Notes under the pieces: generated by a model
Told to the model about the DNA's origin: nothing
What the model saw: the letters and a program-made list of their open reading frames with translations, nothing else
Database searches by the model: none
Made by a program: the position numbers and the translations under genes
Part shown: piece after piece, positions 1 to 37,982 of the stretch
Position numbering within the stretch: position 1 is the stretch's first letter
Layout of the letters: each line of letters begins with the position of its first letter
DNA from: Candidatus Woesearchaeota archaeon
Lineage (GTDB): Archaea; Nanobdellota; Nanobdellia; Pacearchaeales; GW2011-AR1
Direction: 5' to 3'
Length of the DNA stretch: 37,982 nt
Assembly (NCBI GenBank): GCA_964416245.1
Contig: CAYQDG010000004.1
Location: 1-37,982, forward strand

Positions 1-27
1 CTTTTTAGATTTCTTTTTTTTTGCCAT

Positions 28-576
28 TTAAATTTTAGAAAAAATGTTTTTATCAATTTGTTCAATTTGTTCTTTAGTATTTTGTATTTCGGAAGCCCAT
101 TCAGATAATTCATCTTCTTCTTTATCCTTTAATTCTTTCGTTTCTTTCAATAGTTCTTCTATTTCTCCTATTTTTTCTTTAGTTTCTTCAAATATTTTTA
201 GAGATTCTTCGAATTTATCCAGTCTTATAAACACTGGTTCTGCAGAATCTACCCTTTTTTTTGAATATCCAGTAGTTTTTTCCTGCAGAGGAAATCCAGA
301 CTCTATTTCTTTTGGTTTTCTAAAACCCTTAATCTTTTCTAAAGGCGCTTCATTTTCTTGGGGCTCAGACATTTCAAATTCATTCATGTTTCCTCCCGTA
401 ACAGCATTTTTTATAGTGTTTTGAGAAAATTTTTCACCAAAATTATTATTTGGAAATGAAGGCAATTTATGCATTTCTTCTCCATTAGATTCTTCAAAAT
501 TAGGCAGGGATGGGAGTTCAGGCAATTTTGGGGGGCTTGGAGCCTCTTTTTTTTCTTTTTTTCCAAATAATGACAT
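28..576 (-). CDS. hypothetical protein with a Pro-rich N-terminal half and a C-terminal coiled coil
   Basis: 182-aa ORF. A GAGGTG Shine-Dalgarno-like motif (rc of 581-586) sits 4 nt upstream of the ATG. I recognise no family. Confidence 0.5.
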   Translation of the reverse strand: MSLFGKKEKKEAPSPPKLPELPSLPNFEESNGEEMHKLPSFPNNNFGEKFSQNTIKNAVTGGNMNEFEMSEPQENEAPLEKIKGFRKPKEIESGFPLQEKTTGYSKKRVDSAEPVFIRLDKFEESLKIFEETKEKIGEIEELLKETKELKDKEEDELSEWASEIQNTKEQIEQIDKNIFSKI

Positions 577-712
577 TTTACACCTCTGAATATTATAACA
601 TTCTTAGGTTTAAAAATGTTTTTTATTTTTATTGTCCATTTATTTGCCTTTTGATATTTTTTTAAATTTTTTAACCGAAAGGTATTTAATTAAATTGGTT
701 TTATTTATTCAT

Positions 713-1540
713 ATGTTAGACAAACTTCTAAAAGAAATTGTAATCATAACTGTTGGTAAACAAGCAGAAGATATTGCTGATTTATTAAATTCAAAGAAGC
801 ATCAAAATGAATTTAACATTGCTAAAAAAATGGGAATAACAATTAATCAAACTAGGAATATTTTGTATAAACTTTCTGATTTTGGATTGGTCTCTTCTGA
901 AAGAAAAAAAGATAAGAAAAAAGGTTGGTATACTTATTTTTGGAAATTTGAAATAATGAAATCTTTAGAGTTTTTGCAAAATTTACTTCTAGAAAATAAA
1001 GAAGAAATAAAAAAAGAAATTGAGACAAGAGAGAAAAATAATTATTATGTTTGTGATTTGTGCAATTTAGAATATAATGAAGATGAAGCACTTTTAATGG
1101 ATTTTACTTGTGATGAATGTGGAGATCTTTTTAAAACAAAGGATAATTCAAAATTAATTAGGGAATTAAATAAACGTTTAGAAAAAATTGACGAAAGATT
1201 AGAATTCATTAATGTTGAAATAGAAAAAGAACAAAAGAAATTAGATAAGAAAAAAACAATTCAACTAAAGAAAGAAGAGAAAGAAAAAGAATTAAAGAAA
1301 GAAATTGCCAAGCAAAAAAGAGCGGAGAAGAAAAAGTTAAAAGATTCTCTTAAGAAAAAGGTTGTTAAAAAGAAATCTGCAACTAAGAAAAAAACTGTCA
1401 AGAAAAAAGTTGCGAAAAAAAAGGTTGTTAAAAAGAAACCTGCAACTAAGAAAAAAACTGTCAAGAAAAAAGCTGCAACTAAGAAAAAAGCAGTGAAGAA
1501 AAAAGTTGCTAAGAAAAAGGCTGCTCACAAAAAGAATTAA
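713..1540 (+). CDS. tfe: transcription factor E alpha (TFE/TFIIE-alpha-like) with a lysine-rich C-terminal tail
   Basis: Winged-helix segment IAKKMGITINQTRNILYKLSDFGLV...GWYTYFWKF followed by zinc ribbon CDLC...CDEC. I prefer the ATG at 713 over the TTG at 632 because a TATA-like TTTAATTAAA lies about 25-30 nt upstream. Confidence 0.75.
   Translation: MLDKLLKEIVIITVGKQAEDIADLLNSKKHQNEFNIAKKMGITINQTRNILYKLSDFGLVSSERKKDKKKGWYTYFWKFEIMKSLEFLQNLLLENKEEIKKEIETREKNNYYVCDLCNLEYNEDEALLMDFTCDECGDLFKTKDNSKLIRELNKRLEKIDERLEFINVEIEKEQKKLDKKKTIQLKKEEKEKELKKEIAKQKRAEKKKLKDSLKKKVVKKKSATKKKTVKKKVAKKKVVKKKPATKKKTVKKKAATKKKAVKKKVAKKKAAHKKN
1358..1488 (+). repeat. 63-bp (21-codon) tandem repeat encoding KKK-x-x-KKK units inside the TFE tail
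   Basis: 1358-1413 matches 1421-1476 with 2 mismatches. CTGCAACTAAGAAAAAA recurs a third time at 1472. Confidence 0.8.
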
Positions 1541-1595
1541 TCTTTTGCTATTTTTTAGAAACTATTAAAAATAAATTTATCTTCAATGAATCAAG

Positions 1596-2273
1596 ATGGG
1601 TGTTTATCAAGTTTATCCTAAAAGAAAAAATAATTTTGTTGAAAGGTTTTCTAATTTTAGTTTGACTACCCAATTAATTATTGTCAATATTTTTTGTTTT
1701 ATTCTTTTTTTTATTTTGATTTCCACAAATATTCTTAGTTGGGATTATATTGCAATTAATCCTTCAAATATTTTGAATGGTTTGTATTTGTGGACTTTTT
1801 TAACGAGCATGTTTATGCACGGAGGATTTTTTCATCTTTTTGTTAATATGTTGTCTTTGTTTTTTGTTGGGACCTTGATAGAAAGAATCTTGGGAAAGAA
1901 AAGATTTTTTTGGTTTTATGTTCTTGCTGGATTATTTTCTGGTCTTTTGTTTGTTGTTTCGCCTTATTTATTTCCTCAAGATTTGAACACTTATGCAGTT
2001 GGAGCTAGTGGTGCTTTGTTTGGATTAGTGGGCCTGTTGGTGTTGTTGACTCCAAATCTTCCGGTTTATATAATGTTTATTCCGATACCCATTAAAATGA
2101 AATATGCGGCTCCAGGAATGTTAGTTTTATTGTGGTTAATTTCTATAACTGCTGGATTACCAATTGGGAATATTGCACATTTAGGCGGGCTTATATTTGG
2201 TTTGGGATATGGTTTAATTTTAGTTAATAAATTTCCAAACAAAATAAGAAGAATTAGGAGGCATTTTAGTTAA
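1596..2273 (+). CDS. rhomboid family intramembrane serine protease
   Basis: Multi-TM protein with the GASGALFG catalytic Ser motif and the AHLGGLIFG catalytic His motif. Confidence 0.85.
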   Translation: MGVYQVYPKRKNNFVERFSNFSLTTQLIIVNIFCFILFFILISTNILSWDYIAINPSNILNGLYLWTFLTSMFMHGGFFHLFVNMLSLFFVGTLIERILGKKRFFWFYVLAGLFSGLLFVVSPYLFPQDLNTYAVGASGALFGLVGLLVLLTPNLPVYIMFIPIPIKMKYAAPGMLVLLWLISITAGLPIGNIAHLGGLIFGLGYGLILVNKFPNKIRRIRRHFS

Positions 2274-2867
2274 ATGAATTTTAAAAAAATTGAAAAGGAA
2301 ATTAGTAAAAAATATGTTTCATGTTTCGATTATTTAAAAAAATCTAAGAATTTTATTTGGTTTTCAATAGGGCTTTTTTTCTTTTTTTCTTTAATTGGTT
2401 TTTTTGTCCCGCTTCCAAGCGATATACAAAATGAAATAATTGAGTATTTTAGAAAACTTGTTTTAGAAACGCAGGGTTTTAATTTTTGGCAGATGTTTGA
2501 ATTTTTATTTACGAATAATTCCGTTGCGACTTTTGTTGGTTTATTTTCGGGGGTTTTATTTGGAATTATTCCTTTTTTTAATATTGTGACTAATGGTTTT
2601 GTTTTGGGTTTTGCTTCTTCTTTAAGTGTTTTAGAAAATGGTTTATTTTCTTTGTGGAGAATTTTTCCTCACGGGATTTTTGAATTGCCCGCAGTATTCA
2701 TTTCTTTGGGATTAGGGATTAAATTGGGTTCTTTTGTTTTTTTAAAAAATCCCTGGATTAAATTTAGAGAATTTTTTATTAATTCAATTAATGTTTATAT
2801 TTTCATTATTCTGCCTTTGCTAATTATTGCAGGTATTTTGGAATCAATTTTAATTGTTTTCCTATAA
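2274..2867 (+). CDS. SpoIIM-like (stage II sporulation protein M family) membrane protein
   Basis: FPHGIFELPAVFISLGLG motif and multi-TM topology. The start abuts the rhomboid stop (TAAATG), with TAGGAGG upstream. Confidence 0.65.
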   Translation: MNFKKIEKEISKKYVSCFDYLKKSKNFIWFSIGLFFFFSLIGFFVPLPSDIQNEIIEYFRKLVLETQGFNFWQMFEFLFTNNSVATFVGLFSGVLFGIIPFFNIVTNGFVLGFASSLSVLENGLFSLWRIFPHGIFELPAVFISLGLGIKLGSFVFLKNPWIKFREFFINSINVYIFIILPLLIIAGILESILIVFL

Positions 2868-2868
2868 T

Positions 2869-3060
2869 TTATTCTTTCAATTCAGAAATTCCGAGTATTA
2901 TTAGTATTAATCCAATTAAAGGAATCAATATTGTAATTCCTCCCTTAATCAAAGTAATTGCGGCTTTTCCCCAAGATAAAAGGAATTGTTCTTGTGAAAC
3001 AAAAAAGATTGTTCCTGCAAGAAGGGTTAGGCCTACTAAAATTTTTATTATTTTTTTCAT
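2869..3060 (-). CDS. small two-TM membrane protein, unknown function
   Basis: 63-aa ORF with two clear hydrophobic helices. It fills the gap between flanking genes. Confidence 0.4.
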   Translation of the reverse strand: MKKIIKILVGLTLLAGTIFFVSQEQFLLSWGKAAITLIKGGITILIPLIGLILIILGISELKE

Positions 3061-3127
3061 ATTATTGCTAGTTTCGTTTGTTTTAAAAATATTTTTATGT
3101 TTGAGAAGAGGTTTTATTATAAGATAA

Positions 3128-3138
3128 TTTTAAAAATA
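3128..3138 (+). promoter_or_regulatory. TATA box candidate for the deoxyhypusine synthase gene
   Basis: TTTTAAAAATA at -30 to -20 relative to the ATG at 3158. This implies a leaderless or very short-leader mRNA. Confidence 0.35.
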
Positions 3139-3157
3139 AGGGTTTTTTGTTTCCTTT

Positions 3158-4138
3158 ATGGAAGAAAAAAAGGCAAGAGAAAATATCTTGAGAGAATCTG
3201 AAGAAGTAGAGGGAGTTTCGATTAAAGGATATGATTTTAATGAAGGCATTGATTTTGAAAAAATTTTGGATAGTTATTTTTCTATGGGAATTCAATCGAC
3301 TAATTTTTCTAAAGGAATTGAAATTATCAATGAAATGATAAGGGAGAAAGCTTACATTTATTTGGGTTATACTTCTAATATGGCAACTTCAGGTATGAGG
3401 GAAATAATAAGATATTTGGCAGAGCATAAAAAAGTAAATGTTATGGTTACGACTTCTGGAGGAATTGAAGAAGATTTTATTAAGTGTCTGGGAGATTTTA
3501 AGTTAGGGAATTTTAGAGCAATTGGAAAAGAATTAAGAGAAAAAGGAATTAATCGTGCAGGAAATGTTTATGTTCCTAATTCTAGGTATTGTCGTTTTGA
3601 GGAATTTATTATCCCTATTTTTGAAGAATTTTATGAAAGGCAAAAGAAAACAGGGAAGGTTGTTTCTGCAAGCGAATTAATTTGGAAGATGGGAGAGAAA
3701 ATTAATAATGAAAAATCAATTTATTATTGGGCATGGAAGAATAAAATTCCTGTTTTTTGTCCTGCAATTACTGATGGAAGTATAGGAGATATGATTTATT
3801 TTTTTAAATCTAAATATCCTGATTTTTTAGTTGACGTTTCTGAAGATATTTGGAAAATGAATAACACAACTTTGAGCCCTGATAAAACAGGAATTATAAT
3901 TTTGGGCAGTGGAGTTATCAAACATCATATTTGTAATGCTAACATGTTCAGAGATGGGGCAGATTATGCAGTTTATATAAATAGTTCTCCGGAATTTGAT
4001 GGTTCAGATTCGGGAGCATTGCCTGAAGAAGCAGTTAGTTGGGGAAAAATTCGTCCAGACGCAAAAAAAATTAAAATTTATTCTGAAGCTTCTTTGGTTT
4101 TTCCTTTAATTGTAGCTAGAACTTTTGCTAAAAGATAG
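3158..4138 (+). CDS. dys: deoxyhypusine synthase
   Basis: Family-typical motifs: TTSGGIEEDFIKC, NRAGNVYVPN, CPAITDGSIGDM, GSGVIKHHICNAN, EFDGSDSGA and EAVSWGKI. Confidence 0.9.
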   Translation: MEEKKARENILRESEEVEGVSIKGYDFNEGIDFEKILDSYFSMGIQSTNFSKGIEIINEMIREKAYIYLGYTSNMATSGMREIIRYLAEHKKVNVMVTTSGGIEEDFIKCLGDFKLGNFRAIGKELREKGINRAGNVYVPNSRYCRFEEFIIPIFEEFYERQKKTGKVVSASELIWKMGEKINNEKSIYYWAWKNKIPVFCPAITDGSIGDMIYFFKSKYPDFLVDVSEDIWKMNNTTLSPDKTGIIILGSGVIKHHICNANMFRDGADYAVYINSSPEFDGSDSGALPEEAVSWGKIRPDAKKIKIYSEASLVFPLIVARTFAKR

Positions 4139-4190
4139 TATATTCTTGATTAATATAAAATTTATAAGTGGTGAGTATATTATATTTTTG

Positions 4191-4664
4191 ATGGGGAAGA
4201 TATTTAAAAGTAAATGTGAAAGGCTTTTGGAAAAATCTAATATTCCCAAAGAGATTGAATATTGGCATTATGCTGATTCTAAAAATCCTTCCAAGGGGAA
4301 AAAATATATCGTAAATATCAAACCCACTATGAAAAGATTTGAATTTGGGGGGAGTGATGAAGAAAGGATGTATTTATCTATAAAATTAAATGAAATTCTT
4401 GGCGTTAAATATGGAAATAATTTTTCTTGGAGTAAATTTCTGAAAAAGGTAGAAAAACTTGATACGCACTTAATTTTTTATGATGAATTTCCTTTAACAA
4501 AAGATAATACTGTAAAAAATATTTTTTATAATATTCATGAAAAACATGGTCTAGAAAAAAAATTTATTAAAGAACTTTTTGAACCTTCAATTTGTGGATT
4601 ATTGAAACAAAAAAAGAAAAAATTTGATCCTAAACAAATCAAAAATAATTGTAAAAAATCTTAA
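4191..4664 (+). CDS. hypothetical protein
   Basis: I prefer the ATG at 4191 over the TTG at 4125, which overlaps dys. A TATA-like TAATATAAAATTTATAA lies about 25-40 nt upstream. No family recognised. Confidence 0.45.
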   Translation: MGKIFKSKCERLLEKSNIPKEIEYWHYADSKNPSKGKKYIVNIKPTMKRFEFGGSDEERMYLSIKLNEILGVKYGNNFSWSKFLKKVEKLDTHLIFYDEFPLTKDNTVKNIFYNIHEKHGLEKKFIKELFEPSICGLLKQKKKKFDPKQIKNNCKKS

Positions 4665-4686
4665 TTTTGATTTTTTCTCACAAATG

Positions 4687-4695
4687 TTTAAATAA
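4687..4695 (+). promoter_or_regulatory. TATA box candidate for disA
   Basis: TTTAAATAA at -29 to -21 from the ATG at 4716. Confidence 0.4.
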
Positions 4696-4715
4696 TTCAG
4701 TGGTTTATTTTTTTT

Positions 4716-5816
4716 ATGGCTAAGAAAAAAGATGATTCAGGGGAGTTGTTTTCGTCTCTTTCTGATTCTGCATTAGAAGGAAAAAAATTCGAGAAGGATT
4801 TTATAGATGTTTTGAAAATGGTTGCTCCTGGAACTAGTTTGAGAGTTGCTTTGGATGATTTGTTGAGAGCAAAGATGGGGGCGTTGGTTGTTTTTGATAA
4901 CGGGAGTGTTGATTCTTTAATTGAAGGAGGATTTAAAATTAATTCAAAATTTAGTCCTCAAAAATTAGTTGAATTGGCAAAGATGGATGGTGCTCTTGTG
5001 GTTTCAAGGGACTCCAAAGAGATTTTATCTGCAAATACTTTGTTAGTTCCAGATAGTACTATTTTTACTAGGGAAACTGGAACTAGGCACAAAGCTGCTG
5101 AAAGAACTGCAAATCAAGCAAATACTATTGCTATTGCTGTTTCTGAGAGAAAAAATAAAATTTCTTTGTATTATGGGAAAACTTATTATCAATTGGAAAG
5201 AAGTTCGGAAATTCTTCGTAGAGCTTCAGAAACCTTACAAATTTTGGAAAAACAGAGAGATCTTTTTGATGAGTTTTTGGATGTTTTAAATTCTTTGGAA
5301 TTACAAAGGAGTTCTAGCATAAATGATGTTTGTTATGTTTTGCAAAGAGCAGAAATAATGAAAAGAATTGAGGCTATTGTTCAAAGGTATTTAATTGAAT
5401 TGGGTCGTGAAGGGATGATTGTGAGAATGAGATTGAAAGAATTAACAAGTAGTGTTCAAAAAGAAGAAGAATTGATTTTGAAGGATTATTTTGGAAAAGA
5501 ATATCCAGATTATTTGGGAATTCTTGAAAAGATGGATTTTGATTTTTTGTTAGAACCATTAAACATCTCTCGTATGCTTTTTGAAGAATTACATGATAAA
5601 TCTATTTCTCCTCGAGGATTAAGGATTTTGGGTAAAACTAATCTTTTGGAAAGGTATGTTGATTTGTTAATTGGTAATTTTGAAAATTTGGATAAGATTT
5701 TATCTGCCAAAAATGAAAGGCTTTTGGAAATATTGGAGAGTGAAGCGATGGTTAGTTTCTTTAGAGAAGAAATTTATAATTTGAAGGAGAAAGTTAGTCT
5801 TGGTAGGAGTATCTAA
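4716..5816 (+). CDS. disA: DisA-type diadenylate cyclase (DNA integrity scanning protein, DAC domain)
   Basis: DAC-domain motifs GALVVF, DGALVVS and TGTRHKAAERTA. The ~360-aa length with helical and C-terminal domains is typical of DisA. Confidence 0.85.
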   Translation: MAKKKDDSGELFSSLSDSALEGKKFEKDFIDVLKMVAPGTSLRVALDDLLRAKMGALVVFDNGSVDSLIEGGFKINSKFSPQKLVELAKMDGALVVSRDSKEILSANTLLVPDSTIFTRETGTRHKAAERTANQANTIAIAVSERKNKISLYYGKTYYQLERSSEILRRASETLQILEKQRDLFDEFLDVLNSLELQRSSSINDVCYVLQRAEIMKRIEAIVQRYLIELGREGMIVRMRLKELTSSVQKEEELILKDYFGKEYPDYLGILEKMDFDFLLEPLNISRMLFEELHDKSISPRGLRILGKTNLLERYVDLLIGNFENLDKILSAKNERLLEILESEAMVSFFREEIYNLKEKVSLGRSI

Positions 5817-6083
5817 CCACCACTAAAGTGGATGCTCGCCGACACAGTCGCTTCGCATAATGGTTAGTTTCTTTAGAGAAGAAATTTATAATTTGAAGGA
5901 GAAGGTTTCTTTGGGAAGGAGTATCTAACCACCACTAAAGTGGATGCTCGCCGACACAGTCGCTTCGCATAATGGTTAGTTTTTTCAGGGAAGAGATTTA
6001 TAATTTGAAGGAGAAGGTTTCTTTGGGAAGGAGTATCTAACCACCGATAAATCGGAAGCTCATCCAAGCAGTGATTTTGAATA
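5748..6083 (+). repeat. three tandem 112-bp units, each the last 22 codons plus stop of disA and 43 nt of downstream sequence
   Basis: The units start at 5748, 5860 and 5972. All encode MVSFFREEIYNLKEKVSLGRSI*. The 43-nt tails of units 1 and 2 are identical, and the unit 3 tail differs at about 15/43 positions. Confidence 0.95.
5820..5831 (+). other. post-stop hairpin CCAC-TAAA-GTGG, repeated at 5932-5943 and as CCGA-TAAA-TCGG at 6044-6055
   Basis: A 4-bp stem with a 4-nt loop begins 4 nt after each TAA. Two base pairs covary between copies. Confidence 0.6.
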
Positions 6084-6110
6084 GTTTTAAGAAAAATAAT
6101 CTTCATTACC

Positions 6111-6120
6111 TTTATATAAT
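6111..6120 (+). promoter_or_regulatory. TATA box candidate for the DHH phosphoesterase gene
   Basis: TTTATATAAT at -29 to -20 from the ATG at 6140. Confidence 0.4.
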
Positions 6121-6139
6121 CTAAGTTTAATTTTTTAGT

Positions 6140-7180
6140 ATGTTAACGGAAAAGGAAAATGAAGAAATTAGGGAGCATTTAGATAGAGCACAAAATCCCT
6201 TATTTTATTTTGATAATGATCAGGACGGACTATGCAGTTATTTATTGATTAGGCGGTTTTTGGAAAGGGGAAATGGGGTGCCTGTTAAAACTTCTCCATT
6301 GGATATGAGTTATTTTAGAAGAATTAATGAATTTGAACCAGATTATGTTTTTATTTTAGATCAGCCTTCGGTTTCAACTGAATTTTTTGAAGCATTGCAT
6401 GAAAAAAATATTTCTATTGTTTGGATTGATCACCATGATAATGATTTAGACACTATTCCAGATTATGTAAATTATTATAATCCTTTGTTTAATGAAAGCA
6501 AAACGAATGAACCGGTTGTTGATTTGTGTTATAGATTTGTTAATAGGAAAGAAGATTTGTGGTTGTTAATTGTGGGATGTATTGCTGACAAATATATGCC
6601 TGAAGAATATTCGGATTTTTTGAAAAAGTACCCTGATTTGGGGATAAATTCTAAGAGTCCTTTTGAAATTTTGTATAATTCAGAAATTGGAAAAATGTCT
6701 CGGATGATTGGAACGGGTTTGAAAGATAGAACGAGTTTAGTTATGAAGATGATTCGTTTTTTAATCAAAGCTAGAAATCCTTATGAGGTTTTGGAAGAAC
6801 AAATTGATAACCATGAGATGCATAAGAATTTTAATAAAATTGATGAGAGATTACAAAAATATTTGAAAAAAGCAAGAGAAGAATATAGTGAAGGAAAAGT
6901 TTTGTTTTTTACTTATTCTGGTGCAACGAGTATGAGTGCAGATATTGCAAATAGGTTAAGTCATGATTATCCTGGAAAAGTGATTGTTGTGGCTTTTATT
7001 CGAGAAGGCCGTGTTAATTTATCTATTAGAGGAAAAGGAGTTAGAGAAAAAGTTTTGAAAGTTTTGGAATTTTTTCCTTTATCTACAGGTGGAGGACATG
7101 AAGATGCTGTTGGAGCGCAGATTGATTCTGATCAATTGGAAGAGTTTGAAAAGAAATTGAAGGAAGAGATTGGAGATTAG
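6140..7180 (+). CDS. DHH/DHHA1 family phosphoesterase (RecJ/NrnA-like)
   Basis: Motifs DNDQDGLCS, DHHDND and, in the C-terminal DHHA1 region, GGGHEDAVGAQ. Confidence 0.8.
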   Translation: MLTEKENEEIREHLDRAQNPLFYFDNDQDGLCSYLLIRRFLERGNGVPVKTSPLDMSYFRRINEFEPDYVFILDQPSVSTEFFEALHEKNISIVWIDHHDNDLDTIPDYVNYYNPLFNESKTNEPVVDLCYRFVNRKEDLWLLIVGCIADKYMPEEYSDFLKKYPDLGINSKSPFEILYNSEIGKMSRMIGTGLKDRTSLVMKMIRFLIKARNPYEVLEEQIDNHEMHKNFNKIDERLQKYLKKAREEYSEGKVLFFTYSGATSMSADIANRLSHDYPGKVIVVAFIREGRVNLSIRGKGVREKVLKVLEFFPLSTGGGHEDAVGAQIDSDQLEEFEKKLKEEIGD

Positions 7181-7340
7181 GGATTGGGAGTTGTTTAAAT
7201 AAAATTAATCTCCTGAAAGTAATAAATGAAAAATAGTAATACTTAAAAATAATTAATTCTTAATTTTTTTATGAGAAGTAAATCATTAGTCTATAATTGG
7301 AATTTTTGTATGGACTTAGTTATTACTTCTATTAAAATAG

Positions 7341-7382
7341 CTTAATTTAATTCAAGTTCTCCTAAACCTGAATTAAATTAAG
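7341..7382. repeat. perfect 14-bp inverted repeat with a 14-nt loop
   Basis: CTTAATTTAATTCA (7341-7354) pairs with TGAATTAAATTAAG (7369-7382). Confidence 0.8.
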
Positions 7383-7737
7383 AAAATGCTTCTAGTTAAT
7401 TTAGGTTGTAAGGATGAATACGAATTTGTTAAGTTTAACTGAATTTCGGTTGAAAAAATGGAACAAAAACAAATGGAAAAAAGACTCAAAATCAAAGATT
7501 TTGGTCAATAGTCCTCGGTGAACCTGCGGTTTTTCCATAAAACAAAAATGGAACAAAAACAAATGGAAAAAAAAGATGTAGAGAAGGAATTGAGTTCTTT
7601 ACTGGCAAGAACATTGTCTTGGGAAGATGAACTTAATTCTATAATAGGAATGGATGAATAAAGAATGAAATTGAAGGGATTCATGAAGGCGTTAGTGTCT
7701 AATATGGAATTTGGAATGTGAAATTTTGCAAATTTGA

Positions 7738-7775
7738 TTAGCCCACCCAACCCTCCCAATTGTGCAAAATTTCTA
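7738..7775 (-). other. repeated intergenic element containing a canonical G-quadruplex motif (GGGAGGGTTGGGTGGG on the minus strand, 7742-7757)
   Basis: There are four G3 tracts with loops of 2 nt or less. The flanks TTAGCCCACCC...CCCAAT..TG.CAAAATTTCTA are shared with 34245-34283. Confidence 0.7.
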
Positions 7776-7843
7776 GATTTAGTTAAGGTAAAGCAAGTTT
7801 GGAAAGAGGTTTGTCAAAAAATATTTTAATCATTGAATAAAAA

Positions 7844-9283
7844 TTAATAACTCTTAGAGAAATACATAATTTCTTTTGCTTTTTTGTTACAGAAAGGACA
7901 GTTTCCTTCTGGTTTTTCTTTTTTTAGAAGAGTACAACGAGTTGAAGCCCCTGTTTGGTCTTTTATGTTTTCTTCACAAGATGTCTCTCCACACCAATTC
8001 ATTCTAATTAGTTTTTTATTTTTTATTGCTTCTTTAAATTCTTCAACTGTTGAAATATTTGTTATTTGAGATTTCATTCTTTCTTTTGCAGTTTCAAACA
8101 TTTCTTGTTGCATATTATATAATATTTTTTTGATTTCTTTTTTTAGGTTTTTTATTGGGATAGAAATTTTTTCTTTTCCTATTCTTGTTTTTATCATTAC
8201 TGATTCATTTTCTAAATCTCTTGGACCAATTTCTATTCTTAACGGAATTCCTTTAAGTTCATATTCTGAAAATTTATATCCTGGAGAATGATCTTCTGAA
8301 TCATCTAGGATTGGATTGAATGATTTCAATTGTTTTTCAATTTCCTTTGCTTTTTCTAAAACTTTTTTTTCTTTTCCTTTGAATAGGAGGGGAATTATTA
8401 CTAATTTGTTTTCTGCAACTTTTGGAGGTAATACTAATCCTTTGTTGTCAGAATGCAACATTACCAGTCCTCCAATTAATCTTGTTGACAATCCCCAAGA
8501 ATTTTGGAAAGGAGTGTGTTTTTTTTCATCTCTTCCTAAAAAAGAAATATTGAAAGCTTTTCCAAATCCTTGTCCTAAGTTATGTGAGGTTCCACATTGT
8601 AGGGCTTTTCCATCGGGCATGAATGCTTCTATTGTATATGTATGTGTTGCTCCCGCGAATTTTTCTTTATTTGATTTTTTTCCCACAAGAACAGGAATTC
8701 CTAAAAGTTCTTCAGCCAATTTTTGATATCTTTTTATTATTTCTATTGTTTCTTTTTCACATTCTTCATTTGTTTCATATACGTTATGTCCTTCCTGCCA
8801 CAAAAATTCTCTTGAACGTAAAAATAATCTTGTTGCTTTTGTTTCCCACCTAACTACATTGCACCATTGGTTTATTTTTAGAGGTAAATCTCTGTACGAT
8901 TGAATCCATCTGGAGTATGAATCATACATTATTGTTTCGGAAGTTGGACGTATTGCTAACCTTTCCCCTTCTCCTGTTAATTCTTTATCTATCCAGGCAA
9001 CTTCTGGAGAAAATCCTTCTGCGTGTTCGGCTTCTTTGTGAAAAAAGGATTCAGGTATGAAGATTGGAAAATAGGCATTTTTTATTTTAAGGGGCTTATT
9101 TATTGTTTTTTCAAAATGTTCTTTTATTTTTTCCCAAATTGAATATCCTCTTGGTTTTATTACCATACATCCTTTTACGGTTGAAAATTCAACAAGGTTT
9201 GATTTTAAGCAAACTTGTTCATACCATTCTGACATGTTTTCTTCTTTTTTTACAGTGATTCCTTTTTCTTCTTGCTTTGCCAT
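7844..9283 (-). CDS. proS: prolyl-tRNA synthetase, archaeal/eukaryotic type
   Basis: Class II motifs including RPTSET and FLRSREFLWQEGH, a C-terminal zinc-binding segment CGETSCE...CPFCNKKA, and the terminal Y typical of this type. Confidence 0.9.
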   Translation of the reverse strand: MAKQEEKGITVKKEENMSEWYEQVCLKSNLVEFSTVKGCMVIKPRGYSIWEKIKEHFEKTINKPLKIKNAYFPIFIPESFFHKEAEHAEGFSPEVAWIDKELTGEGERLAIRPTSETIMYDSYSRWIQSYRDLPLKINQWCNVVRWETKATRLFLRSREFLWQEGHNVYETNEECEKETIEIIKRYQKLAEELLGIPVLVGKKSNKEKFAGATHTYTIEAFMPDGKALQCGTSHNLGQGFGKAFNISFLGRDEKKHTPFQNSWGLSTRLIGGLVMLHSDNKGLVLPPKVAENKLVIIPLLFKGKEKKVLEKAKEIEKQLKSFNPILDDSEDHSPGYKFSEYELKGIPLRIEIGPRDLENESVMIKTRIGKEKISIPIKNLKKEIKKILYNMQQEMFETAKERMKSQITNISTVEEFKEAIKNKKLIRMNWCGETSCEENIKDQTGASTRCTLLKKEKPEGNCPFCNKKAKEIMYFSKSY

Positions 9284-9365
9284 GATTGTAATAAATAAAG
9301 AGGGTTTTTATTTATTTTGAATATGTTTGGATAGTTTTTTTAAAGTCGTTTCATTTAATATTCTA

Positions 9366-10100
9366 ATGAATAAAAAAGGTCAAGTTACTATTTTTGTTAT
9401 TTTGGGTATTTTGATAGTTGTTGCAGGAGTTTTATATTTTTCTTTTAGGGATGTTGTAGATAGTAGTGTTGGAGGTTTCTCTGGTTCAAATCAAGTTAAA
9501 GTTTTTGTTGATGAATGCTTTGAAGAAGTTTCTGAAGAAGCAGTTTATTTAGTTGGAGAAGGAGGAGGTTATTTTATTTCTGAGAATTTTTCTGAAGAAA
9601 CAGGATTTAATTATCATCTTTATGGGGAAGAAAATTATTTTCCTTCTTTAGAAACAATTGAAGAGGAAATTTCCTTGTATGTTGCTACAAATTTATTTTT
9701 TTGTATAAATGATTTTCAAGATTTTTCTGAATTTGAAATTAAATATGGTAAAATTGATGTTTCTACTGAGATTTTTAATGATTCCGTTGAAGTTGGTTTA
9801 GATTTTCCCGTTTCAGTAAGGAAGGGGGAAGAAGTTGTTAGGTTTGAAAGTTTTGATAAAATAATTATTCCTGTTCGGTTGGGAGAAATGCATTTTGTTT
9901 TAGATAAATTAATTTCTGAGGATTATTATGGGGAAAAGGGAATTTGTTTAAGTTGTATTGATGAACTTGTTTATGAACATAATTTTGTTTTTGAACATGT
10001 AGGTTTGGGAGAAGAAGATTTGTTTTTATTAATTGATTTTGAAAATAAAGAGACCGAAAAACCATACATGTTTGTTTTTGTAAATAGGAGGTTAAAATGA
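9366..10100 (+). CDS. type IV pilin-like protein with a class III signal peptide, unknown function
   Basis: With the ATG at 9366 the N-terminus is MNKKGQVTIFVILGILIVVAGVLYF. That is KKGQ plus a hydrophobic helix, the archaeal prepilin peptidase pattern. A TATA-like TTTTTTAAAG lies about 30 nt upstream. Confidence 0.5.
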   Translation: MNKKGQVTIFVILGILIVVAGVLYFSFRDVVDSSVGGFSGSNQVKVFVDECFEEVSEEAVYLVGEGGGYFISENFSEETGFNYHLYGEENYFPSLETIEEEISLYVATNLFFCINDFQDFSEFEIKYGKIDVSTEIFNDSVEVGLDFPVSVRKGEEVVRFESFDKIIIPVRLGEMHFVLDKLISEDYYGEKGICLSCIDELVYEHNFVFEHVGLGEEDLFLLIDFENKETEKPYMFVFVNRRLK

Positions 10101-11674
10101 AGTTTAATTTTTTGATTATATTTTTATTAATTTTTTCAATGTCTTTTTTGGTGGTAGCTCAGGAAGAAAGCAAAATAAGTGAATTGATTTCTTTTTTAGG
10201 AACTGATGAAAATATAACTGCTTCGGGTATTGATTGGGTCTCTCAAGAAACAAGTGAAAAAAAGGAAGTAACTATCAGTTTTACAGAGGAAGATTCATTT
10301 TTGAAAATTGCAAATAATACTTTTGAGAATATTCAGCCCAGTTCTGAAGAGCAAGATGCTTTTGTTAAGTTAAATAACGAGGGAAAAATAATTGGGGCGG
10401 ATTTTATGACAAATGAAGAAGGTGGAACATATAATTTTTTAGGAGAAGATATTTTTGTTCCAGCTAATTCTCAAGTTTTGTTTGATGGAAATCAATTAAA
10501 AATAAATGTTGCGGAAGGTTCTGAGTTTGAGGAAGGTACGAATTTATTTGATTTGGTTTTGAATGGAAGCAATGTTAAACTTCCAGGGGGGCAAATCTTA
10601 GATTCTGGTGAATTAAGTTATGATTCTAACGGGAATGCTTTTGTTGATAAAGGAAAAAATGCCAATATTGATGGGGTAAATATTTTTGCTAATAAAAAGT
10701 TGAATGTTGATTTTGAAGGGAAAAAAAGAGAGGGAAATTATATTTCTCTTGGGGAGGGGTTTTATTTTGGAGGTAGCAATAATCCTGGTGAAGTTGTTTT
10801 TGAGGGGGAAAACAAATATTTTAAGAATATGAAAGAAAATGATCGAGTTAAGTTTAGTTTGGGGGAAAAGGAATCGGAAATAAAAATTGTTCCAAATAAA
10901 ATTAAGAGTTATCCTGGTGTTTATTGCGAAAATGAATATTCTATTGAAACTGGCCAATTAACTTTTGTGTCAGATGGTGCAAGAATTTTTAAGAGAACGG
11001 ATTATGAGGGAGACATTCCTTCAGTGAGGATGGATATTTATTCTTCAGTTGGAGGGTATGATAGATTAATTAATATCGGTTCTAATTCAAATTATGCTTC
11101 TTTTATTGATGATGAAGGAATTCCAAAGGAGATTTCTAGATATAATAAATATTTAATTTCAAAAGGGGAAGAGATTAATAATAATGTTTATGATGCTAAA
11201 TATACAAATAGGAGTAATTTAGTTGGAATTGGCCAATATTTAAGTCAAGCTCAAGAAGTTGCTAAAAAAGAATTAATAAAAGAAAAACCTCATTGTGAAA
11301 GAATAATAAATGAAGCTTGTTCTATAAGGAATAATAATGAACTTGAAAGATATGTTTCTAATAATCCTGAAGCTCAAAATTGTTATTTGTCTGCTAGTAA
11401 AAGAAAAAAAGTTTTTGATGACAATGGTTATGAAAATTATGCTTCCTTTTTTGAATTTTATTCTATTCTTGAGGGTGTGACTTCGCCTACTTGGGGAACA
11501 AAAGAAGAGGCGGGACGAATAAATGAATTAAATATTGGGATAAGGGAAATTTGCAAGGTTTATGCAATTGGAGTTGCTGAAGAACAAGGGGAGCCTATTG
11601 ATTTATCCGTTATAAGTTCTTTTTTAGATGAGTTTTTAATAATTTTAAAATTATTGAATCAAGGTTTGATTTAG
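10097..11674 (+). CDS. secreted protein with a Sec signal peptide, unknown function
   Basis: N-terminus MKFNFLIIFLLIFSMSFLVVAQEE. The start overlaps the upstream stop as ATGA and is preceded by AGGAGGT. The body is beta-rich and the C-terminal part contains Cys residues. Confidence 0.6.
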   Translation: MKFNFLIIFLLIFSMSFLVVAQEESKISELISFLGTDENITASGIDWVSQETSEKKEVTISFTEEDSFLKIANNTFENIQPSSEEQDAFVKLNNEGKIIGADFMTNEEGGTYNFLGEDIFVPANSQVLFDGNQLKINVAEGSEFEEGTNLFDLVLNGSNVKLPGGQILDSGELSYDSNGNAFVDKGKNANIDGVNIFANKKLNVDFEGKKREGNYISLGEGFYFGGSNNPGEVVFEGENKYFKNMKENDRVKFSLGEKESEIKIVPNKIKSYPGVYCENEYSIETGQLTFVSDGARIFKRTDYEGDIPSVRMDIYSSVGGYDRLINIGSNSNYASFIDDEGIPKEISRYNKYLISKGEEINNNVYDAKYTNRSNLVGIGQYLSQAQEVAKKELIKEKPHCERIINEACSIRNNNELERYVSNNPEAQNCYLSASKRKKVFDDNGYENYASFFEFYSILEGVTSPTWGTKEEAGRINELNIGIREICKVYAIGVAEEQGEPIDLSVISSFLDEFLIILKLLNQGLI

Positions 11675-12535
11675 TTTTTCTTGGCTTATTTTGTTTATGC
11701 TTTCTTTTATTTTGTCTGATTCTAAAGCAAATCCGATTCCTTCGGTGTCAATCAATTTAAAATTATTTATTCCAATAACTTTTCCTTCTTTGTTTATCAA
11801 GGGTCCTCCGGAATTCCCTTTATTTAATTGAGCATTTGTTTGAATATAACTTGCAGAACCAAGAGAGCTTTGTCTTTGAGTTGCTGAAACGACGCCATCT
11901 GTAACTGAAAAGGTTAATCCCTCTGGATTTCCAATAGCAATAACTTTCTCTCCTATTTTGACATTGGCAGAATTTTCAAGTTCTAATTTCGGATAATTTG
12001 AATTTATTTTTAAAAGTGCAATATCTGATGAAGATTCAATTCCAATTAATTCTCCAAGATGAATTTGATTGTCGGAAGTTATTATTTGAATTAAATTATA
12101 AGTTTGATTATCTGAAGTTAAAAGTATATGCGAATTTGTTACAATGTATCCTGATTCATTTATGAAAAAACCTGTTCCTTGGCTGGACAAAGTTCTAATT
12201 ATTACTGTAGATTTTATTGCTTCTTCAACTATTCCAGAAAAATCTTCTATTATTCCTGCTTTTAGATAATCCATATCCGTTTTTACAGATTCTAAATTTT
12301 GACTCATTCCTTCTAAATCACTGGAAATTGCAGTTTTTGTATTGATCACATTAACTGCTAATTCATTTATTTTTTTGTTTGTTGTGTCCTCGATATTTTT
12401 AATTTCTTCTTTAAGTGCTTTGTTTTCCATTGTTTGTTTAACAATTATCCCATTCAAGATTAAAGTAATAACAATCATGAAAATTAAAACAAAGGTACCG
12501 AAACTTCCCAAAAATATTTTGTGGTGTTTTTTCAT
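11651..12535 (-). CDS. membrane-anchored HtrA/DegP-like trypsin-fold serine protease without a PDZ domain
   Basis: N-terminal TM helix and coiled coil, then the catalytic triad context TNSHIL, DIALLKI and GNSGGPLIN. Confidence 0.8.
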   Translation of the reverse strand: MKKHHKIFLGSFGTFVLIFMIVITLILNGIIVKQTMENKALKEEIKNIEDTTNKKINELAVNVINTKTAISSDLEGMSQNLESVKTDMDYLKAGIIEDFSGIVEEAIKSTVIIRTLSSQGTGFFINESGYIVTNSHILLTSDNQTYNLIQIITSDNQIHLGELIGIESSSDIALLKINSNYPKLELENSANVKIGEKVIAIGNPEGLTFSVTDGVVSATQRQSSLGSASYIQTNAQLNKGNSGGPLINKEGKVIGINNFKLIDTEGIGFALESDKIKESINKISQEKLNQTLIQ

Positions 12536-12603
12536 ATTGGATTGAATTAATAGAAATATATAAATCTAATCGGTATTTTTTATCTCGGAGTTTTATTAAC
12601 AAA

Positions 12604-12612
12604 TTATTTAAA
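12604..12612 (+). promoter_or_regulatory. TATA box candidate for tRNA-Arg
   Basis: TTATTTAAA at -33 to -25 from the mature tRNA 5' end. Confidence 0.4.
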
Positions 12613-12636
12613 TTCAATTTATCTTTATTTTTTATT

Positions 12637-12708
12637 GGGCTCGTAGTTCAACGGATAGAATAACAGGTTTCGGCCCTGTTGGTTCGGGTTCGAATCCCGG
12701 CGAGCCCT
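12637..12708 (+). tRNA. tRNA-Arg (anticodon UCG), no intron, CCA not encoded
   Basis: Hand-folded cloverleaf. Acceptor stem GGGCUCG/CGAGCCC, D stem GUUC/GAAU, anticodon stem ACAGG/CCUGU with loop UUUCGGC, T arm UCGGG-UUCGAAU-CCCGG. Confidence 0.9.
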
Positions 12709-12710
12709 TT

Positions 12711-13598
12711 TCATTCTATTTTTTTTATTGAAGATAAATCTCTTATTGCTTCAATAAAGGAATTGGTTTTTTTTGCTGGTTCACCTAATGAAAAAATTAT
12801 ATAATTTAATTCATGTTCTTTAGCTTTTTTATGTGCAGTAATAATATCTGCTTCTGTTAATCTTTTTTTATTGTAGGCCACCAAAATTTTTTCTTCTCCC
12901 TTTTCTTTTACTTTTAATGTTAAATGTCCTTTTGAAAAACCCATGATGTCTGTTATTTCCATTTGATTTTTTATTAAATTTTCTTTTACAGTATTAAAAA
13001 ATTTCTCATTTTTTTTCTCTTGAGATTTTCTTTTTGTTGAAGTTTTTTTCTTGGTAGTTTTTTTCTTTGTTATTTTTTCTTCTTTGGGTTTTTCTTCTTT
13101 TATTTCGGGTTTTTTTTCAGTTTCTTCTAAATGAATAATTTCTTTTGTTTCTTCCTTGGGTTTTTCTTCACTTAGTTTATATTCGTTTTCTTTTGATAAA
13201 AAATATCTCCAAATTATTTTATTTTCTTTTTCGAAAGGTTTTGCAAAATCTTTAATCGATCTTAGTGCTACTCTAATTGAGGGTTCTTGTTCTATATCAA
13301 CTAAAAATTTTTTTTCTTTTAATAAAAGAAATGCATCTTTTTCTTTTGATTTTAAATATTCTTGCGCATATTTTTCTAATTGTGCTTCTGTTCCTTCCAC
13401 ATAATATACGGGACTTCCTCCAACTTTCATGTTTGTTATTTTAATCCTTTTTTGAGAAAGTAATTCAGAAAGAAAAGCTGAACCAAAAATTGAATCCATC
13501 TTTATCTCTCTAGAAATTTGAACAGGCAAACTTGGCCCGTTTGTTTTTAGAAAATCCATAATTGATTCTTTTATTGGTTTGGTATCTTGTGTTGGCAT
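12711..13598 (-). CDS. hypothetical protein with an N-terminal winged-helix-like region, a Lys-rich linker and a C-terminal alpha/beta domain
   Basis: 295-aa ORF. The N-terminus (DFLKTNGPSLPVQISREI...GGSPVYYVEG) looks wH-like. A KKKTTKKKTSTKRK linker follows. The family assignment is not secure. Confidence 0.45.
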   Translation of the reverse strand: MPTQDTKPIKESIMDFLKTNGPSLPVQISREIKMDSIFGSAFLSELLSQKRIKITNMKVGGSPVYYVEGTEAQLEKYAQEYLKSKEKDAFLLLKEKKFLVDIEQEPSIRVALRSIKDFAKPFEKENKIIWRYFLSKENEYKLSEEKPKEETKEIIHLEETEKKPEIKEEKPKEEKITKKKTTKKKTSTKRKSQEKKNEKFFNTVKENLIKNQMEITDIMGFSKGHLTLKVKEKGEEKILVAYNKKRLTEADIITAHKKAKEHELNYIIFSLGEPAKKTNSFIEAIRDLSSIKKIE

Positions 13599-13793
13599 AT
13601 TAAGAAAAGGTTTGAGAATATTATAAAGGTTTTTAGTTGATTTGAATTTGATTATTTTGTTCGAGATTGAAATTTAATTATCGCAATTGGCGAGGGCAGA
13701 TATTTATATTATAAATTTTTTGATATATAAATTTAAGCAATTATTAAAATTAATTTTCTTTTTTTAATCAATTTATTTTTTAATATGGAAATT

Positions 13794-14480
13794 TCAAGGT
13801 TTAGTCCATTTAATTTCATAATAAGTTATTTGGTTTTCTTCATCGACAATTGCTAAAAGAACATTTTTGTTTGTTGAATGGGCCACTCTATTTTTTGCTG
13901 CGAATTCATGCCAGGTTGTTTTGTTGTTTTCTTGATCTGTGAAAACAATCCATTTGGAGTGTTCGGCACCAGCTTTTTTCCCTTTTTCATAAACTCTAAA
14001 TTCTGCTCCGAATTTTAGAGCAGTTTTTACAACATATCCTTTTATTCTTAAATCTTTGAATACTCCATATTTTATTGGAAATTTTTTATCAATTTTTGTA
14101 AATTTTTTCATGATTTCATCTGAATCCAAAATTTTATTATTTTGATAAATTTCCATTTTTCCGTTTTGTACTAAAAATAATCCTTCAGAAAGAGTATATT
14201 TTATTTTGTCTTCAACATGTTCTCCAAATGCAGATTCTTTGCAATACGAATAAGCTTTTTTTGAATTACTTGTTAAAGTATTTCCAATTAAATGTGTAAT
14301 TATTTCTTTTTCTGGATATTCTGTTTTTTCTTTTTTGTCTGAATTGCTTTTATCAGAAGTTTTCTTTTTTTTAGAAGAGATTTTCTTTTTAGAAGACTTT
14401 TTTGTTGTTGTTTTTTTCTTAGTTACAGGCTTTTTTTTACTTTTTGCTTTTTTGTCCTTCCCAAATATAAATAGTGTCAT
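13794..14480 (-). CDS. endA: tRNA-splicing endonuclease EndA with an N-terminal Lys-rich extension
   Basis: C-terminal catalytic domain YGVFKDLRIKGYVVKTALKFGAEFRVYEKG...AEHSKWIV...K. About 45 aa of KKKxxKKK precede a core of about 180 aa. Confidence 0.8.
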   Translation of the reverse strand: MTLFIFGKDKKAKSKKKPVTKKKTTTKKSSKKKISSKKKKTSDKSNSDKKEKTEYPEKEIITHLIGNTLTSNSKKAYSYCKESAFGEHVEDKIKYTLSEGLFLVQNGKMEIYQNNKILDSDEIMKKFTKIDKKFPIKYGVFKDLRIKGYVVKTALKFGAEFRVYEKGKKAGAEHSKWIVFTDQENNKTTWHEFAAKNRVAHSTNKNVLLAIVDEENQITYYEIKWTKP

Positions 14481-14544
14481 ATTATTAGATTGGGAATATT
14501 CTTTATAAGGTTTTTTGGAATTTTGAATTTGCTTAATATTCCTT

Positions 14545-14617
14545 CCCTCAAACTCTCACTTTGCTTTCTGAAACATTTGTGGTTGGGAGAAAGCAAAGTG
14601 TTCGCCCCGACCACCAG
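14545..14617. repeat. hairpin element copy 1: 13-bp perfect stem, conserved 18-nt loop and a TTCGCC..GACCACCAG tail
   Basis: Arms are 14557-14569 and 14588-14600. The loop is GAAACATTTGTGGTTGGG. About 64 nt are shared with 37828-37891 (about 5 mismatches). Confidence 0.85.
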
Positions 14618-14735
14618 TTAAATTCTTGAATTCCCCTAGATAGTCAATTAGCTTAAATCTAATTGTTATCTCTGCTGGGATTTTTAGCAAATTCATAACA
14701 AAAACCTATTAAAACTTTGATATTTTTATTTTTCT

Positions 14736-17198
14736 ATGGCAGAAATTGATTTTAAATCTATTGAGGAGAAATGGCAGAAGAAATGGGAAGATGAAAAAGT
14801 TTTTGTATCTAGTAATAAAAGTTCTAAACCTCGATATTATGTTCTTGAAATGTTCCCTTATCCTTCTGGTTCTGGTTTGCATATGGGGCATGCATGGAAT
14901 TATACCATTGGGGATATTTTGGCTCGGTTCAAGATTATGAATGGATTTGAAGTTCTTCATCCGATGGGTTATGATTCTTTGGGTTTGCCTGCAGAAAATG
15001 CAGCTATTAAAGATGGAATTCATCCTGAAATTTATACAGAAAAAGCTATTAAAAATTATATTAGACAACAAAAATCTCTGGGTTTGACTTATGATTGGTC
15101 TAGAGTATTGAAAACTTCTTCTTCGGAATATTATAAATGGGACCAATGGATTTTTTTGAAAATGTTTGAAAAAGGTTTGGCTTATCAAAAAGAATCAAGT
15201 GTGAATTGGTGTCCTTCATGTAAAACTGTGCTTGCAAATGAACAGGCGCAAAATGGGGTTTGTGATAGGTGCGATTCCAAGGTTGAAATTAAATATTTGA
15301 AACAATGGTTTTTGAAGATTACTGATTATTCTGATGAACTTTATGAGAATTTAGATAACATGGAAGGTTGGCCTGAAAGAACGCGGGCAATGCAGAGGCA
15401 TTGGATTGGAAAAAGTTATGGGACTGAAATTGATTTTGAGATTGAGGGTGAAAAATGGCCTGTTTTTACAACGAGGCCAGACACAATTTTTGGAGTTACT
15501 TTTGTTGTTGTTTCTGCTCAGCATAAAAAACTTTGGGAATTGGTTACTGATGAGCAGAAGAAAGAGGTTGAGAAATTTTTAAAGAAGGTGGGGTCTGTTA
15601 GTGAGAAGGATATGGCTGATTTAGAGAAGGAAGGAGTTTTTACTGGTTCTTATGCTATCAATCCTGCTAATGGTGAAAAGGTTCCAATTTATGCTGGGAA
15701 TTTTGTTGTTCACGATTATGGTTCTGGAATGGTTATGGCTGTTCCTGCACATGATAAAAGAGATTTTGAATTTGCAATGAAATATGAAATTCCTATCCGA
15801 GTTGTTATCAATCCACATGATTTTGATATTGATGAAAATAAATATTATGATGTCTATACGGGCGAAGGTACTTTGATGAATTCTGAAGAATTTAATGATC
15901 TTGATAATGAAGAAGCTAAAAAGAAGATTACTGAATGGCTAGATGATAGGAGTGTTGGGCGTGAGACTTTGAATTTTAGATTAAGAGATTGGGGAATTAG
16001 CCGTCAGAGATATTGGGGAACCCCAATTCCAATCATTCATTGTGATAAATGTGGGACTGTACCCGTGCCAGAAAAAGATTTGCCTGTTGAATTACCAAAA
16101 AAAGTTAAATTTGGAGAGGGTAACCCTTTGGAAACTAACGAAGATTGGATTAATGTTAAATGCCCTAAATGTGGTGGAGAAGGTAAAAGAGAGATTGAGA
16201 CAATGGACACTTTTGTTAATTCTTCTTGGTATTTTATGAGATATTGCGATCCAAATAATTCTGAGGAAATTTTTGATAAGGAAAAAGTTAATTTTTGGTG
16301 CCCAGTAGATTCTTATATTGGGGGTGCTGAACATGCTTGTATGCATTTAATTTATTCTCGGTTTTATACAAAGTTTTTGAGAGATATTGGTTTAATTAAT
16401 TTTGATGAACCTGCTATTAGTTTATTCCATCAAGGAATGCTCCATGGGGAAGATGGGGAAAAGATGAGCAAATCTAAAGGGAATGTTGTTCTCCCTGAAA
16501 CAGTTTCTGATATATATGGGATTGATACTGCCCGATTTTTTTTGTCTAGTTTGGCTTCCCCCGATAAAGATATTGATTGGGATGAAAAGGGCATTGTTGG
16601 TAGTTTAAGATTTGTTAAAAAAATATGGGATTTTGTTGAAGATTTTAAAGGTGGCAAGAATTCAGAAGAAGTTGGGGTTAAAGTTAATAATGTAATTAAG
16701 AATGTTACAAGTTATTATGGTAATTATCAATATAGAAAAGCTACAATTGAATTGAGAGAATTATTTGATTTGATTATTGAAGAGGGTTGTTCTTCAAATA
16801 CATTGGCGACTGCATTAAAATTATTGAATCCTATTTGCCCACATATTACCGAAGAGATGTGGGAGAAATTGGGGAACAAAGAGTTTATTTCTATTAGCGA
16901 ATGGCCTAAATTTGATGAGAATAAATTGAAGGTTCAGGGGAAGAAAGTTGATTTGAATGCAAAAGTTATTGAAAATGTGGGAGATATGCTTGAAAGATAT
17001 GAAGAAAAGAATGGAGAAATAAAAACAGTTTATTTGTATGTCATCCCTTTTGAACTTTCGAAATATAATATTGACGAATTGGAAAAGAAGTGGAAGAAAC
17101 TTGTTGAGGTTTATTCGGTGAAGGATTCCGATAAATATGATCCTGAAAATAAAAGCAAAAAGGCTAGGCCTGGGCTTCCAGGAGTTTATTTCGAGTAA
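14736..17198 (+). CDS. leuS: leucyl-tRNA synthetase, bacterial-type architecture
   Basis: N-terminus YVLEMFPYPSGSGLHMGHAWNYTIGDILARF...GYDSLGLPAENAAI, CP1 editing motif TTRPDTIFG, and KMSKS. The 820-aa length fits the bacterial type. Confidence 0.92.
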   Translation: MAEIDFKSIEEKWQKKWEDEKVFVSSNKSSKPRYYVLEMFPYPSGSGLHMGHAWNYTIGDILARFKIMNGFEVLHPMGYDSLGLPAENAAIKDGIHPEIYTEKAIKNYIRQQKSLGLTYDWSRVLKTSSSEYYKWDQWIFLKMFEKGLAYQKESSVNWCPSCKTVLANEQAQNGVCDRCDSKVEIKYLKQWFLKITDYSDELYENLDNMEGWPERTRAMQRHWIGKSYGTEIDFEIEGEKWPVFTTRPDTIFGVTFVVVSAQHKKLWELVTDEQKKEVEKFLKKVGSVSEKDMADLEKEGVFTGSYAINPANGEKVPIYAGNFVVHDYGSGMVMAVPAHDKRDFEFAMKYEIPIRVVINPHDFDIDENKYYDVYTGEGTLMNSEEFNDLDNEEAKKKITEWLDDRSVGRETLNFRLRDWGISRQRYWGTPIPIIHCDKCGTVPVPEKDLPVELPKKVKFGEGNPLETNEDWINVKCPKCGGEGKREIETMDTFVNSSWYFMRYCDPNNSEEIFDKEKVNFWCPVDSYIGGAEHACMHLIYSRFYTKFLRDIGLINFDEPAISLFHQGMLHGEDGEKMSKSKGNVVLPETVSDIYGIDTARFFLSSLASPDKDIDWDEKGIVGSLRFVKKIWDFVEDFKGGKNSEEVGVKVNNVIKNVTSYYGNYQYRKATIELRELFDLIIEEGCSSNTLATALKLLNPICPHITEEMWEKLGNKEFISISEWPKFDENKLKVQGKKVDLNAKVIENVGDMLERYEEKNGEIKTVYLYVIPFELSKYNIDELEKKWKKLVEVYSVKDSDKYDPENKSKKARPGLPGVYFE

Positions 17199-17217
17199 TT
17201 TTTGTTTCTTTTTTGTT
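17199..17217 (+). terminator. oligo-T tract immediately after the leuS stop
   Basis: TTTTTGTTTCTTTTTTGTT follows the stop directly. Archaeal terminators are typically T-runs. Confidence 0.35.
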
Positions 17218-17281
17218 CTAACTTCGTTATTTCATTTCTTGCGTAGCGTTGCTACGCCACGAAATAAAATGCCTTGTTAGA
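17215..17281. other. long imperfect hairpin with a GC-rich apex
   Basis: Apex GCGTAGC-GTT-GCTACGC (17241-17257), flanked by ATTTC/GAAAT and TTCTAAC/GTTAGAA pairings. Confidence 0.6.
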
Positions 17282-17345
17282 ATAAGAAAATAATTCAAAA
17301 ATGTTTTTTGGGAAATTATAAAAGGGAGAAAAGATTTTTTAGAAT

Positions 17346-17918
17346 ATGAAAGTTGTAATTGTTCATGGTTCTAATTTAAAGGATAGGGAAAATATGATTA
17401 AATATAACCTTCCTCCGCAAAATGAAAGAGATTGGATTGGTTGGATTAAAGAAGAATTGAATAAAAAAGGAATTGTCTGTGTTGCCCCTCTTATGCCCGA
17501 AAATTGGGAACCAGTTTATGAAAAATGGAAAGAAGAATTTGAAAAAATTGATATTAGAGAATATGATATTTTGGTGGGTTGGAGTTCTGGAGGAGCTTTT
17601 TTAACTAGGTGGTTGGGAGATACTGGAAAGAAAATTAAAAAATTAATTTTAGTTGCTCCTGCAATTGCTCTTGATAATTTAGAGGAAGGAATTATGAAAA
17701 AGTTTCATGATTTTGAAATTAATTCTAAAATTGGAGAAATGATTGATGAAATTATTTTAATTGAATCTGATAATGATAGTGAAGGTATTTTAGAATCAGG
17801 AAAAATTTATTCTAAAAAGTTAAATGTTGAACCTCTTGTTTTACATAACAAAGGACATTTTACAGGGCATAAGATGGGGAAAGAATTTCCTGAATTGCTA
17901 GAGGAAATTTTAAAATAA
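17346..17918 (+). CDS. alpha/beta serine hydrolase, RBBP9/YdeN-like
   Basis: VVIVHG start, nucleophile elbow GWSSGG, and a C-terminal GHF motif. The ~190-aa length is typical for this family. Confidence 0.6.
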   Translation: MKVVIVHGSNLKDRENMIKYNLPPQNERDWIGWIKEELNKKGIVCVAPLMPENWEPVYEKWKEEFEKIDIREYDILVGWSSGGAFLTRWLGDTGKKIKKLILVAPAIALDNLEEGIMKKFHDFEINSKIGEMIDEIILIESDNDSEGILESGKIYSKKLNVEPLVLHNKGHFTGHKMGKEFPELLEEILK

Positions 17919-18007
17919 TTTTCTAACAAAACTTTTCAAACAATTATTTTCTAAAATACCGATTTATCTGGCTAAATCTTTATAAGTAAAAACAATTTTT
18001 AGGTTAT

Positions 18008-18481
18008 ATGATTGATAAAAAAGAGTTGATAAAAGAGGTTGAGAAAGAATTCAATCGGGTTAAAGAGGAATTGGGTTTTGAAGCTACTTTGGAAGAGTTA
18101 GAAGACGCATTCAAAATTTTTGATGGCGTTGTCTCCTCTGAGTTTGTAAGTACAAGTTTTTCAAGACAACTTTGTGCTCGTATTTTGGACAATTATATGG
18201 GGTGGCATAGTTATTTGAATGGTGTTTTAGTTCCTAATTCTGGGTTTTTAGCGAGTCAAACTGAAGCAAATTTATTTAATAATCAAGAAGATAGAGAAAT
18301 GATTTGGAAAATGATTAAGAAGACTATGGAATATTCCACCACCCATTCTTTGATTGGTTTGACAAAAAATAAAGAACTTGAAGCGCAATTTATTGACGAC
18401 ACTTTGAATTATTGGAAAGAAGTTTTTTCTCCTAATTTGAAAATGATTCTTTTGAGGGCTAATGAAGCTTGGAAGAAATAA
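18008..18481 (+). CDS. hypothetical protein
   Basis: 157-aa ORF in the coding direction of its neighbours. No family recognised. Confidence 0.5.
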   Translation: MIDKKELIKEVEKEFNRVKEELGFEATLEELEDAFKIFDGVVSSEFVSTSFSRQLCARILDNYMGWHSYLNGVLVPNSGFLASQTEANLFNNQEDREMIWKMIKKTMEYSTTHSLIGLTKNKELEAQFIDDTLNYWKEVFSPNLKMILLRANEAWKK

Positions 18482-18519
18482 GAAGTTAATTTTATTAACT
18501 GATTTTTCTTAAAAAATTT

Positions 18520-19599
18520 ATGAGTAGAGAGGTCTTAATTGAAAAGTCTGCAGTTTCAAGAAAGAATTATCATAAATATTGGTTTATAATTTTGTTTGCT
18601 TTAGGAATTGGTTTTTTATCTTTATATTTTATTTTGAATTATGTTCATAAAGAAGAAGTTTCTTTTACTTGTGGAGATGATACTCCTTATGGAAATTGTT
18701 CTGAAAATAAACCTTATTATTGTGATGGGGGAAATTTGATTAGAAATATGGAAAACTGTGGTTGTCCTGAAATTTTTTCTGAATTTGGAGAAAATTGTTC
18801 TTTTGATAATTATGAGAATGGAGAAAAAGTTACTTTGAATTATGTGATTAATGGTAGAGAAAAATATTTGGATTTTTATTTTCATCAGGCTATTTTAGAT
18901 TATCTTGAAGATTTACCTCGTTCTCTTTCCTATTCTAATGGAGAAAATTTTTCTCGAAGGGATTTTAAATTGATGAAAATTGATGATGAATTACAAAGAG
19001 AGATGTTGATGCCTTTAGTTGTTGAAATTCAAAATTTGGCTCCGTGGTCGAAGGATTTACAAGCAAAAATTGCCATTAGTCTTGTTCAAAATATTCCTTA
19101 TGGTAATCCGGATTTTGTAGATGTTCTTGAAGGCAGATTTACTGTCCCTTTATCAAAATATCCTTATCAAACACTTTCTAGTTGGGAAGGTTCATGTGAA
19201 TGCAAATCTGAATTATTGGTTTTTCTATTGAGGGAATTAGGATTTGAAACTGCCTTGTTTTATTATCAAGATGAAAATCACGAGGCAGTTGGAATTAAAT
19301 GTCCAGAAAAATATTCCTTGGAAGATACTGGTTTTTGTTTTGTTGAAACTACTTTACCTGCTCCTATTTCTTATAGTAAAGGAAGATATCAAGGTCCAGG
19401 AGGAAGTTCTGTTTTGGGAGATTATTCCGAATTAATTATAATTTCTGAAGGAGAAAGTTTGAGTAAAAACTTAGATGATTATTCAGATGCAAGAGTTCTT
19501 GGAAGGTTGGTGAATAAAGTTGATAAAAAAGGATATGTTAATTATTTTGAGAAAAAAAAATTGGATAATCTGAGGGAAAAATATGGGCTTATTTATTAA
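18520..19599 (+). CDS. membrane-anchored protein with a Cys-rich region and a transglutaminase-like cysteine protease core
   Basis: One N-terminal TM helix. The core WEGSCECKSELLVFLLRELGFETALFYYQDENHEAVGIKC matches the Cys...His pattern of the transglutaminase-like superfamily. Confidence 0.5.
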   Translation: MSREVLIEKSAVSRKNYHKYWFIILFALGIGFLSLYFILNYVHKEEVSFTCGDDTPYGNCSENKPYYCDGGNLIRNMENCGCPEIFSEFGENCSFDNYENGEKVTLNYVINGREKYLDFYFHQAILDYLEDLPRSLSYSNGENFSRRDFKLMKIDDELQREMLMPLVVEIQNLAPWSKDLQAKIAISLVQNIPYGNPDFVDVLEGRFTVPLSKYPYQTLSSWEGSCECKSELLVFLLRELGFETALFYYQDENHEAVGIKCPEKYSLEDTGFCFVETTLPAPISYSKGRYQGPGGSSVLGDYSELIIISEGESLSKNLDDYSDARVLGRLVNKVDKKGYVNYFEKKKLDNLREKYGLIY

Positions 19600-19649
19600 T
19601 AATATTAAAGATACAAATTTTTTAAAAGATTATTTTGCTATTTTATTTT

Positions 19650-20285
19650 ATGGGAGCAGTTAAATTAGTTGAAATGATGGATGAAGATTTAATTGTTAAA
19701 CCTGTTTTTTTTAATTTGAAGAATTTTTTGGTTTTGAATAATAATCCCGTTTTACATTATTATTCTTTTAATCAAGTTCAGGCTAATTTGAAAGATCATT
19801 TTAAATTTTTTTTGTCAACTGATGAAGATTTTGAGGTTAAATTAAAAGGGGAAAATCTTCATATGGATTCTTTTTCTTATCATTCTCTTATTTTAGAAAA
19901 TATTTTTGAAAATTTAAATAAACTTTATGGGAATCGTTTTAAAGATTTGGATGAATTAGAAAAGGTTTCTATTTTTTATGAGTTTGAATATGATGATGTT
20001 TTTTCTACTAGGGGTTTTAATTCTAAAGATTATTCAAAAATTGAAAAAGAAGTTTTTGATGAACTCCATTTATGTAAACAATATAAAGAGTCTATTTCTT
20101 TAATTGAAAAAAATTTATCAAATTCAAAAATATACTCGCAGTATTTTGGAGAAGTTGAAGAAAATGTGTTTTGGTTGAGAGAAGAAGGAAAAAAGATTAA
20201 GGATTTGAAAAGTTGTAATGCTTATATGTTAAAGATGTATGGTCTTAAAGAATTAATTCCCCGGTTAGTGGGTAATTTCTTCTAA
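19650..20285 (+). CDS. hypothetical protein
   Basis: I prefer the ATG at 19650, which has a TATA-like TTTTTAAAAG about 30 nt upstream. The 3' end overlaps convergent alaS by 21 nt. Confidence 0.45.
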   Translation: MGAVKLVEMMDEDLIVKPVFFNLKNFLVLNNNPVLHYYSFNQVQANLKDHFKFFLSTDEDFEVKLKGENLHMDSFSYHSLILENIFENLNKLYGNRFKDLDELEKVSIFYEFEYDDVFSTRGFNSKDYSKIEKEVFDELHLCKQYKESISLIEKNLSNSKIYSQYFGEVEENVFWLREEGKKIKDLKSCNAYMLKMYGLKELIPRLVGNFF

Positions 20286-22025
20286 AGTTGCTTTGATTCT
20301 TCTTACTCCTGCCGAAGAAGATTGTTCTTTTTTAATTTTGAATCTTCCTAATTCTGAAGTATTTTTTACATGGGGGCCGGTACAAATTTCTTTTGAAAAA
20401 TTTCCAATTGTGTAAACTGAAACTTTATTTCCATATTTTGAATCGAATATTCCTTGTGCTCCTTGTTTTTTTGCTTTTTCTGGAGACATTTCTTCTCTAA
20501 CTATTTCTTGATTTTTTTGAATTTGTTCATTGACAATGTTTTCTATTTTTTCTTTTTCTTCTTCGGTTAATTTTCTATCAAAATTAAAGTCTAATCTTAA
20601 TCTTTCTGGATTTATATTTGAACCCTTTTGTTGTATTTCTGGTCCCAAAACTTTTTGTAATGCTGCTAATAACAAATGAGCTGCTGTATGTAATTTCGTT
20701 GTTTGGGTTGTATTGTCAGCAAGTCCTGATTTGAATTTTCCTGCTGAGGCTGTTTGAGATAATTCTTTATGTTTTTCAAATTCTTTTTTAAAATCTTCTG
20801 GGTTAAATTCAATCTTTTTTTCTTTTGCTATCTCATCAATCATTTCAATCGGAAATCCATATGATTGATATAAAAGAAAGGCTTCTTTTCCATTAATTTT
20901 TTTATCTTTAGACATTTTTTGAAATTCTTTTAGTCCTTTGTCCAATGTTTTTTCAAATTTTTCTTCTTCTTTTTCTAATTCTTCCTTTATGAAGGTTTTT
21001 CTTTTTTGTAGATGTTTATAATCATCATAAATTGCAAATACTTCTTCTGCTATTTTCCAAATTAAATTTTTCTTTTCTATTCCTATTTTTCTTAAATTTC
21101 TTATTGCTCCTCGAATTAATCTTCTGAGAACATAACCTTGTTCAGAGTTTGAAGGAATAATCTCGTCAGCTAGGATGAATGTTGCCGCTTTTGTGTGATC
21201 TGCGATTATTCTCATTTCTTTTTTATAATTTGTATATTTTTTTTGAGATATTTTTTCAATTTTTTCAATCAATGGTTTCCAAACTTCTGATTCGTAATTG
21301 TCCTCTAATCCATTTAAAATGGTAATCATTCTTTCCACACCCATTCCTGTGTCTATGTTTTTTTGTTTTGCTTCAATGTATTTTCCGTCTTTAGTTTTTT
21401 CATATTCCATTAAAACATCATTCCAAATTTCTACCCAATTTTTATTTTCTGGATCAAATTTTTCTGGAGCAGGAACATTGTTCAATTTCCAGTAAAACAT
21501 TTCTGTATCGGGTCCGCATGGTCCAACATTTCCTGCTGGTCCCCACCAATTATCCTTTTTTCCTAAAAAAGTAATCCTATTTGCAGGAATTCCCAAAGAT
21601 TTCCAAACTTTTTCTGATTCAAAATCTTTTGGCGCATTTTCATTTCCTTCAAAAATAGTCACTGCAAATCTTTCTAATGGAATTTTTAAAATTTTTGTCA
21701 AAAATTCAAATGAGAGTTGAATTGCTTCTTTTTTGAAATAATCCCCTAAAGACCAATTTCCTAACATTTCAAAAAAAGTATGGTGGGTTGTATTTCCAAC
21801 TTCCTCAATATCTCCTGTTCTAATGCATTTTTGAAAATTAACTAATTTTTTTCCTTCTGGATGGGGTTGTCCTAAAAGAAAAGGGACCAAAGGGTGCATT
21901 CCTGCAGTTGTAAATAAAACTGTTGGATCATTCTCTGGAACTAAGGAAGAATTTTTTATTTTTTTATGCCCATTTAATTCAAAAAATTCCGTGTAGTTGT
22001 TTATCAATTCTTTACGTGTTATCAT
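20265..22025 (-). CDS. alaS: alanyl-tRNA synthetase, bacterial-type, short form lacking the C-Ala domain
   Basis: N-terminus NDPTVLFTTAGMHPLVPFLLG...FQKCIRTGDIEEVG...HHTFFEMLGNWS. Editing-domain motifs HTAAHLL and CTGPHV. The protein ends right after GVRRIKAT. Confidence 0.9.
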   Translation of the reverse strand: MITRKELINNYTEFFELNGHKKIKNSSLVPENDPTVLFTTAGMHPLVPFLLGQPHPEGKKLVNFQKCIRTGDIEEVGNTTHHTFFEMLGNWSLGDYFKKEAIQLSFEFLTKILKIPLERFAVTIFEGNENAPKDFESEKVWKSLGIPANRITFLGKKDNWWGPAGNVGPCGPDTEMFYWKLNNVPAPEKFDPENKNWVEIWNDVLMEYEKTKDGKYIEAKQKNIDTGMGVERMITILNGLEDNYESEVWKPLIEKIEKISQKKYTNYKKEMRIIADHTKAATFILADEIIPSNSEQGYVLRRLIRGAIRNLRKIGIEKKNLIWKIAEEVFAIYDDYKHLQKRKTFIKEELEKEEEKFEKTLDKGLKEFQKMSKDKKINGKEAFLLYQSYGFPIEMIDEIAKEKKIEFNPEDFKKEFEKHKELSQTASAGKFKSGLADNTTQTTKLHTAAHLLLAALQKVLGPEIQQKGSNINPERLRLDFNFDRKLTEEEKEKIENIVNEQIQKNQEIVREEMSPEKAKKQGAQGIFDSKYGNKVSVYTIGNFSKEICTGPHVKNTSELGRFKIKKEQSSSAGVRRIKATLEEITH

Positions 22026-22134
22026 ATATTTGAATGGTTGAGAATAGTTTTAAATTTATTTGTTGGTATTTTAATAAATTTTTTTATAGATTAATTTTTT
22101 AAATACCTTTTTACTTTTTTCTTAGAGGTGGAGA

Positions 22135-23256
22135 ATGAAAAAAGGAATAAAACAATATTTAATTGCATCTTCTATTTTGATTGGAAGTTGCATTGGAGCA
22201 GGGGTTTTAGGTATTCCTTATATTGCTGCCCAGGCTGGTTTTTTTGTAGTTTTAATGTATATTTTTTTAATTGGTTTTTTGATTTATACAGTTAATTCTT
22301 TTTTAGGAGAAGTTATTCTAAGAACTAAAGGAGATCATCAATTAATTGGTTATGTTGAAAGGTATCTTGGACTTAAAGCTCGGCATGTTATGGAGTTTGC
22401 TTTTGTTTTTGGTGCTTATGCAGCGATGATTGCATATATGTTGGGTATGGGAAAAAGTTTGAGTTTTTTGATTTTTGGAAATACAAGTTATGAATTAATT
22501 TTTGGGATATTTATTGGTTTTATTTTTTCATATCTTATTTATGGGGGAGTAAAATCTTTGAAAAAATTTGAAAAAATAGGGGTTTTTATTGTATTAATCT
22601 TGCTTTTAGTTATTGTTGCAATTTTTCTTCCGGAAGTTGTTTTGAATAATTTATTGGGCTTTGATAAAATGAATGTATTATTGCCTTTTGGTGTTGTTTT
22701 ATTTGCTTTGATGAGTTTTGATGTTTTACCTGAAGTTAAAATTGTTTTAAAGAGGAGGGAAAAACTTTTTAGAAAAGTTCTTTTGACTGGAACTTTAACT
22801 TCGATGATTTTTTACATTATTTTTACTTTTGTGGTTTTAGGTTCTCAAGGACAAAATACACCTGAAGTTGCAACTTTATCTCTTGGAGGAATATTTATTG
22901 TTTTGGGAATGTTTACAATGTTTACATCTTATTTAACGAAAGGAAACGCTTTATCTGAAAGTTTTCAGTTTGATGAAAGGTATAGTAAAAAAACTAGTTG
23001 GTTGCTTGCAAGTTTTGTTCCTATTGGAATTTTTGTTTTGACACAATTGACTGATTTCTTTTCTTTCACAAGAATTTTGTCTCTAGGTGGAGTTGTATCT
23101 GGAGGAATAATTGCGGTTTTATCTTTGTTGATGGTAAATAAAGCAAAAGTAAAGGGAAATAGAAAACCGGAATATGAAATTAAATCTCATTTATGGGTTT
23201 TAGCAATTTTAATTTTAATTTTTGTTTTTGGGGCAATTAGGGAGTTATTGATTTAG
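22135..23256 (+). CDS. amino acid permease (Trp/Tyr permease / Aa_trans-like)
   Basis: About 11 TM helices. The N-terminal motif is SILIGSCIGAGVLGIPY. A GAGGTGGAG SD motif lies at 22125-22133. Confidence 0.65.
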   Translation: MKKGIKQYLIASSILIGSCIGAGVLGIPYIAAQAGFFVVLMYIFLIGFLIYTVNSFLGEVILRTKGDHQLIGYVERYLGLKARHVMEFAFVFGAYAAMIAYMLGMGKSLSFLIFGNTSYELIFGIFIGFIFSYLIYGGVKSLKKFEKIGVFIVLILLLVIVAIFLPEVVLNNLLGFDKMNVLLPFGVVLFALMSFDVLPEVKIVLKRREKLFRKVLLTGTLTSMIFYIIFTFVVLGSQGQNTPEVATLSLGGIFIVLGMFTMFTSYLTKGNALSESFQFDERYSKKTSWLLASFVPIGIFVLTQLTDFFSFTRILSLGGVVSGGIIAVLSLLMVNKAKVKGNRKPEYEIKSHLWVLAILILIFVFGAIRELLI

Positions 23257-23269
23257 AAAAAATTAGTTT

Positions 23270-23482
23270 CTATTTTTGGATATATTTTTGTAATTGTTTT
23301 GATTTATTTAGTTTATATTTCATTCCTTGTTGATTTTCATATTGTAGAGATTTAATTATTTGATTTTTTTGTTCCATTATTTGTTCCATTATTTTACTAT
23401 AGTTGTTTATTGTTTTAGAATTTTTGTAAAACAGTTTATATTGTGGTTGATTTAATTTTTCTAATCCATATTGATTTATCAT
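23270..23482 (-). CDS. possible small Q/K/N-rich protein (doubtful)
   Basis: 70-aa ORF in an otherwise empty 313-bp spacer. It contains an internal MEQIMEQ encoded by a tandem 12-mer (23369-23392). Its low complexity makes it uncertain. Confidence 0.2.
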   Translation of the reverse strand: MINQYGLEKLNQPQYKLFYKNSKTINNYSKIMEQIMEQKNQIIKSLQYENQQGMKYKLNKSKQLQKYIQK

Positions 23483-23569
23483 TTCCTTTTAATGTTGTTT
23501 TTATTTTTAAAAATTATTATCTTACTTTTTAACCAACATCTTTTTAATTATTGAATTGTTTAGTTTATC

Positions 23570-24832
23570 ATGGAATTTGGTAAAAATATTGGAAATAGAG
23601 TTCAGATTGAAAAAGGAAAAGAAGTTTTTGAAGGGGTTCTTTTACCTAGTCCAGAAAATGGAAGCGTTCTTTTGAAATTGGATAATGGATATAACATTGG
23701 ATTTAATAAAAAAGAAATTGTTGGATTAAAAGTTATTGAGGAGATTAAAAAGAAAGAGAGTGAGATTGAAATTCCTGTTTCTAAAGGTAAAAAAAATGTT
23801 GCGATGGTTATTTTAGGGGGGACTATTGCGGCTAAATTAAACCCTGGCAAGGGAGGAGTTGATTTTGTTGAGAATCCAAAAGATTTGTTCAAATATTACC
23901 CTGAAGTTTTTGAAAAGGTTAATGTTTCTAGAGTTGAAATTCCTTTTATGAAAGGTTCTGAGAATATGGATTTTAAAGATTGGCAAAAAGTTGCCAAAGT
24001 TGTTTGCGATTTAGTTAATGATAAAGAAATTGAGGGAATTATTGTTACCCAAGGAACTGATACTCTACATTATACTTCTGCTGCTTTGAGTTTTTTCTTG
24101 AGAGATTTGGGAAAACCTGTTGTTTTGACTTATTCTCAAAGAAGTATTGATAGAGGTTCAAGTGATGCGAGGTTGAATTTAGTTTGCTCTGCACAAGTTG
24201 TTGTTTCTGATATTTCGGGGGTCATGGTTGTTGGACATGCAAATTCTAGTGATGAATTTTGTTTGGGAATCCCTGGAACAAAGGTAAGAAAATTACATAC
24301 TTCAAGGCGGGATGCATTTAAACCTGTGAATAAAGAACCTTTTCTTAGAGTGTATAAAGATAAAATTGAATTTATTTCAGAGTATAATAAAAGAAATGAA
24401 AAATTAAAATGTTTTTATGATGGAAAATTTGAAGAAAAAGTTGCTTTATTGAAATTTTATCCTGGGCAAAATCCAAATATTTTGGATTATTATATTGAAG
24501 AAGGTTATAAGGGAATTGTTATAGAAGCAACCGGGTTGGGTCAGATTGCAACGAGTGAAGCAAGATTAAGTTGGATTAAAAAATTAAAAGATGTTCAGAA
24601 AAGGGGTTTGGTTGTTTGTATGTCTCCCCAGACAATTTATGGCCGTTTGAATCCTTTGGTTTATGTTACTGGCCGTCAACTTTTGGAAACTGGAGTCATT
24701 TATTTGGAGGATATGCTCTCGGAGACTGCATATGTGAAATTAGGGTGGGTTTTAGGACATAAAGATTGGAATGTTAAAGAAAAAATGCTTGAGAATTTTA
24801 GTTGGGAATTGAATGATAGGTTGGTTAATTGA
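23570..24832 (+). CDS. gatD: Glu-tRNA(Gln) amidotransferase subunit D
   Basis: N-terminal beta domain plus an asparaginase-like domain (ILGGTIAAK, TQGTDTLHYTSAAL, HTSRRDAF). The 420-aa length fits GatD. Confidence 0.85.
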   Translation: MEFGKNIGNRVQIEKGKEVFEGVLLPSPENGSVLLKLDNGYNIGFNKKEIVGLKVIEEIKKKESEIEIPVSKGKKNVAMVILGGTIAAKLNPGKGGVDFVENPKDLFKYYPEVFEKVNVSRVEIPFMKGSENMDFKDWQKVAKVVCDLVNDKEIEGIIVTQGTDTLHYTSAALSFFLRDLGKPVVLTYSQRSIDRGSSDARLNLVCSAQVVVSDISGVMVVGHANSSDEFCLGIPGTKVRKLHTSRRDAFKPVNKEPFLRVYKDKIEFISEYNKRNEKLKCFYDGKFEEKVALLKFYPGQNPNILDYYIEEGYKGIVIEATGLGQIATSEARLSWIKKLKDVQKRGLVVCMSPQTIYGRLNPLVYVTGRQLLETGVIYLEDMLSETAYVKLGWVLGHKDWNVKEKMLENFSWELNDRLVN

Positions 24833-25165
24833 TTATTCTTCCCACATTTCTTTATATAAATTTTCATAAAATTTTGCAGATTCTGGATTAAGTTCATGCC
24901 AATAATATAAAACTTTATAGAAAAATTTTTTTGCTTCTGGAAAGTTTAAGAAATCTAATCTAAATTCTATTATTTTTTCAAAATCTTTCAAATATTTTTT
25001 ATTGCCAATTTCCTTTTTTATGAAATAGTTTGTTTTATTTTTTTCGATGAATTTTACAAATTCATTTGTTTCTTTTTCTACTTTTGGAATTAATTTTTCT
25101 ATTGCTTTTTGATTTTTTTCTATTCCATCAATTAATTTTTTTAAATTATTTTTTTCTTTATCCAT
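24833..25165 (-). CDS. hypothetical helical protein
   Basis: 110-aa ORF whose stop abuts the gatD stop. No family recognised. Confidence 0.4.
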   Translation of the reverse strand: MDKEKNNLKKLIDGIEKNQKAIEKLIPKVEKETNEFVKFIEKNKTNYFIKKEIGNKKYLKDFEKIIEFRLDFLNFPEAKKFFYKVLYYWHELNPESAKFYENLYKEMWEE

Positions 25166-25252
25166 AAAAAAATAAATCTTTTGGTTTATTTAAGGATTTA
25201 TTTTCTATTTTAATTAGGAAAATTTTATAAGGTTGTTTTTTGGATTATTTTT

Positions 25253-25591
25253 ATGAATCACAACAAATTAGTCAAAATTGTTTCAAATGAATTAAAATCC
25301 AGGGGCTATGTAGTTGAAAATGAGAAATTATTGCCTTTAGGAAAGGGCTCAGTAGATATATCTTGTAAGAATAAAGGAAAATATCTTTTTCATGCAGAAG
25401 TTAAGGAAATGCCTGCATCAATAAAAAAGAAAAAAGTTAGCAAACAATTAAATTTATATAAAAAATATTTTGGCAATGAACCTGATTATATTTTAATTTC
25501 TCCTGATGCTTTTGGAGAGGTTATTTTCCAGGATTTATCTGGAAAATTTAGGGGAAGCTTGGACAATTATATTTCTTTTCTTAATCACTAA
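25253..25591 (+). CDS. small PD-(D/E)xK nuclease-fold protein (Hjc/YraN-like), putative
   Basis: The pattern LKSRGYVV...GSVDISC...YLFHAEVKE fits the D...E-x-K restriction-endonuclease-like core. A TATA-like ATTTTATAAGG lies about 30 nt upstream. Confidence 0.4.
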   Translation: MNHNKLVKIVSNELKSRGYVVENEKLLPLGKGSVDISCKNKGKYLFHAEVKEMPASIKKKKVSKQLNLYKKYFGNEPDYILISPDAFGEVIFQDLSGKFRGSLDNYISFLNH

Positions 25592-25621
25592 TTTAATAAA
25601 TAATGGATTATTTTTTATTTA

Positions 25622-27061
25622 ATGATTGATTACAAAAAAATAGGTTTTAAAGCAGGTTTAGAAATTCATCAGCAGTTAGATACTCATAAATTATTTTGTA
25701 GTTGTCCTTCTGTTTTGAGGAGTGATAAACCCGAATTTCTAGTTAGACGTAGATTGCATAAAGTTTCAGGAGAATCTGGTGAGGTAGATGCGGCTGCAGA
25801 ATATCAACATTCATTGGATAAGGAATTTATTTATGAAGGATATGATACAACTTGTTTGGTTGAATTGGATGAGGAGCCACCGCATGAATTGAATAAGGAA
25901 GCTTTAAGGATTGCTCTTGAAATTTCTATTTTATTAAATTGTAAAATTTTTTCTCTGACTCAAGTTATGAGAAAAACAGTTATTAATGGTTCTAATACTT
26001 CTGGATTTCAGAGAACAGTTTTACTTGCACATGATGGCTTTATTGAAACTAGTCAAGGAAAAGTGGGTATTGATTCTGTTTATTTGGAAGAAGATTCTGC
26101 AAGGCCTGTTGAAAAGAAAAAAGAATCTGTTACTTATCGTTTAGATAGATTGGGAATACCCCTGGTTGAAATTTCGACAAAACCTGGTTTGAAAAATGCT
26201 AAACATGTTAAAGAAGCTGCATTGAAGATTGGTGAAATTTTGAGAAGTTGTAAAGTTCGTCGAGGGATAGGTACAATTAGACAAGATTTGAATGTTTCTA
26301 TTAAAGGAAGCAAGAGGGTTGAAATTAAAGGATTTCAGGATCCGAAGATTATGGAAAAATGTGTTGAATTAGAAGTTATGAGACAAAAAGAAATTGTTGA
26401 TGAGGATAAGAAAAATAATTCTGAAGTGAGGAATTGTTTGCCTAATGGAAAGACAGAATTTATTCGTCCAATGCCTGGAGCTTCGAGAATGTATCCTGAA
26501 ACTGATTTGCCCTTGTTACATATTTCTAGGAATTTAATTAATGATGTTAAGAATAATTTACCCAGATTGAGGAGTGAGATTGAAGAAGACTTGAGAAAAC
26601 AAGGACTTAGTGATGAAATTATTAGAATGATTTTCAAACAGGATAAGTTAGATTTGTATAAAGATTTATATCAATTGAATGGAAATCCTCGTTTGATTTC
26701 TAAAATTTTGTTTTTGTTGCCCAAGGAAGTTTCCAAAAAAGAAAATAAGAGTTTAGAAGAAGTTGAGAATATTTTGAATAGGGATGTTTTGATTTTTATT
26801 TTGGATATGCTGTATAAAGAGAAATTACATGAAGGAGATTTGAAAATGGTTTTAGAAAAAGTTGTTAATGGGGTTGATGTGAAAGATGCAGTTAAGATTG
26901 AGAAAAAAGATTTAGACGATGTTGAGGAGAAAATTTTGAAGTTGATTAAAGAAAAACCTGGATTGAATCCTAATGCATATATGGGGCTTGTAATGAAGGA
27001 AATGAGGGGAGCCATTAGTGGTAGTGAGGCTATGGAGATTATTAGGAAGTTGTTGAAATGA
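25622..27061 (+). CDS. gatE: Glu-tRNA(Gln) amidotransferase subunit E, unusually short
   Basis: GatE-like motifs GLEIHQQLDTHKLFCSCP, CLVELDEEPPH, RKTVINGSNTSGFQRT and PGASRMYPETD, plus a YqeY-like tail. It is only 479 aa. Confidence 0.8.
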   Translation: MIDYKKIGFKAGLEIHQQLDTHKLFCSCPSVLRSDKPEFLVRRRLHKVSGESGEVDAAAEYQHSLDKEFIYEGYDTTCLVELDEEPPHELNKEALRIALEISILLNCKIFSLTQVMRKTVINGSNTSGFQRTVLLAHDGFIETSQGKVGIDSVYLEEDSARPVEKKKESVTYRLDRLGIPLVEISTKPGLKNAKHVKEAALKIGEILRSCKVRRGIGTIRQDLNVSIKGSKRVEIKGFQDPKIMEKCVELEVMRQKEIVDEDKKNNSEVRNCLPNGKTEFIRPMPGASRMYPETDLPLLHISRNLINDVKNNLPRLRSEIEEDLRKQGLSDEIIRMIFKQDKLDLYKDLYQLNGNPRLISKILFLLPKEVSKKENKSLEEVENILNRDVLIFILDMLYKEKLHEGDLKMVLEKVVNGVDVKDAVKIEKKDLDDVEEKILKLIKEKPGLNPNAYMGLVMKEMRGAISGSEAMEIIRKLLK

Positions 27062-27125
27062 TTTTCATTGAAGTGTTTTTTTGATAATAAATAATTTAAT
27101 AAATGGTTGTTTTTTAATGTTTAAC

Positions 27126-28439
27126 ATGAGCAGTGAAATTGATTACAAAGAATTTGATAAAAATAGAACATATATAAAAGACATTTTTTCAAAAAATGAA
27201 GGCGAGGAGATTGAAATAGCTGGTTGGGCTTATGATATGCGTGCATTGGGAAAAATTAGGTTTGCTATGATAAAAGATATGACTGGAATTGTTCAATTGG
27301 TTGGATTAAAAAAAAATGTTTCTGAAGAGGATTTCGATTTAATCGATAATCTTTCAAAAGAATCTGTTATTTATGTTAAAGGAACTATAAAAGAATCAGC
27401 TCAGGCAGTTGGAGGTAAAGAGATTGTACCTTCTATTATAAAATTAATTTCAAAATCCAAAGATTTACCTATAGATGTTTCAGATTATTCTAAAACAGAA
27501 TTGAATAAAAGATTGGATTATAGATATGTGGATTTGCATAATAGAAAAACTCAGGCTATTTTTAAAATAGAATCCACAATTATGCAATCATTTAGGGAAT
27601 TTATGATTAAAAATTTTGGCGCAGTTGAGGCGGCTTTTCCCTCAATAATTGGTTCATCGAGTGAAGGGGGGACAGAATTATTTAAGGCAAAATATTTTGA
27701 TAAAGAAGTTTTTCTTTCACAAAGTTGCCAATTATACAAACAAATGTTGGCTTGTTCAATGGAAAAAGTTTTTGCTATTTTTACTGTTTGGAGGGCAGAA
27801 AAACATAATACTGCAAAACATTTGAATGAAGCTAGGCAATTAGATTATGAACAGGCTTTTGCAGATGAATTTGTGGCAATGGATGTTTTGTATAAAACTA
27901 TTAAGTTTATTATTTCTGAAGTTTTGGAAAAGAATAAAGAAGAATTAGATTTTTTGAATGTTAAATTAAAAATTCCTGAAGTAAAATATTTGACTTTTGC
28001 TCAAGCTAAAGAAATTTGTGAAAAAGAGGGAGCACATGTTGGAGATGATGATTTATCCACAGAAGCTGAAAAGAAATTAGGCGAATTGTATCCCGATACT
28101 ATTGTTTTTGTTCATGATTGGCCAATTTCAGGCAAACCTTTCTACATTATGCCAAAAGGTAAAGGATTGAGCAGAGGTTTTGATGCTATTTATCGGGGAA
28201 TGGAAATAACTTCTGGAGGGCAAAGAGTGCATTTGCCAGAAGTTTTAGAAAAGCAATTGAAAGAAAGAGATTTAGATCCAAAAGATTTTGGAAGTTATAT
28301 AGATTCTTTTAGATATGGTGCGCCCCCTCATGCTGGTTGGGGAATGGGGCTTGAAAGATTGACAATGCTCATTTTAGGAATTCAAAATATTAGAGAGGTT
28401 GTTTTGTTTCCTAGGGACAGAACTAGAATTACACCTTAA
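27126..28439 (+). CDS. aspS: aspartyl-tRNA synthetase, archaeal type (probably non-discriminating)
   Basis: OB-fold N-terminus (GWAYDMRALGKIRFAMIKD) and class II motifs WRAE, SGGQR and GMGLERL. I prefer the ATG at 27126 (27117 is possible) over the TTG at 27081. Confidence 0.9.
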   Translation: MSSEIDYKEFDKNRTYIKDIFSKNEGEEIEIAGWAYDMRALGKIRFAMIKDMTGIVQLVGLKKNVSEEDFDLIDNLSKESVIYVKGTIKESAQAVGGKEIVPSIIKLISKSKDLPIDVSDYSKTELNKRLDYRYVDLHNRKTQAIFKIESTIMQSFREFMIKNFGAVEAAFPSIIGSSSEGGTELFKAKYFDKEVFLSQSCQLYKQMLACSMEKVFAIFTVWRAEKHNTAKHLNEARQLDYEQAFADEFVAMDVLYKTIKFIISEVLEKNKEELDFLNVKLKIPEVKYLTFAQAKEICEKEGAHVGDDDLSTEAEKKLGELYPDTIVFVHDWPISGKPFYIMPKGKGLSRGFDAIYRGMEITSGGQRVHLPEVLEKQLKERDLDPKDFGSYIDSFRYGAPPHAGWGMGLERLTMLILGIQNIREVVLFPRDRTRITP

Positions 28440-28473
28440 ATAATTATTTAAAGTTTTAATTGCTTTGTTTTTT

Positions 28474-28833
28474 ATGTGTTTGCTGGAAGTTATTGATTTA
28501 ATTGATAAAAAAGGAAAAGTTTCTAAAAAATTTTTTGGTTTTGATGGTTTTGAGAAAAAAGAAGATTTGATTTTTAATTATTATACTTTTGATTTTGATT
28601 TGATTCAAAAAAGAGATTTTGAAATAAAAGAGATATTTAAGAGATTTTTGAAAGAAAATAATTATTATAAATTTGTTAAAAAAAATTTTTCCCAATCTCA
28701 ATTAAATATTTTGCCTTCAAATGTTGCTGAAAAAATTATTGAAAAATATCGCAATAATTCACATCCTGATATTTATGAAATTAATTCTAAATTAATAGAT
28801 GCATATATGGCCAGAGGTTTTGGAAATTTCTGA
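28474..28833 (+). CDS. hypothetical protein
   Basis: ATG at 28474 with a TATA-like TTATTTAAAG about 25-30 nt upstream. No family recognised. Confidence 0.4.
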   Translation: MCLLEVIDLIDKKGKVSKKFFGFDGFEKKEDLIFNYYTFDFDLIQKRDFEIKEIFKRFLKENNYYKFVKKNFSQSQLNILPSNVAEKIIEKYRNNSHPDIYEINSKLIDAYMARGFGNF

Positions 28834-28882
28834 ATAGTCCCATATACCAAAATATTAAAAATAAAAGAATTTATTAATTTTT

Positions 28883-30235
28883 ATGGTAAAAATAGGCTTA
28901 GAAATTCATGGGTATATTAATACTCATGAAAAATTATTTTGCACTTGTAAAGTTGGGCATGGTTTAAAGCATGCTTTACCAAATACAAATATTTGTCCTA
29001 TTTGCACTGGTCAGCCTGGATCTAAACCGTTATTGCCGAATAAGGAAGCTGTAAAAAAAGCAATCCAAATAGCTCTTGTTTTAGGATGCAAAGTTTCAAA
29101 AAAAATGCCTTGGCAGAGAAAACATTATTCTTGGCCAGATTTACCCAAAGGTTTTCAATCTACTATGTCTGGACCTCATTCAATTCCAAATGGAATAAGT
29201 GGAAATTTTATGGGAATTGGCATAACAGAATGTCATTTAGAAGAGGATCCCGCTGCCTGGAATCCAGAAACAGGCGAAATAGATTATAATCGTTCAGGTT
29301 CACCTTTAATTGAAATTGTTACTGATCCGGATTTTAAATCAAAAGAAGAGGTTGTTGATTGGTTAAGGAATCTTTTGGCAGTTTTGGATTATATTAAAGT
29401 AATTGATAGGAATTTCGGAGTTAAAGCAGATGTGAATATTTCTATAGGGGGAGGGAAAAGGGTTGAAATAAAAAATGTTAATTCTTTAAGAAAAATTTCT
29501 GATGCAATAGATGTTGAGGTAGATAGGCAAGAAAAAGATTTGCCAAAAATACAACAGACAAGGTCTTATGATGAAAAAGCAGGTACAACAAAATTGATGA
29601 GAACAAAAGATAATGCTCAAGATTATCGTTTTATTAGTGATCCTGATTTACCTGTTTTGGAAATTTCTGAAGAATGGATTGAAAAATTAAAAAAATCATT
29701 GCCTGAAACTCCTCAAGATAAATTAAAAAAATTAATTGAAGAATATAAAATTGAAAAAAAATATGCTGAAATGCTCATAAAAAAATTAAGTCTTGTTGAA
29801 CTTTTTGAAAAAACTCTTGAAAAAATAAAACCAGAAATTGCAATTCCTTGGGTAACTATAGAACTCTTGAGTGTTGCTAATTATAATAAATTAGATGTTG
29901 ATGAAATGAAAATTGATTCAAATCATTTCATTGAATTATTGGAAGCCATTCAGGAAAATAAAATAATAGAATTAAAAGCGAAGGATATTTTAAGAAAATG
30001 GGTTCCCAATTCTATTTCTCCCTCTGAAGAAATAAACAATAGTTTAACAATTAGTGGTGAAGAAGTAAAGAATATGGCAAAAGAAGTTATTTTAGAAAAT
30101 TCAAAAGCAGTTGAGGATTATAAATCAGGTAAAACTTGGGCGATTAATTTTTTGATTGGGCAAATAATGAAAAAATCTAATAAGAGAGCTGATTTTAAAT
30201 TTGCCAAGAAAATTTTGGAGGATTTATTGAAATGA
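28883..30235 (+). CDS. gatB: Asp/Glu-tRNA amidotransferase subunit B
   Basis: GLEIHGYINTHEKLFCTC, PNTNICPICTGQPGSKP, PDLPKGFQ and HLEEDPA motifs with a C-terminal YqeY-like tail (NFLIGQIMKKS). Confidence 0.8.
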   Translation: MVKIGLEIHGYINTHEKLFCTCKVGHGLKHALPNTNICPICTGQPGSKPLLPNKEAVKKAIQIALVLGCKVSKKMPWQRKHYSWPDLPKGFQSTMSGPHSIPNGISGNFMGIGITECHLEEDPAAWNPETGEIDYNRSGSPLIEIVTDPDFKSKEEVVDWLRNLLAVLDYIKVIDRNFGVKADVNISIGGGKRVEIKNVNSLRKISDAIDVEVDRQEKDLPKIQQTRSYDEKAGTTKLMRTKDNAQDYRFISDPDLPVLEISEEWIEKLKKSLPETPQDKLKKLIEEYKIEKKYAEMLIKKLSLVELFEKTLEKIKPEIAIPWVTIELLSVANYNKLDVDEMKIDSNHFIELLEAIQENKIIELKAKDILRKWVPNSISPSEEINNSLTISGEEVKNMAKEVILENSKAVEDYKSGKTWAINFLIGQIMKKSNKRADFKFAKKILEDLLK

Positions 30236-30489
30236 GTTTCTTACATAAAAAACTTGATGAAAAAGATAAAGAAAAGATTAAAGAAGATGTTAAAGAAATT
30301 GTTGATACTTTTGGTAGTGTTTTGAGTTCTTTAAGCGATTTAGCGGAAGAAGGTTCCATTGAAAGAAAAAATTCATTTAGGGAAGAAAAAAAAGATTTTA
30401 ATAATGATTCGAGTTTTAGAAAAAAAATGTTTAAAAATTCTAAAAATAAAAATAAAGATTTCATAATTGCGGAGAAGAAAAAATGGTAA
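30232..30489 (+). CDS. gatC: GatC-like subunit (assignment mostly positional)
   Basis: 85-aa ORF overlapping the gatB stop (ATGA) and the gatA start (7 nt). GGAGGA lies upstream. The resemblance to GatC is weak (..FREE.. segment). Confidence 0.5.
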   Translation: MSFLHKKLDEKDKEKIKEDVKEIVDTFGSVLSSLSDLAEEGSIERKNSFREEKKDFNNDSSFRKKMFKNSKNKNKDFIIAEKKKW

Positions 30490-31814
30490 ATGCAGTTGAA
30501 AGAGTTAAAGAATGTTTGAAGGTTATTGAAGAAAAAAATAAAGAGTTAAATATTTTTTTAGAGGTAAGAGATGAAAAAGAATTAATTAAAGAAGCAGAGG
30601 AAATAGATTCAAAAGAAAAAAAAGGCAAACTTTATGGAAAAGTTATCGCGGTCAAACCAAATATAAATGTTAAGGGATTGTGTGCTTCTTGTTCTTCAAA
30701 AACTTTGAAAGATTATTGTTCTACTTATGATGCTACAGTTATTGAAAAAATAAAAAAAGAAGATGGAATAATAATTGGAACAGTAAATTGTGATGAGTTT
30801 GCTTCAGGATCTTCTGGAGAAACCTCCTTTTTTGGACCTTGTAAAAATCCTCTAGATCCTAAATTAATTCCTGGGGGCTCTTCTTCTGGTTCAGCAGCCG
30901 CAGTTGCTGCAGGAATGTGTGATCTTTCTCTTGGTTCAGATACAGGAGGTTCAATCAGAAACCCTGCATCTCATTGCGGAGTTGTTGGAATAAAACCTAC
31001 TTATGGGAGTGTTTCTCGTCATGGTTTAATTGATCTTTCTATGAGTTTGGATCAAATTGGACCTTTTGCAAAAAATGTCGGGGATGCTGCTTTATTATTA
31101 GATGTAATAAGTGGAAAAGATTTGAAGGATTCCATTTCTTTAGATGGTGAGAAGTTGGATTTGAATTCTTTGAATTTAAAGAAAAAAGATTTTAATGTTG
31201 GGTTCATTGACTTTGAAAGTCTTTCTGTTGCTGGAGATGTCAGAATAAACGATTTGCTTCATAAAAAATTGAAAAAAATTGTTGAAGATTTTGATTTATC
31301 TAATTTTGAAGTTTTAAATAATTCTAGTTTGGAAATAATGAAATCTGCTGTTCAAATTTATTATCCAATCGTTTATACTGAATTTTTTTCTGCTACTCGG
31401 AAATTTGATGGCCGAAGGTATGGAGAAAAAATTGAAGATTCTTGTGGTCCAGAGGTTTTAAGAAGAATTTTGGGAGGTTCGGAAATAACTCGAGCAGAAC
31501 ACGAGGGTAGAAATTATCATCTGGCATTAAAAGCTAAAAAATCTGTAGAGGATGTTTTTAAAAAAATGTTTGAAAAATTTGATATAATTGTTCTTCCTGC
31601 TGTTCCAAGGCTTCCACATAAAATTGGTGAAAATATTTCTGTTGAGGAGATGTATGCTTATGATGTTTTTACTATTCCTGCAAATTTGGCAGGGATTTGT
31701 TCAATGGTTGTTCCTGTGGGAAAAATTGATGGAGTTCCAGTTGGAATTCAAATAATGGCGGATAAATTTAATGAACAAAAAATGTTAGAATTTGCTAGAT
31801 ATTTTGAAGGTTAG
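30483..31814 (+). CDS. gatA: Asp/Glu-tRNA amidotransferase subunit A (amidase signature)
   Basis: Amidase signature GGSSSGSAAAVAAG...GSDTGGSIRNPA. Confidence 0.9.
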   Translation: MVNAVERVKECLKVIEEKNKELNIFLEVRDEKELIKEAEEIDSKEKKGKLYGKVIAVKPNINVKGLCASCSSKTLKDYCSTYDATVIEKIKKEDGIIIGTVNCDEFASGSSGETSFFGPCKNPLDPKLIPGGSSSGSAAAVAAGMCDLSLGSDTGGSIRNPASHCGVVGIKPTYGSVSRHGLIDLSMSLDQIGPFAKNVGDAALLLDVISGKDLKDSISLDGEKLDLNSLNLKKKDFNVGFIDFESLSVAGDVRINDLLHKKLKKIVEDFDLSNFEVLNNSSLEIMKSAVQIYYPIVYTEFFSATRKFDGRRYGEKIEDSCGPEVLRRILGGSEITRAEHEGRNYHLALKAKKSVEDVFKKMFEKFDIIVLPAVPRLPHKIGENISVEEMYAYDVFTIPANLAGICSMVVPVGKIDGVPVGIQIMADKFNEQKMLEFARYFEG

Positions 31815-32834
31815 TTATTCTTTTGTTAAGTCTTCTCCAATTGGTGTTTGGATTATTTCTTTTACTTCTTTAATTGTGTCTTTTTTGGATTTCTTTTTAC
31901 TTTTGACGATTCCTAGTGCATACATCATTTTTTGTGAGGCCGCTTCTTTTGTTAAATCATAAGCTAAAAAAGCGCCCCTTTCTATAGCTTCTGATCCCAC
32001 AGCATATTTTTTGTCCGTTTTACCATATTGACAAGCAGTTGTTATTGCCACTGGTTTTCCTGATTCTGTAGCTAATTCAATGGCTTTCAAGTATTTTGAA
32101 TTTATATTTCCTGTTCCATATCCTCCAATAATTAATCCATGGCAATCACAATCTTTGACTATTTTTTCTAATAAATTTGTGTCTGCTCCAGATATTTGGG
32201 AATAGTAAAGAACATTTTTTTTGAAATTTGTAAATATTTCTGGTTTAAGATAAAACTTTCTTTTTATTTGATTATTAAATTTAATTTTTTCTTTTTCAAT
32301 TTTTCCTATTTCTTCTATTTTTGGGGAATAAAATCCAAAAAAATCTTCGGAGTGCCTTTTAACAGCCCTAGATCCCCTTATAATTTTATTGTCAAAAACT
32401 ATTGCACTTTCTCCAATATTTTCTGTAGCTACTAAGATTGAATTTTTTATATTTTCAATTGCGTCCGTATTTTCAACATAAATTGGTTTTTGTGCTCCAG
32501 TAAAGATGATTGGTTTTCCTAAATTTTGAATCATGTAATTCATAGAAATTGCTGATTCAGCTAAAGTATCTGTTCCTTGAATTATTACAAATCCGTCTTG
32601 TTTTTGGTAATTATTTTTGATCATGTCTGCAAATTTTTTTCTGTGGTGTAGGGTCATATTTGTTGAATCTATTGGGCTTATTTCGATTTCGGTTATGTTT
32701 GCTAAATCATTTATATTTTGGATTAAATGAAAATAATCTTGCCCTTCTTTTGGAATTTCTAAGAATCCTTTTTTGTTGGGTTTTTCACAAACAGTTCCTC
32801 CTGCTTTTATGACCATGATTTTCTTTTTTCCCAT
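31815..32834 (-). CDS. type I L-asparaginase
   Basis: Motifs IKAGGTV, DSTNM, IQGTDTLAESA and KPIIFTGAQ. The stop codon directly abuts the gatA stop. Confidence 0.85.
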   Translation of the reverse strand: MGKKKIMVIKAGGTVCEKPNKKGFLEIPKEGQDYFHLIQNINDLANITEIEISPIDSTNMTLHHRKKFADMIKNNYQKQDGFVIIQGTDTLAESAISMNYMIQNLGKPIIFTGAQKPIYVENTDAIENIKNSILVATENIGESAIVFDNKIIRGSRAVKRHSEDFFGFYSPKIEEIGKIEKEKIKFNNQIKRKFYLKPEIFTNFKKNVLYYSQISGADTNLLEKIVKDCDCHGLIIGGYGTGNINSKYLKAIELATESGKPVAITTACQYGKTDKKYAVGSEAIERGAFLAYDLTKEAASQKMMYALGIVKSKKKSKKDTIKEVKEIIQTPIGEDLTKE

Positions 32835-33098
32835 ATAAATTTTTTGTTTTAAAAGTTTATAAATATTTTTACTGTTTAGTGGTTATTAGTTTTATAAAAT
32901 TTTAAAAAGTTTGAATCCCCCAATTATTTATTGATAAATGATAGAAGAAAAATATAAAATTTTCCAGCTACCATTTAACAAAGTAAAATGATAGAAGAAA
33001 GTGAACCTCCGCTTAAGTATGAGAACGAAGATGATTTGTTTGAATTAGATAATGAGTTGGAAGAGTAATTTTATAAGTGGAAAAGTTATTAATTTTTT

Positions 33099-33908
33099 AT
33101 GGTAAAAATAGTTGCTATGGGGGATCCTCATGGAAATATTAATAAAATAAAAAAAATTCCTTTGAGAAATTCTGATTTTATTTTGATTACGGGTGATTTT
33201 GGTAAAGCTGATTTTGCAAGAAAAAGATTTTTTGAAAATGTAGTTAGAAAAGACAAAGGTTTAGAAGAATTAGAATATACAGCAAAAGATAATAAAAAAG
33301 CATATATGGAAATTTTTGGTTCTACAATTGACATTTTAAAATATACTTCTAAATTTGCTTCAACATATTCTATTTTAGGAAATGTTGGAATGGACATGGT
33401 TTATGATTCTAATGTCAGAAAACAGGAAAAAAAATATGGGTTAAAGTTACCTTCTTTGCGTCAAAATATGAACAAAATAAAAGATTTTTATTTTGTTAGA
33501 AATGTTGTTAGAAATCTTGGAGGGTTGAGAGTGGGTTTCTTAGAATATTTTGTAGATGTTTGTTGGTTTGAAGAATTTGGGGTTAGGGATAAAAAAAAGA
33601 TTAAAAAAGCAAAAAAGGAAACAGCTAAGGCTAAAAAAATTTTAAAGAATTTTAAAAATTTAGATATTTTAGTTTGTCATCAACCTCCTTTTGGATATTT
33701 AGATAAAGTTTCTGGAAAATATGGCGCTCCTAAAAATTATATTGGCAAACATGCAGGAAGCAAAGTTATTTTAGATTATATTAAAAAATATGAACCAAGA
33801 TATGTGTTTTGTGGCCATATTCATGAAGGGGAAGGAAAAGTAAAAATGGGTCAATCTGAAATTTACAATTTAGGTGTTGCTGGACATAAAATAGTCAATT
33901 TCAAATAA
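33099..33908 (+). CDS. calcineurin-like metallophosphoesterase
   Basis: Motifs GDPHGN, TGDFG, GNVG and GHIHEG. It also has a K-rich insert (KKKIKKAKKETAKAKK). Confidence 0.8.
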   Translation: MVKIVAMGDPHGNINKIKKIPLRNSDFILITGDFGKADFARKRFFENVVRKDKGLEELEYTAKDNKKAYMEIFGSTIDILKYTSKFASTYSILGNVGMDMVYDSNVRKQEKKYGLKLPSLRQNMNKIKDFYFVRNVVRNLGGLRVGFLEYFVDVCWFEEFGVRDKKKIKKAKKETAKAKKILKNFKNLDILVCHQPPFGYLDKVSGKYGAPKNYIGKHAGSKVILDYIKKYEPRYVFCGHIHEGEGKVKMGQSEIYNLGVAGHKIVNFK

Positions 33909-33938
33909 TCTTAAATATTTCTTCTTCTAGTTTTTATT

Positions 33939-34181
33939 ATGAAAGAATCTTTGGAGATTAAAATTGCTGATAAGATAATTGAGGATTTCAAGGATGAGAT
34001 AATGAATATTCTTTGGGATGGAAAAACTAATTTGGCTTTTGATGAACATTATTTATTGCCTTTTATTCAAGAGGAAGTTGAGTATAAAATATTGAAGCTA
34101 AATATTCCTCAAGAATATAAAAAACAGTATCTTATTCAGGTTGGAAATATAATTGGGGAATATGGTGAAGATTATTTATGA
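33939..34181 (+). CDS. hypothetical small protein
   Basis: 80-aa ORF in the same orientation as its neighbours. No family recognised. Confidence 0.4.
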   Translation: MKESLEIKIADKIIEDFKDEIMNILWDGKTNLAFDEHYLLPFIQEEVEYKILKLNIPQEYKKQYLIQVGNIIGEYGEDYL

Positions 34182-34244
34182 TTGTAATTTGCTGAAATAA
34201 ATTTTAAATATAATAAATGAAATTTTAACAATGATTTATTTCTT

Positions 34245-34283
34245 TTAGCCCACCCTCCCACCCAATACTTGTCAAAATTTCTA
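34245..34283 (-). other. second copy of the G-quadruplex-containing intergenic element (GGGTGGGAGGGTGGG on the minus strand, 34249-34263)
   Basis: Four G3 tracts, all with 1-nt loops. The flanks are homologous to 7738-7775. Confidence 0.7.
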
Positions 34284-34382
34284 TTAAATTATGGATATGC
34301 TTCTGGGGGAAATTTTAAATTTTATTTTAATAAAATTCTGCATCTCAATTAATTTTATAAGTTATGTTTGTTTTTATTTTGA

Positions 34383-35429
34383 ATGGAAGTTGATTATATT
34401 GTTGGTTCTAAAAAAGAATTTTATGATTTTGTTAATTTGATTACTCATCGTGATCGAGTTGCAATTGTTACGCATATTGATTTGGATGGATTGGCTTCTG
34501 GTATTTTTTTGGAAAAAATTTTGGAAGCTAAAAATATTCCTTTGGATTATATTGATTTTGTTACAATTAAACAAGATATGGTAAAAGAGGCAAGTGTTAA
34601 ATTAAATGCTCTTGGAATTACTAAAGTTTTCTTTTGTGACTTGGGTATTGATAGTATTGACCCTGAAGGATTTATTGATTTAAGGAAAGATATGGATGTT
34701 TTTTTAATTGACCATCATCCTTTGAGTGAAAATTTTTCAGATAAAAGGAAGGTGATTAAAACTGGTTCTAATGATTGTTCTGCTATGACTATTTTTGATT
34801 TGGGTAAAAATATTTTTGACACTGATTCTTGGAGATGGTTGAATTGTGCAGCAATTTTTTCTGATTTTTCTTATAAAAAACAAGATAACTTTGAATATAT
34901 CAAGAGTGTTTATCCTGAAGTTAATATGGAAAATATTTCTGGTTCTACTCCTGGAATAATCGCAAGAAAAATTGCTTCTGCTTTAATTTATTATGAACAT
35001 AATAAAAAATATGTTTATGAATTGGTGAAGCAAAGAAAATTGGACGAGTTGAATGATATTCATTCTATTATTGAAGAAGAAATTGATAATTTGATAGAAG
35101 AGTTCCCTAACAAGAAAATTTATTCTGAAAAACAGGATTTATATTTTTATGAAATTGAATCTAAATTTAATGTTGTTTCTTCAGTGACTAGTTTAATTTC
35201 AAAGATGAAACCTGAAAGTTCATTTGTTTTTATGCAAAGATGGGGAGATGTGATTAAATTTAGTGCTAGGAATCAGAGTGGAAATCGAGACATGGGTTCT
35301 TTAATGAGAAGTTGTGTTGCAGGTTTTGAAGAAGCGAATGGAGGGGGACATGCTCCTGCTGCAGCTGCTAAGATTAAAGAAGGGGATTTGGATGAGTTTA
35401 AGAGTAGATTATTAGGTTTGGAAAAATAG
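34383..35429 (+). CDS. DHH/DHHA1 family phosphoesterase (paralog of 6140-7180)
   Basis: Motifs HIDLDGLASG, DHHP and GGGHAPAAAAK. Confidence 0.8.
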   Translation: MEVDYIVGSKKEFYDFVNLITHRDRVAIVTHIDLDGLASGIFLEKILEAKNIPLDYIDFVTIKQDMVKEASVKLNALGITKVFFCDLGIDSIDPEGFIDLRKDMDVFLIDHHPLSENFSDKRKVIKTGSNDCSAMTIFDLGKNIFDTDSWRWLNCAAIFSDFSYKKQDNFEYIKSVYPEVNMENISGSTPGIIARKIASALIYYEHNKKYVYELVKQRKLDELNDIHSIIEEEIDNLIEEFPNKKIYSEKQDLYFYEIESKFNVVSSVTSLISKMKPESSFVFMQRWGDVIKFSARNQSGNRDMGSLMRSCVAGFEEANGGGHAPAAAAKIKEGDLDEFKSRLLGLEK

Positions 35430-35578
35430 TTGAATTGTTTTGAGTTTTATTTTGGAAATTTTAACAAATATAATTAATTAGAAAAATAGTTTTAGAATGA
35501 GGATTTTGTATTAGAGACTTTTTCAACAAAGTTGTTATACACAAAACCTTAAAAAGAAATTTCGATTAGGGAAATTAT

Positions 35579-36235
35579 ATGAAAATTGGTGAAATTGAAT
35601 TATCTTGGTTGGGTCATTCTGGGTTTTTAATTGAGAATTCGAAGGTAGTCTATATTGATCCATATAAAATTAAAGAGGGTTTACCTAAGGCTGATCTAGT
35701 TTTAATTACGCATAGCCATTATGATCATTGCAGTGTTTCTGATTTAAAAAAAATTATCAAGGAAGGAACAAGGATTATTATGACAGTTGACTCTCAAAGT
35801 AAGATTGCCCGTTTTGATGTTCCTATTAGGATGGAAATTGTTGAAGCAGGGCAAGAAGTTGATTTAGGAACGGTTAAAATTTCCGTTGTTCCTGCATATA
35901 ATATTGACAAGCCTTTTCATTCTAAAGAAGAGGGACTTGTTGGTTATTTAATTAAAATGAATGATACAATAATTTATCATGCAGGAGATACTGATTTAAT
36001 TCCTGAAATGCAAAAAATGACGGGTTATAATAATAATTTTGTTGCTTTGCTTCCAATTGGGGGAAGATTTACAATGGATCCTCATGAAGCCTTTGAAGCT
36101 GCTAAATTAATAAAACCAAAAATTGTTATTCCAATGCATTGGGGGAGTATTATCGGAAATAAAGAAGATGCGGAAGAATTTAAAGAGCTTTGTTCTGAAG
36201 AGGGTTTGAATTGTGAGATTCTTGAGAAGAGATAG
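35579..36235 (+). CDS. metallo-beta-lactamase fold hydrolase (UPF0173-like)
   Basis: WLGHSGF, THSHYDH and HAGDT motifs. The ~218-aa length fits. Confidence 0.85.
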   Translation: MKIGEIELSWLGHSGFLIENSKVVYIDPYKIKEGLPKADLVLITHSHYDHCSVSDLKKIIKEGTRIIMTVDSQSKIARFDVPIRMEIVEAGQEVDLGTVKISVVPAYNIDKPFHSKEEGLVGYLIKMNDTIIYHAGDTDLIPEMQKMTGYNNNFVALLPIGGRFTMDPHEAFEAAKLIKPKIVIPMHWGSIIGNKEDAEEFKELCSEEGLNCEILEKR

Positions 36236-36436
36236 GAAAGATAAAAATTGTTCGCTCTGCTCAAGTTGGTAAAATTTAATTATCCGCTCCGCTAGGTGAA
36301 ATGGGGAAGGGATAGGTTATGGAAGAAATGCTTTAGGGGAATTTTTGGGAAATGTAATTATAATTGGATATTTTGATTTCATTATTTTTGGATTTTATTG
36401 GAAAACTATTTAATATTATGATTTTAATTTAATATT

Positions 36437-36733
36437 ATGAAATTTGAACATTATTTAACTGGACAAGAAATTAATTATAGTATACCGGAAGGTTATGAGA
36501 AAACAAAAATAAATTGTCCAATTGATGGCACTTCTTTATTGTATTTTGATGTTTCTCAGGTTAGGGATGGTTATTATTGTCCCAATTGCGATTCAATTTT
36601 GGAGGATGTTTCTTCTGATGGATTAAGTGAATTTAAAGAAAAATTTTTGAAAGAAAAAGAAGATAGGTTGATAGAAATTGAAAGTGAAAAAAGTGAATTA
36701 TTGATTATTCTTGACAAATATGGTAAGAGATAA
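36437..36733 (+). CDS. zinc-ribbon protein with a C-terminal coiled coil
   Basis: The pairs CPIDG...CPNC form a 4-ligand ribbon pattern. The ORF is 98 aa. Confidence 0.45.
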   Translation: MKFEHYLTGQEINYSIPEGYEKTKINCPIDGTSLLYFDVSQVRDGYYCPNCDSILEDVSSDGLSEFKEKFLKEKEDRLIEIESEKSELLIILDKYGKR

Positions 36734-36784
36734 TTATCCCAAAAAAGTTCTAAAATATATTAATGCATTTTTCTTAATTTTTTT

Positions 36785-37033
36785 ATGGAAAGAAAACCAT
36801 TTATAGCTTCGTTTTTGCTGTTTGTTTTTGGTTTGGTGTTTATTGGTTTATTTAGAACTAATTTAACTGGGCAAGTTGTTGCTGAAACAAAGGGTGAGGC
36901 GGCTTATCATGGTTTACTTTCGGGAGTTTATTTGTATTTAGGATTATCTTTTGTTTTATTTGCAATAATTGTTTTCATTTATTTTAAATATAGAGAAGAG
37001 ATTAATGATTGGTTTGTTGGAAATGGGGAATAA
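36785..37033 (+). CDS. small two-TM membrane protein
   Basis: 82-aa ORF with two hydrophobic helices. Confidence 0.45.
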   Translation: MERKPFIASFLLFVFGLVFIGLFRTNLTGQVVAETKGEAAYHGLLSGVYLYLGLSFVLFAIIVFIYFKYREEINDWFVGNGE

Positions 37034-37063
37034 TTATTTAAGTTGGAGTTTTTTTATTTTTTT

Positions 37064-37696
37064 ATGAATTCATTTGATCAACGCAAGAAAGATATTTTGT
37101 CAAAGGAAGATAAATCTAGTAAGGGGAAATGGGATGAAAGAATTATTGCTCTTTGTGATAAATTAAATTCTTTTGAGAATTATTATTCTACTTCTTCTTG
37201 TTCTGGAAGAATTATTGTTATGAAAGATGAGGAACAGAAAGGTCCTGGTTTATTTGAATTTGTTAGTCATGAATTGGTTGATTTTGATGAGTTTTTTAAC
37301 GAATTTTCTTCGAAATTGCTCACATCCCAAATTGCTGAAACGCGTCCCACCCTCCCAAATAGCAAAGAAAGTTCTAAAAAAATTAATTCTAAGAATAATT
37401 TGAAATTTAAACAGGATTCTGTAATTTTGCATGTTGCTTGTAGGGAAATTTTGGATGCGAAGAAATTATTAGATAAGGGATTGAAATCTGGTTTTAAGAA
37501 ATCTGGGATTATTAGTTTGGGAAAAAATATAATTGTTGAATTGAATTTGAGTGATAAACTTGAATTTCCTTTGATTGAAGAGGGGAAATTGTTAGTTGGG
37601 GAGGAATTTTTGAAGAAAGTTTTGGAGAGATCCAATGATAATTTGGAAAAGGGGTGGGAGAGGATTGAGGATTTGATAAAAGAGATTGGGAAGTAG
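37064..37696 (+). CDS. taw3: tRNA wyosine-derivative methyltransferase Taw3/TYW3 family
   Basis: Motifs STSSCSGRI and SVILHVACREILDAKKLL...GFKKSGI. I prefer the ATG at 37064, which has a TATA-like TAATTATTTAAG about 25-30 nt upstream. Confidence 0.75.
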   Translation: MNSFDQRKKDILSKEDKSSKGKWDERIIALCDKLNSFENYYSTSSCSGRIIVMKDEEQKGPGLFEFVSHELVDFDEFFNEFSSKLLTSQIAETRPTLPNSKESSKKINSKNNLKFKQDSVILHVACREILDAKKLLDKGLKSGFKKSGIISLGKNIIVELNLSDKLEFPLIEEGKLLVGEEFLKKVLERSNDNLEKGWERIEDLIKEIGK

Positions 37697-37722
37697 ATAT
37701 TGGATGTTGAGGATTGGAAGTT

Positions 37723-37746
37723 GGGGGATTTGGGAGGGATTAGGGG
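37723..37746 (+). other. canonical G-quadruplex motif 27 nt downstream of the taw3 stop
   Basis: GGGGG-ATTT-GGG-A-GGG-ATTA-GGGG. Confidence 0.65.
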
Positions 37747-37827
37747 AAGATAATTTACTTTGCTTTTCGCAAAGAATTGATATGAATAAAATTTCAATTA
37801 TTTATTTTTTGTTGAAAGTTATTCTAT

Positions 37828-37891
37828 CCCTAAAACTCTCACTTTACTTTCTGAAACATTTGTATTTGGGAGAAAGCAAAGTGTTCGCTCC
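37828..37891. repeat. hairpin element copy 2
   Basis: Arms are 37840-37852 and 37871-37883 with one A/C mismatch, which would be a G-U pair on the minus strand. The loop is GAAACATTTGTATTTGGG. GTGTTCGC follows. Confidence 0.85.
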
Positions 37892-37898
37892 TTTTCTC

Positions 37899-37957
37899 AA
37901 TCCTGTCATCAAAACATTTGTAATTGGGGATGCCAGAATATGTTCGCCAACCACTTG
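37899..37957. repeat. hairpin element copy 3: same loop, unrelated stem sequence
   Basis: Arms 37899-37910 and 37929-37940 pair at 9 of 12 positions. The 18-nt loop is AAAACATTTGTAATTGGG. The tail is TGTTCGCCAACCAC. Confidence 0.6.
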
Positions 37958-37982
37958 CGACATGGTGTTCCTCTATTAGTCA

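Follow-up and report, generated by a model that had tools for sequence, protein, structure and literature searches.

Results

The disA locus and its repeat array

In the window, by which we mean the whole 37,982-nucleotide stretch of DNA analysed here, the disA gene occupies positions 4,716–5,816 of the forward strand. This open reading frame encodes a protein of 366 residues composed of DAC, DisA-linker and HhH regions (Pfam PF02457 and PF10635), which matches the DisA structure 3c1y in the PDB (E = 2.6e-55). A DHH-DHHA1 gene lies downstream on the same strand (6,140–7,180), with a TATA-like sequence, TTTATATAA, near position 6,110. The DHH-DHHA1 family includes c-di-AMP phosphodiesterases, and disA and the DHH gene adjoin in nearly all relatives. 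A foreign ORF beside the DHH promoter in L012 was without homologue.

Behind disA we identified an array of three tandem 112-bp units, which was detected by TRF (period 112, 2.7 copies, score 526) and corresponds to family D2 in a direct-repeat search of the window. Every unit is composed of ATG, 21 codons and TAA, encoding the 22-residue peptide MVSFFREEIYNLKEKVSLGRSI, followed by a 43-nt tail. Unit 1 (5,748–5,859, forward strand, as are all units) has the haplotype a-A-alpha; it contains the last 22 codons of disA (5,748–5,816), which are the true, translated 3′ end of the gene, and an alpha tail. Unit 2 (5,860–5,971), with haplotype a-B-alpha, is a recombinant of both parental types and recurs in contig L010 and partly in L001. 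Unit 3 (5,972–6,083), with haplotype b-B-beta, carries a beta tail that runs on into native downstream DNA, and is also the last unit of L003 and L009. The encoded peptide represents the last helix region of the HhH domain, with DisA residues 345–356 aligning with the last helix region of the 3c1y chain.

Units 1 and 2 differ by six nucleotides in four codons (AAA/AAG, AGT/TCT, CTT/TTG and GGT/GGA) and have identical tails, and units 2 and 3 differ by four nucleotides in four codons (TTC/TTT, TTT/TTC, AGA/AGG and GAA/GAG) and at 15 of the 43 tail positions. All ten coding differences between units 1 and 3 are synonymous. The synonymous share of single substitutions is 17%, and the peptide was kept in none of 500,000 simulations of ten random substitutions. 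The unit starts, the shared peptide, the ten synonymous differences and the tail divergence had been described in an earlier note on this DNA, and our analysis reproduced all of them. No further gene-end duplication was found in the window beyond the disA array. A DGR (template/variable repeat) was rejected because the differences are not adenine-specific, and a CRISPR or neo-CRISPR origin because both parts of the unit repeat and no cas genes were found in the window.

Copy number and unit composition vary among contigs

An identical DisA is encoded on 11–12 contigs of independent assemblies with one, two, three or at least four units, counts that rest on short-read contigs, of which L001, L007, L008 and L010 break inside the array. 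The contigs with arrays come from independent MEGAHIT k141, JGI, NCBI and Logan assemblies. A single a-B-beta unit is present on L002, L004 and L005. The a-A-alpha unit is followed by b-B-beta on L003 and L009 and by a-B-beta on L006; the window has the order a-A-alpha, a-B-alpha, b-B-beta, and L010 reads a-A-alpha, a-B-alpha, b-B-alpha and continues beyond. The genomic background of these arrays is near-clonal, with five SNPs in the 3 kb upstream and none in disA. The DHH gene contains a mosaic patch of its own (7,079–7,141), with 10 differences between haplotypes inside 62 nt, which reads as a short divergent import close to the array.

Each of the three segments that make up a unit occurs in two alleles, and every unit on every contig is a mix of these without private mutations; crossovers are located within units (a-B and B-alpha). 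Given only two alleles per segment and no private mutations, we therefore regard the array as young and shuffled by unequal crossing-over. The mosaic nature that the earlier note had ascribed to unit 2, as a blend of units 1 and 3, is borne out by its recombinant a-B-alpha haplotype. Each junction of the window array recurs in other assemblies. Because the markers for the B-to-alpha and the alpha-to-a-to-B transitions sit at most 60 nt apart, inside one k-mer, arrays of three or more units are not a path artefact. As read from these contigs, the array of this uncultured, Pacearchaeota-type DPANN archaeon is real, varies in copy number, changes fast and is predicted to lie in the disA 3′ UTR.

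We also observed that A-type codons (AAA..AGT CTT GGT) are confined to first units in the seven arrays observed, a distribution that is unexpected under simple random unequal crossing-over.

Two parental gene-end types and their counterparts in relatives

The types a-A-alpha (type 1) and b-B-beta (type 2) differ at 15% of coding sites and are about 22% diverged across the whole 112-nt unit. Pairwise disA distances among the window, L064, L060, L014 and L065 are 15–20%; by these distances, types 1 and 2 are as far apart as related species. Codons like those of A form the native single-copy disA end in L060 and L069, and codons like those of B form it in L065. No donor with exactly a-A-alpha as its native single-copy disA end was found.

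In L014, a foreign-type gene end and tail are placed ahead of the resident end. Copy 2 of this locus (TAG stop, with GGAAGACGAAATTTTG downstream) is orthologous to the empty site of L065, and the front A-type end with its tails is therefore an insertion. In this comparison, a direct repeat of the gene 3′ end flanks the insert and the gene has been left intact by the incoming copy. The disA-end duplication recurs in two clades, and about 35 of 41 GTDB disA loci have no duplication. The duplications in L022, L023 and L024 have AT-rich tails without the core described below; in L024, the tail and the gene end form a perfect 11-bp pairing, with a T-rich tract after the tail.

Decay of the extra copies in relatives, which the earlier note had named as evidence against its reading, was found in part. 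The extra copy begins with AGG rather than ATG in L014 and L070, carries an L-to-S change in L014, is only 7–10 codons long in L064, L022 and L023, and is frameshifted by a 1-nt indel in L024. The L064 remnant still shows a synonymous-only pattern: it has eight codons and no ATG, its junction reads AAG at codon −8, and its eight differences from the gene end are all synonymous (P ~8e-6). As both codon sets are native in relatives and the remnants are decayed, the synonymous pattern is inherited from functional gene ends. The earlier note had concluded that every copy was shaped by selection on the peptide. Past selection on the peptide stands, whereas selection on every copy in place does not, because the differences predate the array, as two old alleles, and no unit contains a new mutation.

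The tail module and its fold

The first alpha tail (5,817–5,859, forward strand, as are the other tails) is composed of hairpin 1, CCACTAAAGTGG (5,820–5,831), and a GC-rich core of 30 nt, GGATGCTCGCCGACACAGTCGCTTCGCATA (5,830–5,859). In the second alpha tail (5,929–5,971) the core lies at 5,942–5,971. The beta tail (6,041–6,083) has the same two-hairpin architecture with compensatory changes. Across the tail structure, 5 of 15 pairs are compensatory, and paired cells reach 93% compared with 17–36% in slid controls. The tail is about 58% GC, against 26–34% for the genome. Alpha tails are without T runs, and beta has two T4 runs (oligo-T, terminator-like), so the array is probably all 3′ UTR.

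The sequence CTAACCA, which lies across the stop codon (5,813–5,819, forward strand), is the inverted partner of TGGTTAG at each unit start (5,749–5,755, 5,861–5,867 and 5,973–5,979, forward strand). When the two pair, each alpha tail is enclosed in a three-way junction, with fold z-scores of −3.7 on one strand and −3.6 on the other. The corresponding 59-nt span folds significantly as single-stranded DNA on both strands; on each, two local hairpins form a three-way junction, without the L-box pairing of an attC site. At the bounds of this span, as read from the sequence, ATCTAAC fits RYYYAAC and GTTAGTT fits GTTRRRY at 6 of 7 positions. Comparison of junctions with relatives places GGTTAG at the point of duplication. 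In the window this motif occurs about as often as expected, and we rejected it as an enriched recognition motif for this reason.

Rfam 15, at gathering scores and at E ≤ 10, gave no relevant match for the tail, and ARAGORN detected no tRNA or tmRNA there. Hammerhead and C/D-box RNAs were rejected because the required motifs are absent. EndA is encoded in the window; a bulge-helix-bulge intron was nevertheless rejected, as the fold is without the 3-4-3 motif.

The core recurs at other gene 3′ ends

The core is an imperfect palindrome (ATGC-TCGC-CGAC-ACA-GTCG-CTTC-GCAT) that is GC-rich relative to the genome (29% GC). Its exact 27-mer is present on five JGI contigs, and all five core loci are extragenic. 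The same 30-mer is located at the 3′ end of aEF-2 together with a 65-nt ×2 duplication (L057), and in a tRNA-Leu trailer on L055, where 18 nt of the tRNA end are also repeated; on L058 it flanks an ERCC4 gene on the 3′ side. Four unrelated loci share the 30-mer at 100% identity, as do species with disA genes 20% apart. On L055, both tRNA-Leu and tRNA-Arg are followed by partial copies of their 3′ ends after hairpin inserts of 45–91 nt, which contain no genes; one of the two inserts has the same core. Elsewhere in the window and in about 400 kb of related loci the core does not occur, and the aEF-2 ends of relatives of other species (L066, L067 and L078) are empty sites without it. A literature search for the core sequence or for Pacearchaeota palindromes returned nothing.

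Between the window and L014, the A-parts differ at about species level and the cores are identical at 27 of 27 positions. Identical cores beside divergent A-parts need a separate explanation, namely constraint, conversion or mobility. The duplications at three loci stop exactly at the core 3′ end, with little or no microhomology (L057), and such exact stops suggest an enzyme-directed rather than a random process.

The core is also identical at 19 of 30 positions to DNA encoding the EF-1alpha G-domain, a likeness that is probably due to chance.

Search for a mobile element

Pfam searches of the 38-kb window and of L055, L057 and L058 identified no integrase, recombinase or transposase. There is no cargo between the repeats, as only 43 nt separate the copies. 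In IMG/VR, scans with the core in exact or degenerate form gave no matches, nor did a viral attP pattern built on the coding sequence of the disA end. A 32-mer with window-specific flanks had no match among 185k GTDB species representatives, although this pattern is over-specific and also missed L014. In the window, on the core-bearing contigs and in IMG/VR, neither an integrase or cargo nearby nor a free or viral attP form was thus found.

Proposed origin of the array

We consider it somewhat likely that the array is a recombined stack of two old disA gene-end alleles, whose additional units are passenger copies in the 3′ UTR. Types 1 and 2 would each have evolved as a working disA end in a separate lineage, and their coding parts would differ only synonymously because each type was a functional gene end. 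An illegitimate or microhomology join at GGTTAG, the inverted partner of CTAACC, may have brought the two types next to each other. The resulting allele, with its duplication and insert, could enter a single-copy genome by ordinary homologous recombination, for which the two copies of the gene end would serve as arms. Since then, as the haplotypes show, units have exchanged sequence by unequal crossing-over and gene conversion, through which the array expands, contracts and is shuffled. Unit 1 alone would be translated, with the remaining units carried as 3′ UTR passengers, and the alpha tail would bring a fresh copy of the dispersed 30-nt GC-rich palindromic element, which is associated with similar gene-end duplications elsewhere. 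On this view the array is a recombination hot spot, unusual yet for the most part explicable.

More tentatively, the hairpin module and its core could represent an undescribed minimal mobile unit of DPANN archaea, without cargo or enzyme, that achieves “homing without a homing enzyme”. Such a module would target conserved genes (disA, aEF-2 and tRNA-Leu) at their 3′ ends, where a site-specific nick or join at its own 3′ end (...GCATA) would duplicate a gene-end stretch of variable length. The allele with a gene end on each side of the module would then spread across strains and species by homologous recombination, with the gene ends as arms.

Alternative explanations

We hold it to be rather unlikely that the units are att-site copies of a non-autonomous site-specific module, whose hairpin or core is recognised in trans by a putative recombinase, nickase or HUH enzyme, and which inserts at gene 3′ ends, carrying or generating a copy of the gene end, and can stack in tandem. 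The junction G|GTTAGT is common to three species, at codon −22 or −8, the 59-nt span has RYYYAAC-like and GTTRRRY-like bounds and a significant single-stranded fold, and the 30-mer is identical at four unrelated loci across species. In addition, the duplications stop exactly at ...GCATA at disA and aEF-2, the partial tRNA-Leu and tRNA-Arg ends after hairpin inserts are a classical att signature, and attC clusters of the CALIN type have been reported in Nanoarchaeota MAGs (PMC9668308). However, the searches above revealed no enzyme on the window or core-bearing contigs and neither core nor disA-end attP in IMG/VR, and the duplicated lengths of 18, 21, 35 and 82 nt vary widely, in contrast to an enzyme-set target duplication. 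The three-way junction formed by the fold has no attC L-boxes, the duplications in L022, L023 and L024 have AT-rich tails in place of a core, and the crossovers inside units show general homologous recombination at work. The earlier note had proposed scars of repeated integration and excision at the disA end. This proposal is the closest in spirit to our results, in that a foreign-type end sits ahead of the resident end in L014 relative to the L065 empty site and the same architecture is present at tRNA-Leu, tRNA-Arg and aEF-2. However, the searches above revealed no integrase, cargo or free element, and the crossovers inside units point to homologous recombination, not to repeated site-specific integration and excision.

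It is improbable that selection maintains the array for a function in RNA, whereby the number of stabilising or insulating hairpins, or alternative pairing of CTAACCA with TGGTTAG on its upstream or downstream side, would adjust how stable the disA mRNA is or how much read-through reaches the DHH-DHHA1 gene, with copy number acting as a contingency switch. The compensatory changes that conserve the hairpins, the distribution of T runs that places the array probably all in the 3′ UTR, the 11-bp pairing and T-rich tract of L024, the recurrence of duplications in two clades and the conserved disA-DHH neighbourhood are in line with this proposal. Yet RNA function would not preserve codon identity, single- and multi-copy alleles share one background with no sign of a sweep, and the duplication is missing from most GTDB loci.

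The earlier note had also raised the possibility that units 2 and 3 are independently translated 22-residue micro-ORFs, which would mimic the DisA C-terminal helix and be under purifying selection in place; we regard this as very improbable. In the window species, the extra units all keep ATG, 21 codons and TAA with synonymous differences only, and the repeat begins exactly at a conserved Met codon. That ATG is nevertheless explained by the junction motif ATG|GTTAGT, with AGG in L014 and L070 and AAG in L064 at the same place. The GC-rich 43 nt upstream of the ATGs contain no TATA-like or SD-like sequence, and the ORF is not conserved in relatives, whose copies are truncated, frameshifted or nonsynonymously changed. 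The untranslatable L064 remnant shows an equal synonymous-only pattern, single-copy strains exist, and the last HhH helix region is not known as a stand-alone module.

It is scarcely credible that assembly joined strain variants of a single-copy gene end into an artificial array, as the earlier note's proposal of assembler collapse would have it. The samples do hold several haplotypes, and four contigs break within the array. However, different assemblers recovered the alpha-to-ATGGTTAG junction from at least six samples, including at k=141, more than the length of the 112-nt unit, the markers defining a-B-alpha and alpha-a-B lie within 60 nt, independent assemblies hold one, two, three or at least four units, and a related species shows an analogous structure in independent assemblies.

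Discussion

The closest parallel for a displaced gene end is the icd gene of E. coli. According to PMC13626634, e14 and phage 21 carry their own 3′ end of this gene, so that it stays intact on integration, and the displaced resident end (icdC) remains downstream, untranslated (citing Hill et al, 1989). The same text describes that the icd ends differ mostly synonymously and that recombination between them gives “parallel synonymous changes”. The disA array shares with icd/icdC the copies of a gene end, their mostly synonymous differences and the untranslated downstream copy. It differs in that a 15-kb prophage with an integrase lies between the icd copies, whereas the disA copies are separated only by a 43-nt hairpin module, no recombinase was found, up to at least four copies are stacked and crossovers occur within the repeat.

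Other known systems show partial likenesses. Among the typical targets of integration are tRNA 3′ ends (Williams, 2002; She et al, 2001). As in the attL/attR pairs that integrative elements of archaea and bacteria leave at tRNA genes, a direct repeat of a conserved gene 3′ end flanks the insert, which is seen at tRNA-Leu and tRNA-Arg on L055; in contrast to such elements, the inserts here are 45–91 nt long and geneless, disA and aEF-2 have tandem arrays, and no integrase was found. The core resembles REP/BIME elements, being short, GC-rich, imperfectly palindromic, extragenic and located just 3′ of stop codons, in either orientation, at several loci and sometimes in tandem clusters. REPs number hundreds per bacterial genome, act as join-points of tandem duplications and stabilise mRNA 3′ ends. 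The core differs from them in its occurrence at about five known loci, its archaeal host, the lack of an identified RAYT transposase and the co-duplication of the adjacent gene end. With integrons and CALINs, the array shares the repetition of a short ORF plus a structured site of about 59 nt, candidate RYYYAAC-like and GTTRRRY-like bounds, a structure preserved through compensatory change and not in sequence, and the lack of an adjacent integrase. Unlike integron cassettes, the disA “cassettes” all specify one peptide, the C-terminus of the adjacent gene's product; they form a three-way junction without L-boxes or extrahelical bases, and they recombine by internal crossovers, not at G|TT. Copy-number polymorphism (one to at least four), mosaic units and a clonal background recall minisatellites; however, the array here was founded by two alleles, not by one sequence, with a divergence of about 22% over the unit and 15% in its coding part, and it overlaps a coding end.

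These observations indicate that repeat copies with only synonymous differences need not be selected in place and may instead be orthologous alleles stacked by recombination. A naive dN/dS analysis of such repeats would wrongly indicate function. To our knowledge, gene flow in DPANN populations is little characterised. At the disA locus, short patches have recombined very fast in a natural DPANN population, with between-lineage exchange visible as divergent patches of about 60–110 nt within otherwise clonal genomes. The core, a small structured element rich in GC, does not vary between loci or species and is tied to gene 3′-end duplications. If it is mobile, few known mobile units would be as small, and none would have been described before in Pacearchaeota-like archaea.

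Tandem copies of the disA 3′ end

The ORF at 4716–5816 encodes a 366-aa protein that we identified as DisA, with DAC and DisA-linker domains (Pfam) and a match to T. maritima DisA (E=2.6e-55). Its 3′ end forms the first of three head-to-tail 112-bp units, which start at 5748, 5860 and 5972 (TRF period 112, score 526; repeat family D2). Each unit consists of a short reading frame (ATG, 21 codons and TAA) for MVSFFREEIYNLKEKVSLGRSI and a 43-nt tail. Based on comparison with T. maritima DisA, the 22 repeated residues map to the last helix region of the C-terminal HhH domain. Six nucleotides in four codons are changed between units 1 and 2, and four in four codons between units 2 and 3; all 10 coding differences across the units are synonymous. 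The tail of unit 3 differs from the other tails at 15 of 43 positions. The unit starts, peptide identity, and codon and tail differences reported in the earlier note were all reproduced exactly. In a simulation of ten random substitutions, the peptide was kept in 0 of 500,000 trials.

The host DNA is AT-rich (26–34% GC), and the genes around disA include those for TFIIE-alpha, S17e, deoxyhypusine synthase and EndA. Relatives of this DisA carry the labels Pacearchaeota, Nanoarchaeota or Woesearchaeota. The TFIIE-alpha-like protein (ORF 632–1540) has lysine-rich tandem coding repeats in its C-terminal tail (1351–1533, periods 15–63 nt), and contig L042 carries a 42-nt repeat in three copies at the matching place (144–270).

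The array is real, hypervariable and recombining

Three segments of each unit served as markers: 5′ coding (a, TTC TTT AGA..GAA; b, TTT TTC AGG..GAG), 3′ coding (A, AAA..AGT CTT GGT; B, AAG..TCT TTG GGA) and tail (alpha or beta). The window array reads [a-A-alpha][a-B-alpha][b-B-beta]. We compared the contigs encoding the exact DisA protein (n=12), from JGI, ENA (MEGAHIT k141), NCBI and Logan assemblies. Contigs L002, L004 and L005 carry a single unit, a-B-beta; L003 and L009 carry [a-A-alpha][b-B-beta], L006 carries [a-A-alpha][a-B-beta], and L010 has at least four units, [a-A-alpha][a-B-alpha][b-B-alpha] being followed by ATGGTTAGTTT.... Contigs L001, L007 and L008 end within the array, where haplotypes split or the repeat recurs. 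A-type codons are confined to first units. The suggestion that an assembler had collapsed strain variants into an array was rejected: the assembly k of 141 exceeds the 112-nt unit, the markers of each recombinant unit lie at most 60 nt apart, and the window's array cannot give rise to the combination found in single copy (disA upstream + a + B + beta), so the haplotypes are real rather than products of the assembly graph. They sit on an almost clonal background, with 5 variable sites in the upstream 3 kb and 0 in disA itself among 11 contigs.

At all three segments, every unit on every contig carries one or other of two alleles, and no private change was found in any unit of the contigs compared. 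This indicates that the array changes much faster than point mutation, that it is so young that its extra copies have had no time to decay, and that the 10 synonymous differences pre-date it and separate two parental versions. The arrangement [a-A-alpha][b-B-beta] suffices as the source of all observed haplotypes through unequal crossing-over or conversion, with the single a-B-beta as its contraction product; crossovers are located in two invariant stretches (unit positions 25–44 and 58–74). The array was thus built from two old gene-end versions. These differ at 15% of coding sites, a divergence equal to that of disA in pairwise comparisons of the window species with its relatives L064, L060, L014 and L065 (15–20%). 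The AGT to TCT and CTT to TTG switches require multi-step paths, which argues for long separate histories of the parental versions.

Duplicated gene ends in relatives

In about 35 other GTDB relatives the disA end is single. Either codon set occurs in single-copy ends: those of L060 and L069 are A-like (GTT AGT TTG GGT) and that of L065 is B-like (GTC TCG CTG GGA, TAG stop). In a related species (species 2; DisA 84% identical), contigs L014, L056 and L059 show an A-like gene end, tandem 51-nt hairpin modules and then a B-like second copy of the last 22 codons, with AGG for ATG, an L-to-S change and a TAG stop. The DNA 3′ of this second copy is the same as that 3′ of the L065 single-copy site, which identifies it as the resident end, with the A-like end and modules placed in front. 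In L070, from a second strain of species 2, copy 2 is A-like and again has AGG at its start, along with four synonymous differences. In L064 (TARA; DisA 88% identical), the gene end is followed by a 43-nt tail and only 8 codons without ATG (KVSLGRRI and a stop); the 8 nt at which these depart from the gene end are without exception synonymous changes (P about 8e-6). X-tail-X′ structures occur in a second clade (L022, L023, L024), where the tails are AT-rich and resemble terminators and the duplications span 7–10 codons, one with a 1-nt indel. The disA end has been duplicated repeatedly. In the window clade the junction is always G/GTTAGT, at codon −22 (ATG GTT AGT) or codon −8 (AAG GTT AGT), and CTAACC across the stop codon is the inverted complement of GGTTAG.

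The extra copies in relatives lack coding integrity, being AGG-started, L-to-S-changed, 7–10 codons long, indel-bearing or ATG-less, and this disfavours the proposal that the units are translated 22-aa micro-ORFs. The earlier note had also concluded from the synonymous-only divergence that every copy was shaped by selection on the peptide. The pattern holds; the need for selection on, or translation of, each copy does not, because two gene-end versions were inherited and the untranslatable L064 remnant is itself purely synonymous.

The tail module and its dispersed core

Two hairpins are common to all four tail types compared (window alpha, window beta, L014 and L064), with compensatory changes at 5 of 15 pairs. 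Paired cells amount to 93%, vs 17–36% with the partners slid, and all four combinations of hairpin-1 and hairpin-2 type are present. The 59-nt inter-unit segment, including the CTAACCA/TGGTTAG stem, is predicted to fold into a three-way junction (z = −3.7 and −3.6, one value per strand; none of 200 shuffles reached this stability). The tail is a conserved structured module. In species 2 it lies in tandem 51-nt units of two to at least six copies (L014 4104–4346, L056 8780–9070, L070 to L077), including one variant unit with TGATGAA; most assemblies break at this array, which is also where a 100-N scaffold gap lies. At one end of contig L056, a minus-strand gene is flanked on its 3′ side by a 143-nt tandem duplication (1–286, ~2 near-identical copies).

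Within alpha, the GC-rich 30-nt stretch GGATGCTCGCCGACACAGTCGCTTCGCATA is a dispersed element. A single metagenome scan located this core on five JGI contigs, which belong to the sample series that also holds the window species. In L056 and L059 it lies at the disA locus of species 2. In L057 (Ga0102926_1010997, 1608–1737) it lies at the aEF-2 3′ end, where the last 7 codons, stop, 12 nt and core form a perfect 65-nt block present twice; the aEF-2 ends of three relatives (L066, L067, L078) are empty sites with neither core nor duplication. In L055 (Ga0102934_1004465, 1823–2169) the core lies reversed in the trailer of tRNA-Leu, with an 18-nt copy of that tRNA's 3′ end after it; next to it, tRNA-Arg carries a distinct two-hairpin insert and a 19-nt copy of its own 3′ end. 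Both inserts are short and GC-rich (91 nt at tRNA-Leu, 45 nt at tRNA-Arg), and the 3′-end copies are imperfect. In L058 the core, again reversed, flanks an ERCC4-nuclease gene on the 3′ side. Its sequence is the same from locus to locus and from species to species, and the duplications terminate exactly at its 3′ end; it is a dispersed element associated with gene-end duplications. It had no match in Rfam or IMG/VR, and neither the remainder of the window nor about 400 kb of related loci contains it. The window, L055, L057 and L058 yielded no recombinase.

In L067, from a species-2 MAG, aEF-2 is called as two consecutive ORFs (5–2154; 486 + 217 aa), which could reflect a split gene, a frameshift or contig fragmentation. 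In databases, many EF-2 entries from DPANN archaea consist of a C-terminal piece of 180–300 aa.

The disA/DHH region

Within the DHH-DHHA1 gene 3′ of disA (6140–7180), haplotypes differ by 10 nt within 62 nt (7079–7141) and are otherwise identical. The patch comprises 7 synonymous codons and 2 conservative replacements (D to E, E to G), and separates the window, L006, L012 and L013 from L002 and L004. It is the signature of short-patch recombination with a diverged relative and shows, independently of the array, that small patches from such relatives enter this population.

In one sample, L012 (ERZ27257089 k141_187885), the DNA 5′ of the DHH promoter (1–202) is unrelated to the disA array and holds a divergently oriented ORF with no detectable homologue; with its junction at window position 6102, this is another structural variant, 19 nt 3′ of the array. 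In L060 (P0003 species) a GNAT acetyltransferase gene (3603–4145) lies between disA and DHH, starting 2 nt past the disA stop, which adds to the signs of a rearrangement hot spot at the disA/DHH junction.

A conserved long hairpin, GAAATTTTG..GATTAGCCCACCC..CCCWCCC..CAAAATTTC, with 3 compensatory pairs and no match in Rfam, was identified at window 7720–7773, L014 4425–4480 and L065 3610–3720. It lies 3′ of DHH in the window and between disA and DHH in L014, L065 and L070. The 660-nt ORF-poor spacer at 7181–7843, partly conserved in species 2, contains a perfect 29-nt direct repeat, AAAAATGGAACAAAAACAAATGGAAAAAA (7454–7482 and 7544–7572, 90 nt apart).

Origin of the array

Scars of repeated integration and excision at the gene end, as first proposed, are right in spirit. 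The classical parallel, icd/e14 (PMC13626634), likewise features gene-end copies; the disA array differs in having neither element nor integrase and in its crossovers inside units, which point to general homologous recombination. An integron-like reading of the units has some support from RYYYAAC- and GTTRRRY-like boundaries on the site, the 59-nt structured site and the CALINs known in Nanoarchaeota (PMC9668308), but it fails on attC architecture, given the three-way junction fold.

The first duplication may have arisen through illegitimate joining at GGTTAG, or through an event targeting the 3′ end of the core. The resulting duplication-insert allele could pass into genomes with one disA end by homologous recombination across the duplicated stretch; the block inserted, A-alpha-b or A-alpha-a, would correspond exactly to one permuted unit. 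The disA array is a genuine, uncommon structure whose most striking feature, synonymous-only divergence, has an explanation in ordinary population genetics, and the locus also points to a small, possibly new element of DPANN archaea.

Follow-up and report, generated by a model that had tools for sequence, protein, structure and literature searches.

The window analysed here is a stretch of 37,982 nt from the DPANN archaeon Candidatus Woesearchaeota archaeon (assembly GCA_964416245.1, contig CAYQDG010000004.1). Pfam annotation of 37 ORFs in it returned housekeeping functions only, with many aminoacyl-tRNA synthetases, Gat subunits, EndA and TYW3; transposases, integrases, Cas proteins and Orc1 were all absent from this set. 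Rfam 15 at the gathering score and ARAGORN recovered only a tRNA-Arg at 12637-12708. Three copies of a hairpin are present in the window: c1 lies between the divergent promoter regions of endA and leuS, and c2 and c3 stand in tandem downstream of the TYW3 gene, 58 nt apart.

14557-14569 and 14588-14600, + strand: arms of the c1 hairpin, paired at 13 of 13 positions around a loop at 14570-14587.
37840-37852 and 37871-37883, + strand: arms of the c2 hairpin, with one A.C mismatch, around a loop at 37853-37870.
37899-37910 and 37929-37940, + strand: arms of the c3 hairpin, Watson-Crick paired at 9 of 12 positions, around a loop at 37911-37928.

These positions agree with an earlier note on this DNA, which had described a hairpin family with an invariant 18-nt loop, non-homologous but complementary stems and a conserved TCGCC..ACCAC tail. 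The loop is always 18 nt long and nearly invariant, but positions 1, 12 and 13 vary. Its motif AAACATTTGTNNTTGGG has 3 exact matches in the window and 5 matches with up to 2 mismatches, against 0.48 expected. As for the tail, TGTTCGC directly follows all three hairpins (4 occurrences in the window against 0.6 expected), but ACCAC is found 3' of c1 and c3 only. The fourth TGTTCGC, also reported earlier, is confirmed at 36249, with no loop and no hairpin upstream. It falls inside another lineage-variable spacer of ~200 bp, and no tie to the hairpin family is established. The first two copies are plain homologues (90% identity over 72 nt); within the window, only c3 has a stem that differs in sequence. 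Its arms nevertheless pair, and complementarity at this level and at the same 18-nt spacing is found at 0.17% of window positions (P=0.0017), although the folding energy of c3 alone shows no gain over shuffled sequences (z +0.5 and +0.9).

The sequence around c1 is an insertion. LeuRS homologues place the organism as Pacearchaeota/Nanoarchaeota-like, and through them we retrieved syntenic loci of relatives whose LeuRS is 72-87% identical. The spacer between endA and leuS, 255 bp long in the window, shrinks to 53-79 bp and contains no element in L035, L039, L041 and L043. In alignment A3, L035, L039 and L041 read ...GGTTTTTTGGAA|CAAAAACC... with nothing between, and the conserved flanks ...AAGGTTTTTTGGAA | CAAAAACCTATTAAAA... 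enclose a clean 178-bp block in the window. Both divergent promoter regions are intact on either side of this block, and comparison with the empty site in A3 reveals no detectable target duplication. The boundaries of the hairpin module within the block were taken from the comparison of a filled copy (L025a) with a hairpin-less one (L025b), described below.

14521-14698, + strand: copy 1, a complete inserted element of 178 bp between the endA and leuS promoter regions (alignment A3).
14521-14542, + strand: left terminal inverted repeat TTTTGAATTTGCTTAATATTCC, agreeing at 18 of 22 positions with the reverse complement of 14677-14698; closing helix in the predicted fold.
14548-14601, + strand: hairpin module of 54 nt, with the 5' segment TCAAACTCT(CAC); 89 bits with covariance model CM R1.
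14602-14615, + strand: conserved tail TCGCCCCGACCACC, also conserved in L025a and L048 and found directly after CCATCCC in L025b.
14638-14671, + strand: second palindrome of the carrier, AGATAG-T-CAATTAG / CTAATTG-T-TATCT, homologous to TAGTCAATTA...TAATTG in c3 (as read in L001), L025a, L025b and L048.
14677-14698, + strand: right terminal inverted repeat GGGATTTTTAGCAAATTCATAA, with a T5 run, pairing with the left terminus in the predicted fold.

The match between the left terminus of c1 and the reverse complement of the right one, TTATGAATTTGCTAAAAATCCC, has a probability of about 3e-4 (one in 3000) under random window placements with the same slop. The apical pairs of the second palindrome differ between copies yet remain complementary (G/C, TT/AA, AA/TT and AT/AT). 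Because the tail is present in the hairpin-less copy L025b, it is part of the carrier element and not of the hairpin module.

The second site is likewise occupied by inserted sequence. Loci of relatives were obtained here via TYW3 homologues. Between TYW3 and the small ORF that follows lie 35 bp in both L048 and L050, against 417 bp in L001, a JGI metagenome contig of the window lineage that carries the same sequence as the window and runs on past the window end, 35 nt after c3.

37697-37982, + strand: left part of the ~385-bp insertion with c2 and c3, stopping at the window end and completed from L001 (alignment A6).
37805-37830, + strand: left carrier module of copy 2, TTTTTTGTTGAAAGTTATTCTATCCC, homologous to the left end TTTTTGTTGAAAAT.TTCCATCCC of L025a and L025b.
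37831-37884, + strand: hairpin module of copy 2, 54 nt, with the stem type of copy 1 and one A.C mismatch; 84.6 bits with CM R1.
37892-37943, + strand: hairpin module of copy 3, 52 nt, with the different stem AATCCTGTCATC / GATGCCAGAATA; arms 9 of 12 (P=0.0017); a member of alignment A7.
37944-37982, + strand: tail of copy 3, TCGCCAACCAC, and the start of a right carrier module (..TTCCTCTATTAGTCA), incomplete at the window end.

Downstream of c3, ..TTCCTCTATTAGTCAATTA-loop-TAATTGTTTTT is homologous to the sequence 3' of c1, and the continuation ATTATTGTAAAAAATAATTGTTTTT in L001 is homologous to the right module of copy 1. The 3' end of the window therefore falls inside the repeat, within the right module of copy 3, in agreement with the earlier proposal that copies might mark contig ends.

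We scanned metagenome contigs, and separately one genome per species, for further copies with an exact pattern. The metagenome scan returned three loci, the two of the window and a new one in L025/L029, where a complete unit of the same kind lies between scpB and a GT2 glycosyltransferase gene. L025 has 265 bp in this spacer, where L053 and L054 have 79 bp. Of 17 loci in the scan of genomes, one was a true copy, in the Nanoarchaeota MAG L022; the other 16 were chance single matches in unrelated bacteria and archaea. L022 carries two perfectly identical tandem units of 55 nt adjoining a tRNA gene; they share the loop but not the stem (here TCTATTCTCT / AGAGATAAGG), and each junction has TGTTCGCC. 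Searching the DNA of relatives with a relaxed loop pattern added copies in L048 (intergenic, before a DHH gene), L039/L040 (intergenic, before an arginase gene) and L050/L051; their stem is (G)TTCAATTCT / AGAATTGAA(C), and their loops carry 1-3 changes. Viral contigs gave no match to the first pattern and one match, without arms and attributed to chance, to a degenerate loop pattern. In total, the window and its population hold at least five loci, and copies occur in L022, L039, L048 and L050. The distribution is patchy: some relatives have at most one hairpin copy per locus of 18-22 kb, and others have none. All copies are co-oriented with a neighbouring gene. Outside the two window sites, the genes beside the copies are unrelated (scpB|GT2, rpoL|tspO, DHH and arginase). 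The tRNA-related neighbours of c1 to c3, to which the earlier note had drawn attention, reflect the gene content of the window, which is rich in such genes.

The spacing of the copies has a CRISPR-like geometry, with a 24-nt repeat and a 31-35-nt spacer. A CRISPR array was rejected: the would-be spacers share TGTTCGC and pair across the would-be repeat, the L022 units are identical throughout, and there are no cas genes.

A blastn search with the L025a element recovered a second copy on the same contig, L025b (L025:4699-4813), in which the tail follows directly on the left module (..TTTTCCATCCC|TCGCCCCGACCAACC..; junction CCATCCC|TCGCCCC). The segment missing from L025b is exactly 54 nt and reads TAAAATTCTCAC-arm-loop-arm-TGT. 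The number of hairpin modules is thus 0 in L025b, 1 in c1, L025a and L048, and 2 in c2-c3 and in L022. The window may hold a further hairpin-less remnant, of a second subfamily, which we list with low confidence.

34244-34294, + strand: possible hairpin-less remnant TTTAGCCCACCC|TCCCACCCAATACTTGTCAAAATTTCTA..TAATTATGG, by eye ~75% identical to the flanks of the L039 element.

This segment was not recovered by blastn at E<=0.05. In c1, c2 and L025a, hairpin and carrier appear to have been copied together, because 93% of positions are shared over both.

The ends of the element are variable. L025a and L025b have the termini TTTGTTGAAAA / TTTTCAACAAA with perfect cores of 11-12 bp, and c1, L025a and L025b are all predicted to fold with a terminal closing helix. 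The outer 9-10 nt differ, being GAATTTGCT in c1 and TTGTTGAAA in L025a, L025b and c2. L025a is flanked by GAGAGAAG and GGGGGCAAG, against a single GGGGGCAAG at the empty site, which amounts to an imperfect duplication of 8-9 bp. The flanks of L025b, CTATAAAAT and CTGTAAAAT, form a direct repeat with 8 of 9 positions identical. A target duplication of ~9 bp at these two copies is possible.

One copy lies within a gene. In L050/L051 the hairpin (82 bits with CM R1 in L050) is located in the TYW3 coding sequence, with the reading frame kept. The protein alignment A4 places inserts at one and the same site, of 41 aa in L050, 27 aa in the window and 27 aa in L045. The insert is absent from three other TYW3 orthologues in A4; one of these, P0123, comes from GCA_964429545.1, the assembly that also provided the closest LeuRS match (87%). 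The DNA alignment A5 identifies the window segment as the same insert with the hairpin centre deleted.

37313-37393 (approximate), + strand: in-frame element remnant in the window TYW3 coding sequence, 27 aa, ..CAAATTGCTGAAAC|GCGTCCCACCC... (alignments A4 and A5).

The sequence downstream of the inserts stays in frame, and a match to a PDB sequence puts the insert between two conserved blocks of TYW3. An AlphaFold model of TYW3 had a mean pLDDT of 38.5 and did not place the insert. The 27-41 extra residues are probably translated rather than spliced out, because the insert lengths of 123 and 81 nt are multiples of three. The element is thus open in the frame used within this conserved gene. 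The family is not generally compatible with open reading frames and does not in general encode a conserved peptide: intergenic copies contain 1-6 stops in nearly all six frames, and only L025a and the in-gene copy of L050 have an open frame.

The hairpin itself appears to be maintained as a structure, because its loop is conserved and its arms co-vary. We examined this in alignment A7, which comprises nine sequences, including six further distinct copies from related DNA. Changes occur on both sides of 12 of the 13 stem pairs. The paired fraction of cells in A7 is 85.8% and drops to 41-56% once the partner columns on the 3' side are shifted by 1-3 positions; none of 500 column shuffles reached the observed covariation. 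Averaged over pairs of sequences, identity amounts to 0.86 for the loop, 0.53-0.59 for the arms and 0.33-0.48 for the flanks. These values support two statements of the earlier note, that the stems differ yet remain complementary and that the structure is under selection. A covariance model (CM R1) built from A7, as had been proposed, recovers all members at 75-89 bits; run over 272 kb and a further 42 kb of related DNA, it yielded no additional hairpin copies.

Together, the elements are inserted DNA, since their orthologous sites are empty in close relatives, their loci are unrelated and one copy lies in frame in TYW3. Three sites (c1, c2/c3 and L025a) permit a comparison of filled and empty states, and all three are filled here and empty in close relatives. 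We consider it probable that this is an interspersed repeat, short, non-coding and MITE-like, in which the hairpins are middle modules that can be repeated. The elements measure 115-178 bp (about 210 bp with two modules), are non-coding with no Pfam-bearing ORF, carry terminal inverted repeats and occupy multiple unrelated loci with filled and empty orthologous sites. Their organization also corresponds to the A-Bn-C scheme of BOX repeats, with end modules around 0, 1 or 2 middle modules that fold independently. A full element would consist of closing terminal inverted repeats, a pyrimidine-rich left module ending in ..YCCC, then 0, 1 or 2 hairpin modules of 52-55 nt with arms of 10-13 bp and the 18-nt loop RAAAYRWTTGTNNKTGRG, and on the right the tail TCGCCC..., the second small palindrome CAATTA..TAATTG and a T-run. 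The inverted repeats and the possible ~9-bp target duplications at two copies suggest that a transposase encoded elsewhere may act in trans to move the whole element. The number of modules would change by tandem duplication or deletion between TCGCC-type direct repeats, by analogy with boxB. Most likely, the structure of the hairpin is kept since only copies with an intact hairpin keep propagating. The hairpin would be recognized in the form of extruded single-stranded DNA or, if co-transcribed, of RNA.

Several observations fit the MITE-like reading less well. Neither a transposase nor a matching full-length IS that could serve as parent is found in the window or in the loci of relatives, and c1 lacks a detectable target duplication. 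The difference in outer termini between c1 and L025a, L025b and c2 would be unusual for one shared transposase. The best conserved segment is the internal loop, while classical MITEs conserve their termini. The count of matches in the exact-pattern scans is low, with three metagenome loci and one other genome, and the uniform co-orientation with a neighbouring gene would also fit a role at the RNA level. We note as atypical that the internal loop is conserved best while stems and outer termini drift, and that gain and loss of modules are precise at ..CCC|TCGCC...

These features lead to a different account, in which the 54-nt hairpin is itself the mobile unit, entering and leaving ..CCC^TCGCC.. 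without target duplication, and the carrier is a preferred target. The enzyme would recognize the loop sequence and the shape of the stem, by analogy with the Y1 transposases of IS200/IS605 or with REP/RAYT systems. The filled and hairpin-less carriers do differ by exactly one module at CCATCCC|TCGCCCC, with no duplication. The second subfamily may show the same junction (L039 against window 34244-34294), but this second comparison is weak, the window segment being the one that blastn failed to recover. Modules are found in more than one carrier and also in tandem, recognition of structure plus loop would predict a conserved loop on arms that are free in sequence yet paired, and co-orientation with neighbouring genes would fit a lagging-strand bias. 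On the other hand, slippage between the flanking TCGCC-like repeats would give 0, 1 and 2 modules with no enzyme, and the 93% identity of c1, c2 and L025a extends over hairpin and carrier alike. Systems of the IS200/IS605 type require two different end hairpins, and the gene tables, covering about 500 kb of DNA, list no Y1/HUH (PF01797-type) transposase and no RAYT. The CCC|TCGCC junction does recur among the copies, but the stems are not conserved. We regard movement of the hairpin alone as rather unlikely. A broader formulation, that the module is a structure-guided minimal mobile element served by a novel archaeal enzyme, or else that its loop is a host-co-opted RNA- or protein-binding motif, is unlikely too. 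If true, the mobile hairpin would represent a new class of mobile DNA in DPANN archaea, guided by structure and extremely small.

Covariation of this kind also raises the question whether the elements are a family of small structured non-coding RNA genes of about 115-180 nt, duplicated around the genome. Such an RNA would consist of the closing helix, hairpin 1, hairpin 2 and an oligo-T terminator, and its loop would bind a protein or another RNA. The compensated pairs of hairpin 1 are joined here by those at the apex of hairpin 2 (the second palindrome), by termini that differ between c1 and L025a/b and yet are complementary, by a T5-T6 run 3' of hairpin 2 and by whole-element folds with z = -2.4 to -2.8; the orientation relative to neighbours is constant. 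However, the inverted repeats of mobile DNA yield the same covariation signal. The two non-canonical stem cells of A7 point to opposite strands (T.G in L022 favours the + strand, A.C in c2 the - strand), so that a strand signal is absent. The upstream flanks are unrelated, and no conserved promoter-like sequence accompanies the element. Rfam gave no match for either hairpin region even at E<=10, where only chance hits of 12-23 bits appeared against gathering scores of 50-208. The orthologous sites are empty in close relatives, a copy and remnants lie in frame inside TYW3, and the hairpin is dispensable in L025b. We therefore think an RNA gene family improbable.

Candidate structures of known types were examined on the same sequences. 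Motifs of C/D-box and H/ACA RNAs, split or permuted tRNAs and BHB introns were absent by eye on both strands; the 9-12 nt between module junction and stem also do not fit a BHB. A pseudoknot between loop and tail, in which GUGGUUGGG of c1 pairs with CCCGACCAC over 9 bp, is lost in L025a, L048 and c3. The consensus fold of a putative downstream 'sRNA' had zero consensus pairs. In a promoter reading, with the loop as TATA/BRE and GTTCGCC as transcript start, the spacing fits; it was dropped because one copy lies inside a coding sequence and the hairpin is optional.

The earlier note had proposed an RNA or a protein-recognized DNA cruciform. A stand-alone RNA gene or a regulatory cruciform tied to tRNA-related genes is not supported, since the copies are lineage-specific insertions, others stand beside unrelated genes and one is inside a coding sequence. 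A protein-recognized DNA site regulating the tRNA-related neighbours (an operator, cruciform, origin box or attC-like recombination site) would account for a conserved 17-18-nt block within an inverted repeat and for c1 between two divergent promoters, but it is very improbable and appears largely refuted because the orthologous sites are empty: relatives have the same gene pair without the element, the genes beside other copies are unrelated, and the window simply abounds in tRNA-related genes. GTTCGCC loosely recalls the attC core GTTRRRY but is unlike RRRY; no inverse core GGCGAAC precedes any hairpin, and no integrase, cassette array, orc1/cdc6 or cas gene is nearby.

A covarying hairpin near tRNA genes looked like a new RNA, and its best reading is selfish DNA; inverted-repeat mobile elements can mimic the covariation typical of RNA. 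Here a modular palindromic repeat in a tiny DPANN genome reshapes intergenic spacers, breaks assemblies and has probably added 27-41 residues to TYW3, an enzyme of tRNA modification. The conserved loop on free stems offers an 18-nt bait for finding the protein that recognizes it.

DPANN have the highest MITE densities among archaea, with a high density in some genomes (PMC11602168). The repeat resembles classical MITEs, including those of Sulfolobus and haloarchaea, in its size of 115-180 bp, its non-coding sequence, terminal inverted repeats, unrelated loci, presence or absence between relatives and highly base-paired fold. It differs in its variable termini and conserved internal loop, in the lack of an identified parent IS and in inconsistent target duplication. 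With REP/BIME repeats and their RAYT, and with IS200/IS605-derived PATEs, it has in common extragenic hairpins that are single or clustered, no target duplication at the module junction and a plausible structure-dependent recognition. Unlike the stems here, those of REP are conserved after a fixed tetranucleotide, and neither RAYT nor TnpA nor TnpB was seen.

The closest functional analogues are the BOX repeats of pneumococcus and, for the TYW3 copy, the Rickettsia palindromic elements (RPE). Modular A-Bn-C repeats of the form boxA-(boxB)n-boxC occur in Streptococcus pneumoniae and S. suis (PMC3049150). Like them, the archaeal repeat is short, non-coding, interspersed and MITE-like; complementary end modules close the structure, a self-folding middle module may be missing, single or repeated in tandem, no dedicated transposase is nearby, and insertions are intergenic and occasionally coding. 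The host here is an archaeon and the likeness is one of analogy, with no sequence relation expected; moreover, the loop of the middle module is conserved instead of its stem, copy number is apparently low and target duplication is doubtful. In-frame insertion is known from the RPE (Ogata et al. 2000, as summarised in PMC10969869). In both cases the genome is reduced and host-dependent, a selfish palindrome is found in frame in a conserved housekeeping-type gene, here TYW3, and the extra residues are retained in several lineages. The archaeal case concerns one gene only, its intergenic copies are rich in stops, and sequence and host are unrelated. The repeat of this DPANN archaeon thus parallels those of Rickettsia and of the pneumococcus.

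The earlier note raised the possibility that its hairpins mark contig ends. We found this for copy 3: the end of the window and of its contig (37982) lies inside the right module of this copy, breaking off between TATTAGTCA and ATTA. Several metagenome contigs likewise have an end no more than about 100 nt from a copy of the hairpin element. Contig ends at or near copies are consistent with breakage of assemblies by the repeat.

A rearrangement was observed in L025, a related metagenome contig. Relative to two relatives, the RpoL-RadA segment is in inverted orientation there (L025:3528-4700, compared with L053:12896-14907), and three small genes are absent. One breakpoint of the inversion is the site of the hairpin-less element L025b; the other carries a duplicate, ~30 nt long, of the 3' end of RadA.

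A spacer of ~200 bp (window 36236-36436) separates the metallo-beta-lactamase-fold gene from the ORF that follows it. In loci of relatives, this spacer measures just 7 bp in L048 but is present in L050. The fourth TGTTCGC (36249) lies in the spacer, which lacks a hairpin and could not be placed in the hairpin-element family.

In loci of the relatives, a second family of interspersed palindromes, AAATTTCC-GAACGTGGTTC-TGGAAATTT, was detected at the following positions; the window has none:
L048:7497-7524, second palindromic repeat
L050:9189-9244, second palindromic repeat
L053:15403-15443, second palindromic repeat
L053:6932-6963, second palindromic repeat
L054:14013-14046, second palindromic repeat
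L045:2025-2055, second palindromic repeat
These genomes therefore contain several families of hairpin repeats.

Other repeats lie near the 3' ends of genes. The DisA-like gene (4716-5816) has its 3' end, along with adjoining downstream sequence, duplicated in three tandem units of 112 nt (window 5748-6083; identity 100, 95 and 78%), and all three contain a CCACCACTAAAGTGG hairpin and GCTCGCCGACAC. In the window, a DHH-family gene and the unrelated TYW3 gene have purine-rich GATTGGGAG-type repeats at their 3' ends or just past them (7152-7193 and 37668-37750); the TYW3 gene of a relative is also followed by such a repeat (L045:1990-2060).

At gene starts, the motif TTAATTTTTTTATG (repeat families D13, D17 and D18) recurs directly upstream of start codons and includes the start codon itself:
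window 7229-7287, TTAATTTTTTTATG motif
window 18476-18522, TTAATTTTTTTATG motif
window 28851-28895, TTAATTTTTTTATG motif
window 33067-33111, TTAATTTTTTTATG motif
window 36741-36801, TTAATTTTTTTATG motif
This motif may represent a promoter or initiation context common to several genes.

Within coding sequences, lysine-rich repeats of the KKxxAKKK type appear at the DNA level as long direct and inverted repeats. They are located in the C-terminus of a TFE-alpha-like protein (1351-1533), in the ORF 12711-13598 (13011-13106) and in the N-terminus of EndA (14365-14440).

The close homologues of the LeuRS encoded in the window (14736-17198) all come from MAGs labelled Pacearchaeota or Nanoarchaeota. 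The protein contains the Pfam editing domain PF13603 (216 bits), which is typical of bacterial-type LeuRS.
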